A stretch of 64,000 nt of DNA. It comes from an uncultured Cellvibrionaceae bacterium. Lineage in GTDB: Bacteria; Pseudomonadota; Gammaproteobacteria; Pseudomonadales; Cellvibrionaceae. Positions within the stretch are counted from its first letter, which is position 1, and every line of letters starts with the position of its first letter. Positions 1 through 64,000 of the stretch are shown here, piece by piece. The DNA lies in contig CAYWCW010000009.1 of NCBI GenBank assembly GCA_964456865.1, positions 15,494-79,493 on the forward strand. The letters run 5' to 3'. The translations under genes and the position numbers were made by a program. The notes under the pieces were generated by a model. That model searched no databases, was not told the DNA's origin, and saw nothing but the letters and a program-made list of their open reading frames with translations.

Positions 1-1
1 A

Positions 2-160
2 CGGGTCAATGATATTCGCAAGCTGGGCGCCAAGACCAAAAAAGCCATTGACGGCCAGTGGCTGGAGGCGGCGGATGAAGACGTGACGGATATCGAATTA
101 CCGGAGGTCGACGATGCCCTTGCCCTGGACGCACCCGATGACGATGCCCGGGAGGAATGA
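2..160 (+). CDS. 3' end of an unidentified protein with an acidic tail (partial, runs off window start)
   Basis: Open frame RVNDIRKLGAKTKKAIDGQWLEAADEDV...DDAREE* with GC3-rich codons; TGA at 158-160, 3 nt before the next ATG. Confidence 0.5.
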   Translation, partial: RVNDIRKLGAKTKKAIDGQWLEAADEDVTDIELPEVDDALALDAPDDDAREE

Positions 161-163
161 CCC

Positions 164-625
164 ATGAACCTGAATATGACGCTGTTGTTGCTCGCCGGCA
201 TCATCATCGCCACCTTGTCCGGCGTGGCCATTCACCTGCACTGGAAACTTCACCAGCAGCGCCGGTTGCGCGCCGCCCAAGACACCAAAATGGCCGAAGT
301 CGCCCGTGAGCAGCGCGACAGGATCAATGGCAGCATCCAGATCATCGCCCAGGCGACGCTGGCGGATGACGTGAGCCTGACCGAAGCCAGCATCCGCATT
401 TCCATGCTGCTGGACAGCCTGGATGTGGCCGATACCACCCGCGAGGAGTTTTCCGCGTTTTATCAACTGCGCGAGGTCACTGCCCATATCCCTATCCTGG
501 ATGCCTGGAAACAACTGAGCCGTGTGGAACAGGCCCGCTTCGATCTGCAACGGATGCAGCACGAGGCAACCTATGGTGATTTTGTGCGGGACGCGGCCAA
601 GCGGATTCGGGGCAAGGCGTTCTGA
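164..625 (+). CDS. DUF2489-like membrane-anchored protein
   Basis: N-terminal TM helix, then SIQIIAQA...LTEASIRI...LLD and HIPILDAWKQL motifs as recalled for DUF2489. Confidence 0.72.
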   Translation: MNLNMTLLLLAGIIIATLSGVAIHLHWKLHQQRRLRAAQDTKMAEVAREQRDRINGSIQIIAQATLADDVSLTEASIRISMLLDSLDVADTTREEFSAFYQLREVTAHIPILDAWKQLSRVEQARFDLQRMQHEATYGDFVRDAAKRIRGKAF

Positions 626-721
626 GGGGACAGTAATATCCAGCCCGTGCGGGGCGTAGGCGATAAACCCCATGAGGAAGCCTGATTCATGCCGGGTGGA
701 CGTGTACAGTGCCGCCAGACC

Positions 722-1489
722 CTAGTGCTTCTTTTCGGTCAGATATTTCCAATACCGCTTGGGCACATGCCGCAGGTGCAGCTTGATCTTGTGGCGTTCC
801 TTGATATTCACCGACTGGAAGTATTGTTTCCACAGCTGCTGGTAACCATCTTCCATCCCATCCACAGAAGATTGAATACTGTCCATGGCATCGCTCAGGA
901 TGGGCGAGAAAGCATCGACAAACGTCATATCCTGCAGGTCATAGTACAACCCGTAATCCCTGGTGGTATCAAAAATTACCCAGGGCTGGTCGGCGTAGCG
1001 GCGGCAGAAGTGATCGCCAATCAACGGAATGACATTGAAATCCGGGCTGATGGCGGCGTAATAAATGCCATTGGCGGCCTTTTGGAAGCGAACAAAGGCG
1101 TGCATGCGATGGACTTCGCGGCCGATCATCTTGTTGACCTGGGCGCTGTGGAGCACGTCCGGGTTGGCGAAATTATCCAGGACATTCGGGTTATTTTGAC
1201 GGACGAGCAGCTGCGCAAGCCGGAAGATATGCATTTCCATCCCCGGTAATTCCGACAGGTACAGATGATAAACCAGCTTGCCTGCCTTGCCGTCCGAGCG
1301 CGCATCCAGCCCTTTGATCACGCGTTCGGCTTTTGCGATATCCGTTTGTACTGGATGGATATCATCAAGCAATGATGCTTGATATGCCGCTTGATTCACG
1401 ATATCCACCGGCACAACACGATCGGCAAAACAATCGAAGATCGCTGTCAGCAGGCCATCGAAACTGCCGTCATACAGGCAAAGGCTCAC
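722..1489 (-). CDS. TIGR03915/DUF4130-type putative DNA metabolism/repair protein
   Basis: YDGSFDGLLTAIF start, REVHRMHAFVRF, HF..RYADQPWVIFD, LWKQYFQSVNIKER, VPKRYWKYLTE; directly downstream of the radical SAM gene. Confidence 0.85.
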   Translation of the reverse strand: MSLCLYDGSFDGLLTAIFDCFADRVVPVDIVNQAAYQASLLDDIHPVQTDIAKAERVIKGLDARSDGKAGKLVYHLYLSELPGMEMHIFRLAQLLVRQNNPNVLDNFANPDVLHSAQVNKMIGREVHRMHAFVRFQKAANGIYYAAISPDFNVIPLIGDHFCRRYADQPWVIFDTTRDYGLYYDLQDMTFVDAFSPILSDAMDSIQSSVDGMEDGYQQLWKQYFQSVNIKERHKIKLHLRHVPKRYWKYLTEKKH

Positions 1490-1492
1490 AGG

Positions 1493-2737
1493 TCACCCAA
1501 ACAGGCTCAGTTGCGGTGTCTGCCGCGCAACAGATTCGCTCGACAGAATCAACTGGCGCAGCCGTTTCGTGTCGTAATCTTTGTGGGAACCGGCAATACC
1601 GGGGCACACAATAAAGTAGCGTGCCCGTTTCAACACAACGCCCATGCGCTGCAAGTGATCCAGGGTCAGACGCTGATGCATGCGTGACTTGACGATTTTC
1701 ATCGCCGACTTCACGCCGATGCCTGGTACACGCAAAATCAATTCATAGTCGGCTCTGTTGATATCCACCGGGAATTTTTCCGGATTGCGCAAGGCATAGC
1801 TGACTTTCGGGTCGACGTCCAGGTCCAGGTTGGGATGCGCCTCGCTGACAATCTCAGCGACAGAGAATTTATAGAAACGCAGCAGCCAATCCGCCTGATA
1901 CACGCGATTTTCCCGCACCAGGGGTGGTGCGGTTAACGCAGGCACACGGTTATCTGTCGCAATCGGCACATAACCTGAGTAATAAACCCGCTTGAGCCGC
2001 TGCTGTTTGTAGAGGCCATCCGCCAAATTCAAAATCTGTAGATCATTCTCCGGCGACGCGCCGACAATCAGCTGCGTGCTTTGTCCCGCCGGCAAAAACA
2101 ACGGTGTTTTTTTAATGTGCTTTTTCTCATCCATGTAGCGCGTCTTTTCATCGCTCAGGTAATTCATGGGGGTGATGATGTTCTTGTAATTTTTCTCCGG
2201 TGCGACTTTTTTCAGGCTCATCTCCGATGGGATTTCAATATTCACACTCAGGCGATCCGCATACAAACCGGCTTCATGCAATAACTCCGGACTCGCGCCG
2301 GGAATCGCTTTCAGGTGAATATACCCGTTGAAGTTATGCTGTTGGCGCAGGGTTTTGGCCACGCGTACCAATCGTTCCATGGTGTGATCCGCATCTTTAA
2401 AGATGCCGGAACTGAGGAACAGGCCTTCGATGTAATTGCGGCGATAGAAATTGATCGTAAGGTCGACCACCTCTTCCACCGTAAACGCCGCGCGGCGTAC
2501 ATCATTGCTGCGCCGGCTTACGCAGTAAGCGCAATCAAAGATGCAGTGATTGGTAAACAGGATCTTCAGCAGGGAGACGCAGCGGCCATCTTCGGTGTAA
2601 CTGTGGCAAATGCCCATGCCATCGGAGTTGCCAAGGCCCTTATTGTGGTTGGCGCGCCTGCTGCCGCTGGACGAGCAGGATGCATCGTATTTGGCGGCAT
2701 CGGATAGGATGGTGAGCTTTTCAAGGGTTCGGTTCAT
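1493..2737 (-). CDS. Putative DNA modification/repair radical SAM protein with helix-hairpin-helix (TIGR03916-type)
   Basis: AAKYDASCSSSG, GICHSYTEDGRCVSLLKIL, CxxxCxxC (CIFDCAYC), HhH RVPGIGVKSA. Confidence 0.9.
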   Translation of the reverse strand: MNRTLEKLTILSDAAKYDASCSSSGSRRANHNKGLGNSDGMGICHSYTEDGRCVSLLKILFTNHCIFDCAYCVSRRSNDVRRAAFTVEEVVDLTINFYRRNYIEGLFLSSGIFKDADHTMERLVRVAKTLRQQHNFNGYIHLKAIPGASPELLHEAGLYADRLSVNIEIPSEMSLKKVAPEKNYKNIITPMNYLSDEKTRYMDEKKHIKKTPLFLPAGQSTQLIVGASPENDLQILNLADGLYKQQRLKRVYYSGYVPIATDNRVPALTAPPLVRENRVYQADWLLRFYKFSVAEIVSEAHPNLDLDVDPKVSYALRNPEKFPVDINRADYELILRVPGIGVKSAMKIVKSRMHQRLTLDHLQRMGVVLKRARYFIVCPGIAGSHKDYDTKRLRQLILSSESVARQTPQLSLFG

Positions 2738-2757
2738 GACTCAACATAACACGGATG

Positions 2758-2777
2758 TACTGTATTTGCATACAGTA
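2758..2777. promoter_or_regulatory. LexA (SOS) box, gammaproteobacterial type
   Basis: TACTGTATTTGCATACAGTA = CTGT-N8-ACAG with consensus TA flanks, 20 nt upstream of the radical SAM ATG. Confidence 0.85.
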
Positions 2778-2800
2778 CATCCGTGTCGTATGGGAGTCAA
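2772..2800 (-). promoter_or_regulatory. sigma70 promoter of radical SAM/TIGR03915 operon
   Basis: Minus strand TTGACT (2800-2795), 17-nt spacer, TACTGT (2777-2772); the -10 lies inside the LexA box. Confidence 0.7.
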
Positions 2801-2886
2801 GGCGGGAAATGTGGGCAATGTTCAGCAGAGCCGGGCTGGTGCCTGCCCCGGGACGAATCCCAACAGCTTGATTCAAGGGCGGTTTT

Positions 2887-4029
2887 TCATGGCGGATCGC
2901 GATCAATGGCTCCCGGGTCAGGGCGGTGGCCCGAATCAACTATTCTCTTTTCCAGCACCACCCCGCACTCCAGATGATGGGTATAGGGAAACTGGTCAAA
3001 TACCGCGAAATCCGTGATCTCATGGGTTTTCACCAGAGTGTCCAGGTTCGCGCGCAGTGTCTGCGGATTGCAGGATATATACACGATCCGTTCAAACCGC
3101 TGGCAAATACCCAGGGTCGCATCATCCAGTCCGGCGCGCGGCGGGTCCACAAAGATATTGCGGAAGTCATAATCATCCAGGTCGATGTGGCGCAGCCGGA
3201 AGAAAGGCCGCACTTTATCCAGGGCTTGCGCAAACTCCTCCGCCGCAAGCCGGGCGATGGCGATATTCGCAATGCCATTGCGTGCGATATTGAATTGCGC
3301 GGAGTCCACCGAGGTACTCGATACCTCGGTCGCCAGCACCTTGCGGAAATTGCATGACAGCGGCAGGGTGAAGTTGCCATTGCCACAATACAGTTCCACC
3401 AGATCGCCGGTGAAGCCGCGGGTTTTTTCCACTGCCCAGTTCAGCATCTTTTCACAGACGGCTGCGTTGGGCTGGGTGAAGCCGCCCTCCACCTGCTGGT
3501 ACTCGACATACCGCCCGTCCACCTGGAACCTTTCCATCACATAGTCGCGGCCCAGCACGATTTTTTGTTTGCGGCTGCGGCCCACCAGCTGGATATCCAG
3601 GGTCTTGCGCAGGGTGTCCGCCGCCGCCTGCCAATGGTCATCCAGGGGTTTGTGATAGATCAGCGTCACCAGCGCCTCGCCATGCAAGCTGGTGAGGAAG
3701 TCCACCTGGTACAGCTTGTGTTTGAGCAAGGGCTCGCTGTTCAACGCCTCGACCAGCGGTGGGATCAGTTGATTGATCCGCGCTGAACCGATGGGGAAGT
3801 CGTGTACCGCGACGGGTGTGCGCCCGTGATCGCCACCGAACATCACCAGCTCCAATGAGTCCCCCTTGTGCCAGGCACGGAACTCGGCGCGCATGCGGAA
3901 GTGTTCGCGGGGGGATTCGACTACCTGGATATCCGGTGGCAACAACCCGGTAAAATCAGCGCGCAATTGCGCGAGTTTGGCGGCAAGTTGCTGGTTGTAG
4001 GCAGCGGGGTCGAACACAAAAGAGGTCAT
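2887..4029 (-). CDS. trmA: tRNA (uracil-54-C5)-methyltransferase TrmA
   Basis: HFRMRAEFRAWH, FTQPNA, LVELYCGNGNF, FVDPPRAG, YISCNP, DQFPYTHHLECG; start taken at second Met (4029). Confidence 0.92.
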   Translation of the reverse strand: MTSFVFDPAAYNQQLAAKLAQLRADFTGLLPPDIQVVESPREHFRMRAEFRAWHKGDSLELVMFGGDHGRTPVAVHDFPIGSARINQLIPPLVEALNSEPLLKHKLYQVDFLTSLHGEALVTLIYHKPLDDHWQAAADTLRKTLDIQLVGRSRKQKIVLGRDYVMERFQVDGRYVEYQQVEGGFTQPNAAVCEKMLNWAVEKTRGFTGDLVELYCGNGNFTLPLSCNFRKVLATEVSSTSVDSAQFNIARNGIANIAIARLAAEEFAQALDKVRPFFRLRHIDLDDYDFRNIFVDPPRAGLDDATLGICQRFERIVYISCNPQTLRANLDTLVKTHEITDFAVFDQFPYTHHLECGVVLEKRIVDSGHRPDPGAIDRDPP

Positions 4030-4100
4030 GCGGCAGTCTGTTGTCAAGGGTCGGATAACGCCCCGCGGGGCGGGGCGCCATCTTAACCCAGCAGGTAAAA

Positions 4101-4856
4101 TTATTCCTGCCTGCGTTCACACTGGCCCCATTCGCAAACCATCAGTGCCAGGGGTGCCTGGTCACAGTAGATCGCGTAGGTTTCCCTGGGCCAGTCATTG
4201 AACAACACCAGTTTGCGGGGTTGGGCACAGGTCTGCTTGAAGCCGTCTTCCAGTACAAACCAGGTGCGTCCGGGCGTCTGGACGACCGGCGTTTTGAAGG
4301 CCAGGGTAGGGATGGCATCTATCTGGATGCTGCCACTCTGGATATTGCCGCTGTCGGTTTCGCCCGGATTGAAGGGCAGCCGGCTGTGATCGAGGCCGGC
4401 GGCGAGATCCAGCTCTTCCCTGGCGATCTTTTTGAGGCGGTTCATGCAGAATCGTTGCTGGTTGATGGTGGTGCGCTGGCTGAAATTGAGTTCATCGAGC
4501 GCCTTTTGCCGGGCGTCGTGGGTGAGGCGCGTGGCGTGCAGGCTGATGAGCTGCCCACCGTAGAGCAATCCTTCGGTTTGCTGCTGCCGGGTGTAGTAAT
4601 CATCGGCGGCGGCGATCAACGGCCAGTTTTTTTGCAGCCAGTCCTGTTGGACATTGAGCGCTTCCAGCTCCACGTCATCGCCCAGGGTTTCGCACTGGCT
4701 GAACAGGGTATTGGTGTACACCGTTTGCGACAACAGGTTTTCGAGCAGTTGCTGCTGTTGCTCGGGACTGCTGGTAGGGGGCGTGTGGCTGCAAGCCGTG
4801 AGCAACAGGGCCAACCCCAGTGTCAGCAGGCCTGACCGCGGTTGTGGAATCGTCAT
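4101..4856 (-). CDS. Hypothetical lipoprotein
   Basis: Signal peptide with lipobox LLTAC; several Cys, C-terminal CEWGQC; start at MTIPQ inferred. Confidence 0.7.
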   Translation of the reverse strand: MTIPQPRSGLLTLGLALLLTACSHTPPTSSPEQQQQLLENLLSQTVYTNTLFSQCETLGDDVELEALNVQQDWLQKNWPLIAAADDYYTRQQQTEGLLYGGQLISLHATRLTHDARQKALDELNFSQRTTINQQRFCMNRLKKIAREELDLAAGLDHSRLPFNPGETDSGNIQSGSIQIDAIPTLAFKTPVVQTPGRTWFVLEDGFKQTCAQPRKLVLFNDWPRETYAIYCDQAPLALMVCEWGQCERRQE

Positions 4857-4878
4857 GATAGGAACCCTCGACAATCAA

Positions 4879-6399
4879 TTATTGTGTAGTCTGTTTGGCA
4901 ACCGGCAGGGCGATACTGAAGCGTGTGCCCTGGCCGGGCGCCGAGTCCACCAGAATCCGGCCTTTATGGTGTTCGGTGATGATGAAGTAGGAAACCGATA
5001 ATCCCAGCCCCGTACCCTTGCCCACGTCCTTGGTGGTGTAAAAGGGCTCGAAGACGTGGCTCCTGACTTCCGCCGACATCCCGGGGCCGTTGTCGATGAC
5101 GTCGATCATCACGCTCTCGCCTTCAACGAAGGCACGCACGCGGATACAGGGTTGCTGCGGTGGCGAAAAGGTCTTGTTCGCCAGGGCCTGCCGGGCATTG
5201 CGCAACAGGTTGAGGATCACCTGTTGCAGTTCCGGCCCGCTGCCCATGACCTGGGGCAGCTGCTCGCTGTATTCGCGCAGAATCTGTGCGGATTTTATTG
5301 TGGCGTCTTTGTGGCTGTCCGTGTTGATGCTTAGGTCAATACTGTGATCGAGCACACTTTTGAGGTCGATGGGGCCGGGTTGGCGGTTGCTGGAGTGGGA
5401 GAACTCCAGCATGTTGCTGACGATCTGGGCCGAGCGTTCGCCCGCCTCGCGGATGTCTTCCATGAAGCGGTAGACGCCGCGCTCCCGCAGGTATTGCTGC
5501 AAGGCTTCCATATCCAGGTTCAGTGCCATGGCGAGGTCACGGTTTTTTTCAAAGGTTGGCGAGGTGCGGCGGTAGATGTTTTGCAGGCTGTTGAGGATGG
5601 CTCCAATGGGGTTGTTGATTTCGTGGGCGATGCCCGCCGCCAGTTCCCCCAGGGAAAACATCTTTTCATTCTGGATCATCATGTGTTCGATTTTCACCCG
5701 GCTGGTGACATCATCCAGCCGGATCACCGCGCCTATACCCTGGGCGGCAATCAGGGGATAGATGGTCAGGTCGGTGTACTGCGCTTCGCTGCCCTGGCCC
5801 ACCTGCATGTTTTCCTTGCTGAAGGGTTCGCCGGCCTCGATGGTGCGCGCAATGAGCTCCTGGGTGATCACGCTGCTGGGATAGATGGCGGACAGGGGCT
5901 GGCCCAGGGCCCGCTCGGTGTGGATGCCGGTGCTGCGTTCCGCCGCCGTGTTCCAGTGGGTGATGACGCCTTGTTGTGTCACGCCGATGATGACCGAGGG
6001 CATGGCGTTGAGGATGCTGTGCAGGTACTCCTGGGTTTCGCGCAGTAACAGCACCGTTGCCTCGTGACGGACGATTTCATCCTGTAATTTGAGATTGGTG
6101 ATTTCGAGCGTCGCGGTGCGCTCGGCGATGCGCTGCTCCAGTTTTGTCTGCGATTGCTTGAGTGCCCGGCGCGCGCGTTTGTTGTTGAGGCGGCTGCGTT
6201 GCAGGCCGATGATCAGCAGGGTTTGCAGCGCAAGCAGCAGGCTGATGATGGCCCAGAGCAGGGTGCCTTCCGACTCGACGGATTCGGCATGGGCAGCCAG
6301 GGGCAATCCCCAGAGGCAAATCCCGGCGCCAATGCCCCGCAGGCGGCGGGTTGAGGTGTCGATAGTGGTGTTAATAGGCTCAAGGTCGCTGTCTTGCAC
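4879..6399 (-). CDS. PAS-domain sensor histidine kinase (NtrB/HisKA type)
   Basis: TM, coiled coil, PAS (WNTAAERSTG), H-box ELAAGIAHEINNP, N-box QVILNLLRNA, DNGPG, G-box GTGLGL. Confidence 0.88.
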   Translation of the reverse strand: MQDSDLEPINTTIDTSTRRLRGIGAGICLWGLPLAAHAESVESEGTLLWAIISLLLALQTLLIIGLQRSRLNNKRARRALKQSQTKLEQRIAERTATLEITNLKLQDEIVRHEATVLLLRETQEYLHSILNAMPSVIIGVTQQGVITHWNTAAERSTGIHTERALGQPLSAIYPSSVITQELIARTIEAGEPFSKENMQVGQGSEAQYTDLTIYPLIAAQGIGAVIRLDDVTSRVKIEHMMIQNEKMFSLGELAAGIAHEINNPIGAILNSLQNIYRRTSPTFEKNRDLAMALNLDMEALQQYLRERGVYRFMEDIREAGERSAQIVSNMLEFSHSSNRQPGPIDLKSVLDHSIDLSINTDSHKDATIKSAQILREYSEQLPQVMGSGPELQQVILNLLRNARQALANKTFSPPQQPCIRVRAFVEGESVMIDVIDNGPGMSAEVRSHVFEPFYTTKDVGKGTGLGLSVSYFIITEHHKGRILVDSAPGQGTRFSIALPVAKQTTQ

Positions 6400-6581
6400 G
6401 GGATATCCCTGAATCCAGGCGTCTGTCGGTCGAGCCGCTAGTCTAATCCCTGTGGCGTCCGATCTCTACTTGCACCGCCGGTGAGCACCGGTTCGCCCCC
6501 GGCCGCCGGACAGCTCAAATATCGAGCAAAAACAATCACATGGCCGCTTTCATCCGGTGCGGTGCGCCCCTCTAAAAGTGT

Positions 6582-6609
6582 TTGACAAGACATTCGATTC
6601 GGGTAGAAT
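6582..6609 (+). promoter_or_regulatory. sigma70 stable-RNA promoter for tRNA-Val/Asp
   Basis: TTGACA (6582-6587), 16 nt, TAGAAT (6604-6609), followed by GC-rich discriminator GCGCACC. Confidence 0.75.
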
Positions 6610-6626
6610 GCGCACCTCCTCAGCAC

Positions 6627-6702
6627 GGGCGGTTAGCTCAGTTGGTAGAGCAATGCCCTTACAAGGCATGGGTCACAAGTTCGAGTCTTGTACCGCCCAC
6701 CA
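6627..6702 (+). tRNA. tRNA-Val (TAC)
   Basis: GGGCGGT/ACCGCCC acceptor stem, anticodon arm ATGCC-CTTACAA-GGCAT, TTCGA loop, encoded CCA, 76 nt. Confidence 0.95.
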
Positions 6703-6734
6703 CTTTTTCTCACAAGGCAAAAGTGTTTCTCTGC

Positions 6735-6811
6735 GGACCGGTAGTTCAGTCGGTTAGAATGCCGGCCTGTCACGCCGGAGGTCGCGGGTTCGAGTCCCGT
6801 CCGGTCCGCCA
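6735..6811 (+). tRNA. tRNA-Asp (GTC)
   Basis: GGACCGG/CCGGTCC acceptor stem, anticodon loop CTGTCAC, GGTTCGAGTCC T-arm, encoded CCA, 77 nt. Confidence 0.97.
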
Positions 6812-6819
6812 TTTCCTCT

Positions 6820-6846
6820 AGCCCCTTCATGGGGGTTTTCTTTTTT
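6820..6846 (+). terminator. Probable intrinsic terminator after tRNA pair
   Basis: AGCCCC-TTCAT-GGGGGTT hairpin followed by TTCTTTTTT. Confidence 0.6.
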
Positions 6847-6866
6847 GTGCCTCCTTTTGTGCCTCC
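6843..6866. repeat. 12-bp tandem duplication
   Basis: TTTTGTGCCTCC at 6843-6854 and 6855-6866. Confidence 0.8.
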
Positions 6867-7166
6867 TGACAATCCGAATCTCATAGACCCGTGTCCTGGC
6901 CAGCAGATATTCATATCCTGGTTAGTTGCTGACCGGTCCCGTCCTTTATGGTGCCGCTCTGGTGTTTTATGTGACCAGTGGTGGCGAGCTTGACGAGGCC
7001 AACCTGGGTCTTCTGCCCTGGATGCCAGTCATCTTCGCGGTCTGCCTGACACGGGGACTCAGGGTTCAGTCTACGGAAGGGAATCGCCACTGACACGGAT
7101 TTGTCATGGGGTGCGTATAGAGTGGTTCCGGGTGGCCAGATGGATGCAAAGGTCTGTAAAGCCCGG

Positions 7167-7194
7167 GGAACTTGTCCCTGCCACTGTTTTCATA
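7167..7194 (+). promoter_or_regulatory. Candidate sigmaE/AlgU-type promoter upstream of small acidic ORF
   Basis: GGAACTT (7167-7173), 16 nt, TCATA (7190-7194). Confidence 0.4.
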
Positions 7195-7259
7195 ATGGAA
7201 CACGTGATTTACGCTTGAACCGCAACCAACCAGAACCTCAACCAACCAGGGAGATGACC

Positions 7260-7340
7260 ATGCAGGACTATATCGAAGACCTGCTGGATATCGTCGATGA
7301 GCTCGACGATGACAGCACCGAGGACTACTCAGACCTCTGA
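7260..7340 (+). CDS. Small acidic protein MQDYIEDLLDIVDELDDDSTEDYSDL (26 aa)
   Basis: RBS AGGGAG 6 nt before ATG, host-like GC3-rich codons, hairpin immediately after stop. Confidence 0.6.
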   Translation: MQDYIEDLLDIVDELDDDSTEDYSDL

Positions 7341-7348
7341 ACCCAACG

Positions 7349-7372
7349 CATCCCCGGGAGTCTCCCGGGATG
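7349..7372 (+). terminator. Strong hairpin after small ORF (terminator-like or stabilising)
   Basis: CATCCCCGGGAG-T-CTCCCGGGATG, 11 bp with one bulge; no clear U-tract. Confidence 0.45.
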
Positions 7373-7594
7373 GGTTGTGGCCCCGCCGCTTTTGCCTTTC
7401 CCTCATGACACGACCATCCCGAAGTTTCTGCCAAGCCTGTCACAGCAAAAACTGCTACTGGCACCACAATTTACGTTGTCTTCGTCGCAAAATTGATCAA
7501 AGCCCTCCGCCTGTGATCCGGATAGCCGATCAATCGGTGAGCCTGGCTTATACTGACACCATCTTTCAGCCGTGATCTGGAGCCGGGCAGATTC

Positions 7595-8929
7595 ATGCAA
7601 ACGCCATCCGCCGAACAGCAGGAAGCGGTATACCTGTTCCAGGGCGATCAGCTCGCCCGTGAACTCCTCTATACCGAATTCGAGGCCATACTCGATGGCT
7701 TCGTTCCCGTCAGCGAATACGCCGGTGGCATGGCCAAGGCGGTTTACCTGCGCATCACACCGGATCTCACCATCAGTGCCGCTGTGTTTTTCATCGTGTC
7801 CTTTGATGAAAAGGGCATGATCGACCGCCGCTGGAATGTCCCCTTGCAGCAGCTTGCCGATGCCGCCACCCGCGGACCCGACCTGGGAACCGGCCCCATA
7901 CGTCTCGCCTGTTTCAGCCAGTGTCCCATCGAGTGGCAGCGCAACAATCTCTGGGACCCCAACATGGAGCCGGGGAGCAACAGCTTTGTATTGCTGCGCA
8001 AGGCGGTGGCGCGCAACGGCCTTGGCCTGATCTTCAAATTGCCCCCGGAATCCGCCGATGCGCAGGACACGGAAACGGATGCCCGGATCAGCAAGAAACT
8101 CCACGCGCGCTACTCCCAGGCATTGCGCGATCGCCTCGCCCAGGTGATCAAGGAACAGCGGTTGCGGATCACGACCCTCGCCAATTTGCACAAGGCCAAG
8201 TTCCGCAGCCTGCAACAGGAACACCAGCAGCGCCTGGAACAATACCAGCAGCAGTTGCTGATACAGCAGCGGCAGTATGCGGAACTCGAAGAGCGCAATC
8301 GCAGCCTGCGCGACAACCTCGAACTCCAGGCGCAGAAGGTCGAGGGCATTCGCGAATACTTCACTCACAAGCTCAAGGCTGCCCAGTCGGATGAAAGCAG
8401 CCAACTGCAGACCCTGCAGGAAAATTTTGCCGTTGAACTCGAAGCCCGTGTACAGGCCGCGACCGCCGAAATGCAGGAGCGCCTGGATATGCGGGAGGTG
8501 GAACTCTTCTACCGCCACCAGCAGGAAAACAACCTCAAGGAAGAAGTCGCGCACCTGCGCCAGGAAAACCAGCGCCTGATCAATCAGGCCGGCGATCAGC
8601 TGTTGCAGAAACTGCACAAGGCGGGGATCAATTTCGTCGCCTTCCACCCGGGCATCGGGCAGGTGAGTATTCCCCTGGCGGACATGGCCAGTTACCTCGA
8701 CAATCCCCAGGCTTACGCCGCCGCCAATTCCGGTGTCAGCCCGGGGGTTTATACCGCCTGGCTGGCGCACCATCAGCATCCGAGCTGCAACCATATCGAC
8801 AGGTCCGGGCAGGTGTGCGGTAAAGCCCTGAGCCGGGTGGCTTTGCCCACGGATTTCCATCCGGGTGAAAGCGACCGCTGTGCCCAGCACCGGCTGGCGG
8901 CTCCGCAGCGATTGGCGCAGATGCCGTGA
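7595..8929 (+). CDS. Conserved hypothetical coiled-coil protein with C-terminal Cys/His motif
   Basis: 444 aa with host codon usage; GPDLGTGPIRLACFSQCP motif, Q/E-rich coiled coil, C-terminal C...C...CxxH; no Walker A seen. Confidence 0.78.
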   Translation: MQTPSAEQQEAVYLFQGDQLARELLYTEFEAILDGFVPVSEYAGGMAKAVYLRITPDLTISAAVFFIVSFDEKGMIDRRWNVPLQQLADAATRGPDLGTGPIRLACFSQCPIEWQRNNLWDPNMEPGSNSFVLLRKAVARNGLGLIFKLPPESADAQDTETDARISKKLHARYSQALRDRLAQVIKEQRLRITTLANLHKAKFRSLQQEHQQRLEQYQQQLLIQQRQYAELEERNRSLRDNLELQAQKVEGIREYFTHKLKAAQSDESSQLQTLQENFAVELEARVQAATAEMQERLDMREVELFYRHQQENNLKEEVAHLRQENQRLINQAGDQLLQKLHKAGINFVAFHPGIGQVSIPLADMASYLDNPQAYAAANSGVSPGVYTAWLAHHQHPSCNHIDRSGQVCGKALSRVALPTDFHPGESDRCAQHRLAAPQRLAQMP

Positions 8930-9903
8930 ACGTGGCGGTCTTGCCTCCCTTCACCGAGGAGGAGTTGGTACGCAGGGCGATGACGGTGGCGGTGGACGCC
9001 CTGGCATGGCCCCGACTCCAGCGCCTGGGGATCGATCTGCGGGTCAGGCGCGATGACCAGCTCGACAGGGAATTGAGCGGGAACAAGTTCTATAAACTGT
9101 TTTTCAACCTGGCGGCGGCCCACGAGGCCGGTATGCGGCAGATCGCCAGTTTCGGAGGTGCATATTCAAACCACCTCCATGCCCTGGCGGCTGCCGGGCG
9201 GCGTTACGGCTTCAGCACCCTGGGGCTGGTGCGCGGCGAAAGGCCCGCACAACTCAGTCCGACACTGGCCGATGCGGAAGCCTGGGGGATGCGCCTGGTG
9301 TTTTTATCCCGCAGCCAATACCGCCAGGGTGCCGATGAGGCCTTGATGTGCCAGCTGCGCGAAGTGTATGGAGATTTTTACCTGGTGCCGGAAGGCGGGG
9401 CCAATCTGGCGGGGGCACGGGGACTCCTGGCGGTTGGACGGGCGCTGGAGCAGCAATTGCAGGGTGAATACGATCAGGTATGCCTGCCCTGTGGCACCGG
9501 CACCAGCCTTGCCGGGCTGGCGGCGGGACTGCCGCCGGGAAAACTGGCGGTGGGGATCTCAGTCCTCAAGGGTGAGGGCGGGCTGTGCGCGGACGTCGCC
9601 GCCCGTTACCGCGAGCTGCAATCCCTGCCGGGGGCGGCGGGCCATGAGGCCGCCAACTGGCGTTTGATCAGCGGCTATCACGGTGGCGGCTACGCGCGCA
9701 GGCTGCCGCCGGCGCTGGGCCGTTTCTGGCGTGAATTCGAGGCTGAGACGGGACTCCTGGTGGACCCTGTCTATACTCTCAAGCTGTTCTGGGCTGTCGC
9801 GCAATTGGCAGAGCAGGGATACTGGCGTCGGGGAACCCGGCTGGTGGTCGTGCACACCGGCGGGTTGCAGGGACGGCGGGGATTTACCGAGTTTATATCC
9901 TGA
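8926..9903 (+). CDS. ACC deaminase/D-cysteine desulfhydrase family PLP enzyme
   Basis: SGNKFYKL, SFGGAYSNHL, VPEGG, CGTGTSLAG, DPVYTLK, HTGGLQG; GTGA overlap with upstream gene. Confidence 0.85.
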   Translation: MNVAVLPPFTEEELVRRAMTVAVDALAWPRLQRLGIDLRVRRDDQLDRELSGNKFYKLFFNLAAAHEAGMRQIASFGGAYSNHLHALAAAGRRYGFSTLGLVRGERPAQLSPTLADAEAWGMRLVFLSRSQYRQGADEALMCQLREVYGDFYLVPEGGANLAGARGLLAVGRALEQQLQGEYDQVCLPCGTGTSLAGLAAGLPPGKLAVGISVLKGEGGLCADVAARYRELQSLPGAAGHEAANWRLISGYHGGGYARRLPPALGRFWREFEAETGLLVDPVYTLKLFWAVAQLAEQGYWRRGTRLVVVHTGGLQGRRGFTEFIS

Positions 9904-9914
9904 AAGGGCTGATT

Positions 9915-11048
9915 ATGTACGCACAAAAAAATGCCTCACCCCAAGCGGCCGAGTTCGATCTGCATCTGACTCGTACCCTGGTGCCCCTCAAGGATATGAG
10001 TGAGGCGCATCTGCTGGCGTTGCTGGAACAGGCCAGGGCCGAAGTGATCTGCGCCGGACAGACGTTATTCGAGGCGGGAAGCTATGACGGTGAGCATGTC
10101 TACCTGCTCTTCGGCGATGTGCTGCTGACCTCCGCCGATGGTGTGCAGACCCTGGTCAAGGGACGGGCCACACTCATGCCCCTGGCGCATCACCAGCCGC
10201 GCCGGGTCACCGCCGTGGCGCAAAGCGATGGCAGCGTCCTGCGCATCAACAGCGAAAAACTCGACAAGCTGCTGACCTGGAGCCAGGTTGCCGATTACCT
10301 GCAACTGAACATTTCCCGCCAGCGCGACCTGGATGAAGATATCGATTGGATCATGACGGTGCTCAAGTCCAACCTGTTCTTCAAGGTTCCGCCCATCAAT
10401 GTCGAACAGATTTTTTCCCGCCTCAATCCCCAGGTGGTCTATGCCGGTGATGTGATCATCCGCCAGGGTGAGATCGGCGATCAGTGTTATTTCATCAAGG
10501 AAGGCGAAGCGGAAGTGACCCGCCACCTCGATGGTCGCCGCCAACACCTGGCCGATATCGGTGTGGGTCGCTGTTTTGGTGAGGACGCGCTGGTCAACGA
10601 AACCATGCGCAACGCGTCGGTCACCATGCGCACCGACGGCGTGCTCATGCGCCTGGGCAAGCAGGATTTCTACCGCCTGCTCAAGGAGCCGATAGTGGCG
10701 ACCCTGGCACTGGCCGACCTCAGCCAGGCACTGGCCGAGGGTGCCGTGGCCGTGGATGTGCGTAGCGAAGAGGAATACAGCCAGGGGCATCTTGCCGAGG
10801 CGGTGAACATTCCTTTGAACCTGCTCAGCATCAAATCGCGCCTGCTGGCGACCGAGCAGCCCTACATTTTTTATTGCGATACCGGCCGCCGCAGCCGGGC
10901 GGCAGCCCATCTGTTGAGTCAGTTGGGATATAAAGCGCTGGCACTGGCGGATTGCCCGGAACTCTTCGGCCAACTGCGTTGGCAGCCGCTGCTGGATTTC
11001 ACCGACAACTATCTGCTGCGCGAAGGGCGTCCTGTCCGGGGGCAGTAG
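9915..11048 (+). CDS. Tandem cyclic-nucleotide-binding domains plus rhodanese domain protein
   Basis: IIRQGEIGDQCYFIKEG...FGEDAL...RNASV; DVRSEEEYSQGHL and FYCDTGRRS rhodanese motifs. Confidence 0.85.
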   Translation: MYAQKNASPQAAEFDLHLTRTLVPLKDMSEAHLLALLEQARAEVICAGQTLFEAGSYDGEHVYLLFGDVLLTSADGVQTLVKGRATLMPLAHHQPRRVTAVAQSDGSVLRINSEKLDKLLTWSQVADYLQLNISRQRDLDEDIDWIMTVLKSNLFFKVPPINVEQIFSRLNPQVVYAGDVIIRQGEIGDQCYFIKEGEAEVTRHLDGRRQHLADIGVGRCFGEDALVNETMRNASVTMRTDGVLMRLGKQDFYRLLKEPIVATLALADLSQALAEGAVAVDVRSEEEYSQGHLAEAVNIPLNLLSIKSRLLATEQPYIFYCDTGRRSRAAAHLLSQLGYKALALADCPELFGQLRWQPLLDFTDNYLLREGRPVRGQ

Positions 11049-11991
11049 TCGCGGACTGCCTTTGCGGCAGGGCAAAGGCTCTGCCGGTTTCCCACCATCC
11101 TCCAGGCCCCGGCGCCATGCGTGCCAGAAGAAGCGGGCGCTGCTTTTCCCCTGCGTGGTGTTGCAACAAACTCCGTAAACCTTGCCCGTGTGACAGCAGT
11201 GCATCGCCTGCGCAGAATGCCGGCGACAGCCACTGCTTGCGCGCCAGCGGAAGCCAGGGCGTTGCATCATCCACGGGAAAATCCCGCCAGTCATACCAGT
11301 GTCCGCGCAAGTGCCCGGGATTGGCGTCCTGCGGGGCGGGCATATGCTCCCGCGCCGGGTAGAAGAGATAGCCGCCCAGCCGCAGCAACCCTTGCCAGGG
11401 GCCGGGGCTGAGGCTGGCCAGTAATTCGCGGGCCAGTGGATGCCGGCTCAGCGGCAGCTGGTGTGTCAGCAACCGGTCCAGTTTGCGATCGAGCCTGTCC
11501 TGCCCCTCGGGCCCCACCCACTGGTGCCATTGGCTGGTGTGGTGGGCGTTCCCCGGTTCCGGCTGGCCCAGGTAAAACTTGACGGCCGTTTCCAGGTGCC
11601 GGTTGTGGCCGCGCCAGTGCAGCAGGAAGTCAAAGGCACCCAGCGTCACGCCCGCATCGTCGAACAGTTGGAGATTGTGTGCCAGCAGCCGGGCATCCTC
11701 GGGGCCATGTTCCCAATAGAAGCGCCACAAGTGCTCGAAATACAGGCCCAGCCGCAACTGTGGATGGCGGGCCAATGCCTGCAACAGCGGGGCGGGTTGT
11801 TTGTCCAGTCCGCGCAGCCAGTGCTGCAAGGCGTGCTGATCCGGTGACGGCCAGTCCGAGGCGCCATCGCCGGGCAGCCTGTGGAATAGAGGCGGGCTGA
11901 GCAGCGTCCAGGCCAGGTCCCGCACCGCCGCGTGGGTCAATTGCTGGATCAGTTGCTGGTGGAATGCGGGTTCCGGGTGATCAGAAGTCAT
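10999..11991 (-). CDS. DUF1853 family protein
   Basis: VRDLAWTLLSP, RLGLYFEHLW, GAFDFLL, HLETAVKFY, WVGP..QDRLDRKL, HQLPLS; divergent from nadK; start at MTSDH inferred. Confidence 0.8.
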   Translation of the reverse strand: MTSDHPEPAFHQQLIQQLTHAAVRDLAWTLLSPPLFHRLPGDGASDWPSPDQHALQHWLRGLDKQPAPLLQALARHPQLRLGLYFEHLWRFYWEHGPEDARLLAHNLQLFDDAGVTLGAFDFLLHWRGHNRHLETAVKFYLGQPEPGNAHHTSQWHQWVGPEGQDRLDRKLDRLLTHQLPLSRHPLARELLASLSPGPWQGLLRLGGYLFYPAREHMPAPQDANPGHLRGHWYDWRDFPVDDATPWLPLARKQWLSPAFCAGDALLSHGQGLRSLLQHHAGEKQRPLLLARMAPGPGGWWETGRAFALPQRQSATTAPGQDALRAADSCR

Positions 11992-12070
11992 GATGCCAGT
12001 GTCGGGGGCCGGGCGGCTTGTGGCTATAATGGGGCCATCTTCCGCCCTCCGGGCCAGTATGGAAACCCTT

Positions 12071-12970
12071 ATGACACACTTTTCTATCGTCGGCCTGGTG
12101 GGCCATCTCAACAACGAGCGGGCCGTCTACTCGATCAAGCGGTTGATCCGCTTCCTGCTGCTGGCGCAGAAGCAATTTGTGCTGGAGGCGGAAACGGCGC
12201 GGTTGATCACCGACAACCAGTTGCTCAAGCACGCCCGCCAGGTGGTGGACATGCAGGCGCTGGGACAGACCTGCGACCTGGTGATCGTGGTGGGTGGCGA
12301 TGGCAGCCTGCTGCGGGCTGCCCGCGCCCTGGCGCGTTACGACGTGCCGCTGCTGGGCATCAACCGCGGCCGGCTGGGATTCCTGACCGACATAGTGCCC
12401 GAGGATATCGAAACCCGGGTGGGCGAGGTGCTGGCGGGCCATTTCAACCGCGAGAGCCGCTTTCTGCTGGATATGGCGGTATTGAGGGATGGCGAGGTCA
12501 AAGCATCCGGCGATGCCCTCAACGACGTGGTGCTCCACCCCGGCCAGTTCATCCATATGCTGGAATACGAGCTGCATGTGGACGGGGAGTTCGTGACCAG
12601 CCAGCGCTCGGACGGCATGATCGTGTCCACACCCACAGGTTCCACCGCCTACGCGCTCAGCGGCGGTGGTCCGATCCTGCATCCCAAGCTGGACGCCATT
12701 GTTTTGGTCCCCATGAATCCCCATACACTCAGTAGCCGGCCCATGGTGGTGTGCGGCAACAGCGAGATCAAGATCCGCGTGGGCGAGCACAATTCCGCCC
12801 TGCCTCTGGTGACCTGCGATGGCCAGACCCACGCCGAAGTGCTGGCGGGCGATGAGATACTGATCCGCAAAAAAGATCACCGGGTGGAATTGATCCATCC
12901 CCTGAACCACAATTTCTATGAACGCTGCCGCTCCAAACTGGGTTGGGGCGGTCATCTGCTCAACCCATGA
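12071..12970 (+). CDS. nadK: NAD(+) kinase
   Basis: GGDGSLL, GINRGRLGFL, ALNDVV, DGMIVSTPTGSTAYALSGGGP. Confidence 0.92.
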   Translation: MTHFSIVGLVGHLNNERAVYSIKRLIRFLLLAQKQFVLEAETARLITDNQLLKHARQVVDMQALGQTCDLVIVVGGDGSLLRAARALARYDVPLLGINRGRLGFLTDIVPEDIETRVGEVLAGHFNRESRFLLDMAVLRDGEVKASGDALNDVVLHPGQFIHMLEYELHVDGEFVTSQRSDGMIVSTPTGSTAYALSGGGPILHPKLDAIVLVPMNPHTLSSRPMVVCGNSEIKIRVGEHNSALPLVTCDGQTHAEVLAGDEILIRKKDHRVELIHPLNHNFYERCRSKLGWGGHLLNP

Positions 12971-12976
12971 GGATTC

Positions 12977-13969
12977 ATGCCTGATTTACGATCCGATACC
13001 TGTCTGCCCCCGGCCTCCGGCTACGATCTGATCGGTGATGTCCATGGTTGCGCCTCGACCCTGGCGCGGCTGCTGGAGCGAATGGGTTACCGTTGCCTGG
13101 GGGGCGTTTACCGCCACCCCAACCGGCGGGCGATATTCCTCGGCGATATCATCGACCGCGGTCCGCGGGTGCGCGAAGCGCTGCACCTGGTGCGCGACAT
13201 GGTGGACGCGGGCGAGGCGGCGATGGTGATCGGCAACCACGAATTCAATGCGCTCACCTATTGCACGCCCAGCGCCAATGGAGAGGGGCACCTGCGGCCC
13301 CATGTACCGCGCACAAACCGCCAGATCGCCGAAACGCTGGAGCAGTTTTCCCCCTATCAGGGCGAATGGCGCGACTTCCTCGCCTGGTTCCAGACCCTGC
13401 CCCTGTTCCTTGAATATCCCGGTCACAAGGATTTCAGCCCCTTCCGTGTGGTGCATGCCTGCTGGGACGGCCCCTTGATCGGGCTGCACAAGGCCCGCTA
13501 TGGCGATGGCCGGTTCGACCGGGATTTTCTGCTGGCGTCGGTCGTGCCCGGCACCCTTGCCTTCAAGACGCGCCAACGCCTCACCAGCGGTATCGATCTG
13601 CCCCTGCCGGCAGGCATGTCCATCATGTCCAGCGATGGTTATGAGCGCACCAATTTCCGTACCAAGTTCTGGGCCGAAAACCCGCACACCTACGGCGATC
13701 TGCTGTTCCAGCCGGACCCCTTGCCCGAGGTGGTGGCCGGCGCGCCGATCAGCGAGGTCGATCGCGCGCTCATGGTGCACTACGGTGCGGAACAGCCGCC
13801 CTTGTTCATTGGTCATTACTGGTTGAAGGGCAAGCCCGTCCCCATCGCCCCCAATCTGGTGTGCCTGGATTACAGCGCGGTCAAATATGGCCGGCTGGTG
13901 GCCTACCGCATGGACGGCGAGGCCCATTTGGCGGCCCACAAATTTATGTGGGAATATGTCGATCCTTAA
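12977..13969 (+). CDS. Calcineurin-like metallophosphoesterase
   Basis: IGDVHG, GDIIDRGP, GNHE, VHA, GHYW motifs. Confidence 0.85.
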   Translation: MPDLRSDTCLPPASGYDLIGDVHGCASTLARLLERMGYRCLGGVYRHPNRRAIFLGDIIDRGPRVREALHLVRDMVDAGEAAMVIGNHEFNALTYCTPSANGEGHLRPHVPRTNRQIAETLEQFSPYQGEWRDFLAWFQTLPLFLEYPGHKDFSPFRVVHACWDGPLIGLHKARYGDGRFDRDFLLASVVPGTLAFKTRQRLTSGIDLPLPAGMSIMSSDGYERTNFRTKFWAENPHTYGDLLFQPDPLPEVVAGAPISEVDRALMVHYGAEQPPLFIGHYWLKGKPVPIAPNLVCLDYSAVKYGRLVAYRMDGEAHLAAHKFMWEYVDP

Positions 13970-13987
13970 CTGCGTTGGATACCTGTT

Positions 13988-14833
13988 GTGACCTGGATAA
14001 CCGTTACCCGCTTGCCCCTTGATCAGGACCTGGCCCCCTTGAGCCGTTTTTTACGCGGCCGTGGGCTGGAACACCGCATCTCGGAGGACAATGGCGAACA
14101 GCGGATCGAGGTGCGCGATCCCTCCGCGGTGGAACCGCTGAAGGAATTGATCGGGGAATACCTGGCGGGCAGGGTGCAATTGCCTGAGGATGCGCCTTCA
14201 TCCGTCCCGTCCAATCCGGGACTCAGCCCCTGGGCCACGCCGGCCACGCTGCTGCTGATCGGGTTGAGTGTGCTCGGTTGGCTGGTGGTGGCGACCTCCA
14301 CGGGCAATCGTTTCCTGCCGGCTTTGACCTTCCTGCCGTTCGACATCACGTCCATGCGCTTCGCCCCCCAGGACCAGGGCATCCTGGCGGGTGAGTTCTG
14401 GCGGTTACTAACGCCGGCCTTCCTTCACTTCAGCCTCCTGCACCTGATATTCAACGGCCTTTGGCTCTGGGAATTCGGGCGTCGGCTGGAACTTGGCCTG
14501 GGGCGCTGGCATTACCTCTCGTTCATTGTTGGTACGGCGGTGGCGGCCAATGTGGCGCAACACCTGTGGGCCGGTCCCGCACTGTTTGGCGGCATGTCGG
14601 GCGTGGTCTACGCCCTGGTCGGTTTTATCGCGGTGCGGCAGCGGTTGGCACCCCATCCACTTTATGAGGTGCCGCGCGGAATACTGATCTTCATGCTGGT
14701 GTGGCTGCTGCTGTGCATGAGTGGCATCGTGGATTATTTTATCGCCGGTTCCGTGGCCAACGCGGCCCATGTGGGTGGATTGATCGCCGGTGTCATCTGG
14801 GGCGCGGTGACCGCCCGTCCCGGACGCAGTTGA
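13988..14833 (+). CDS. Rhomboid family intramembrane serine protease (GlpG-like)
   Basis: WRLLTPAFLHF, HLIFN, GGMSGVVYAL, ANAAHVGG. Confidence 0.87.
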   Translation: MTWITVTRLPLDQDLAPLSRFLRGRGLEHRISEDNGEQRIEVRDPSAVEPLKELIGEYLAGRVQLPEDAPSSVPSNPGLSPWATPATLLLIGLSVLGWLVVATSTGNRFLPALTFLPFDITSMRFAPQDQGILAGEFWRLLTPAFLHFSLLHLIFNGLWLWEFGRRLELGLGRWHYLSFIVGTAVAANVAQHLWAGPALFGGMSGVVYALVGFIAVRQRLAPHPLYEVPRGILIFMLVWLLLCMSGIVDYFIAGSVANAAHVGGLIAGVIWGAVTARPGRS

Positions 14834-14880
14834 GGCCCTGCCGGGTGTATAATCCGCCCAGTTTTCCGTGAGTTGTCCCT

Positions 14881-15144
14881 ATGAACCTGCAGCAGTTGTT
14901 AGCCAGCATCACTCCCGACATTTACCAGAACCTCAAGCGTGCCGTAGAACTGGGCAAATGGCCCGATGGCAACCTCCTGACAAGCGAACAGCGCGGCCTT
15001 TGCCTGCAGGCGGTGATTGCCTATGAGCACCGCCACCTGCCGCCGGAACAGCACACCGGTTTCATACCGCCGGAACCTCACAGCCATTGCGGTTCCGATG
15101 GCGATGCGGAACACGATCACGACCAGCCCTTGAAGTGGATGTAA
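14881..15144 (+). CDS. YeaC/DUF1315 family protein
   Basis: ITPDIYQNLKRAVELGKWPDGNLLT.EQR..CLQAVIAY. Confidence 0.8.
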   Translation: MNLQQLLASITPDIYQNLKRAVELGKWPDGNLLTSEQRGLCLQAVIAYEHRHLPPEQHTGFIPPEPHSHCGSDGDAEHDHDQPLKWM

Positions 15145-15150
15145 ACCTTT

Positions 15151-17820
15151 ATGAGCGACCACCAGCCCCAGGCGATTTACCTGAAAGATTACCGCGTTCC
15201 CGATTACCTGATTCCGCAAACCCGGCTGGACGTCGATATCCATGAAGGCGTCACCCGCGTCACGGCGCACCTGCAACTGGTGCGCAACCCGGCAGCGCAG
15301 GCAGCAGTGACGCAACTCCAGCTTCACGGCGTGGAACTGACGCTGCTGTCCATTGCCATTGATGGCAAGCCGCTGGAAGACGCGGCCTATGCGCTGACAG
15401 AGTCAGGCCTTACGCTGTTCAACCCGCCGGCATCCTTTACGCTGGCGACCACCGTGGAAATCCATCCGGAAACCAACAGTTCGCTGGAGGGGTTGTACCG
15501 TTCACGCACCATGTATTGCACCCAGTGCGAGGCGGAAGGTTTCCGCAAGATCACCTATTACCTGGATCGCCCGGATGTGATGAGTGAATTCACCACCCGG
15601 GTGATTGCCGGCAGGCAATTCCCGGTGCTCCTGTCCAATGGCAACCTGATCGAATCCGGCGAGTTGGACGATGGCCGCCACTTCGCCACCTGGCACGATC
15701 CCTTCAAAAAACCCGCTTATCTTTTTGCCCTGGTGGCTGGCGATCTGGCGCAGATCGAGGACAGTTTCACCACCTGCTCGGGACGCGATGTCACGCTGAA
15801 GATTTTTGTCGAACCCAAGGATCTCGACAAGTGCGATCACGCCATGGCCTCGCTGAAAAATGCCATGCGCTGGGACGAGGAGGTTTATGGCCGCGAATAT
15901 GATCTGGATATTTTCATGATCGTGGCGGTGGATGATTTCAACATGGGCGCCATGGAAAACAAGGGCCTCAATATCTTCAACACCTCCTGCGTGCTGGCCA
16001 AGCCGGAAACCACCACCGATGCCGGTTTCCAGCGGGTGGAGAGCGTGGTGGCCCACGAATACTTCCACAACTGGTCGGGCAACCGCGTCACCTGCCGCGA
16101 CTGGTTCCAGTTGAGTTTGAAAGAAGGGTTTACCGTTTACCGCGATTCGGAATTTTCCGCCGACATGGGATCGCGCACCGTCAAACGGGTGGAGGATGTC
16201 AGCCTGCTGCGCAGCCTGCAATTCGCCGAGGACGCGGGCCCCATGGCGCATCCCGTGCGCCCGGCGTCCTACATCGAGATTTCCAACTTCTACACGCTCA
16301 CGATTTATGAAAAGGGCGCGGAAGTGGTGCGCATGCTGGCCAACCTGCTGGGGCCGCAAAAATTCCGCGAGGGCACGGATCTGTATTTTTCCCGTCACGA
16401 TGGCCAGGCGGTGACCTGTGATGATTTCGTGCAGGCCATGGCGGATGTGTCCGGGCGCGACCTGACGCTGTTCAAGCGCTGGTATACCCAGGCGGGCACG
16501 CCGCGTGTCCAGGTGACCGACAGCTACGATGCGCAAGCGCAGGAATACCGCATGCACTTTCATCAGTCCTGTCCACCGACGCCGGAATGCGCGGACAAAC
16601 AACCTTTCCATATTCCGGTTGCGCTGGGCCTCCTGGGCGATGGCGGCGATCTGCGCCTGCAATGCGATGGCGAGTTGCCCGACGCCGACACGTCCGACAA
16701 CACCCACAAGGTCATCGAACTGACCGACCGGGAACAGACATTCGTGTTCACCGGGGTGATGGAAAAACCGGTTCCCTCCCTGCTGCGCGGTTTTTCCGCA
16801 CCGGTCAAACTGCACTACGACTACAGCCGCGCTGACCTGGTGCGGTTGATGACGCGCGACAGCGACGGCTTCAACCGCTGGGACGCCAGCCAGCAGTTGG
16901 GGCTCCAGGTGCTGGGTGACTTGATGCTGGCGTTCAAGCGCGGCGACAGCCTGGACAACCCCGCGCCTGATCCATTGCTGGTGGATGCCTACAGGGCACT
17001 GCTCGATGACACCTCCCTGGACCCGGCCATGGTGGCTTACATGCTCACCCTGCCGAGCGAGGCCTATATCAGCGAGTTGGCGGACGTGATCGAGGTGGAA
17101 GCCATCCATCACAGCCGCACGGCATTGCGCCGCCAACTGGCGCGTGCCCTGGAACCACAACTGGCGGCGATCTATCGCGCGTATGATCATCGACAGCCTT
17201 ACACGGCAACGGCTGAAGCCATAGCATCGCGCAGCCTCAAGAATGTCGCCCTGGGCTATCTGTCCCTGGTGGATGACGCGTGGCTCGCCACCTGCGACCG
17301 GCAATACCGCGACGCCAGCAACATGACCGATGCGCTGGCCGCGCTGACCTGCCTGGTGAACAGCGACCGGCCCTCGGCAAGATCCTTGAGCGAGTCGGCT
17401 CTGGCTGATTTTTACCAGCGCTGGCAGGCGGAAGCCCTGGTGGTCAACCAGTGGTTTACCTTGCAGTCCACCTGTCCCTTGCCCTGCGGTCTGGTGCGTG
17501 TGAAAACCTTGCAGCAGCATCCGGCTTACGATCCGCGCAATCCCAACAAGATCCGCGCGCTGGTCAGTGCTTTCTGTAACAACAATGCCATCAATTTCCA
17601 CGATGCTGGGCAACCGGGTTATGCGTGGCTGGCCGACGAAGTCCTGCGCCTCAACCGCCAGAATCCGCAGATAGCCTCGCGGCTCCTGACGCCCTTGACC
17701 AAGTGGAAAAAATACCCGCCGGCGCGTCAGGCGCTGATGAAAGCCGAACTGGAACGGATATTGTCGGAACCGCAGCTGTCTCCCGATGTTTACGAAGTGG
17801 TGAGCAAAAGCCTGCTATAG
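15151..17820 (+). CDS. pepN: Aminopeptidase N (M1)
   Basis: CTQCEAEGFRKITY, GAMENKGLN, HEYFHNW...E zincin motif, NPNKIRAL. Confidence 0.95.
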   Translation: MSDHQPQAIYLKDYRVPDYLIPQTRLDVDIHEGVTRVTAHLQLVRNPAAQAAVTQLQLHGVELTLLSIAIDGKPLEDAAYALTESGLTLFNPPASFTLATTVEIHPETNSSLEGLYRSRTMYCTQCEAEGFRKITYYLDRPDVMSEFTTRVIAGRQFPVLLSNGNLIESGELDDGRHFATWHDPFKKPAYLFALVAGDLAQIEDSFTTCSGRDVTLKIFVEPKDLDKCDHAMASLKNAMRWDEEVYGREYDLDIFMIVAVDDFNMGAMENKGLNIFNTSCVLAKPETTTDAGFQRVESVVAHEYFHNWSGNRVTCRDWFQLSLKEGFTVYRDSEFSADMGSRTVKRVEDVSLLRSLQFAEDAGPMAHPVRPASYIEISNFYTLTIYEKGAEVVRMLANLLGPQKFREGTDLYFSRHDGQAVTCDDFVQAMADVSGRDLTLFKRWYTQAGTPRVQVTDSYDAQAQEYRMHFHQSCPPTPECADKQPFHIPVALGLLGDGGDLRLQCDGELPDADTSDNTHKVIELTDREQTFVFTGVMEKPVPSLLRGFSAPVKLHYDYSRADLVRLMTRDSDGFNRWDASQQLGLQVLGDLMLAFKRGDSLDNPAPDPLLVDAYRALLDDTSLDPAMVAYMLTLPSEAYISELADVIEVEAIHHSRTALRRQLARALEPQLAAIYRAYDHRQPYTATAEAIASRSLKNVALGYLSLVDDAWLATCDRQYRDASNMTDALAALTCLVNSDRPSARSLSESALADFYQRWQAEALVVNQWFTLQSTCPLPCGLVRVKTLQQHPAYDPRNPNKIRALVSAFCNNNAINFHDAGQPGYAWLADEVLRLNRQNPQIASRLLTPLTKWKKYPPARQALMKAELERILSEPQLSPDVYEVVSKSLL

Positions 17821-17946
17821 CCAGCGGTTATTCGGGATTTTCATGAATTTGCGCGCAAGGTCCTTGAGAAACGCCTGCGTTCAGGTAGATTGATCGAACC
17901 GTCCGGGACTTGCCCGCCGCTGGCCGGGTAGTGTTGAGGTTTATTG

Positions 17947-19533
17947 ATGAGATATTTGTTTTCGCTTCTTCGTCCGTTCCTCTGTGTGATGCTGTTTGCC
18001 TCCTTGCCGCTTGCCCAGGCCCAGCAGCCTGATGCCGGTGTGGAGGCAGTCGCTGGCGACGAGTCATCGTCAGCGGTATCTGAACCGGCGGCAGAAACCG
18101 TTATCGCCGCCGCAACTCCGGAACCTGAAACACCCGTCACGGAATCCCTGGCCGCGGTTGCGGATGACAGTGTCGCCGCACGGCGCGACGATTCGGCGCC
18201 GGCGCCGCAAGAGCCCGGTACACCAGCATCCGACGCCGACACCCCGACAGGTGGTGAGGCCTCCGCGGAGGCTGAAACGGAATCCCCGGCTGACGATACT
18301 CCCAGGCCGCCGCAAGCCGACAATATCGATCTCAAGGAAGTGGTGGTGGAGCTCGAAACACCAGTGCACCAGCCGAAGCCCGAGCCCGCACCCGCGCCCA
18401 CCGCGACGGTCAAGGTGATCCTGGGTGTCGAGGTGCCGCCGGGCACATCGACCCGCCTGATCTGGACTCCCGATGATGTGGCCAGCGGCTTTGCCGAGCG
18501 CACGCCGGTTCTGGTGGTCAATGGCCGCAATCCCGGCAAGACCCTCTGCCTCACGGGCGCCGTGCACGGTGATGAACTCAACGGCATCGAGATGATCCGC
18601 CGCATCATGTACCAGTTGGAGCCGGACAAGGTCAGCGGCACCGTGATCGGCGTGCCGGTGGTCAACCTCATGGGTTTTCGCCGCAGTACCCGCTACCTGC
18701 CTGACAGGCGCGACCTCAACCGCTATTTTCCGGGCAATACCTATGGCAGTTCCGCCTCGCGCATCGCCCACTCGTTTTTCACCAATATCATCAGCCATTG
18801 CGAAGCGCTGGTGGATATCCACACGGGTTCCTTCCACCGCACCAACCTCACGCAATTGCGCGCTGACCTCTCCAGCGAGGCAGTAGCCTCGCTGGCGCAA
18901 AGTTTCGGCAACATCGCGGTGCTCAACAGCCGTGGCAATCCCGGTTCCCTGCGCGCCTCAGCAGTGCGGGCCGGTATTCCCACTGTGACGGTGGAAGCCG
19001 GTGAACCATTGCGTTTGCAGAGTGATGTGGTGGCCGAGGGCACCCGTGCCATCGAAACCCTGCTGAGCAAGATGGGTATCTATGGGCGTCCGAGCAAGTG
19101 GAGCCGCCAGGCGCCGGTCTACTATCGCTCATCCTGGGTCAGGTCCGATCAGAGCGGCATTCTGTTCAGCCGCGTCCCGTTGGGCAAGCGTGTGGCCCGT
19201 GGCGAGGTGCTGGGGACGGTGACCGATCCCATCACCAACGCCCGCAGCGACATAGTTTCGCCCTATCACGGCCGGGTGTTGGGCATGGCGCTGGACCAGG
19301 TGGTCCTGCCCGGATTCGCCGCCTACCACATCGGCATCCAGACGCCGGAAGCCATGCTGATCGAAGAAGCGCAGATGCAGGAAGAACAGATGCTGGATGA
19401 GGAGGACGCCGATGCGCCGCCCCTCCCCGTGCCGCCGGGTTACGAAACGGTGCCGGAACAGCTGCCCCAAACCAAGTCTGGCGAGGTAACGCATGACGAA
19501 GAAGAGGAAGAAGAGGGCGAGGAAGAAGACTAA
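17947..19533 (+). CDS. Exported succinylglutamate desuccinylase/aspartoacylase (M14) family protein
   Basis: Signal peptide (AQA), HGDELNG, RRDLNRYFPG, DIHTG, VEAG; long P/A/E/D-rich linker and acidic tail. Confidence 0.8.
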   Translation: MRYLFSLLRPFLCVMLFASLPLAQAQQPDAGVEAVAGDESSSAVSEPAAETVIAAATPEPETPVTESLAAVADDSVAARRDDSAPAPQEPGTPASDADTPTGGEASAEAETESPADDTPRPPQADNIDLKEVVVELETPVHQPKPEPAPAPTATVKVILGVEVPPGTSTRLIWTPDDVASGFAERTPVLVVNGRNPGKTLCLTGAVHGDELNGIEMIRRIMYQLEPDKVSGTVIGVPVVNLMGFRRSTRYLPDRRDLNRYFPGNTYGSSASRIAHSFFTNIISHCEALVDIHTGSFHRTNLTQLRADLSSEAVASLAQSFGNIAVLNSRGNPGSLRASAVRAGIPTVTVEAGEPLRLQSDVVAEGTRAIETLLSKMGIYGRPSKWSRQAPVYYRSSWVRSDQSGILFSRVPLGKRVARGEVLGTVTDPITNARSDIVSPYHGRVLGMALDQVVLPGFAAYHIGIQTPEAMLIEEAQMQEEQMLDEEDADAPPLPVPPGYETVPEQLPQTKSGEVTHDEEEEEEGEEED

Positions 19534-19549
19534 CCCCCGGTCACAGGGC

Positions 19550-20017
19550 TCAGGCCTTGTGGCGCAAACCTTCAATGACGCGCCATTCGGCGCGGGTCAC
19601 CGGTTGAATCGATAGCCTCGGCTGGCGCAGTAGCACCATGTCGGCCAGCGCCGGCTCCTGCCGGAGTCGCTTGAGCGGCAGGGGGCGTTCGAATACCTCG
19701 TCCAGTTGAATATCCACGGATACCCAGCGGGGTTGTTCCGGATCGGACTTGGGATCATGGTAGGAGCTTTCGGGGTCGAACTGGCTGGGATCGGGGTAGG
19801 CGGCCTTGACCACCTTCACCCGCGCCACTATGCCGGGCTCCTTGCAGTGGCTGTGATAAAACAACACCAAATCCCCTGCGGCCACCTGGTCGCGCAAAAA
19901 ATTGCGCGCTTGGTAATTGCGTATGCCGTCCCAGCGGCCGCGCTTGCCGCGTTCCGCCAGCAGGTGGTCGAGCCCATAGACATCCGGCTCGGCCTTGAAC
20001 AGCCAGTAGCCGCTCAC
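19550..20017 (-). CDS. EVE domain protein
   Basis: YWLFKAEPD, WDGIRNYQARN, FYHS, DPKS....PRW, LRQPRLSIQPV; GTG start overlapping upstream TGA. Confidence 0.88.
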   Translation of the reverse strand: MSGYWLFKAEPDVYGLDHLLAERGKRGRWDGIRNYQARNFLRDQVAAGDLVLFYHSHCKEPGIVARVKVVKAAYPDPSQFDPESSYHDPKSDPEQPRWVSVDIQLDEVFERPLPLKRLRQEPALADMVLLRQPRLSIQPVTRAEWRVIEGLRHKA

Positions 20018-22032
20018 CGGGCGCTGCTCTCCAATTCCTGCCATACGCTCAGACGACTGGCGGTGGCCTCGTCCACGAGCCGCAGCGCGATACGCCGCTT
20101 GTCGGTATCGACAGATTCCAGCAAGACGTGGAGCGGCTCGTCCAGGCGATAGGTTTTTCCCTCCAGGGTAAGGCTCAGGCGGCGGGGGTCGAAAGTGGGT
20201 TTTATGCCGGATTCCTTGTCCGCCAACTGCACGAAGCCCTCGACACCTATGTCATCCAGGCGCACACCCAGGCCCTGAGCGTTGACCTGGGTGATGTAAC
20301 CCGTGTGCACACCTCCCAGACGGTCGGCCAGGTATTGGCAACACAACCAGAGTTCCAGTTGACGGCAGGCGCTGCGGCCCCGGTTGAGGGTTTCCTGCAG
20401 GGTCTCCAGTAATTGCGCCGGGGCCTTGAGCGGTGGCTGGCCAGCCAGCAACCGCTTGAGTGCCAGGTGGTTGAAAAAGTCCTGGTAGCGGCGGATAGGC
20501 GAGGTGATGGTCGCGTAGTGTTCAAAACCCAGGCCGAAGTGGGCGCCGGGCTCGAAGGACAGGGCGCCGGCTTGCAGCATGCGTTGCAAGACCGCTTGCA
20601 GGGAGGCGTTTACCGGGTCCTGGTCCAGGTTCAACCGCAACAGGCGGATGAGTTTTTGGAAACCCGCCAACTGTGTGAGGTCGCCGCTGTCGAGGCCTGG
20701 CTTGTCTTCGTTGATCAGGCTTTGCGCATCCTCGAGCCGTTCCGGCCGGAAACCGATATGCGTGGAAAAGATGCCATACCCGGGATGGCGGCGGAAAAGA
20801 TCACCGGCACAGATATTGGTGGCCAGCATGGCCTCTTCCACCAGCCGCTGGGCCTGGTTGCGCTGGCGTTTGTCGATCCGTTCGATCTTGCGCTGTTCGT
20901 TGAGCTGGTAGTAGTAGTCCGGCCTGTCCTCCATCACCAGCGCGTGTTCCAGGCGGTAGGCGGCGCGAACCTGGGCGCAGGACTGGAGCTGGGTCAGGAT
21001 ATCGGCGATGGTCGTTTTTTCGTCAAGACCCTCGAGGCTGTCAGGGTCGCCACTGAGGAAGGCCTGTACCTGCTCGTAGCTGAGTTTGGCGCGGGAGCGG
21101 ATGATGGCCTGGCTGAATGCGTAGTCGCCCAGGTTGCCCTCCGCGTCGATCTGCATGCGGCATACCAGGGCGGGGCGTTCCTCCCCGGCGACCAGGGAAT
21201 AGGTGTTGTGCGAGAGTTCCACGGGCAGCATCGTCAACGTCTGTCCCAGCAGGTAGATGCTGCTGGCCCGCTCCCGGGCTGCGCGCTCCAGGGGACTGTC
21301 GAAGGCGATATGGTGCGTGGGATCGGCGATGGCCGTGGTGAGTTCCCAGCCCTGGTCGAGACGGCGGATATGGACCGCATCATCCATATCCCGGGTGGTT
21401 TCGGAATCTATGGTGACGAAGGGCAGGGCGGTCAGGTCTTCCTGCTCGGGCAACCTGCTCAACGGCGCCTGGCTGACGGCTTCCGCCTGGTCCAGCGCCG
21501 CCTGTTCCCAGCTCTGCGCCAATTGGTGGCGGGCCGCCAGGTAGCGTGCCTCTATGCCGGGTTCTTCGGGGCGTCCCAGGCGCGACAACACCCGTACCTG
21601 GGCTTTGCCCTGGTTGTGGAAGGGGTGGCGCATCAGTTCGCACAGGAGGAAATCGCCTTCCTCGCAATCGAGGCGCTCCTGGGGTGGAATGAACAGCCAG
21701 CGGTTGAACTGTGGCCAATCCGGTTCGACAAAGCAGGCAGGTCCTTTGAAACGGCACACACCGACAAACTGCTTCAGCGACGACCCCAGGAGTTTTTCCA
21801 GCCGGGCTTCCAGTTGGTTCTTGCTGTTGCTGACCAATTCAACCTGCACCCGGTCATCGGGCAGCAGGCGCAGCATCTGGTCGGGATCGACGAACGCATC
21901 GCGGCCATCATCCAGGCGGATAAAGCCAAAACGCTTGGGGGTGGTGCGAACGGAACCTTCCGCCAGTTCTTTACTGGCGCGTATCGAATTCTTCAGCTGG
22001 GATAATTGCTGGAGGGCATCTTGATTGAGCAT
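20014..22032 (-). CDS. RNB-domain exoribonuclease (RNase II/R family)
   Basis: RFGFI (cold-shock domain), FVTIDSETTRDMDDA catalytic motif, VEEAMLATN, TSPIRRYQD, C-terminal S1-like; start at MLNQD inferred. Confidence 0.88.
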   Translation of the reverse strand: MLNQDALQQLSQLKNSIRASKELAEGSVRTTPKRFGFIRLDDGRDAFVDPDQMLRLLPDDRVQVELVSNSKNQLEARLEKLLGSSLKQFVGVCRFKGPACFVEPDWPQFNRWLFIPPQERLDCEEGDFLLCELMRHPFHNQGKAQVRVLSRLGRPEEPGIEARYLAARHQLAQSWEQAALDQAEAVSQAPLSRLPEQEDLTALPFVTIDSETTRDMDDAVHIRRLDQGWELTTAIADPTHHIAFDSPLERAARERASSIYLLGQTLTMLPVELSHNTYSLVAGEERPALVCRMQIDAEGNLGDYAFSQAIIRSRAKLSYEQVQAFLSGDPDSLEGLDEKTTIADILTQLQSCAQVRAAYRLEHALVMEDRPDYYYQLNEQRKIERIDKRQRNQAQRLVEEAMLATNICAGDLFRRHPGYGIFSTHIGFRPERLEDAQSLINEDKPGLDSGDLTQLAGFQKLIRLLRLNLDQDPVNASLQAVLQRMLQAGALSFEPGAHFGLGFEHYATITSPIRRYQDFFNHLALKRLLAGQPPLKAPAQLLETLQETLNRGRSACRQLELWLCCQYLADRLGGVHTGYITQVNAQGLGVRLDDIGVEGFVQLADKESGIKPTFDPRRLSLTLEGKTYRLDEPLHVLLESVDTDKRRIALRLVDEATASRLSVWQELESSAR

Positions 22033-22123
22033 GAAATACAACTTACAGACAGGAAGATGCGCGCGATAATAGCAGGAATTACCCCGACCCGCCCCGATTT
22101 GGATCATCAGCAGGAGACTGTCC

Positions 22124-23575
22124 ATGCAATCCGTCCCTTCTTCCTTGTTGCGCAACCACCTGTTTATCGATGGCCAGTGGTGCCCCGCCGACAGCGGTAA
22201 TCGCTTCAGCGTCACCAATCCCGCCACGGGCGAAACCCTGGCCGAGGTGGCGGATGCCGGAGCCGCGGAAACCCATCGTGCCATCGCTGCCGCCCAGGGC
22301 GCGCTACCCGGCTGGCGCAACACCAGCCCACAGGACCGCAGCCGTCTGCTGCGCGGCTGGTATGAGGCGGTGATGGATCACGAGGCATCACTGGCATTGC
22401 TGCTGACGCTGGAACAGGGCAAGCCGCTGGCGGAAGCCCGGGGCGAAATTGCCTACGGCGCCAGCTATATCGAGTGGTTTGCCGAGGAGGCCAAGCGCAT
22501 CCAGGGCGACCTGCTGCTGGCCCAGGCGCCAGCGCGCCACCTGTTGACCCTCAAGCAAGGCGTTGGCGTGGTGGCCGCCATCACACCCTGGAATTTCCCC
22601 AATGCCATGCTGGCACGCAAACTGGCCCCGGCCTTGGCCGCGGGCTGTACCCTGGTGGCCAAACCGGCGGCTGAGACCCCCCTATCCGCCTTGGCACTGG
22701 TGTCGCTGGCACAGGAAGCCGGCTTTCCCAATGGCACGCTCAACATGATCACCGGGCTGGATGCCAAGACCATAGGCGAGGCCATGACGTCCAGCCCACA
22801 GGTCCGCAAGCTCACCTTCACCGGCTCCACCGGCGTCGGCCGCCAACTGCTCGCCCAGTCGGCGGCGGATATCAAACGGGTGACCCTGGAACTGGGTGGC
22901 AACGCCCCTTTCATCGTTTTTGCCGACGCCGATCTGGAGGCTGCTGTGGAAGGCGCCATGGCCAGCAAATTCCGCAATGCCGGCCAGACCTGTGTCTGCG
23001 CCAACCGGTTTTACGTCGAGCGGGGCATCTATCAGGCATTCTCCGACCGCCTTGCCGGGGCCATCGCTGGATTGCGTGTCGGTGACGGCCGCGAGGAAGG
23101 TATCGACATCGGCCCCCTGATCAATGGCAAAGCCTTGGAAAAGGTGGAGCGCCTGGTGGCCGATGCCCTGAATCGCGGCGCCCGCCTCACCCTTGGCGGT
23201 ACACGCTCGCCGCTGGGCAAGCAGTTCTACCAGCCCACACTATTGCTGGATGTTTCCCCGGAGGCAGAGCTGTGCCGCGAGGAAATCTTTGGCCCGGTCG
23301 TTGCGCTGATTCCCTTCGACACGGAAGAGGAAGCGATAAAACTCGCCAACGCCACGGAATTCGGGCTGGCCGCCTACGTCTATACTCGGGATAGCGCCCG
23401 CCGCTGGCGTCTGGCCCACGCACTGGAGTGCGGCATGCTCGGCATCAACCAGGGCCTGATCTCCACGGAATTGGCACCTTTCGGCGGCATCAAGCATTCC
23501 GGCATGGGACGCGAAGGCTCGCGCTATGGCCTGGATGATTACCTCGATATCAAATACTTGTGCGATGGAAGTTGA
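22124..23575 (+). CDS. gabD: NAD(P)-dependent succinate-semialdehyde dehydrogenase
   Basis: ITPWNFP, FTGST, LELGGNAP, KFRNAGQTCVC, EEIFGP, PFGGIKHSGMGREGS. Confidence 0.88.
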   Translation: MQSVPSSLLRNHLFIDGQWCPADSGNRFSVTNPATGETLAEVADAGAAETHRAIAAAQGALPGWRNTSPQDRSRLLRGWYEAVMDHEASLALLLTLEQGKPLAEARGEIAYGASYIEWFAEEAKRIQGDLLLAQAPARHLLTLKQGVGVVAAITPWNFPNAMLARKLAPALAAGCTLVAKPAAETPLSALALVSLAQEAGFPNGTLNMITGLDAKTIGEAMTSSPQVRKLTFTGSTGVGRQLLAQSAADIKRVTLELGGNAPFIVFADADLEAAVEGAMASKFRNAGQTCVCANRFYVERGIYQAFSDRLAGAIAGLRVGDGREEGIDIGPLINGKALEKVERLVADALNRGARLTLGGTRSPLGKQFYQPTLLLDVSPEAELCREEIFGPVVALIPFDTEEEAIKLANATEFGLAAYVYTRDSARRWRLAHALECGMLGINQGLISTELAPFGGIKHSGMGREGSRYGLDDYLDIKYLCDGS

Positions 23576-23639
23576 CTTCAGATTTGCAGCCGGATTCTTA
23601 AGCCCCAATCGCCACATCAAACTACAAACAGGAGTATCC

Positions 23640-24170
23640 ATGAACCCTTATCACTCCAGCCTGATCCTGGTCGGCATGCCCGGTGCGGGTAAAAGCACCC
23701 TGGGGTTACTGCTCGCCAAAGAACTGGCCAAGGACTTTGTCGACACGGATATCCTGATCCAGCTGCGCGAGGGAAAAACCTTACAGGATATCGTCGATAC
23801 CACCGGCTTCATGGCGCTGCGGGACATCGAAGAAGAGGTACTGCTGGCCCTTGAATGCCCCAACCACATCGTATCCACGGGTGGCAGCGCGGTATACAGC
23901 CAGGCTGCCATGGCCCATTTGAAGCAGTTCGGGCGCATCGTATTCCTGGATGTGCCGCTGGACGTGCTGCGCCAGCGGATTCACAACTACGACACCCGCG
24001 GCATAGCACGGCGGCTGGACCAGTCATTGGTTGAGTTGTTCGCCGAACGGCACGAGCTTTATCTGCAAGTCGCCGATATCGTGATCGACTGCCGCGACCA
24101 CGACCCCAATCACCTGGTGCAGGAAATCATCTACGCCGAGGCGGAGCAATTTGCCGATATGGATGCGTGA
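23640..24170 (+). CDS. Shikimate kinase family protein
   Basis: GMPGAGKST Walker A, DTD, STGG, ERHELY; RBS CAGGAG before ATG 23640. Confidence 0.85.
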   Translation: MNPYHSSLILVGMPGAGKSTLGLLLAKELAKDFVDTDILIQLREGKTLQDIVDTTGFMALRDIEEEVLLALECPNHIVSTGGSAVYSQAAMAHLKQFGRIVFLDVPLDVLRQRIHNYDTRGIARRLDQSLVELFAERHELYLQVADIVIDCRDHDPNHLVQEIIYAEAEQFADMDA

Positions 24171-24182
24171 TCCCCGGCGGGA

Positions 24183-24653
24183 TCACAATGGCAGCTGGGT
24201 GGTGTACTTGACCTGGCGCAGGGCGAAGGTCGAGCTGAGGGTCGCAACGTGGGGCAGGCGCATCAGCCGGGTCTTGAGCAGCTGTTCATAGTCGGCCACG
24301 GTTTCCACCACCACCCGCAATTGATAATCCTTGTCGCCGCTCATGGCATAACACTCCACGATTTCCGGCGTTTCCTGCACGGCGGCCTCGAATTCCGTCA
24401 GGGCGCTTTCCTCGTGGCTCTTCATGCTCACGTACACCTGGACGGTGACGCCCAGGTTGAGCATCACCGGGTCCAGCAGGGTAACCTTGCCACGGATGAT
24501 GCCCTCGGCTTCCAGCCGCTTGAGACGGCGCCAGCAGGGGGTGTGGGAAAGACCGACCAGATTGCCCAGGTCAGCCATGGAGTAATCGCCATTTTCCTGC
24601 AAGGCGCGCAGGATCTTGCGATCAAATTCATCGAGTTCTACGGCGGTAGCCAT
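24183..24653 (-). CDS. Lrp/AsnC family transcriptional regulator
   Basis: LDEFDRKILRALQ, GLSHTPCWRRLKRLE, ECYAMSGDKDY, SSTFAL..VK. Confidence 0.88.
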   Translation of the reverse strand: MATAVELDEFDRKILRALQENGDYSMADLGNLVGLSHTPCWRRLKRLEAEGIIRGKVTLLDPVMLNLGVTVQVYVSMKSHEESALTEFEAAVQETPEIVECYAMSGDKDYQLRVVVETVADYEQLLKTRLMRLPHVATLSSTFALRQVKYTTQLPL

Positions 24654-24834
24654 TGAGTATTATCCTAGGAATGCTTGTTTGTGTAATTTATTCATTCCGG
24701 TTTAAACGGTTGATAGAAAGAAATCCTCCGCCATTGTAGGGGCAGATGCCAATCTGATCAATTGGCCATCAATGAACGGCAACAGATCACGGCTGAATGG
24801 CGGGCATCCCGGCAGGTACCAACGGCTCGCTGGG

Positions 24835-25167
24835 TTACTGCGGCTTGAGTTCACTGAGGTGCTTCTGGGTCAGGGCCAGGAAGCGGGGAGTCGGTCCCGA
24901 ATCGGCATAGATCGGATCACCCAACTCGTCCTCGCTGATGATCTGGCTGCCTTCTTGATAGGGCATGGCCGCCTCCAACTCCGCCAGAGCGGTGCTGATC
25001 AGGTCGGCGATCAGTTGCTCGGCATTGCGCCGGGGAAACATTTCACACAGGGCGGCAAGCTTGGCCGCATCCTCCACCGGCAGGCGTACCCGGTAGTATT
25101 CGGATGTCAGGGCGCCGCTGGCTGTTTTTTCCCAATGGGTCAAGAGACTGCGGATTTTCATCGTCAT
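24835..25167 (-). CDS. Conserved hypothetical protein
   Basis: 110 aa, host codon usage; AAKLAALCEMFP, DELGDPIY..SGPTPRFL resembles a conserved pseudomonad protein of unknown function. Confidence 0.7.
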   Translation of the reverse strand: MTMKIRSLLTHWEKTASGALTSEYYRVRLPVEDAAKLAALCEMFPRRNAEQLIADLISTALAELEAAMPYQEGSQIISEDELGDPIYADSGPTPRFLALTQKHLSELKPQ

Positions 25168-25377
25168 AACCTCAAATGCATCATTCTGGTGCAGAACAGG
25201 GCCTTATTCAATACGTCCAGCTGATTCAAAATGTCGAGGAGGCTACAAAAATGCGCTGTGGGCACGTCAGCCACAGGGAGATACCCGAAGTGTCCGCGTT
25301 CCAGGGCCACCTCCCGCAGGGAGCCGGCCCCTGTCCATCAACGCGAACCCCTGTGGATCATTGGGCGGTAGCGGATA

Positions 25378-26271
25378 TCATCTTACACACATGTACCAAT
25401 CGTTTGGCGCGGGGTAGCCTGCACCCGCCAGGTGGGCCATGTAGTATGGCATCCATTGACTCCCTAAATTGGCACAGGCCTGCTCTATCGATTCCGGTGT
25501 GCCGCCTTCAGCGGTAACGATCGCATAGTCATCTGAAAAATCCCAGATCCCTTGGCAGCTTCCATCCTCCGTATTGTGAAACCTCAGGTTCCCCTGGCTG
25601 TTCAGGGGGCCAATCAGCCTCATATCAAGCCAGTCGGGCGCACTCAGGCAATTGTCACTCCAGAGCTGGCGGCAATGGCTGTCGATATCCAGGCCGCAGG
25701 TTGCAGAATTACCGAGCGTCAGTCCGACGGCACAGGCTGGCGGCGCATCCGGATCGGGCTCATCGCTGGATGCCAGCAGGGACTGCGACAGGTCAGGAAA
25801 GCAGGACTCGTACCCGGGCATATCGATATCGGCTATACGCAGGTTGACGCCTGCGTTGTTGACAAAGTGCTGCGCACTGAAGCCGACGATATCTCCACCT
25901 TGAGGGATGGGAGTGACTGAAAGCGCCAGGGTTTCACCTGCCGGGTTGGTAAAGCTGGACAGGAGTTGCGCGCGCAGACCGGGGCTCTGCCAAAGGACCA
26001 GTCCCACCGCTGTGGCAGCCAGCACGGACGAGAGCATCTGCCGGTGGCGTTGATGGCGCAGCAGCCAAAAGCTCGCTGCAAAAATCGCCAATCCCAACAG
26101 CAGCAACGCCCAGGGGTTGTCCACCGGAACGGGCACGGCGCCCATATGGCTGCTCAGGGGTTCGGTGGTGATGCTCTGGGCCAGCAGGTTGCTGGAATAT
26201 AAGCCGCACACCGCGGCGGTGACGCGTATGAGTAGTGATCTCGGAGCTTGTAAAATGGTTGACGGGGCCAT
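25378..26271 (-). CDS. Exported paralog A, midcut-by-XrtH-like protein
   Basis: Signal-like N-terminus ending LLAQ, internal VPVPVDNPWALLLL...LLRHQRHR sorting-like TM, second hydrophobic segment, 8-Cys exported part; start uncertain. Confidence 0.7.
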   Translation of the reverse strand: MAPSTILQAPRSLLIRVTAAVCGLYSSNLLAQSITTEPLSSHMGAVPVPVDNPWALLLLGLAIFAASFWLLRHQRHRQMLSSVLAATAVGLVLWQSPGLRAQLLSSFTNPAGETLALSVTPIPQGGDIVGFSAQHFVNNAGVNLRIADIDMPGYESCFPDLSQSLLASSDEPDPDAPPACAVGLTLGNSATCGLDIDSHCRQLWSDNCLSAPDWLDMRLIGPLNSQGNLRFHNTEDGSCQGIWDFSDDYAIVTAEGGTPESIEQACANLGSQWMPYYMAHLAGAGYPAPNDWYMCVR

Positions 26272-27312
26272 TATGGAATCATTATCAATCAAGCAGTTCG
26301 GTTCATTAAAGGGCGCCCAGGCACAATTGATCAAGGTTAGCCGGATCATTGATCTGTGGCGGTTCTCAACGGTAACAGAGGTACCAGTTATCTGGCACGG
26401 GATAAAAATCCACCAGATGGAAGCCAATGTTGTATGCCTCTGCTCCACTGCCTAGTGTATTCGCGCAAGCCTCATCCACCATTTGCTCCGTGAGATTCTC
26501 CCCTTCAATGGTAATGATCGAGAGGTAAGTTGAGAACTGCACATAATTATCACAGCTACCATCCCTCGATGAGTAAAAGAACACATTATTCGGTGTGTTC
26601 AATGGGCCGACCAACCTCATGTCCTCCCAGAAGGTTTCGGGTGAACGAAGGCAGCTGTCATTCCAGAGCTGGCGGCAATGGCTGTCGATATCCAGGCCAC
26701 AGGTTGCTGAATTACCGAGCGTCAGTCCGATGGCACAGGCTGGGGGCGCATCAGGATCGGGCTCATCGCTGGAGGACAGCAAGGACTGCGATGGGTCGGG
26801 GAAGCAAACTCCAAACTCGGGCATCTCGATATCGGCTATACGCAGGTTGACGCCTGCATTGTTGACAAAGTGCTGCGCACTGAAGCCAGCGATATCTCCA
26901 CCTTGAGGGATGGGAGTGACTGAAAACGCCAGGGTTTCACCTGCCGGATTGGTAAAGCTGGACAGGACCTGCGCGCGCAGATCCGGACTTTGCCAGAGTG
27001 CCAGCCCGGCGGTTGCGGCAGCCAGCACGGTGGAGAATATCTGCCGGTGGCGTTGATGGCGCAGCAACCAGAAGCTGGTTGCAAACACGGCCAACACCAA
27101 CAGCAGCAACGCCCAGGGGCTGTTGACCGGAACGGGCACGGCGCCCATATGACTGCTCAGGGGTTCGGTGGTGATGCTCTGGGCCAGCAGGTTGCTGGAA
27201 TATAAGCCGCACACCGCGGCGGTGACGCGAATGAGTAGTGATCTCGGAGCTTGTAACATGGTTGACAGGGCCTTTATGGAATCATTATCAATCAAGCAGT
27301 TCGGTCCATTAT
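25661..27312. repeat. Tandem duplication of paralogs A/B, 1003-bp period
   Basis: 25661-26310 aligns by eye to 26664-27312 at high identity, including about 40 nt upstream of the starts. Confidence 0.9.
26366..27259 (-). CDS. Exported paralog B, midcut-by-XrtH-like protein
   Basis: Same architecture as A; start ATG 27259 or TTG 27295. Confidence 0.7.
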   Translation of the reverse strand: MLQAPRSLLIRVTAAVCGLYSSNLLAQSITTEPLSSHMGAVPVPVNSPWALLLLVLAVFATSFWLLRHQRHRQIFSTVLAAATAGLALWQSPDLRAQVLSSFTNPAGETLAFSVTPIPQGGDIAGFSAQHFVNNAGVNLRIADIEMPEFGVCFPDPSQSLLSSSDEPDPDAPPACAIGLTLGNSATCGLDIDSHCRQLWNDSCLRSPETFWEDMRLVGPLNTPNNVFFYSSRDGSCDNYVQFSTYLSIITIEGENLTEQMVDEACANTLGSGAEAYNIGFHLVDFYPVPDNWYLCYR

Positions 27313-27560
27313 AGGAATAACGGATTCTCTGTAACAGGGCCGTTGCAGAAACGCAACACGGGCTGCCGGCCCATTTTTCATGGGGAGCCGTGCCCTGGGC
27401 GTTGGATCCTGATAATTTATTTGAAATCAGCTGCTTAGGCCGGGACTGTGACCTGCGGCACAGCGCGTATTGTGATTGTCAGGCCGGGAGTGTATCGTAA
27501 CGCCTTTTTTCCGTGGTCGGCGTTGGCAGAGTCTGTGCCTGGCATTCGGGTTGACAATAA

Positions 27561-28235
<675 letters not shown>

Positions 28236-28305
28236 CGGGTTCGTCTTCACGGCTTGTAGGGTGTAACATCACCGGCCTGGTCCCGCGCACTCATTAAGTC
28301 GACGT

Positions 28306-28325
28306 GCCCGCAGCGGGCTGCGGGC
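28306..28325. other. GC-rich palindrome between convergent adk and paralog C
   Basis: GCCCGCAGC-GG-GCTGCGGGC, 9-bp arms. Confidence 0.5.
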
Positions 28326-28445
28326 TCGCTTGCTCATGGTGGAAACCAAAACATCTGTATATTCAGCCCCGACGTCTTCCACACTCAGGCATCAGCCTGC
28401 TGCTCAGCAGTTCGAACGGTGCCCTGATCACTGGAATAGGGAGCA

Positions 28446-29336
28446 TCATTCAGTACAGAGGTACCAATTGTCTGGTACAGAGTATGCTTCTACCATATGG
28501 AAGTTGTTTGAAAAGGCCTCCCATCCGGTGCCCAATGTACTCACACAAGCCTCGGTCACCATTTCCTGCGCAAGGTCCTCCCCCTCGATGGTTATGACTG
28601 CGAACTGTCTTGGTAAAAAATCGTAATGCAAGCAAGTTCCATCTGCCGAATTATAGAATGCGACATTATCCGAGGTATTCAGGGGAGCGACCAACCTCAT
28701 GTCGACCCAGCTGCCTGATCCATCAAAGCAGCTGTCGCTCCACAGTTTGCGACAATGGCTGTCGATGTCAAGGCTGCAGGCTGCGGAATTGTCGAGTGTC
28801 AACCCGATGAAACAGGCTGGCGGTTCATCCGGGTCGGGTTGCTGGCTGGGAGGAAGCAGTGACCGCTGTGCGTCAGGGAAGCAAGCCTCGATGCTCGGCA
28901 TATCAATTTCAGTAATGCGTAGCCCGACGCCTGCATCGTTGACGAAGTGCTGTGCATTGAATCTGGCGATATTTTCCTGCTGGATAATGGGATTCACTGA
29001 AAATTCCAGGGTTTCACCTTGCGGATCGGTGAAGCTGGATAGGACCTGCGCACGCAGATCAGGGCTCTGCCAGAGTGCGAGTCCCGCTGCCGCAGTGGCC
29101 AGCACGGCGGAGAATATCTGCCGGTGGCGTTGATGGCGCAGCAGCCAGAAGCTGGTTGCGAATACGGCCAACACCAGTAGCAGCAGAGCCCAGGGGCTAT
29201 TGACCGGAACAGGCGCTGCAGCGAGCTGACTGCTCATCGGTTCAGTGGTAATGCTTTGGGCCACTCCGCTACTGGAGTACAAGCCGGACACTACGGCGAT
29301 GGTATACATGAGAAATGGTCTGGTAGGGTGTAACAT
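28446..29336 (-). CDS. Exported paralog C, midcut-by-XrtH-like protein
   Basis: Same architecture; PVPVNSPWALLLL...RHQRHR; ends YSVPDNWYLCTE. Confidence 0.7.
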   Translation of the reverse strand: MLHPTRPFLMYTIAVVSGLYSSSGVAQSITTEPMSSQLAAAPVPVNSPWALLLLVLAVFATSFWLLRHQRHRQIFSAVLATAAAGLALWQSPDLRAQVLSSFTDPQGETLEFSVNPIIQQENIARFNAQHFVNDAGVGLRITEIDMPSIEACFPDAQRSLLPPSQQPDPDEPPACFIGLTLDNSAACSLDIDSHCRKLWSDSCFDGSGSWVDMRLVAPLNTSDNVAFYNSADGTCLHYDFLPRQFAVITIEGEDLAQEMVTEACVSTLGTGWEAFSNNFHMVEAYSVPDNWYLCTE

Positions 29337-29523
29337 GGTCGAAACATCCTCTATAACACTTATTTGTCGTATACAACTTATTATAGTTGGTTGCATGATA
29401 AAGGCGACAGACTCTTATTAGTTGGGGCCTAATGTAAGTTCACGGTCTGCTGCTTGATACATTTTTTATGAATGAAGAGTAACCCTTGCCCTGCCGTCCT
29501 GAGTCTTGATGATCCCTATGAAA

Positions 29524-30006
29524 TCAGCTTGTCAGGTCGGACCCCTGGCCTGTGGCACCTCGTAGGGTGTGATTGTTCGGCTGCATGCCTTCACCCTGCA
29601 AGGTGGCCACCAGCTTGCGGCCGCCGCCGTGATTGCGGTGTTCGCACAAGTAGATTCCTTGCCACACGCCGAGGTTGAGGCGTCCATTGCTGACCGGCAG
29701 TATCAGGCTCGAACCCAGCAGGCAATTTTTGATGTGGGCAGGCATGTCGTCATCGCCTTCATAGTCATGGCGATAGTAGGGCGCCGCTTCGGGCACCATA
29801 TGATTGAAATGGGTTTCGAGATCCTGGCGCACCGTGGGGTCGGCATTTTCGTTGATGCTGAGCGATGCTGACGTGTGCTGGATAAATAAATGCAACAAGC
29901 CGACATCCACACTCCGCAGCTCTGGCAGCTGACGCAGGATATCCTCGGTGATCAAATGAAATCCCCGCGCCCTGGCGGGAAGCTGAAACGTTTTCTGTAA
30001 CCACAT
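29524..30006 (-). CDS. YjbQ/UPF0047 family protein
   Basis: [42 protein letters not shown]. Confidence 0.88.
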
Positions 30007-30069
30007 GATCGTTTACCACAAGGTGACGAGCCTGGTCCCTCAGGCTCGTTGTGCTATCGGGTGTGACTG

Positions 30070-31533
30070 TTAAAAAGCCGCGCCGTTCAGTGAGCCTGAC
30101 AGGAGCACTGTCACATCACCATCGAAAGCCTCGACTTTTATTTCAACGCCATCGTCGACCGATACCCAGCGTTTGGTCAATCCGTTGTTGTCCTGTATGT
30201 CGAAGCGGCAGGCGTCGAATGTCCCGGCGGGCACGGTGACGCTTTCTATACCGGCGAAGGTGGTGGTAGCGCTGTTCGATGTGGTGACGGGTATCGTCAG
30301 TCCCATGGTCGTTGTGGTGGTCGTTGAGTCAAAGCTCTGGCTGTAGCTTTCGCCGGCATTCAGGTCGAAGCGCATCAGCATGGCTGGTGAGAAGGCGGTT
30401 TCGCTGGTGACGACAATCGGGGCCGAGGTCTCCACGCGATTGCCCAGGGTCAGGGAGCGCTTGTTGGCAATATCCACGGAAATAAAACCGTGGGATACGG
30501 AGCTGGATGGCGCCGCGCCGACGGTCTCGGTGACCGAGACGGTTTCCAGGGCGGGCTGGCCCTTGAAGGTGGTCTGGTTTTTCACCTCGATGGTGGTGGT
30601 GAATTGGATGACCGGACCTGCGGCATCCGTGGTGCGATAGGTGTAGATGACCTTTGCTCCACTGGCGACCAGTGCCGGATTGAAACAGGCACCTGCACTG
30701 CCCGTGCCGCTGGCCGCGCTGCTGCTTGAACTGGCGACGCTGGAAGCGCTGCTTGATGAACCAACCGATGAGCTGCTTGATGACGAGGAACCACCACCCG
30801 ACACAGGCCCCGGAATCACGGCGAGGTTGCCATCCTTGACCAGCGTCAGCAAGGCGTCATAGTCGGCGATGCTGGTGGAGGCGTCCACGGCGTCCAGCAC
30901 GTCGTTGATCAGCTCGCTCCAGGCGTCTCCATGGGAAAACTCCTGCACCAATGGGGTAAAACCGCCGGGCAGCGTGTAACCCCGGGCAACCAGCGCCAGG
31001 ATCATGCGGGTCTGCGCGGCCAGCAGTTCATCGCCCACCGACTGCCAATTGGCGCTGTCGAACCAATCGCCGGGACGTTGCCCGCTGGCGTCGGTCAGCA
31101 GGATATCGGTAAAGGCGGTGATGTTGACCCGGCCCGGTGTGGCCGCATAGCCGTGCAGGGTGACAGCCGGCGTGCCGCCAGTAACCTGCAACGCGCAGGG
31201 CAGGGCGTCCCGGGCCACCTGCCCCGAGAAGATACCCTGGGCATTGGTCACGACGGCCACGACAAAACCGCTGCCGTCGGCACACCGCGCCTTGACGGTG
31301 GCGTTGGCCAGCGGTGTTTTCGCCATGGCCAGCCCGGTAAGCGGATGCAACGCCGGCAGGCTGCTGGCACTGCTCTCGTTGCTGCTCGATGCCTGGCTAC
31401 TGCTGGCAACCTGGCTGCTGATGGAACTGCTTGACTGGGATGCGCTGGACTTGCTGCCGTTACTGCTGCTGCCGCAACCGGCAAGACCCAGCAGTGTGAC
31501 GCTACAAAGGACTAACAGGACTTTACTGCTCAT
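30070..31533 (-). CDS. Two-domain lipoprotein with polyserine linkers
   Basis: Lipobox LAGC, two Ser-rich tracts, C-terminal ESVTVPAGTFDAC beta-domain; start at MSSKV inferred. Confidence 0.75.
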   Translation of the reverse strand: MSSKVLLVLCSVTLLGLAGCGSSSNGSKSSASQSSSSISSQVASSSQASSSNESSASSLPALHPLTGLAMAKTPLANATVKARCADGSGFVVAVVTNAQGIFSGQVARDALPCALQVTGGTPAVTLHGYAATPGRVNITAFTDILLTDASGQRPGDWFDSANWQSVGDELLAAQTRMILALVARGYTLPGGFTPLVQEFSHGDAWSELINDVLDAVDASTSIADYDALLTLVKDGNLAVIPGPVSGGGSSSSSSSSVGSSSSASSVASSSSSAASGTGSAGACFNPALVASGAKVIYTYRTTDAAGPVIQFTTTIEVKNQTTFKGQPALETVSVTETVGAAPSSSVSHGFISVDIANKRSLTLGNRVETSAPIVVTSETAFSPAMLMRFDLNAGESYSQSFDSTTTTTTMGLTIPVTTSNSATTTFAGIESVTVPAGTFDACRFDIQDNNGLTKRWVSVDDGVEIKVEAFDGDVTVLLSGSLNGAAF

Positions 31534-31610
31534 AGACTTCCCTCGAGTTGTTGTGTGTACCAATCTGGTCACCAATCCTTGTCTGCCCCGGAAGACAGGT
31601 TGGTGGAATA

Positions 31611-31958
31611 TCAACGCCTGTGACGCAAGGGTGTGTCCGAAAAGGCTACGCCTTCCCAGCCGTTGCGCATGAAGTTGCGAATGTTCTGGTGATCCTGGCC
31701 GTCCGGATGTTGCAGGACATCCTTGCGGTAGTAGTCACCAAAGCAGGCCAATGTTTCGTCTACCGATAATCCCCGCTCCTGTGCAAATGCCAGTACACGG
31801 CAGGAGCCGCTGTTCTGGCCCGCATCGTTCATGAGGTCGCCGTTGCGGAAGGCCGTGGGGGTGAATTCGTAATGTGCATCGATGACTGCCAGTGTCTGGG
31901 CAAAATCGATTTGTTGGGGATTCTCGCGTAATTGTTGCAGAAAAGCAGCCAGGGTCAT
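31611..31958 (-). CDS. HopJ-family protein
   Basis: FTPTAFRNG, AGQNSGSC, CFGDYYR.DVL.HPDG.DHQNIRNFM..GWEG. Confidence 0.8.
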   Translation of the reverse strand: MTLAAFLQQLRENPQQIDFAQTLAVIDAHYEFTPTAFRNGDLMNDAGQNSGSCRVLAFAQERGLSVDETLACFGDYYRKDVLQHPDGQDHQNIRNFMRNGWEGVAFSDTPLRHRR

Positions 31959-32163
31959 GCGGTTATCTCACTAAAAAAATCAAAAAAATGATGGCGGCGG
32001 CACCCTGCACAAGGATTGCCCGGTGTCCCTGCCCGAAAAGGCGGCATTGTAAACAGATTCCGGGGTGTCGGGGCGCAGAATCTGTGCAATCCCCGGCCGG
32101 TTTTGGTGGCAAGGCTGTGCTAGTATTAGGTCGATTCCCTTCTGAAGACTTGTGGTTCCCGCT

Positions 32164-33858
32164 GTGAAAAAAAGACCCATCTATATTCCCTTTGCCGGTC
32201 CCGCGTTGCTGGAAGCGCCCCTGTTGAACAAGGGCAGTGCCTTTTCCCAATATGAACGGCAACAGTTCAACCTCGAGGGGTTGCTGCCCTACAGCATCGA
32301 AACCATCGAGGAACAGAAGGCGCGCGCCTACCAGCAGTTCTGCGCGTTTCATACGGATATCGACAAGCATATCTACCTGCGCAATATCCAGGACACCAAC
32401 GAGACCCTGTACTTCCGCCTGGTGACGGATCACCTGGAAGAAGTCATGCCGCTCATCTACACGCCGACCGTGGGGCTGGCCTGCCAGCAGTTCTCCAAGA
32501 TCTACCGCCGCAAGCGCGGCCTGTTCATCTCCTATCCCGACCGGGATCGTATCGATGACATGTTACAGAATGCCACCAAACAGAACGTCAAGGTGATCGT
32601 GATCACCGATGGCGAGCGCATCCTGGGCCTGGGTGACCAGGGGATTGGCGGCATGGGAATTCCCATCGGCAAGCTCGCGCTCTATACCGCCTGCGGTGGC
32701 ATCAGTCCGGCATACACCCTGCCGATCACCCTGGATGTGGGATGTAACAATCCATCCCTGCTCGACGACCCCATGTACATGGGGTGGCGCCACCCACGCA
32801 TCACCGGCGATGACTATTATGCGTTTGTGGACGAATTCATCCAGGCCATCAAGCTGCGCTGGCCCACTGCGCTGTTGCAGTTTGAGGATTTCGCGCAGGA
32901 GCATGCCAATCCCCTGTTGAGCCGCTACCGGAACGAGGTCTGCTGTTTCAACGACGACATCCAGGGCACGGCGGCGGTAACCCTGGGAACCTTGCTGGCG
33001 GCCTGCCTTGCCAAGGGCGAGCGCCTGCGCGACCAGCGCCTGGTGTTCGCGGGAGCGGGCTCCGCCGGTTGCGGTATCGCCGAACAGGTCATTGCCCAGA
33101 TGCGCGATGAAGGGCTGAGCGAGGCCGAGGCCCGCGGCCGGATTTTCATGCTCAACCGCCAGGGTCTGCTCCAGCACAGCAGCCCGGATCTGCTCAGTTT
33201 CCAGCGTCCCTTGTGCCGCTCCGACGACGACGTTGCCCACTGGCCGCGGAACAACACCCGCCCCGGTGAGGGACTGGGACTGCTGGATGTGGTCATCAAT
33301 GCCCGGCCCACGGTCCTGGTGGGCGTTTCCGGCCAGGCCGGACTGTTTACCAAGGCGGTGGTGGATGCCATGCAGGCCGTGTGTGAGCGCCCGATCATTT
33401 TGCCGCTCTCCAACCCCACCTCCCAGGTCGAGGCGCAACCGGCAGACCTGTTGCGCTGGACCGGCGGCCGCGCCATCGTGGCGACAGGCAGCCCCTTCGC
33501 GCCGGTGGATATCGGCGGGCAGCGGTTTGAGATAGCCCAGTGCAATAACAGCTATATATTCCCTGGTGTCGGGCTGGGTGTGATTGCCGCGCGGGCCAAC
33601 CGGGTGACCGACGGGATGATGATGGCGGCCAGCCGCGCCCTTGCCGATGCGTCGCCCAGGGTGCAGACAGGGCAGGGCGCCCTGCTGCCGCCCCTGAGCC
33701 GCATCCGCGAGGTCAGCAAGCTGATAGCCCAGGCGGTTTTCCGCCAGGCGGTCGCCGATGGCGTGGCCGTGCCTGTGCCGGAGGAGCTGATCCTGCCGGG
33801 TATCGAGGCCAATTTCTGGCAGCCGGAATACCGGGATTACCGCCGCACGTCGTTTTAA
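32164..33858 (+). CDS. maeA: NAD-dependent malic enzyme
   Basis: [56 protein letters not shown]; GTG start inferred. Confidence 0.93.
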
Positions 33859-34130
33859 GCGGATTTTTTTGATGACCTTTGCCGTGGCTAGGTATACACT
33901 TCTGGAGTGGCGTCGAATTCCACATATTCGCCAGCCGCGGCAAACTGGTCTTCCCCTAGCGAAACTTGGGGAGCGAGGGCAGGATTTGCATGAAAATACC
34001 TCCTGCCCCCGGCCAGTTGTCTGGTAAGCTAGATAGAACTCACCCTGCGGGGTGGCCCCTTAAACTTTCAAAGCCCGAAGTCTTGAATAGCCCGTTAATC
34101 AACCGAGTGGTACTGATAAAGGACTAAGCA

Positions 34131-34487
34131 ATGGATTTTATCTCTGCACAAAAGCACTTGCTCTCCAAACACCAGGCGAAAGAATTGTTTCCGTTTGGGC
34201 CAGAGGTGGCTGTCTACAAAGTGTGTCACAAGATGTTCGCCACCCTCACGGTGGAAAGTGGCATGCCGCGGCTCAACCTCAAGTGCGATCCCGATGAAGC
34301 CCTGATGCTGCGCGACAAATACCCGGCGGTTCAGCCGGGCTATCACATGAATAAGAAACACTGGAACACCATCTTCCTCGACGGCAGTGTGCCCTCCGAG
34401 GAAATCGCACGCATGATCGATGATTCCTATGATCTGGTGGTCAACAACCTGCCGACAGATGAGCGTATCCGCCTCCTGGGCAAGTAA
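34131..34487 (+). CDS. MmcQ/YjbR family DNA-binding protein
   Basis: FPFGPEVAVYKV..KMFA, LNLKCDP, PGYHMNKKHWNT, IDDSYDLV. Confidence 0.85.
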   Translation: MDFISAQKHLLSKHQAKELFPFGPEVAVYKVCHKMFATLTVESGMPRLNLKCDPDEALMLRDKYPAVQPGYHMNKKHWNTIFLDGSVPSEEIARMIDDSYDLVVNNLPTDERIRLLGK

Positions 34488-34584
34488 TACAACCAGGTAA
34501 ACAGCACAGTGGTCCAACGCGTGGGCGGACCGGTTGGTTTCCCGGTCTGCCATCTCTCGGGTTCCCCACTGAAAGGATTGCACT

Positions 34585-35217
34585 ATGGCGAACGATAAGG
34601 GCACGCAGGCATCCGCAAACGGGCCGCAACCCCTGGTTTCCATGGCATCGGACAGCGATTCCCCCGGTGACATAGGCCTGCGGCTGCGTCTCATCCGCGA
34701 GCGCAATGGCCTGTCCCAACGCGAGCTGGCCAAGCGTGCCGGCGTCACCAACAGCAATATCTCCATGATCGAACAGGGTCAGGTAAGCCCGTCGATCAAT
34801 TCCCTGGCCCGCGTCCTGAGCGGCATCCCCATGACCCTGGCGCAGTTCTTCGCCTGCGATCCCCTGGCGCTGGGTTCGTCGGTCTATCCGGCAGCCATTC
34901 TCTTTGCACAGCAGCAGCCCGGTGCTGGCGGTTTTATCCGCCAGCGGCTGGCCACGGAAAACTCCCAGCGCCGCCTGGACATGCAGCGGCAGATTTTTCC
35001 TCCCGGCTGCGATACCGGCGCCGAACCCCTGCGGGCCAGTGCCGAGGTCTGTGCCCTGGTGGTCAGTGGCGGATTGGAACTGACGCTCGGCATGCAGGTC
35101 CATCAACTGGGCGAAGGCGATGGCATCTATCTGGTATCGCAACAGCCATTTCGCATCCGCAATCGCGGCGACACCGACGCGGTGATGATCGTCACCAGTT
35201 TGCGCGAACCCCGTTAA
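34585..35217 (+). CDS. XRE-family HTH plus cupin regulator (PuuR-like)
   Basis: GLSQRELAKRAGVTNSNISMIEQGQVSPS; C-terminal cupin LGEGDGIY. Confidence 0.85.
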   Translation: MANDKGTQASANGPQPLVSMASDSDSPGDIGLRLRLIRERNGLSQRELAKRAGVTNSNISMIEQGQVSPSINSLARVLSGIPMTLAQFFACDPLALGSSVYPAAILFAQQQPGAGGFIRQRLATENSQRRLDMQRQIFPPGCDTGAEPLRASAEVCALVVSGGLELTLGMQVHQLGEGDGIYLVSQQPFRIRNRGDTDAVMIVTSLREPR

Positions 35218-35313
35218 CCAACACCCTTTCATCGAGGTGCCAGCGCCTGCCCCGGCATTCAGCTGCTACACTCAGGTTCAGTTTCTACGCCGATAACAAC
35301 AGAGACCCTGCCT

Positions 35314-37461
35314 ATGTACCAAGGAAAAGCGTTTTCACTCACCCCCTTGCCCGATGGCATTGCCGAGCTCACCTTCGATCTGCAAGGTGAGTCGGTCAAC
35401 AAGTTCAACCTGCTTGCCGTATCAGAGCTGGATCAGGTGCTGAGCCTGCTGGAGCAATCCCGGGACGTTAACGGGCTGTTGATCACCAGCGGCAAGGAGG
35501 TATTTGTCGTGGGTGCCGATATCATGGAGTTTGGTGCCGTGTTTGCTGCCGGCCCCGACGATATCATCGGCCATCTCGCCGCCAACAGCCGCAATTTCTG
35601 CCGCCTCGAAGACCTGCCCATACCGACAGTGGTCGCCATCAACGGTGTCGCCCTCGGCGGCGGATTCGAATTGTGCCTCGCCTGCGATTACCGCGTGGCC
35701 AGCACCCAGGCCCGGGTAGGCCTGCCCGAAACCAAACTCGGCATAGTCCCCGGATGGGGCGGCACTGTACGGTTGCCGCGCCTTGCCGGTTTGGAAACAG
35801 CCGTCGAATGGATTGCCGCCGGTAAGGAAAATGACGCCGACACGGCGCTCACGGCGCGCGTGGTGGATGCTGTCGTCGAACCCGGAAAACTGCGCGAGGC
35901 GGCGCTTTTCACCTTGCAGGAAGCCATCGCCGGTCGGTTTGACTACCAGGCTCGCCGCACACAGAAAAAAGCGCCGCTCAAACTCAATTTCATCGAGTCC
36001 ATGATGGCCTTTGAAACGTCCAAGGCATTTGTCGCCGCCCAGGCCGGACGCAACTATCCGGCGCCCGTCACGGCGATCAAGGCCATGCAGAAAGCCGCCG
36101 ACAAGGGCCGGGACGACGCATTGCAGGTAGAGGCGGAAGCCTTTGCCAAAATGGCCCAGACACCGGTGGCACAATCGCTGGTGGGCATTTTTGTCAGCGA
36201 GCAGCTGGTCAGCAAAAAAGCCCGCGCTTGGGAAAAGCAGGCCGACAAAAAAGTGGGCCGTGCGGCCGTTCTCGGTGCGGGCATCATGGGAGGCGGCATC
36301 GCCTATCAATCTGCCCTCAAGCGGGTGCCCATCAAGATGAAGGACATTGCCCAGCAGGGCATCGATCTCGGCCTGGCCGAGGCCAGCAAGCAGCTTGCCA
36401 AGCGCGTCGAGCGCAAAAAAATGACGCCCGAAGAAATGGGCGAGGTACTCAACCGGATTGAACCCGCCCTCGTCTATGACGGCTTTGATCAAGTGGATAT
36501 CGTGGTTGAAGCCGTCGTGGAAAATCCCAAGGTCAAGCGCAGCGTATTGGCCGAGGTCGAAGGCCGTGTAACCCCTGACACCGTTATCACATCCAACACC
36601 TCGACCATCTCGATCGATTATCTCGCCGAGGCGTTGCAGCGTCCTGAAAATTTCTGCGGCATGCACTTCTTCAACCCTGTTCACCTGATGCCCCTGGTCG
36701 AGGTGATCAGGGGAAGCAGGACGTCCGACACGGCGGTCGCGCGCACCGTCGCCTACGCCAACGCCCTGGGCAAGAAGCCGATCGTGGTGAAGGATTGCCC
36801 CGGATTCCTCGTCAACCGGGTGCTCTTTCCGTACTTCGCCGGTTTTTCATTACTGGTGCGCGACGGAGTGGATTACCAGCGTATCGACAAGGTCATGGAA
36901 ACCTGGGGTTGGCCCATGGGGCCGGCCTACCTGCTGGATGTGGTTGGCATAGATACAGCGGTGCACGCTGAAAAAGTCATGGCCGAAGGCTATCCCGATC
37001 GCATGCGGCGCGACTTCACCTCCTGCGTCGATGCACTCTATGAGGCAGGGCGGCTGGGGCAGAAAAACCAGCAGGGTTTTTACGATTACCGCACCGACAA
37101 AAAAGGCAAGCCGGAAAAACTGCCCAGCGAAGCGGCGCGGGAATTGATCAAGCCCCACGTCACCGCTGCGCTGGAATTGACCGATGACGACATCATCGCG
37201 CGCATGATGGTGCCCATGGCGACGGAACTCATGCGCTGTCTGGAAGAAGGCATCGTTGAAACGCCCGCTGAGGCGGATATGGCGCTGGTTTATGGCACGG
37301 GTTTTCCGCCGTTTCGGGGCGGCGTCTTCCGCTGGATCGACCAGATCGGCGTGCAAGCCTTCTGTGATATGGCAGCGGCCCAGAGCCACCTCGGCCCGCT
37401 CTATGCGCCTCCAGCCAATCTCAAGGCCATGGCGACCGATAACAAAAAATTCTACGGCTAA
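35314..37461 (+). CDS. fadB: Fatty acid oxidation complex subunit alpha
   Basis: [59 protein letters not shown]. Confidence 0.95.
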
Positions 37462-38655
<1,194 letters not shown>

Positions 38656-38668
38656 GTTGTCATGCCGT

Positions 38669-38703
38669 AAAAAACGGAGGCCCGGGTGGCCTCCGTTTTT
38701 TTT
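38669..38703. terminator. Bidirectional intrinsic terminator
   Basis: AAAAAACGGAGGCC-CGGGT-GGCCTCCGTTTTTTTT between convergent genes. Confidence 0.9.
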
Positions 38704-38709
38704 GCCTGA

Positions 38710-39909
38710 TCAATCAATGCCAAGCAATTCCAATATCCGCAGGCTGGGAAAGCCGTCAGCAATCAACCCCTTCTGTTGCTGGTATTCCCCCAGTGCCCGC
38801 CGGCTCGCCGGGCCGAAAATACCGTCGGCTTCACCGGGATCAAAACCCGCGGCTTGCAGTTTTTCCTGCAATTGGATCACCTGGTTGCGGTGCAGGCGCG
38901 GCGCGTCTGCCGGTGGTGTCTGCAACCATTCTCCCGCACCGTTGATGCGATCAGCCAGATAACCTACCGAGAGCGCATAGAACTCCGAACGGTTCCAGCG
39001 CATGATGACGCGGAAGTTGTCATAGACGAGGAAAGCGGGGCCCTGGTGTCCCGCGGGCACCAGCAGGGAGGCTTCCATATCGGCGATGGGAAGGGCGCTG
39101 CCGTCGGCCTGGCGTATGCCAAGGTCGCGCCACTCCGTCAGCGAGCGACGTGCCTGTAGCCCGGCTGACAGGTAATCGAAATTCGTTGGCAGCTTGACTT
39201 CGCGTCCCCAGCGGCTGCCCTTTTCCCAGCCAAGATTTTTCAGGAAGTGCGCGGCGGACCCCATGGCATCGGGAATGCTGTTCCACAGGTCGCGTTTGTT
39301 GTCTCCGTCATAATCCACAGCGTGGCGCAGGTAGGCCGAAGGCATGAACTGCACATGGCCCATGGCGCCAGCCCAGGAACCTTCCATGCGGGCGGGATTG
39401 ATGATGCCTTCATCGATGATTCGCAGGGCATCCAGATATTCGCCGGTGAAATAGTCGCTGCGGCGTTCATCGCAGGCGAGCGTGGCGAGGGAGTCGAGCA
39501 CGGACATCTTGCCGAAAAAGCGGCCGTAGTTGGTTTCGAGTCCCCAGAAGGCCACCAGGTATTGGGGTGGAACACCATACTCCGCGCTGGCGCGTTCCAG
39601 CAGGGCGCGATGTTGTTTGAGCAGGGCGCGGCCGCGCTCAACACGCTCGCGGGTGACCCGGCGCTGGATGTAATCGGCAAAGCTGGTGGTGAATTCCGGC
39701 TGCTGGCGGTCCAGCTCGATCACGCGGGAAGAAAACTCTATGGATGCGAGCGCGTCGCGGCGGGTGGCGGCTGAAATATTCTGCGTCTGTGCCTGCTGGT
39801 CCAGGCGTGCGAGGCAGGCTTGGAAATCGGCGTTTTCCATCGCCTGTGACATCGCGGACAATCCCGTCAGCAATACGGCTCCGATGGTGATGCCAGCAAC
39901 CTTTCCCAT
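38710..39909 (-). CDS. Lytic murein transglycosylase (MltB/SltB type) with C-terminal PG-binding domain
   Basis: AFWGLETNYG, GSWAGAMGHVQFMPS, YNRS..YALSV, ADGIFGPASRRAL. Confidence 0.88.
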   Translation of the reverse strand: MGKVAGITIGAVLLTGLSAMSQAMENADFQACLARLDQQAQTQNISAATRRDALASIEFSSRVIELDRQQPEFTTSFADYIQRRVTRERVERGRALLKQHRALLERASAEYGVPPQYLVAFWGLETNYGRFFGKMSVLDSLATLACDERRSDYFTGEYLDALRIIDEGIINPARMEGSWAGAMGHVQFMPSAYLRHAVDYDGDNKRDLWNSIPDAMGSAAHFLKNLGWEKGSRWGREVKLPTNFDYLSAGLQARRSLTEWRDLGIRQADGSALPIADMEASLLVPAGHQGPAFLVYDNFRVIMRWNRSEFYALSVGYLADRINGAGEWLQTPPADAPRLHRNQVIQLQEKLQAAGFDPGEADGIFGPASRRALGEYQQQKGLIADGFPSLRILELLGID

Positions 39910-40030
39910 GACCTAATACCCCTAAAATACATCGAACCCCCAAGGTTGCCAGTCTACCAGATGTTATTTCCCCAAAAGGCAAACCGCGTTGGCAAACCGG
40001 GCAGCGGATTGACCGGCAGCGACGAGAAAA

Positions 40031-41011
40031 TCAGTCAGTGGCTTTGGGTACGGCGTTGAAAAAACGTTCCATCAGCGTTTTCATTTGCGGATCGGTCATG
40101 AGTGACAACCTGTCACCGGACTGGAGTTTTTGCTGGAAACGGGGATCATTGACAATGGCCTGTACGCCTTCATCATTGCGTATCTCATCGACACCCTGCC
40201 AGGCATTCACAACCCATTCCGCAACCTGCTGGTCGGAGCTTTGGCGATCCAGGCCCGTTCCGGCGCGTTGCAGCACATAACGCACTTCCGGAAGATTCAA
40301 TAATTCCCGGAAGCGGGGGTCGCGCAGCGCGGCCTCGGTATCGCCACGGCTCAATATCGCCTGGAATTCCTGGTCCTGGAAGAGGCTGCGGACATCCTGG
40401 TTGGCTGCCAGCGACTGGACATTGCGTGTCATGGCCACGGGTGACTCCATGAGCGCACCGGTCAGCGGCGCCGCGTCGGGTGAAACCAGGCGGGTCAATT
40501 GCCGGGTGGCGCCCGCGACCATGAGGCGCGAACCGCGCTCCAGTGGCGGCAGTGCATCCAGCGCATCGCCGGCTGGTGCGGGTGCGGCTTGCTGTTGCGC
40601 CGCGGCGTCAGTCCGGTATTCCCGGAATTCGTGATACAGGCTCAGGCCATAGATGATGATCAATCCCCCGATGGCACCCAGCACGCCGCCAGCCGCGAGG
40701 CCGCCCAACCGCGAACCGGCGGACGGTGCCTGGTTGCCGGTAAGGATTTTTTGCAGGCTTTTGAGCAGCAGGCCGACCAGGGCGCCGACACCGAAGAAGA
40801 GCGTGAGTCCCGCCAGGAGATAGACGATGAAGCCCCGCAGCCCCAGGCTCTGTTCGAGCCACTGGACAACCGGGCTGAACCAGAACACCAGGGCGAGATA
40901 ACCCGCGATGAGTTCAAGTCCCCATACCAGAATGCTGAAGAATCCCTTGAAATAACCGCGCAGGGCAAAGAGGGCGATACAGACCAGCAGGATAATCAGG
41001 GACAGGGACAT
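40031..41011 (-). CDS. CvpA-family membrane protein with long C-terminal extension
   Basis: N-terminal four TMs with RGYFKGF and SRLGGLAAG.VLG; about 190-aa soluble helical tail. Confidence 0.68.
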   Translation of the reverse strand: MSLSLIILLVCIALFALRGYFKGFFSILVWGLELIAGYLALVFWFSPVVQWLEQSLGLRGFIVYLLAGLTLFFGVGALVGLLLKSLQKILTGNQAPSAGSRLGGLAAGGVLGAIGGLIIIYGLSLYHEFREYRTDAAAQQQAAPAPAGDALDALPPLERGSRLMVAGATRQLTRLVSPDAAPLTGALMESPVAMTRNVQSLAANQDVRSLFQDQEFQAILSRGDTEAALRDPRFRELLNLPEVRYVLQRAGTGLDRQSSDQQVAEWVVNAWQGVDEIRNDEGVQAIVNDPRFQQKLQSGDRLSLMTDPQMKTLMERFFNAVPKATD

Positions 41012-41055
41012 GGCAGGCCTCGGCGGAAATCCGGCGCCGGGCGCCGGGACATCGG

Positions 41056-41784
41056 TCAGATGGTTTCGGTGTATTGGTTTTCCGTGATGTTATCCACGCC
41101 GAAGAGTTCGCGGTAGACGATACCGGTGCAGATGCTCAGCATCGGCAGTGTCCAGATCAGTCCGATACCCAGGGGCAGGATACTGAGGATGATGATCAGG
41201 ATCATGATGAGGATCAGGCCGAAGAAGCGGAACCAGCAGTGGGTGATGGCTTTGCGCGAAGTTTCCAGGGCTTCCCAGATGCCCAGGTTTTTTTCCACCA
41301 TCAGGGGCAGGGCCAGCGAATAGGCCACGGCGATATAGATGCCGGGAATGATCAGCAGGACGAAGCCCACAAACATGATCAGGGATGCCAGCAACATCAT
41401 GATGAACAGCGGCACAGCCTTGTTGAAGTAGTCGAACAGAGTGCTGAAATTGACGTCCAGCCCCAATGAGCGTTTGACGCCCATCATCATCAGGCCGGCC
41501 GCCAGGGGGTAGGTGATCAGGCCAATCAGCAGCTGGCCGATGAAAACAACGCCCAGGGAATCCGAAGCCAGGTAATTGATCACGGTGCTCAGGCCCTGGG
41601 AGATCACCAGGTACACGATGATGGCAACGATATACACGAGCTTGAAGCCGCGGGTTTTCTGCCAGGCTTCGTTGAGCACATCGTTGATGGTCCAGTCATA
41701 GTTGCCGCCGGATTGCTGGCCGGTATCCGGGCGGTAAGTGAGATCGCTGGCGGGCGTGGAGTAGGGATTGTTGTTGTCTGACAT
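41056..41784 (-). CDS. Integral membrane protein of unknown function
   Basis: NPYSTPASDL N-terminus, 5-6 TMs, LLIIPGIY, WEALETSRKA. Confidence 0.7.
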   Translation of the reverse strand: MSDNNNPYSTPASDLTYRPDTGQQSGGNYDWTINDVLNEAWQKTRGFKLVYIVAIIVYLVISQGLSTVINYLASDSLGVVFIGQLLIGLITYPLAAGLMMMGVKRSLGLDVNFSTLFDYFNKAVPLFIMMLLASLIMFVGFVLLIIPGIYIAVAYSLALPLMVEKNLGIWEALETSRKAITHCWFRFFGLILIMILIIILSILPLGIGLIWTLPMLSICTGIVYRELFGVDNITENQYTETI

Positions 41785-41970
41785 GGGCTGATTTCCTGAT
41801 CCGGATCGAAGTAGAAACGGCAGTGGCCACCGTTGGCGCCGACCTTAGCGCAACTCCTGGGCGAAAACCAGTGGCGGGGTAAAAATAAGCCCCGGTGACG
41901 GGGTATCTGTGGATATCAGGTAGCTGCCAAGTTGCTGCGGTCAGTGCAGTGCGATCAGAGTGCCGTGCGT

Positions 41971-43482
41971 TCAGAGTACCGAGAGAGCCGAGGTCTTCAG
42001 ACTGACCTGCGTGGTGTCCCGGCTGCTGTCCGCGTTACTGGCCTGGGCATGGCTGTCGGTGTGGTCCTCATAGTAGAGCACGGCCAGGCGGCGCTCTTCC
42101 TGCTCGGCGTACCAGGCCATGATGCGGTGGTAGTTGCGCACTTTCCTGACATAGTGCACGGGCTCCCAGCCGCGCGCGTAACCGTGCCTGGTCTGGCTGA
42201 AATACTGGCGTTTGGAGAGCAGCGGCAGGTATTTGCGGACATCGGCCCATTTGTTCGGATTGTCGCCATGGCGCTCGGTCAGCACACGGGCGTCCTCCAG
42301 GTGGCCCATGCCTACGTTGTAAGCGGCCAGCGCCATATAAAGACGGTCTTCCGGATCGGTGACGCGCGCGGGAATCCGGTCCAGCAGGTTGCGGAAATAA
42401 CGGGCGCCGCCATAAATGCTTTGCGTGGGGTCCACGCGGTCATCGACACCGACTTCCGATGCCGTGGCACGGGTCAGCATCATCAGTCCCCGCACCCCGG
42501 TGGGCGATACGGCTTTGGGGTCCCAATGCGATTCCTGGTAGCTGATGGCGGCCAGCAGGGTCCAGTCCAACTCGAATGTCTCTCCTGCCGCACGCAGGTC
42601 TTCTTCCCAGCGGGGGAAGCGTTTTTCCAGCCGCTGGAAAAAGGCCAGGGCATCGGCGGTATCCACTTCCTCGATGGGCATGGGCTTGAAGAAGCGGTCA
42701 TTGATGGCCTGGAGGCGGCCATCGGCCTTGATGCGGGTGAGATAGGCATCGGCCGCTTTGTAGAGGCTGTCGTCCAGTCCTTTCGGGAAGGCCCAGGCAA
42801 GGTGCTGCTGATCGTTCAGGGCAAAGGCGGCCCGCACGCGGGAGTAGGCATAACGGTTCAGCTCAAAGGCATGGGAGTCCACGATGGCGGCATCCGCTTC
42901 GCCTTTATGGACCATTTCCATCAGGTCGATCACGTCGGCGTTGTCGACTTCGCGCCAGTTGAGTTCCGGGTAGGTGTCCCGCAATTCACGCAGGCGTTCG
43001 ACATGGGCGCCATCGGCGGCCACCACGAGGTCGCGTCCGGTCAGGTCGGGCAGGCCGGCTGGCTCGGGCAGGTTGCTGTTATAGATCAGCTGCTGGTAGA
43101 CGTCGATGAAGGGCTGGGTGAAGGCCACTTTTCTGCTGCGCTTGGGTGTGACGGTGATATTGGCGGCGGCCAGGTGTTCGCGGGTGCCATTGGTCAGGCG
43201 TTGCAGGATTTTGCCGAGGCTGGCTTCTTCTTCAATGACCAGGGCCACGCCGAGTTCGTCGGCAAACCCTTTGAGGAGGGTGTATTCAAAGCCGGTGATG
43301 CCCTTGGGACCTTCATAATAAGTAGTAGGACCGTTGCGCGAGAGAACCCGGAGCTCGCCCTCGGCCTGGACACGTTCGAGGAGCGTAGGCTGGTAGCTGC
43401 TGACCAGCAACAGACAACAGGAGGCGGGCAGCAGCCCGGCGATAAGTCGGAATACGCTGCGCTTAATGCGTTTTATATCCAT
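41971..43482 (-). CDS. mltF: Membrane-bound lytic murein transglycosylase F
   Basis: N-terminal periplasmic binding fold, AISYQESHW, GVRGLMMLT, ALAAYNVG, GYARG.EPV.YV; divergent from purL. Confidence 0.9.
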   Translation of the reverse strand: MDIKRIKRSVFRLIAGLLPASCCLLLVSSYQPTLLERVQAEGELRVLSRNGPTTYYEGPKGITGFEYTLLKGFADELGVALVIEEEASLGKILQRLTNGTREHLAAANITVTPKRSRKVAFTQPFIDVYQQLIYNSNLPEPAGLPDLTGRDLVVAADGAHVERLRELRDTYPELNWREVDNADVIDLMEMVHKGEADAAIVDSHAFELNRYAYSRVRAAFALNDQQHLAWAFPKGLDDSLYKAADAYLTRIKADGRLQAINDRFFKPMPIEEVDTADALAFFQRLEKRFPRWEEDLRAAGETFELDWTLLAAISYQESHWDPKAVSPTGVRGLMMLTRATASEVGVDDRVDPTQSIYGGARYFRNLLDRIPARVTDPEDRLYMALAAYNVGMGHLEDARVLTERHGDNPNKWADVRKYLPLLSKRQYFSQTRHGYARGWEPVHYVRKVRNYHRIMAWYAEQEERRLAVLYYEDHTDSHAQASNADSSRDTTQVSLKTSALSVL

Positions 43483-43917
43483 ATCGTCAGTCTCCGGTTT
43501 TACGGATAAGAGCCATATTCCATGGAGTAGCGGGTCGATCGGGGTGCCCCGTAACAGGGCGCTCAGGTCGCTTTACCAGCCTGGCTCACTCAAGATGCGC
43601 GCGATTCTAGCGACTGATATCGGGCTTTGCCAGCTTGTTTTCTGACCAGAAGTGTAGTAGCTGGAACAAAAAATGAACAGTATTTTGCCGGTTGCCGCCC
43701 GCAAGCATCGCTATCAAAGGCTGTTCGGGTGAGTGGTTCCTGACTTTTGCTACAAACTTTTACATTCCGGACGCTGTTGATTTTGCGCATTTCGTTCAAA
43801 AAACAAGCAAAGAGCCGGCCAAGAGGTTTATCGCCGGGCGTTGCTGTCTTGTCCGGGTGAATCAAGTACAATTGCGCCCTCTTTGAAACCCCCTCCGCTT
43901 TCGAGGCTTGTCCCCCT

Positions 43918-46900
43918 ATGCTGATTTTGCGTGGTGCTCCCGCTCTTTCTTCCTTCCGCTCCCAAAAACTTCTGGCCAGTTTGCAGCAGCAGGTGCCCGG
44001 TGTGGCGGGGGTGAGCACCGAATACCTTCATTTTGCCGATGGTGAGCCGCTGAACGATCAGCAGCGGCAGATACTGGAACAACTCCTGACCTACGGTCCC
44101 CGCAGCGAGGGAGAGATCGCGCGCGAGGGCCAGCTGTTCCTGGTGGTTCCCCGTCCGGGCACCATTTCTCCCTGGGCGTCCAAGGCGACCGATATTGCCC
44201 ATAACACCGGCCTGGACGCTATTCGCCGGCTCGAGCGGGGCATTGCCTATTACGTGACGGGCAGCATTGCCGAGCATGAGCGCGCCCTGGTTGCCGCGCA
44301 ACTGCACGACCGTATGGTCGAAGCGGTATTTTCCCACCTGGAGGACGCCGAACAACTGTTTATCCGCCAATCGCCCGCGCCGCAGACATCCGTCGATATC
44401 CTCGGTGGTGGCCGTGCCGCACTGGAACAGGCCAACCGCGACCTGGGCCTGGCCCTGGCCGAGGATGAAGTCGATTATCTGGTGGACAGCTTCCAGTCCC
44501 TGGGGCGCAACCCGGTGGATGTGGAATTGATGATGTTCGCCCAGGCCAACTCCGAGCATTGCCGTCACAAGATATTCAATGCCAGCTGGACCATCGACGG
44601 CGAGGACCAGCCCCTCAGCCTGTTCAAGATGATCAAGAACACCTATGAAAAGGCTGGCGACAACGTGCTCTCCGCCTATGCGGACAATGCAGCGGTGATC
44701 GCCGGTCCCGAGGCGGGCCGCTTCTACCCCGACAGCCAGAGCCGGGTGTATGCCTACCACAAGGAACCCGTGCATATGCTGATGAAGGTGGAAACCCATA
44801 ACCACCCCACGGCCATTGCGCCCTTCCCGGGGGCGGGTACCGGCGCGGGCGGGGAAATCCGTGACGAGGGCGCGGTTGGCCGCGGCTCCAAGCCCAAGGT
44901 GGGCCTGACGGGCTTCACCGTGTCCAACTTGCAGATTCCCGATTTTGTCCAGCCCTGGGAGCAGGATTACGGCAAGCCCGGCCGTATCGTCACCCCGCTG
45001 GATATCATGATCGAAGGCCCCATCGGGGGTGCCGCCTTCAATAATGAGTTTGGCCGGCCCAATATCTGCGGTTATTTCCGCACCTTCGAGGAAACGGTCG
45101 ACGGCGAGCGCCGCGGCTACCACAAGCCCATCATGCTTGCCGGCGGCTATGGCAACATCAAGGCCGAACACATTGAAAAGCCGCCCTTTGCACCCGGCGC
45201 CAGGCTGGTGGTGCTGGGTGGTCCGGCCATGTTGATCGGCCTGGGCGGCGGTGCTGCCTCGTCCATGGCTTCGGGTTCCTCGTCCGAGGACCTGGATTTT
45301 GCCTCGGTGCAACGCCAGAACCCGGAAATCGAACGCCGCTGCCAGGAGGTGATCGACAGCTGCTGGCAGCAGGGCGATAAAAACCCCATCGCGTTCATTC
45401 ACGATGTCGGTGCCGGTGGCCTCTCCAATGCCTTCCCTGAACTGGTGAAGGATGGCGGCACGGGCGGCAGCTTCGAGCTGCGCAACGTGCCCAACGATGA
45501 ACCGGGCATGAGCCCCCTGGCCATCTGGTGCAACGAATCCCAGGAACGCTATGTCCTGGCGATCAACCCGGAGGACCTGCCGCGCTTCGAGGCCATCTGC
45601 GCGCGCGAGCGCTGCCCTTACGCCGTGGTCGGCGAGGCTACCAGCGAGAAGCATTTGCTGGTCAACGATAAACACTTCGATGCCCGCCCCGTCGACCTGC
45701 CCATGTCGGTGTTGTTCGGCAAACCGCCGCGCATGCATCGCACGGCGGAACGCTACCAGGCCAGTACCCATGCGTTTGCCACCCAGGATTTGGATATCAA
45801 CGATGCCGCCGAGCGGGTGCTCAAGCACCCGGCGGTCGCCAGCAAGAGCTTTTTGATCACGATTGGTGACCGCTCGGTGACCGGCATGGTGGTCCGCGAC
45901 CAGATGGTTGGTCCCTGGCAGGTGCCCGTGGCCGATTGCGCCGTGACTACCGTGGCCTATGACACCTACCGGGGCGAGGCCATGAGCATGGGTGAGCGTA
46001 CACCTGTGGCACTGCTGGATGCGCCGGCGTCCGGGCGTATGGCCGTGGGTGAAGCCATCACCAACATTGCGGCGACCCGCATCGGCAAGCTGGCGGATAT
46101 CAAGCTCTCGGCCAACTGGATGTGCGCGGCCGGTCACCGGGGCGAGGATGAAAAACTGTTCCGCACCGTCGAAGCCGTGGGCATGGAATTGTGCCCGGCA
46201 CTGGGCATCACGATTCCGGTGGGCAAGGACTCCATGTCCATGCGCACCGCCTGGCAACAGAATGGCGAGAACAAAGCCGTTACCGCACCCACCTCGCTGA
46301 TCATTTCCGCGTTCGCGCCGGTGCTGGATGTGCGTCAGACACTCTCGCCGCAGCTTCGCACCGACAAGGGGCCGACAGAGCTGTTGCTGGTCGATCTGGG
46401 CGGGGGCCGCAATCGCCTGGGAGGCTCCATTCTGGCCCAGGTCTACAACCAGCTGGGCGATGAGCCGGCAGACCTCGATAGTCCCGAGCACCTGCGCGGC
46501 TTCTTCGAGGCAGTGCAGGCCAGCCTGGCGGCGGGCGAGCTGCTGGCCTATCACGACCGCAGTGACGGTGGTCTGTTTGTCACCCTCGTGGAGATGGCCT
46601 TTGCGGGTCACTGTGGCCTGGACATTGATATCACCGCATTGGGTGATGATGCGCTGGCGGTGCTGTTCAGTGAGGAACTGGGCGCGGTGCTGCAAGTCAG
46701 CCGCGACAAATCCGCGGCGGTGCAGGCGCGTTTTGCCGCTGTCGGTTTGACGGCGGTCACCATTGGCGAACCCAACCAGGAAGACTGGCTGCATATCAGG
46801 CAATCGGGTGAATTGATTTTCGATCAGTCGCGCGTGATCCTGCAAAGCCTCTGGGCCGAGACCAGCCACCGCATCCAAGCTTTGCGCGACAATCCCGAGT

Positions 46901-47784
46901 GCGCGCGCCAGGAATACGATCAACTCATGCAGCGCGATCCGGGATTGAGCGTCAAGCTCACCTATGACCCACAGGAAAATATCGCCGCGCCCTATATCCA
47001 GCTGGGCATCAGGCCGGCGGTGGCCGTCCTGCGCGAGCAGGGCGTCAACAGCCATGTGGAAATGGCGGCCGCTTTCGAGCGCGCGGGCTTCAAACCCGTC
47101 GATGTGCACATGAGCGATCTGCTCAGTGGCCGCGTGTCGCTCGATCATTTCAAGGGTCTGGTGGCGTGCGGCGGTTTCTCTTATGGCGACGTGCTGGGTG
47201 CCGGTGAAGGATGGGCCAAGACGGTGCTGTTCAACAACCGTGCGCGGGATCAGTTTGCGCAATTTTTCCATCGCGCGGATACTTTCAGCCTGGGTGTCTG
47301 CAACGGATGCCAGATGATGTCCAACCTCAAGGCCCTGATTCCCGGCGCCGACCATTGGCCGCGTTTTGTGCGCAACCTGTCCGAACAGTTTGAAGCGCGT
47401 TTCAGTCTCGTGCAGGTTCAGGAATCACCGTCTGTGTTGTTTGCCGGCATGGCGGGTTCCCATATGCCGGTGGTGGTATCGCATGGCGAGGGCCGCGCGG
47501 AATTTGCCGATGAGTCGGCCACGCAAGCCTGCCATGAAAGTGGCACGGTGGCGGTGCGCTATGTGGATAACCATCTGCAAGTCACCGAAACCTATCCGGC
47601 CAATCCCAATGGCTCTCCTCTGGGGATCACCGCGGTGACCAGCCGCGACGGGCGCGCCACCATCATGATGCCTCACCCGGAGCGGGTGTTCCGCACGGTG
47701 ACCAATTCCTGGCACCCGGACCACTGGCAGGAGGATGGTGCCTGGTTGCGTTTGTTCCGCAATGCGCGTACCTATATAAACTAG
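43918..47784 (+). CDS. purL: Phosphoribosylformylglycinamidine synthase (large single-chain)
   Basis: [49 protein letters not shown]. Confidence 0.97.
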
Positions 47785-47831
47785 GTAAACTAGCCCTGTG
47801 TAAATCCAGCCATGGGAAAGGGAGACGGCTT

Positions 47832-48488
47832 ATGAAATGTGTGCGTTTACTGGTGTTGTTGGCCGGTGTGTCCCTGTCCATGGCATGCAGTCATAAGCCG
47901 GCGGTGGATCAAACGGCCACGGCAACGCCTGCTTCCGTTGCGGGCCAGGCCCACGATGACCGGATAGAAGGTTTCTATATCCAGCCAAACGTCAATTTCA
48001 CCCGCTACCAGCGGATGATCCTGACGGATATCAACCTGCGCGACATCAATATCCGCCAACCTGAACCCCGCAGCAAAACCCCTTGGGTATTGAGTGATAG
48101 CGACAGGCAGTTCTACCGCATGCAATACATTGATGCTGTCGTCAGCCAGATGATTGCCGATGGCCGTTTTGCCACGGCGCTGGATGCCGGCGACGATGTG
48201 TTGCGGCTCGAGGCGGCCATCGTGGAAATCGCCCCGGTGGATATACCGGCCGATCAGCAATCGCCGGCGATGCGGGCATACACGCGTGGCATGGCGACCA
48301 TGACCATTGCACTGGATGTGCTTGATTCACGCAGTGGCGAGTTGCTGGCGACGCTGGTGGACAGGCGTGATATGGGGCATATCTGGGATGACAACAACCG
48401 CTTGACACCCAACCTGCAAATTCGCACGGCGTTTATGGAGTGGCTTGCCGCGTTGCGGTTTTATCTCGATGATCTGACGGTGCCCTGA
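47832..48488 (+). CDS. DUF3313-like lipoprotein
   Basis: Lipobox SMAC; LRLEAAIVEIAP, LDVLDSRSGELLA..VDRR. Confidence 0.62.
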   Translation: MKCVRLLVLLAGVSLSMACSHKPAVDQTATATPASVAGQAHDDRIEGFYIQPNVNFTRYQRMILTDINLRDINIRQPEPRSKTPWVLSDSDRQFYRMQYIDAVVSQMIADGRFATALDAGDDVLRLEAAIVEIAPVDIPADQQSPAMRAYTRGMATMTIALDVLDSRSGELLATLVDRRDMGHIWDDNNRLTPNLQIRTAFMEWLAALRFYLDDLTVP

Positions 48489-48530
48489 TCACCATTTCTA
48501 TAAACTCAATTCCACGAGTGATCGACGCCC

Positions 48531-48575
48531 AAGAAAAACGGCGGAATACACAAGATGTATTCCGCCGTTTTTCTT
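48531..48575. terminator. Bidirectional intrinsic terminator
   Basis: Perfect 20-bp arms AAGAAAAACGGCGGAATACA-CAAGA-TGTATTCCGCCGTTTTTCTT. Confidence 0.9.
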
Positions 48576-48598
48576 TTACGGGGTGCGTGATATGCGGC

Positions 48599-49417
48599 TT
48601 ATTCGTGGTTCACCACCATCACGTCGTCATCCAGCGCGGCGATGATGCGTTCCGCGGTGTTGCCGCGGCGGGTCGTGGTCATGCCATTCTGGCCCAGCGT
48701 ACCCATGACGACCAGATCGGCCTGGATTTCTTCGGCAACCTGGGAGATCACCTCCGAGGAATAGCCATTTTTGACGTGGACGTTGGTGGTGGGCAGGCCG
48801 GTCTCATTGACCAGGCGGCCGCGGTCCGGGTAGCTCAGGGAGTCCAGGTAGCCGTTGACCACATGCAGCTGGGCGCCGTAGGCCTCGGCGTAATGACGCG
48901 CGTGGTCGAGGATCTTCCGGTTGAGTTCACGCTGCACATCGCGCTGGGCCTGGAAGTTGACGGCGGCCAGGATCACGCTGCGCTGCGCCTTGGCGCCCGG
49001 ACGGATCAACACCACCGGGCAGTGGGCGCCCTTGAGCAGTTCCCATTTGGATTCGGTAAAGGTGAATCGGCGGTTGCTGACCTTGGCATGCACCGGCAGG
49101 TAGATCAGGTCGGCGCCGAAGCGCTTGGCGGACTGGCGGATGGCGTTTTGCCACTCGCTCGACCAGGAGACTTCGATCAGGTACTCGATTCCCGCGTCGC
49201 TCAGCGGCTTTTTGATGGTTTCATCGAACCAGGTCTGGTCGCGGAAAAGGCTGTCGTTGGTTGCGCGGGTATCAGTGGCTTCAGCGTCGACGGAGACAAA
49301 CACGTACACAAAGGGTTTGTTGCCCCGCAGGCGCGAGATGATGATGGCGCGCTCCAGGGCGATGTGTTCCTGGGCGGTGGGGTCGACGACGACAAAAAGC
49401 TTTTGCTGCTGGGTCAT
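48599..49417 (-). CDS. uspE: Universal stress protein E (tandem Usp)
   Basis: VVVDPT...ALERA, WELLKGAHCPVVLIR, ADLVVMGTLG, GNTAERI; start at MTQQQ inferred. Confidence 0.83.
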   Translation of the reverse strand: MTQQQKLFVVVDPTAQEHIALERAIIISRLRGNKPFVYVFVSVDAEATDTRATNDSLFRDQTWFDETIKKPLSDAGIEYLIEVSWSSEWQNAIRQSAKRFGADLIYLPVHAKVSNRRFTFTESKWELLKGAHCPVVLIRPGAKAQRSVILAAVNFQAQRDVQRELNRKILDHARHYAEAYGAQLHVVNGYLDSLSYPDRGRLVNETGLPTTNVHVKNGYSSEVISQVAEEIQADLVVMGTLGQNGMTTTRRGNTAERIIAALDDDVMVVNHE

Positions 49418-49511
49418 GGTGGCTCCAATAGAGGAATGAACATTGTTATCGGACTGGACCTTAGCATAACAATGGCGGGCGATTTTTGACAGGGCGCAAA
49501 CAGACGATGCC

Positions 49512-50186
49512 TTATTCCGCTTCTTCGTCGGTTTCCACCAGGGCTTCCGGCGACCAGCCCCCCAGGATCTGCCAGCGATTGACGATGTAGCAGAAGAGTT
49601 GGGCGGTCTTTTCAGCGTCATAGGCCGCGGAATGCGCCGCGCTGTTGCTGAACTCTATGCCCGCCGCGCGGCAGGCCTTGGCCAGCACCGTCTGGCCAAA
49701 GGCCAGGCCGGCCAGGGTGGCGGTGTCAAAACAGGAAAAAGGATGGAAGGGATTGCGCTTGATGTCGCAGCGTTCCACAGCGGCATTGACGAATCCCAGG
49801 TCGAAATGGGCGTTGTGGCCGACGATGACGGCGCGGGTGCAGCCGTTTTCCTTGACGGCGCGGCGCAGCGCCTGGAAAAGGTCCGTCATGACGATCAACT
49901 CCGGTTCCGCCAGGCGGTCGGGGCTGTCCAGGTCTATCCCGGTAAAGTCCAGGGCGGCCTGCTCGATATTGGCGCCTTCAAAAGGGTCTACCTGGAAGGC
50001 GAGGGTTTCGTGGGGGTGGAGCAGCCCTTCGTCATCCATGCGCAGGGTGACGGCGGCGATTTCCAGCAGCGCATCGGTGCGCGCGTTGAAGCCGCCCGTT
50101 TCGACATCCACGATGACCGGCAGGAAACCGCGGAAGCGCTGGGCCATGGGCGACCGGGGGTCGCGGGGCTGATCGGGGAGGTTCAC
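49512..50186 (-). CDS. rnt: Ribonuclease T
   Basis: RFRGFLPVIVDVETGGFN, GHNAHFDLGF, NPFHPFS, AHSAAYDAEKTA. Confidence 0.93.
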   Translation of the reverse strand: MNLPDQPRDPRSPMAQRFRGFLPVIVDVETGGFNARTDALLEIAAVTLRMDDEGLLHPHETLAFQVDPFEGANIEQAALDFTGIDLDSPDRLAEPELIVMTDLFQALRRAVKENGCTRAVIVGHNAHFDLGFVNAAVERCDIKRNPFHPFSCFDTATLAGLAFGQTVLAKACRAAGIEFSNSAAHSAAYDAEKTAQLFCYIVNRWQILGGWSPEALVETDEEAE

Positions 50187-50195
50187 ACCGGCTCC

Positions 50196-51230
50196 TCAGG
50201 CTTGGCGCTGCCAGCGCAGGGTTTCGCCGGCCCGCAGGGGCACCAGGGCCTGGTCGGCCAGATCCAACTGTTCGGGCATCTGCCAGTCACGCCGGATGAG
50301 GGTGATGCGGTCCGTGTTGCGCGGCAGCTGGTAGAAATCCGGGCCGAAGTGGCTGGCAAAGGCCTCGAGCTTGTCCAGCGCACCGGCGTCCTCGAAGGCT
50401 TCCGCGTAGAGTTCCAGGGCGGCATTGGCGGTATAGCTGCCGGCACAGCCGCAGGCCGCTTCCTTTTTGTTCTTGGCGTGGGGAGCGGAGTCCGTGCCCA
50501 GGAAAAACCTGGGATTGCCGCTGGTGGCGGCGGCGATCAGCGCTTCCTGGTGACTGCTGCGCTTGAGGATCGGCAGGCAGTAGTAATGCGGTCGAATACC
50601 GCCCGCCAGCATATGGTTGCGGTTGTAAAGCAGGTGGTGGGCCGTGATGGTCGCGGCCAGGTTGGCTGGCGCTTCGGCCACGAACTGCGCCGCGTCGCGG
50701 GTGGTGATGTGTTCCAGCACCATGTGCAGCCCCGGAAAATCCCGGATCAGTTGGCTCAGGCTGCGGTCGAGGAAGACTTTTTCACGATCAAAGATATCGA
50801 TGGCGCTGTCGGTGACTTCACCGTGCAGCAAAAACCGCATGCCCGCGTCCTGCATGGCGTCCAGTACCGGGTAGATCCTGTTGATGTCGGTAACGCCGGA
50901 GTCTGAATTGGTGGTGGCGCCCGCCGGATAGAGTTTAGCGGCCACCACTCCGGCATACGTGGCGCGGGCGATCTCGGCGGGGTCGGTGTTATCGGTGAGG
51001 TACAGCACCATCAGTGGTTCGAAGTCGCTGCCCGCGGGGCGGGCTGCCAGTATGCGGTCTTTGTAATCCAGCGCCTGCCGGGCCGTCAGTACCGGGGGCA
51101 CCAGGTTGGGCATGACGATAGCGCGGGCGAAGCTGGCGGCTGCATCGGCCACGGTACGGGTCAGGGCGGCGCCGTCACGCAGGTGAATGTGCCAGTCATC
51201 GGGGCGGGTGATACTGAGGCTCGATGTCAT
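50196..51230 (-). CDS. pyrC: Dihydroorotase (type II)
   Basis: [37 protein letters not shown]. Confidence 0.95.
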
Positions 51231-51398
51231 GGGGTGGAAAATCCTGGGCTCAAAAACGCGAGCATCCTAACAAATTGAGCCGCCCAGCGCATGCTTTGTC
51301 GTTCGCCCTAAAGTCATGGGGGTGCGGGTCGATAAATTCCCTGTGCTATGGTTCAGGGTGGTGGCGCCGCGTGCGCCTGGTGTTTGGGGGGCGGGTGA

Positions 51399-52280
51399 GT
51401 GAGCGGGTTGTCGATCTTCAGGCGGTGCCAATGGTGGTTGTTGCTTGTCCTGTTTCCATTACCGGGTACAGGCTGGGCGGTGACCTATGCCCCCAGCCTG
51501 GCGGACGCGCGCTGGGAAGCATCCTCCTCCGTATTTGAATGCCGTCTCAGCCTCGATATAGCCGCGTTGGGAACCGCGAGCTTCAACCGCCGCGCGGGTG
51601 AACTGGAAGTGTTCCGCCTGCGCCAGCGGCAGCCCTTGCTGGCGCCGGGTGATACGATGGTGCACACCGACCTGCCGGGCTGGCGCAACGAGAGCAATCC
51701 CCGGTTGCTGGCCAGGGTCTCCATGGCTGACAGTACCCAGGGATTGCAGGTGGGCCAGGCCCAGGTACAGGTGTTCCAATCCCAGCTCGATGCCGGGCTG
51801 CGGCTGATCCTGATGCAGGGCGCCACCACCCCGGGCAGGGATCCCCTGCGTGTGGTGCTCGAACCCCTCGGATTCAGCGACGCCTTCAAAAATTACCAGC
51901 AGTGTCTGACACGGTTACTGCCGGTCAACTTCGGCCAGGTCGAGCGGACATCCATTTATTTTCCGGTGGAAGGCGAGAATCCGGATGCGCGTGAACTGCG
52001 CAAGCTCGACCACCTGATCCGCTACGTGAAGGCGGATTCCGCCATCACACACATCTTTATCGATGGCCATACCGACAGTGAAGGGCTTCGCCCTGAAAAC
52101 CTCGAGATTTCCCGCCAGCGCGCCGAACTGGTGGCGGCCTATTTGCAGGAGCGGGGAATACCCGACACGCTGCTGACCACCCGCTGGCATGGAGAGCGCT
52201 ATCCCGTCGTCTCCAACAATACGCCCCAGGGGCGCGCCCAGAATCGCCGGGTCACGCTGCGGCTCGAACGCGGCTCCTGA
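51399..52280 (+). CDS. motY: OmpA-domain flagellar protein MotY-like
   Basis: W..SSSVFECRL N-domain; DGHTDS, NLEISRQRA, RAQNRRV OmpA motifs; adjacent to pyrC. Confidence 0.72.
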   Translation: MSGLSIFRRCQWWLLLVLFPLPGTGWAVTYAPSLADARWEASSSVFECRLSLDIAALGTASFNRRAGELEVFRLRQRQPLLAPGDTMVHTDLPGWRNESNPRLLARVSMADSTQGLQVGQAQVQVFQSQLDAGLRLILMQGATTPGRDPLRVVLEPLGFSDAFKNYQQCLTRLLPVNFGQVERTSIYFPVEGENPDARELRKLDHLIRYVKADSAITHIFIDGHTDSEGLRPENLEISRQRAELVAAYLQERGIPDTLLTTRWHGERYPVVSNNTPQGRAQNRRVTLRLERGS

Positions 52281-52291
52281 ACGGCGTCCGG

Positions 52292-52319
52292 GGAATTTAT
52301 TTTTCCCAGCCGTGTCAGA
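52292..52319 (+). promoter_or_regulatory. Candidate sigmaE/AlgU promoter for mucD/degQ
   Basis: GGAATTT, 16 nt, TCAGA (52315-52319; preceded by G), 31 nt before the ATG. Confidence 0.45.
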
Positions 52320-52350
52320 GCGGCAGATGTCGGATAACAGGAGATTCTCT

Positions 52351-53757
52351 ATGACAAAAGCCGGTACCCCTTTCGTCGGCCTGGTATTACTGGTGCTCTT
52401 CAGTCTCGCATCCGGGGCCCATGCCAGAGGCCTGCCAGAGTTTACTGAGCTGATTGAAAAAAATTCCCCGGCGGTGGTCAAAATCACCACGACTACCCGC
52501 TCGCCGGTGCGCAACCAGATGATGCCGCCACCGCAGCAGATCCCTGAAATTTTTCGTGAGCTGTTCGAGCAGTACAACATGCCCGAGCGCAACGCCAATT
52601 CCATGGGCTCGGGCTTCATCATCAGCGAGGATGGCTACATTCTCACCAATGACCATGTCATCAGCGGCGTCGATGAAATCACGGTGCGCCTGAGTGACCA
52701 GCGGGAATTCAAGGCGGAACTGGTGGGCAGCGACTCCCGTTCGGACCTGGCGCTGCTCAAGATCGATGCCAGGGAATTGCCGACCCTGACCTTCGCCAAG
52801 GCCGACAGCCTCAAGGTGGGGCAGTGGGTGGTGGCCATAGGCTCGCCCTTCGGGCTCGATTACTCAGCCAGCGCAGGCATCGTCAGTGCTATTGGCCGCA
52901 GCATTCCCTCCGCGCATACCGAAAGCAACTATGTTCCTTTCATCCAGACGGATGTCGCCATCAATCCGGGCAACTCCGGCGGCCCCCTGTTTAACATGGC
53001 CGGTGAAGTGGTCGGGATCAATTCGCAGATATATACCCGGGGCGGCGGTTCCATCGGCCTCTCCTTTGCCATTCCTTCCTCCGTCGCGGAAGAAGTGGTG
53101 GCGCAGCTCAAGGACAAGGGGCGGGTCGACCGCGGCTGGCTGGGTGTGGGGATCCAGAATGTCAACAAGGATCTCGCCAGTTCTTTCGGGCTGGACAAGG
53201 CCATGGGTGCCCTGATCACCGATGTGGAGCCGCAGGGGCCGGCGGCCAAGGCGGGATTGCGGGCGGGTGACCTGATCATCAAGTTCAATGGCCGGGAGGT
53301 GAAAACCCAGGCCGACCTGCCTTACCTGGTAGGCCGTACATCGCCGGACAGCAAGGTGCCGGTGGTATTCATGCGCAAAGGCAAGGAGCAGACCGTGAGG
53401 GTCACCATCGGTGTGCTGCCGGTCAACGATGCGCCGACCGTCAGCGGCCGCAGTTCGCCGGGAACGGACAGCCGGATCGATGCGCTGGGCCTGCTGGTGG
53501 AGGAAGTAACGGACCAGAACCGGGGACGCAATGCCAATGTAAATTCGGGTGTTGTGGTGCGCCAGGTCCAGCCCAACAGTCCTGCCGCCCAGGCGGGGTT
53601 GATGGTGGGGGATATCATCGCCCAGTTGGGGTTTGATGAGGTCAATTCCCTGGATGGCTACCGCAGGCTGGTGGCCGAGTTACCGAAGAATTCTCCCCAG
53701 GCTATCCGCTTTTTCCGCAACGGCAGGCCGGTGTTTCATACCATTACCCTGAAATGA
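52351..53757 (+). CDS. DegP/DegQ (MucD-like) serine endoprotease with two PDZ domains
   Basis: GSGFII, TNDHV, SDLALLK, IQTDVAINPGNSGGPL; RBS AGGAG. Confidence 0.9.
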   Translation: MTKAGTPFVGLVLLVLFSLASGAHARGLPEFTELIEKNSPAVVKITTTTRSPVRNQMMPPPQQIPEIFRELFEQYNMPERNANSMGSGFIISEDGYILTNDHVISGVDEITVRLSDQREFKAELVGSDSRSDLALLKIDARELPTLTFAKADSLKVGQWVVAIGSPFGLDYSASAGIVSAIGRSIPSAHTESNYVPFIQTDVAINPGNSGGPLFNMAGEVVGINSQIYTRGGGSIGLSFAIPSSVAEEVVAQLKDKGRVDRGWLGVGIQNVNKDLASSFGLDKAMGALITDVEPQGPAAKAGLRAGDLIIKFNGREVKTQADLPYLVGRTSPDSKVPVVFMRKGKEQTVRVTIGVLPVNDAPTVSGRSSPGTDSRIDALGLLVEEVTDQNRGRNANVNSGVVVRQVQPNSPAAQAGLMVGDIIAQLGFDEVNSLDGYRRLVAELPKNSPQAIRFFRNGRPVFHTITLK

Positions 53758-53763
53758 CCCGTC

Positions 53764-53813
53764 GCTGCATCCGGGTGCCGGGCACTGGCCCGGCGTTCGC
53801 GCCCGGATGCAGC
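53764..53813. terminator. Compound hairpin after protease gene
   Basis: GCTGCATCCGGG/CCCGGATGCAGC outer arms with nested GCCGGGC/GCCCGGC; followed by CGTTTT. Confidence 0.5.
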
Positions 53814-53997
53814 CGTTTTCCCGATTCCGCGCTTATCTGTCGCCTGAAACAGTCCGCTGCCTGGAGCGGCGGTGCACAGCCTCATCAAATAGGCTACACT
53901 GCCGCCTTTTTCGGGCGGATCTGGGCTATTCTGAACTATCCGCATGCTTCCAGGGGCCTCCTGGGTATTCCCATAATCGTGATGCAACTGACATTCT

Positions 53998-55797
53998 GTG
54001 ATTGATCTTAGCCATATCCGTAATTTTTCCATCATTGCCCACATCGACCACGGCAAGTCCACCATCGCCGATCGCTTCATCCAGATCTGCGGGGGCCTGT
54101 CCGATCGTGAAATGGAGGCCCAGGTGCTCGATTCCATGGATCTGGAGCGCGAGCGCGGCATTACCATCAAGGCCCACAGTGTCACGTTGAATTACAAGGC
54201 CCGCGACGGCAAAACCTACCAGCTCAACTTCATCGACACACCCGGCCATGTGGATTTTACCTACGAGGTATCCCGTTCACTCGCCGCCTGCGAGGGCGCC
54301 TTGCTGGTGGTGGATGCCGCGCAGGGTGTCGAGGCCCAGTCGGTTGCCAACTGCTACACCGCCATCGAGCAGGGACTGGAAGTCATTCCGGTGCTCAACA
54401 AGATGGACTTACCCCAGGCTGAACCGGAGCGTGTCGCCCAGGAAATCGAGGACATCATCGGTCTGGATGCGACCGAGGCCGTGCGCTGCTCGGCCAAGTC
54501 GGGCCTGGGCATGGAGGATGTGCTGGAAGAACTGGTGCGTCTGGTGCCGCCCCCCACGGGTGACGTGGATGCTCCCTTGCAGGCCCTGATCATCGACTCC
54601 TGGTTCGACAACTACCTTGGCGTGGTTTCGCTGGTGCGGGTCATGCAGGGTACCCTGCGCCTCAAGGACAAGATCATTGCCAAGACCATCGGCAAGCCCC
54701 AACTGGTGGACGGCCTCGGGGTGTTCACGCCCAAGCCCTTGCAGCTGAAAGAACTCAAGGCGGGTGAGGTGGGCTTCGTGGTTGCCGGCATCAAGGACAT
54801 CCATGGCGCGCCCGTGGGCGACACCATTACCCATTCCCAGACGCAGGAAGTGCCCGCCCTGGCCGGTTTCCAGAAGATCAAGCCCCAGGTTTACGCGGGC
54901 ATGTTCCCGATCACCTCGGACGATTTCGAATCCTTCCGTGAAGCCCTGGCCAAGCTGACCCTCAACGATGCGTCGCTGTTTTACGAACCCGAGAGTTCCG
55001 ATGCGCTGGGCTTTGGTTTCCGCTGCGGCTTCCTGGGCATGCTGCACATGGAGATCATCCAGGAGCGCCTCGAGCGAGAATACGACCTGGATCTGATCAC
55101 CACCGCGCCCACCGTGGTGTATGAAGTCGAAACCGCCAAGGGCGAGACAATTTTCGTCGACAACCCGTCCAAGCTTCCCGACCCCGGCAGCATCGCTGAA
55201 ATGCGCGAGCCGATCGTCGAGGCGAATATTCTGGTGCCCCAGGAACACCTGGGCAACGTGATTACCCTTTGTGTCGAAAAGCGCGGCGTGCAGAAAGACC
55301 TGCAATTCACCGGATCGCAGGTGTCGGTGCGCTACGAACTGCCCATGAACGAAGTGGTGACCGACTTTTTCGACCGCCTGAAATCGGTCAGCCGCGGCTT
55401 TGCCTCGCTGGATTACAACTTCCTGCGTTTCCAACCCGCCAAACTGGTGCGCCTGGATGTGCTGATCAACAGCGAAAAAGTCGATGCCCTGGCGATCATC
55501 GTGCACCGCGACAAGGCCCAGCATATGGGGCGCCAGCTGGTCGAAAAAATGAAGGAGCTGATTCCCCGCCAGATGTTCGATGTCGCCATCCAGGCGGCCA
55601 TTGGCGGCCAGGTGATCGCGCGCTCCACGGTCAAGGCGCTGCGCAAGGACGTCCTCGCCAAGTGCTATGGTGGCGATGCCACCCGCAAGAAAAAATTGCT
55701 GGAAAAACAAAAGGCCGGTAAGAAGCGTATGAAGCAGGTGGGCAATGTCGAGATTCCCCAGGCTGCCTTCTTTGCCGTTCTGAAAATCGATAGTTAA
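53998..55797 (+). CDS. lepA: Translation elongation factor 4
   Basis: [43 protein letters not shown]. Confidence 0.97.
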
Positions 55798-55814
55798 GGC
55801 ATCAAGGATTTTTC

Positions 55815-56720
55815 ATGAATATCAATCTGCCGTTGCTGCTCACCCTGGCGGTATTTTTCACCGGATTGGTCTGGCTGCTGGACGCCCTTATCTGGGCGCG
55901 TCCGCGCAAGGCCAGGGTTGCCGCCGTCGAACAGCAGTTTGCCGAGGTCAAAGCGCGCCCCGAGCCGGGACCCGACGCCGATGCCAAAAGCCGCAAAGAC
56001 TACGAAAAAGCCCGAGAGTCCTATGGCACGGCGCTCCAGGCCGCCGCCAGGGAGCCCGCGATCGTCGAATACAGCAAGTCGTTTTTTCCGGTCTTGCTGC
56101 TGGTATTCGTGTTGCGCTCCTTTGTGGCCGAGCCTTTCCAGATTCCTTCCGGTTCCATGGAGCCGACCCTGGAAATAGGCGACTTCATCCTGGTCAACAA
56201 GTACACCTATGGCATACGTTTGCCGGTGCTCAACACCAAGGTGATCCCTGTCAAGGATCCGCAGCGCGGTGACGTGATGGTGTTCTTTCCGCCGCACATG
56301 CCGGATACCTATTTTATCAAGCGTGTGATCGGCATCCCGGGCGATGAGATCCGGTATATCAATCATGTGCTATATATCAATGGCGAAAAGGTCCCCGAAA
56401 CCCTGGAAGCCCTGTTACCGGTAGGCAACCCTTATTACCGGCAGGCGACCGAAACGCTGGATGGCAAGACCTTCACCGTCAAGAAAAACCAGCAGCCGGG
56501 TGAGGTGAGCGGTGCTCCCCACCAGCGCTATGCCGGTGTATGGCAGGTTCCGGAGGGGTACTATTTCATGATGGGCGACAATCGCGACAACAGCGCCGAC
56601 AGCCGGGTATGGGGGCTGGTGTCCGAGGATGCGATTGTGGGCAAGGCATTTGCCATCTGGATGCACTGGGATTCGTTTTTCAGTATTCCCAGCTTCGATC
56701 GCGCTGGTGTCATTCACTGA
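55815..56720 (+). CDS. lepB: Signal peptidase I
   Basis: PSGSMEPTL, FIKRVIG, MGDNRDNSADSR. Confidence 0.95.
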   Translation: MNINLPLLLTLAVFFTGLVWLLDALIWARPRKARVAAVEQQFAEVKARPEPGPDADAKSRKDYEKARESYGTALQAAAREPAIVEYSKSFFPVLLLVFVLRSFVAEPFQIPSGSMEPTLEIGDFILVNKYTYGIRLPVLNTKVIPVKDPQRGDVMVFFPPHMPDTYFIKRVIGIPGDEIRYINHVLYINGEKVPETLEALLPVGNPYYRQATETLDGKTFTVKKNQQPGEVSGAPHQRYAGVWQVPEGYYFMMGDNRDNSADSRVWGLVSEDAIVGKAFAIWMHWDSFFSIPSFDRAGVIH

Positions 56721-56758
56721 CCGTTTGTTGAAAATCCTCTTTCACACAGGGAATCCCT

Positions 56759-57211
56759 ATGAACATGAACACACTGAAAAAGCAACAGGGCCTGGGTATG
56801 TGGGGCTGGCTGCTGGTGTTGATTGTGGCCGGTTTCTTTTTGCTGTGCGCGTTTAAGATCGTCCCCCTCTATGCTGAAAACCGCTATGTGGTTACCGCCC
56901 TCAAATCCCTGATCGATCCGGCCACGCCGCTCGAGAACATGACCGATGGCGAGATCAAGCGCAAGCTGGAAAATTTCTACATGATCAACAATGTTCGCAG
57001 CGAGGGGCCGACCAAGAACATCGAGATCAAGCGCGAAGCCAGGAAAGTCCTGGTGACCGTCAATTATGAATCGCGGGTCACGCTGTTTGATGACGTGCCC
57101 CTGTTGCGTACCCTGGATGTCGTGGTGTTTTTTGAAAACCACCTGGACAGCAGCCTGCCCCAGTTCTGCTGCCGGTCCACCAAGATCAAAACGGCCAAAG
57201 CCGCAGATTGA
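56759..57211 (+). CDS. DUF4845 family protein
   Basis: KKQQGLG pilin-like N-terminus plus TM; position between lepB and rnc. Confidence 0.78.
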
Positions 57212-57891
57212 GCGTGGAATCCATCAAATACCAGCGATTACAGCAGCGGCTCGGTTATGAATTTCGTGATTCCCGGCTGCTGCAACAGGCGCTCACGCAC
57301 CGCAGCCACGGCGCTCACAATAACGAGCGCCTGGAGTTTCTCGGCGACTCGATCCTCAACTTCCTGATTGGCGAAGCGCTGTTCCAGCGTTTCGCCCAGG
57401 CGCGTGAGGGCCAGCTCAGCCGGTTGCGCGCGCAACTCGTGCGTGGCGAGACACTGGCGACCATGGCCCGTGAATTTGCCCTGGGTGATTGCCTGGTGCT
57501 GGGTGAGGGCGAGCTCAAGAGCGGCGGCCACAGGCGCGACTCCATCCTGGCCGACTGCGTGGAAGCCCTGATCGGTGCCATCTATCTGGAAGCCGGGCAG
57601 GCGGTGTGCCGCGAGCGGGTACTCGCCTGGTATGCGGAGCGCCTGCAAGATATTTCACTGGATGCCAGCGCCAAAGACCCCAAGACGCGCTTGCAGGAAT
57701 ACCTGCAATCCCTGCAGCATCCCTTGCCGGAATACCATGTCGTGGAAACGCTGGGTGAAGCCCATTCACGGTTTTTCACGGTTGAGTGCCGGGTGGATAG
57801 CCTCAAGCAGTCCGCCAGGGCCCAGGCATCCAACCGCCGCGAGGCAGAGAAGGCCGCTGCCGAGCAGATACTGCGCCGGCTCGAGCCCTGA
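57208..57891 (+). CDS. rnc: Ribonuclease III
   Basis: [29 protein letters not shown]. Confidence 0.95.
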
Positions 57892-57899
57892 GGTGATTG

Positions 57900-58814
57900 A
57901 TGACTGATACCCCTCCCGCCGATACACCCAGCCGCTGCGGTTACGTTGCCATTGTCGGCCGCCCCAATGTGGGCAAATCCACGCTGCTCAACCATATGCT
58001 GGGGCAAAAGATCAGCATTACCTCACGCAAGCCCCAGACCACGCGCAATAACGTCCTCGGCATCAAAACCGAGGGGCAGGCACAGATCATTTTCGTGGAC
58101 ACGCCCGGCCTGCATGCCAACCAGCCCCGCGCCATCAATCGCTACATGAACCGCGCGGCCAGTTCGGCCATGAAAGATGTGGACCTGGTGATCTTCGTGG
58201 TGGACAAGCTGGCGTGGACCGAGGAAGACGAGCGGGTGGCCAGGCAGTTGGAGAGCGCTGCCTGCCCGATCATCCTCGCGGTCAATAAAATCGATCAGCT
58301 GGATGATAAAGAACTCTTGCTGCCGCATTTGCAGCAATTGGCGCAAAAACTGAAAGTGGATGAAATCATTCCCTTGTCGGCGTTGCGCGATACCAATCTG
58401 GATCGTCTGGAGGCGTTGATCCTGGAGCGCCTCCCGGAAGCGGTTCACCTGTTTCCCGACGACCAGATCACTGATCGAAGTTCGCGCTTCATGGCGGCGG
58501 AGATCGTGCGCGAAAAAATCACCCGTCAGCTGGGTGATGAGTTGCCTTACCAGATGGCCGTGGAGATCGAGGAATTCATCCACGAGGGGCACCTGATCAC
58601 CATCTCGGCGTTGATCCTGGTCGAGCGCCAGGGGCAGAAGAAAATCCTCATCGGCGACAAGGGCGAGCGCATCAAGCTCATCGGCCAGCAGGCGCGGATC
58701 GACATGGAAAACCTGTTCGACACCAAGGTCATGCTCAACCTCTGGGTCAAGGTCAAATCCGGCTGGTCCGATGATGAGCGGGCCCTGCGCAGCCTCGGTT
58801 ACGACGACCTCTAG
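57900..58814 (+). CDS. era: GTPase Era
   Basis: [19 protein letters not shown] domain, [10 protein letters not shown]. Confidence 0.95.
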
Positions 58815-58819
58815 CCGCG

Positions 58820-59539
58820 ATGCGTATCGAGCTGCAACCCGCCTATGTCTTGCATGCTCGCCCCTACCGGGACACCAGCCTGCTGGTGGATTTTTTTACC
58901 CCGGCGGCGGGCCGGGTGTCCGCCGTTGCGCGTGGCGTGCGCCAGCGCAAGAGCCGCAGCCGGTCATTGCTGAATCCCTTCACGCGCCTGCTGATTTCCC
59001 TACAGGGTAAAACCGATCTCAAACTGCTTACCGCGGTGGAAGCCGATCATCAGGTCTATGCGTTGCACGGCGAGCAGTTGTTCAGCGGTTTTTATCTCAA
59101 CGAGCTGCTGTTGCGGCTCCTGCCGGAGCAGGATGCCCATGATGCCTTGTTCGAGGCTTATGAATTCGGGTTGCGCTCGCTCCAGGCACAGGCACCGATA
59201 GAGCCGGTGCTGCGCTGCTTTGAACTGACCTGCCTGACCGAGTTGGGTTACGGCGTGGATTTTTACTGCGACGCCCGCACCGGCGAGCCCCTGCGTCATG
59301 GGGATGATTACACCTTCGTTCCACAACAGGGTTTTATCAGCCGATCGGTGAGCGATACGAGCCCCGCCTTTTCCGGTGCCTTGATCCATCAGCTGGCCGA
59401 GCGGGATTTTTCCGGCGAGGGCAGCCGCCAGGCTGCCAAGTATCTCTGCCGGCTGATGCTGGCGCCCCTGCTCGGCAGCCGGCCCCTCAAAAGCCGCGAG
59501 TTGTTCATCAACACCGGCATTGCCAAAGACGACGACTGA
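58820..59539 (+). CDS. recO: DNA repair protein RecO
   Basis: AYVLHARPYRDTS, GFYLNELL, LTELGYG, PLKSRELF. Confidence 0.92.
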   Translation: MRIELQPAYVLHARPYRDTSLLVDFFTPAAGRVSAVARGVRQRKSRSRSLLNPFTRLLISLQGKTDLKLLTAVEADHQVYALHGEQLFSGFYLNELLLRLLPEQDAHDALFEAYEFGLRSLQAQAPIEPVLRCFELTCLTELGYGVDFYCDARTGEPLRHGDDYTFVPQQGFISRSVSDTSPAFSGALIHQLAERDFSGEGSRQAAKYLCRLMLAPLLGSRPLKSRELFINTGIAKDDD

Positions 59540-62338
59540 TCAGCTTTCGGTCAGCGTAAAAATCGCGTCTATATCGCGCCCGCGGGCCCAGGACAGCACA
59601 TCGTCTATGGCGCGGTTGAGCGAATAGACCGCGCCTTCCAGTTGGTCGTACTGGCGCGCCTGCAACATCCTGTCCAGCAGGCCGCTGATACGCTTCATCC
59701 GCGGCACACCGCAATAACAACAGCTGCCGTACAGGCGGTGGACCGTTTCTTCCAGGTGTGCGTAGTCTCGTTCTGCCAGTGCCGTATTGATCTGCGCCTG
59801 ATCGTCCGGCAGGGCATTCAGCAGCATGACCAGCATGTCGCGAGCGAGCGGCGCCTTGTGGTTGGCCAGCTTCAGGGAAAGGTTGATATCCACCGAGGTG
59901 ATGTCTTCATCCTCGCCTTGCAGGGCGGGCATGTTCGGCTGGGTGATATGTTGCTGTAAATCCGCGGGCGTGACTTCACGCTTGCCACCCAGGGCGGCCC
60001 AGCGATTGATGATGTGCGCCAGCTGGTTTTCGCTGACCGGCTTGCTGACACAGTCGTCCATGCCGGCAATCAGCAGTTCGGCCTTCTGCTCGGTCATGGA
60101 ATGCGCGGTCAAGGCGATGATGGGTGTACGCTGCTTGCCATTTTCCGCGGCGCGCAGGCGGCGGGTGGTTTCTATACCGTCCATACCCGGCATCTGGATG
60201 TCCATGAAAATGATGTCGAATTTTTCCGTCTCGCAAATGCTCAGTGCCTGCTGGCCGGAACTGGCCTGGACGACGCGGGTATTCAAGCCGCGCAGCAGTT
60301 CCGACGAGAGCTGGAGGTTGGCGGGATTGTCATCCACGATCAGCACGGAAGCGGGTGGGCGCTCCTGTTCTTCGATCAATTGCGGGCGCGGGTCGCGGAT
60401 GGTCACATTGAACTGGCGGCTGAGCGTTTGTGCCAGGATGTCGTGGGTAAGGGGCTTGGTGATATAGCGCGCGCGGGTTTTCTCGAGGCCGTTCGCGCTT
60501 TTCAGCAGCCGCTGGTAGGACGGCGTGCAACAGACGAGCACGCCGCACTGGAATTCCTCGATCAGTTGCTCACTGAGGCCGTGGATCAACTGGTGTTGTA
60601 TTTTGCGTTCATCCGGCGCGATATCGAGGATGACCAGCGAATAGCCATCGCCCCGGTTCTGCGCGTCACGCAATGTGGTGAAGATATCGTGGATGGCGCT
60701 GATCGACTTGCTGCGCGCCTGCCAGAGGCCAAGCATCTGCTCCAGCTGGGCATTGATCGCCGAGTTTTCACCGCACAGCAGGATATGCTTGTCTTCCAGG
60801 TTCAACCCCGAGGCGGGCGGCTGGTTCTTATCGACGCCCAGGCGTGCCGTGAACCAGAAGCAGGAGCCCTGGTCCGGCTCGCTGTCGACGCCTATCTCGC
60901 CATTCATGCGTTCAACCAGTCCCTTGCAGATGGCCAGGCCCAGGCCTGTGCCGCCGTGTTCGCGGGCGATGGAGCTGTCCGCCTGGGAAAAGGCTTTGAA
61001 CAGGCGCTCTTTTTGCCTGGCGGACAAGCCTATGCCGTTGTCCTTGACGCTGACCTTGATGATCACCTGGTTCTTCTGACGTGATTCCAGGGCTACATCA
61101 ATAATCACATTTCCCTTGGGCGTGAATTTGATGGCGTTGCTGATCAGGTTGGAGATGATCTGCTTGAATCTCAGCGGATCGCCCAGCAGGTGCGCGGGGA
61201 TGGTCGGGTCTATGTAAGTGATCAGCTGGATATGTTTTTCGTGCGCATCCGGCGCGAGTATGTGCAGGGTTTCCTCGATAGCGCGGCGCAGGGGCAGGGG
61301 TGCGTAGTCGAGGGTCAGCTTGCCGGCTTCGATTTTGGAGAAGTCCAGGATGTCATTGATGACGGTCAGCAGGTTCTGGGCGGAATCGCGGATGGTATTG
61401 AGGTAGTCGCGCTGCTGTTCATCCAGTTCGGTTTTGAGCGTGAGGTTGGTGAAGCCGAGGATACCGTTGAGCGGTGTGCGGATTTCGTGGCTGGTGTTGG
61501 CGAGGAACTCCGATTTGATCCGGCTGGCCTCCAGCGCCTGCTTGCGTGCGATATCCAGCTCGATGTTCTGGATTTCGATGGTTTCAAGGTTTTCCCGCAG
61601 GTCTTCCGTGTACTGGTCAACGTGCTGTTGCATTTCCTGCTGGGATTTTTCCACGGCGGCCGCGAGGTTGTTCACTACTTCCGCCAGCTCCGTGAATTCC
61701 TCCGATTGCTGGGTATCCACCCGCAGGTGCGGCTTGCCCTTGGCCATGTTGCGCACCACCTCCTTGATGTGGTCCAGGGGCAGGGTAATGTTTTCGTGCA
61801 GGCGTATGGCGAGCACGGCGGCCAGCAGCAGGCACAGAAGTGTCATGACCAGGGTGATCAACAGCGTCTGGTAACGTATCACCATGAACGGGGACGTCAG
61901 CAGTTCCAGCTCGATCCAGCCGAGCGAGTCCCCGCCTTCATTGTTCACCAGCGGATTGGCGAAGCGCACGGATTTGGGTGTGAAGCGCTTGCTGGCCTCG
62001 GCCGCGTTCGGCTCCTCGCCCTCGGTGACCGGGAAAAAGGTCGGACCGGCATGGTACTGCCGGTCGTGGCGCTGGTCGTAGAGGTGGATGGCCCGCACGA
62101 AAGGTTCTTCCAGCGATGCGTCGAGAATGGACGCCACCAGCTGGCTGTCGCCGCTCTTGAGGGCGTAGTGGCTCAGCTGCGCGGTTTTGAGCGTAAGCAT
62201 GCCACCGCGATGGTCAACGAACTTGCTGATCTGGACGCTGAACAGATAACTGAGCGTGCCCGCCAGCAGCAAGGTGATGGCCAGCGACGGAATCAGGATC
62301 AGCCGCCAGACTTGTTGTTTGATGGTTTTGGGTGACAT
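59540..62338 (-). CDS. barA: Hybrid sensor kinase BarA/GacS (HAMP-HisKA-HATPase-REC-Hpt)
   Basis: [33 protein letters not shown], Hpt [12 protein letters not shown]; divergent from cysM. Confidence 0.9.
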
Positions 62339-62469
62339 GGTGTCAGGGCCGGAATTAGGGTTATTGGCGCCGCTGTGGAAGCCTGGCGACTCCGGTTTCA
62401 CCTTAGCACATTCGGCGGTAGAATGGCCGCCCCTGGCCCCGAGACGGGCCCGCGAGCTACGAGGCCCCC

Positions 62470-63360
62470 ATGGATTTTCCCACGATTGAAGCGTTTGTCG
62501 GCCAGACGCCCCTGGTTCGTTTGCAGCGCCTGCCGGGCAACACCAGCAATACCCTGCTGGTCAAACTCGAGGGCAACAATCCCGCGGGCTCGGTCAAGGA
62601 CCGCCCGGCCTTGTCGATGATCCGCCAGGCGGAACTGCGCGGCGATATCAAACCCGGCGACACCCTGATCGAAGCCACCAGCGGCAATACCGGCATCGCC
62701 CTGGCGATGGTGGCGGCCATCAAGGGGTACCGCATCATCCTCATCATGCCCGATAACATGACGGCGGAACGCAAGGCGGCCATGACCGCCTATGGTGCGG
62801 AGCTGATCCTGGTGTCGCGCGAAGCGTCCATGGAAGGCGCCCGGGACCTGGCGTTGCAAATGCAGGCGGAAGGCAATGGCAAGGTGCTCGACCAGTTCGG
62901 CAACAGCGACAATCCCCTGGCGCATTACCAAACCACGGGCCCGGAAATCTGGCAGCAAACCGGCGGTACCATCACCCACTTTGTCAGCTCCATGGGCACC
63001 ACGGGGACCATCATGGGGACCTCCCGCTACCTCAAGGAACAAAACCCGGCCATTCGCATCATCGGCCTCCAGCCGGCTGAAGGCGCCAGCATCCCCGGCA
63101 TCCGCCGCTGGCCCCGGGAATACCTGCCCAAAATCTACGACGAGTCCCGCGTGGACGAGATCATCAGCATGCCCCAGCGGGACGCGGAAAACACCATGCG
63201 CGCCCTGGCCCGCCAGGAAGGCATTTTCTGTGGCGTGTCCTCCGGTGGCGCGGTTGCCGCCGCCCTGCATCTCAGCCGCGAGCTGGAGAACGCGGTGATC
63301 GTGGCGATCATCTGCGACCGCGGGGACCGCTATCTGTCCTCGGGCGTCTTCAACGCCTGA
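62470..63360 (+). CDS. cysM: Cysteine synthase B
   Basis: KLEGNNPAGSVKDR, EATSGNTG, GTTGT, ICDRGDRYLSSGVF. Confidence 0.95.
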   Translation: MDFPTIEAFVGQTPLVRLQRLPGNTSNTLLVKLEGNNPAGSVKDRPALSMIRQAELRGDIKPGDTLIEATSGNTGIALAMVAAIKGYRIILIMPDNMTAERKAAMTAYGAELILVSREASMEGARDLALQMQAEGNGKVLDQFGNSDNPLAHYQTTGPEIWQQTGGTITHFVSSMGTTGTIMGTSRYLKEQNPAIRIIGLQPAEGASIPGIRRWPREYLPKIYDESRVDEIISMPQRDAENTMRALARQEGIFCGVSSGGAVAAALHLSRELENAVIVAIICDRGDRYLSSGVFNA

Positions 63361-63373
63361 TATCGGGGACACT

Positions 63374-64000
63374 ATGAGCCAGCGCAAATCCGGTGGCGGC
63401 CGCCTGGGTGCCAAGCCTCGCGGCCGGCGTACCGACACGGCAAAACCCGCCTTTGACTTCAGCGACCAGCCCCGCCTCTCGGCGCCCCGGGCGCGCGAGG
63501 ATGATGCATTGTCAGCCCGCCCCGGGCAGCGCCTGGGTGAGCTGGTGATCGATCGCCTGAGCGATGACGGACGGGGCATTGCCCAATGGCAGGGCAAAAC
63601 GCTGTTTGTGGAAGGCGCCTTGCCTGGTGAAACCGTCAGCGCGCGTTTTGCGCGTGAGCACAGCCGCTATGCCGAGGCGGTGGTGGACCAGGTGATCACT
63701 GCGTCAGCGGAGCGGCAGCTGCCACCCTGTGCGCACTACGTGCACTGCGGTGGTTGCCAATTACAGCACCTCGATCCGGCCGCTCAGTTACGGTACAAGC
63801 AACAGGTGGTTTTACAGCAGTTGCAACGCTGGGCCAACCTGAGTCCCCGGCAATTGCTCCCCGCGGTCACCTCCGGGTCGGAAGCCTACCGCCAGCGGGC
63901 ACGGCTGGGTGTCTGGTATGAAGCCGACGGGCAGGTGGTCCTGGGATTTCGCCAGCGTCAGAGCAACCGGCTCACACCGGTTGACACGTGCCTGGTACTG
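63374..64000 (+). CDS. rlmD: 23S rRNA (uracil-1939-C5)-methyltransferase RlmD, partial (runs off window end)
   Basis: Translated by hand: TRAM domain LFVEGALPGE, CAHYVHCGGCQLQH, YRQRARL, LGFRQRQSN; cysM-rlmD synteny. Confidence 0.88.
   Translation, partial: MSQRKSGGGRLGAKPRGRRTDTAKPAFDFSDQPRLSAPRAREDDALSARPGQRLGELVIDRLSDDGRGIAQWQGKTLFVEGALPGETVSARFAREHSRYAEAVVDQVITASAERQLPPCAHYVHCGGCQLQHLDPAAQLRYKQQVVLQQLQRWANLSPRQLLPAVTSGSEAYRQRARLGVWYEADGQVVLGFRQRQSNRLTPVDTCLVL

Follow-up and report, generated by a model that had tools for sequence, protein, structure and literature searches.

What does a radical SAM gene with a helix-hairpin-helix module do together with the DUF4130 gene that follows it, and is the pair wired into the SOS response, as an earlier note on this DNA had claimed? 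We addressed the question in a 64-kb stretch, called here the window, of a 3.8-Mb metagenome-assembled genome from the Cellvibrionaceae, and compared the locus with a second copy in the same assembly and with its orthologues.

A radical SAM gene and its DUF4130 partner

The radical SAM/helix-hairpin-helix gene occupies positions 1493–2737 of the minus strand, with its ATG at 2737–2735, and encodes a protein of 414 aa that matches NCBIfam TIGR03916 at 656.7 bits (cut-off 343.5) over profile positions 3–402 of 415. The Pfam Radical_SAM domain is recognized in this product with an E-value of 4.8e-10, and HHH_3 matches residues 323–353 (E 5.4e-6) at 26.9 bits, just under the gathering score of 27; the helix-hairpin-helix region of the AF2 model has a pLDDT above 90. 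The CxxxCxxC cluster motif is made up of C65, C69, and C72, which are invariant in a 24-sequence alignment, as are three more cysteines, C21, C44, and C53.

The partner gene (722–1489, minus strand, 255 aa) begins with a GTG located 3 nt past the stop codon of the radical SAM gene, and the two genes are likewise adjacent in the second copy and in most of the orthologous loci checked. Its product scores 261.1 bits against TIGR03915 (cut-off 112.25) and 174 bits, versus 27, against DUF4130 (PF13566, 2.4e-51). The TIGR03916 and TIGR03915 scores are both above cut-off, and the earlier note had already called the pairing a named family. In a minority of cases, in other lineages, the TIGR03915-family partner is fused to a family-4 UDG-like domain (TIGR03914), a fusion that is not obligatory. 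Here, Pfam detects DUF4130 alone across the 255 aa and no UDG domain, and the sole UDG-family match in the whole genome is an unlinked 228-aa ORF. Upstream of the cassette and co-directional with it lies trmA, the gene of the tRNA U54 methyltransferase (2887–4047, minus strand; TIGR02143, 510 bits), from which any read-through into the cassette would originate.

LexA box and putative promoter

Ahead of the radical SAM ATG, the minus strand carries a putative −35 hexamer, TTGACT (2800–2795), contained in CTTGACTC (2794–2801, minus strand), followed after a 17-nt spacer by a putative −10, TACTGT (2777–2772), which is the left half of a LexA (SOS) box on the gene-proximal strand. The box, TACTGTATTTGCATACAGTA as read on the plus strand (2758–2777), is a perfect 20-mer that ends 20 nt before the ATG. 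The earlier note had described the same promoter with its −10 inside the box, and this is read directly in the sequence: the spacing and the hexamers stand, while the position that it implied for TTGACT (2799–2794) is one base off, which is immaterial. A generic promoter scan passes over TTGACT-17-TACTGT, since TACTGT shares only three of its six positions with TATAAT.

Two instances of the core motif CTGT-N8-ACAG lie in the 64-kb window, where 0.61 would be expected; as a count alone, this is weak. The full motif TACTGT-N8-ACAGTA has just two exact sites in the 3.8-Mb genome for about 0.1 expected by our own estimate from base composition, and both are located 19–20 nt upstream of TIGR03916 start codons, one per cassette copy. 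The host possesses a canonical LexA (TIGR00498, 4e-72) whose gene has two boxes of the same motif upstream, and its recA carries the box TACTGTTTGCGCATACAGGT 71 nt upstream; recA boxes are found across the family. The third-best LexA box of the genome lies upstream of an SplB-like radical SAM gene. The three best boxes thus front three radical SAM operons, an arrangement suggesting that in Cellvibrionaceae a substantial and tightly gated part of the SOS response consists of radical-based DNA chemistry.

As far as sequence can show, LexA control of the cassette is supported, and the proposed SOS wiring is borne out at this level by the occurrence of the same motif at the host recA and lexA and by the conservation of the box at orthologues. 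DNA of the locus was found in four sequencing runs, all of them DNA metagenomes and none RNA.

Conservation and distribution of the cassette

Scanning the orthologous upstream regions for the box, a check proposed in the earlier note, recovered the exact CTGT-N8-ACAG motif at the same position in 34 of 42 non-redundant gammaproteobacterial loci and a version with one mismatch in a further six of the 42. In the same set, TTGAC is present at a 16–17-nt spacing in 10 loci. When six Cellvibrio-type cassettes are compared, no non-coding block other than the −35 hexamer and the LexA box is invariant; CTTGACTC is unchanged in all six, and everything upstream of it is unrelated among them. The genes upstream of the cassette vary from genome to genome, and the box is also kept in loci whose upstream gene is divergent. 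In other phyla, the same gene lies behind the local LexA motif, which in Bacteroidota is CTAA-N5-TTAG or GGA-N5-TCC, in agreement with PMC8565304.

Within the Gammaproteobacteria the family is rare, with 2/299 outside Cellvibrionaceae versus 30/120 inside. A tree of 24 radical SAM proteins groups the gammaproteobacterial sequences in one supported clade (97/96), beside rows from Rhodothermota and Bacteroidota; we draw no donor from this tree because its sampling from peptide-pattern matches is biased.

Two copies of the cassette

A second, diverged copy of the cassette is present on contig C30 (46.7 kb) of the same assembly. The homology between the two copies, at 80% nucleotide identity, starts at the −35 and stops at the stop codon, and the surrounding genomic sites differ. 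Judged by these limits, the two-gene unit behaves as a portable cassette. An integron attC-like or other recombination site was considered and dropped, as the palindrome described below is 5′-terminal, no integrase or repeat is seen at the 3′ end, and the homology stops at the stop codon.

The genome being metagenome-assembled, the two copies might not come from one cell, the C30 copy having been binned by mistake from a related strain of Cellvibrio, and two full copies were not found in any other Cellvibrionaceae genome sampled. We nevertheless regard such an artefact as improbable: beyond the 2-kb cassette, nothing of C30 recurs in the rest of the assembly, its tetranucleotide make-up is typical (rank 12 of 41 contigs), and the estimated contamination of the genome is just 0.77%.

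An extended palindrome around the operator

What is novel at this locus is that the operator forms the core of a perfect 38-bp palindrome with covarying flanks. The palindrome (2749–2786, both strands) is composed of two 17-nt arms, 2749–2765 and 2770–2786, and a 4-nt loop; in a repeat search, it is centred on the LexA box, to which it adds 9 bp per side, and its DNA fold has an energy of −19.6 kcal/mol (z −8.8). A perfect extension of at least 6 bp is observed in 10 of the 42 orthologous loci, with unrelated flank sequences, and the operator palindrome as a whole reaches 30–38 bp; one additional extended palindrome occurs in another family. The flank changes between orthologues are compensatory, as testified by a covariation score of 0.333 versus 0.157 in shuffles, matched by none of 500. 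No palindromic extension is seen in 30 recA operators or in 15 SplB-like operators, and none was found at the orthologues of other phyla, where the stems reach at most 9 bp.

In a transcript reading through from upstream, the RNA fold predicts a long hairpin at 2735–2801 (minus strand) with an energy of −39 kcal/mol and a z-score of −9.9, none of 200 shuffles being equally stable. In the predicted outer stem, the −35 region (2799–2794) pairs with GAGUCA (2742–2737), taking in the A of the start codon, and the predicted accessibility of the start region is lower in the read-through than in the promoter-initiated RNA. Rfam returned, on 2500–3000, only sub-threshold matches to microRNA-like hairpins, which we take as chance.

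The reading of the extension that we prefer, with something short of an even chance of being right, is insulation. Read-through transcripts, which include the two arms, would fold up as a hairpin and thereby be terminated or silenced, and transcripts from the LexA-controlled promoter would start within the loop, about 7 nt past TACTGT, and remain open. In a broader form, which we put forward tentatively and at clearly less than even likelihood, the LexA operator has been built into a selected hairpin of 30–38 bp, and the cassette is a self-contained, portable SOS module shielded from neighbouring transcription: incoming transcription would be stopped or made untranslatable, so that a radical enzyme of potential hazard could be turned on by LexA release alone. 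The case for insulation is not firm. A proper U-tract occurs at a single extended locus, the orthologue L064, where the same structure is followed by a T6 tract; the gain in accessibility for promoter-initiated RNA is not specific to the extension (0.18 at extended versus 0.15 at non-extended loci); and a G.U versus A.C asymmetry in the palindrome flanks, which would separate RNA-level from DNA-level selection, is not seen (12 versus 11).

Alternatively, the extended palindrome could be a functionless mutational by-product, LexA control being unaffected, a possibility that we hold to be on the unlikely side. Mutation by template switching is well known to correct quasipalindromes, and a near-perfect 20-bp operator that hairpins during replication could have one arm copied onto the other, so that symmetry is kept or lengthened unselected. 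Such an origin would fit the nearly exclusive Watson–Crick pairing of the extensions, devoid of strand-specific G.U bias, and the lack of a specific effect in the comparison of RBS accessibility, as well as the perfect 8-nt inner arms present in every extended locus. Relative to the gene, the 4-nt centre can face either way, reading GCAA in the window and TTGC in the orthologous loci L016 and L017, as expected of hairpin-mediated events. However, SplB-like operators of the same genomes have equally good inner arms, TACTGTTTTTATATACAGTA for instance, yet are extended in 0 of 15 cases, and the orthologues of other phyla are devoid of such an extension. Moreover, a co-directional upstream ORF, by crude ORF calls in related genomes, is present at 10 of 10 extended loci, which would not be expected of a process that is purely mutational.

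It is also conceivable that the palindrome serves mainly to terminate transcription of the upstream gene, here trmA, its likeness to a LexA box being secondary and the cassette being driven otherwise. The palindrome is the sole strong hairpin after trmA, most long perfect palindromes of the host genome are terminators, and the L064 version has its T6 tract. Yet for the window this reading was rejected, and we consider it very improbable overall: a terminator scan of 2738–2887 finds no canonical terminator between trmA and the cassette, and no intrinsic terminator is called at 2738–2801, where the tail GUUAUGUUG contains no U-tract. In addition, the upstream gene changes from one genome to the next without any change in the box or the −35, the box matches the host recA and lexA operators, and it is retained where the upstream gene is divergent and needs no terminator. 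If the extension does function as insulation, a covarying palindrome would offer repressed genes that move laterally a simple, generally applicable protection against read-through.

Predicted complex and its possible chemistry

The AF2 model of the radical SAM protein has a mean pLDDT of 75.5, and its best PDB fold matches are generic radical SAM enzymes, HydE, BioB, LipA, and viperin, which provide no functional lead. Spore photoproduct lyase (SPL) does not appear within the 50 best fold matches, and the SPL family model gives no match to the protein in a profile search; PDB sequence searches return no match for either the radical SAM protein or its DUF4130 partner. The model of the partner (mean pLDDT 84.6) shows weak, DHH/DHHA1-like fold matches to PAP phosphatase, RecJ, and Cdc45, with a best E-value of 1e-3 and TM scores of 0.3–0.4, a likeness already present in the preprint 10.64898/2026.08.19.745780. 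The two proteins are predicted to bind each other: their modelled complex scores 0.80 versus 0.01 for the best control. Of 78 solved complexes, 51 attained that mark, as did 2 of 108 mismatched pairs, and an AF3 study of another member in the same preprint agrees with the predicted complex.

Taken together, the locus is very probably a LexA-repressed, DNA-damage-inducible two-gene operon, carried on a portable cassette, whose products are predicted to form a heterodimer. A LexA dimer would occupy the 20-bp box at 2758–2777; since the box overlaps the −10 of its own promoter, transcription would be blocked until RecA stimulates the self-cleavage of LexA. The only two perfect consensus boxes of the genome are those of the cassette copies, which points to tight repression and late induction. 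The products would form a heterodimer in which the radical SAM subunit contributes a [4Fe-4S]/SAM site, a Cys-rich N-terminus, and a C-terminal helix-hairpin-helix DNA-binding module, and the DUF4130 subunit a presumably non-catalytic, DHH-like nucleotide-binding fold.

The enzymology of the pair is pure conjecture at this stage. The earlier statement that its biochemistry is not established still holds in the literature searched. We suggest, as a doubtful but possible scheme, that the complex acts directly on damaged DNA by 5′-deoxyadenosyl-radical chemistry, with a pyrimidine-derived lesion in exposed single-stranded DNA as the likeliest target.

Instead of repairing DNA, the pair, once induced by damage, could modify or mutagenize it, for instance by altering thymine or uracil bases through radical chemistry or by marking DNA for a glycosylase to act on. 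A SAM-dependent modification of nucleic acids is the option favoured in the preprint 10.64898/2026.08.19.745780. Among the folds, the closest (HydE, BioB, LipA) belong to sulfur-insertion or modification enzymes and not to SPL, and the very tight operator would suit a dangerous activity. However, co-regulation with recA and an SplB-like lyase suits repair equally, as do the UDG-like fusions of the partner in other lineages, and we judge a modifying or mutagenic role unlikely.

Comparison with known systems

The TIGR03916/TIGR03915 families are among the most widespread damage-regulated pairs whose chemistry remains to be found. The SOS wiring of the pair is already known from other phyla, and the basic picture is unchanged by this locus. 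What it contributes is a clean example from the Gammaproteobacteria, in which the operator is E. coli-type and the group includes culturable members; as one of these, Cellvibrio sp. ARAG 10.3 (locus L017), has a copy that is 91% identical, tests of LexA binding, induction, and knock-out are straightforward.

PMC8565304 (see also its references 7 and 65) reports an SOS-regulated operon of COG4277 (TIGR03916) and COG1573-DUF4130 in Verrucomicrobia, Alphaproteobacteria (Caulobacter), and Bacteroidetes. In 2013, Aravind's group had already connected DUF4130 with the SOS network (PMC3765255), and in Acinetobacter the pair belongs to a DNA-damage regulon under the WYL activator DdaA (PMC12392091). 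The novelty that the earlier note saw in the clean regulatory evidence is overstated in view of these reports. The operons of PMC8565304 resemble the one described here in having the same two families in the same order, translationally coupled, with the local LexA operator in front. They differ in that the operator is here of the gammaproteobacterial CTGT-N8-ACAG type, the partner, often UDG-fused there, has no UDG domain, and one genome has two diverged copies and an operator extended to a palindrome of 32–38 bp. The Acinetobacter regulon likewise places radical SAM and TIGR03915-family genes in a gammaproteobacterial damage response, through an activator and in a lineage without LexA, whereas the operator described here suggests classical LexA repression.

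The SplB-like/PA0069/Rv2578c radical SAM proteins, which belong to SOS regulons (PMC3323433, PMC3765255), are also encoded behind LexA boxes: a box is present at 15 of 15 Cellvibrionaceae SplB-like copies, and that of the host gene differs from the cassette box at 1 of 20 positions. In contrast to the cassette, they are of family NF033668/COG1533 and are encoded by a single gene, with neither a DUF4130 partner nor a helix-hairpin-helix, behind an unextended operator. SPL (SplB) itself, the customary analogy for the TIGR03916 family, is a radical SAM enzyme that acts directly on DNA, an activity that the cassette protein may share; unlike SPL, the latter has a helix-hairpin-helix domain, an obligate partner, and no match to the SPL family or fold.

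The closest analogy to the proposed insulation is the fold-back inhibition of the IS10/Tn10 transposase, described by Davis, Simons and Kleckner in 1985 as cited in PMC13181058. According to that citation, the inverted repeat of external transcripts sequesters the start region, and transcripts from the element's own promoter begin inside the repeat and escape, which is how the extended palindrome might work. The cassette, like IS10, occupies varied genomic sites; unlike IS10, it shows no transposase or terminal repeats, and its inverted repeat surrounds the operator of a repressor.

Organization of the cassette and its LexA box

The window spans 15494–79493 of contig C9 in a metagenome-assembled host genome (3.8 Mb, 58% G+C), whose nearest relatives, judged by the radical SAM gene, are Cellvibrio and other Cellvibrionaceae. 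The cassette is encoded on the minus strand and composed of two genes, one for a TIGR03916 radical SAM protein of 414 residues (1493–2737; 656.7 bits against a cut-off of 343.5) and one for a TIGR03915/DUF4130 protein of 255 residues (722–1489; 261.1 bits against 112.25), which begins with GTG 3 nt past the radical SAM stop. A 149-nt spacer separates the cassette from trmA upstream (2887–4047, minus strand). In this spacer, CTTGACTC (2801–2794, minus strand) is followed by 16 more bases and then by the LexA box TACTGTATGCAAATACAGTA (2777–2758, minus strand), with 20 bases from the box to the ATG at 2737. The spacer sequence confirms the promoter and box described in the earlier note; TTGACT (2800–2795) is the putative -35 and the half-box TACTGT (2777–2772) the putative -10.

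At the scale of the 64-kb window, two CTGT-N8-ACAG sites against 0.61 expected are unremarkable. Genome-wide, the exact TACTGT-N8-ACAGTA occurs at two sites only, both 19–20 nt 5' of a TIGR03916 start codon, and the third-best site, different at 1 of 20 positions, lies 15 nt 5' of an SplB-like PA0069-family radical SAM gene; the three best LexA boxes of the genome all serve radical SAM operons. The motif is native to the host, since its canonical lexA has two boxes upstream and its recA has one 71 nt upstream.

LexA-like sites were also observed at other genes. The SplB-like gene (host contig C15, L014:1249–2494) carries TGCTGTATGCAAATACAGTA, 19/20 identical to the window box, 15 nt upstream; a LexA box was present at 15/15 SplB-like copies found in Cellvibrionaceae, and a 2012 survey saw splB regulation in Alpha- and Betaproteobacteria, not in the Gammaproteobacteria studied there (PMC3323433). 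A dcm-type DNA cytosine-5 methyltransferase gene (contig C32, L015:835–2085) has TATTGTATTTTTATACAGTA 68 nt upstream, and may be SOS-controlled or a prophage or restriction-modification remnant. On contig C24, TACTGTACAAATATACATAT lies 7 nt 5' of a DUF6942 protein gene (L011:2056–2606). Most recA promoters of Cellvibrionaceae (L081–L110) show two adjacent LexA-like boxes, e.g. TACTGTATAAAT... followed directly by TACTGTTTGC...ACAG.

The entire pair recurs in diverged form on host contig C30 (L013:850–2928), behind the same TTGACT-17-TACTGT arrangement and downstream of the gene for an AraC-family regulator. This second copy is 91% identical to the window copy in the radical SAM protein, 80% in the DUF4130 protein, and 80% at the nucleotide level, and has its own perfect LexA box inside a 32-bp perfect palindrome. 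Two full copies were found in no other Cellvibrionaceae genome sampled.

Conservation and distribution of the cassette

We compared 42 non-redundant gammaproteobacterial loci from Cellvibrionaceae, Halopseudomonas, and one Pseudomonas. An exact CTGT-N8-ACAG stands just 5' of the radical SAM gene in 34/42 of these loci, and a box with one mismatch in 6/42 more. In six Cellvibrio-type cassettes neither the -35 block nor the box varies, the sequence 5' of CTTGACTC is unrelated throughout, and the flanking genes are different in each genome. Bacteroidota orthologues carry, at the equivalent position, CTAA-N5-TTAG or GGA-N5-TCC, which match the pair of motifs that PMC8565304 gives for LexA proteins of Bacteroidetes. 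Together with the genome-wide sites and the lexA and recA boxes of the host, these upstream regions support the LexA control claimed from the window alone, and make repression of the cassette by LexA very likely on sequence grounds.

Such wiring is of a published kind. A COG1573-COG4277 operon is listed among Bacteroidetes SOS genes (PMC8565304), DUF4130 has been placed within an SOS gene-neighbourhood network (PMC3765255), and knocking out ddaA in Acinetobacter lowers basal transcription of the TIGR03915-family and radical SAM genes more than two-fold (PMC12392091). As regards the wiring, what is added here is its occurrence in Cellvibrionaceae. The pair is patchily distributed, being present in 30/120 Cellvibrionaceae genomes and rare in the rest of Gammaproteobacteria (2/299 sampled genomes). 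Cassette G+C is 52% versus 58% for the genome, with both copies low. A radical SAM tree of small, biased sampling, from which no donor is drawn, groups the gammaproteobacterial proteins in a single clade next to rows from Rhodothermota and Bacteroidota. These points bear on a possible lateral history of the cassette.

Two orthologue loci are irregular. The DUF4130 partner of one Cellvibrionaceae MAG (L016:4249–4865) aligns as two pieces, residues 1–128 and 211–254, and may be deleted in part or broken. In L127 (genome G171), the TIGR03916 match lies within a 954-residue open frame that contains a single in-frame TGA, and no clear CTGT-N8-ACAG box was found upstream; this may reflect a fusion, or another LexA motif in that lineage.

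Predicted structures of the two proteins

The radical SAM protein retains C65/C69/C72. Its model (mean pLDDT 75.5) resembles the generic radical SAM enzymes HydE, BioB, LipA, and viperin, to which the fold search points rather than to spore photoproduct lyase. The DUF4130 model (mean pLDDT 84.6) shows a weak likeness to DHH/DHHA1 proteins. The two proteins are predicted to bind each other, with a complex score of 0.80 versus 0.01 for the best of three controls, a mark reached by 51/78 solved complexes and 2/108 mismatched pairs; a 2026 preprint has predicted both a complex of DUF4130 with the radical SAM protein and a fold of DHH type (10.64898/2026.08.19.745780). The predicted interface sets the Cys-rich N-terminus and HhH region of the enzyme against the most conserved DUF4130 residues, and covers the region of C21, C44, and C53. 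These cysteines, N-terminal to the radical SAM motif, are invariant in 24 sequences from five phyla and may bind a second Fe-S cluster. No linked UDG was found at the cassette. As a tentative guess at the substrate, the pair might process, by radical chemistry, a pyrimidine lesion lying in single-stranded DNA that is exposed.

A covarying palindrome around the operator

The window box forms the centre of a perfect palindrome of 38 bp (arms 2749–2765 and 2770–2786). At least 6 perfectly complementary bp beyond the 20-bp box (maximum 14) occur at 10/42 loci, against about 0.01 expected by our own estimate of (1/4)^6 per locus, and the flanks of these ten are mutually unrelated; one further case comes from a different family of the same order. 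An extension of more than 2 bp was seen at 0/30 recA and 0/15 SplB-like operators of the same bacterial family, and none in orthologues of other phyla. In a six-sequence alignment, the flank columns change together on both sides (covariation 0.333 versus 0.157 when shuffled, reached by 0/500 shuffles), and slid registers all score far lower. Because unrelated flanks extend and covary far above chance, the symmetry must, judging from these alignments, be maintained by selection or by an arm-to-arm copying process. This covarying extension is the foremost feature raising the locus above routine, with the duplicated cassette and the three radical SAM boxes.

The upstream gene is co-directional at 10/10 extended loci, and where that gene is divergent (roughly nine loci) no extension was seen, a comparison made on crude ORF calls in related genomes. 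In the window, the trmA read-through transcript has a predicted fold of -39 kcal/mol (z -9.9), in whose outer stem the -35 region pairs with GAGUCA and the A of AUG. A transcript from the predicted promoter would start in the loop, without the left arm. At L064 (genome G117), the box 5' of the TIGR03916 gene sits in a hairpin extended by 14 bp per side and followed by TTTTTT, which gives a complete intrinsic-terminator shape containing an operator.

Support for a fold-back reading is limited, since a U-tract was found among the extended loci at L064 only, calculated start-region accessibility is no stronger in them, and the palindrome flanks show no G.U strand bias. A serious rival, which we hold less likely than not, is that the palindrome is neutral in origin and arose by hairpin-templated correction. 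Fold-back-like insulation would suit this cassette, whose homology runs from the -35 to the stop codon and whose genomic site differs in every genome. The predicted read-through hairpin is similar to the fold-back inhibition of IS10, by which, according to Davis et al. 1985 as cited in PMC13181058, that element ignores outside promoters.
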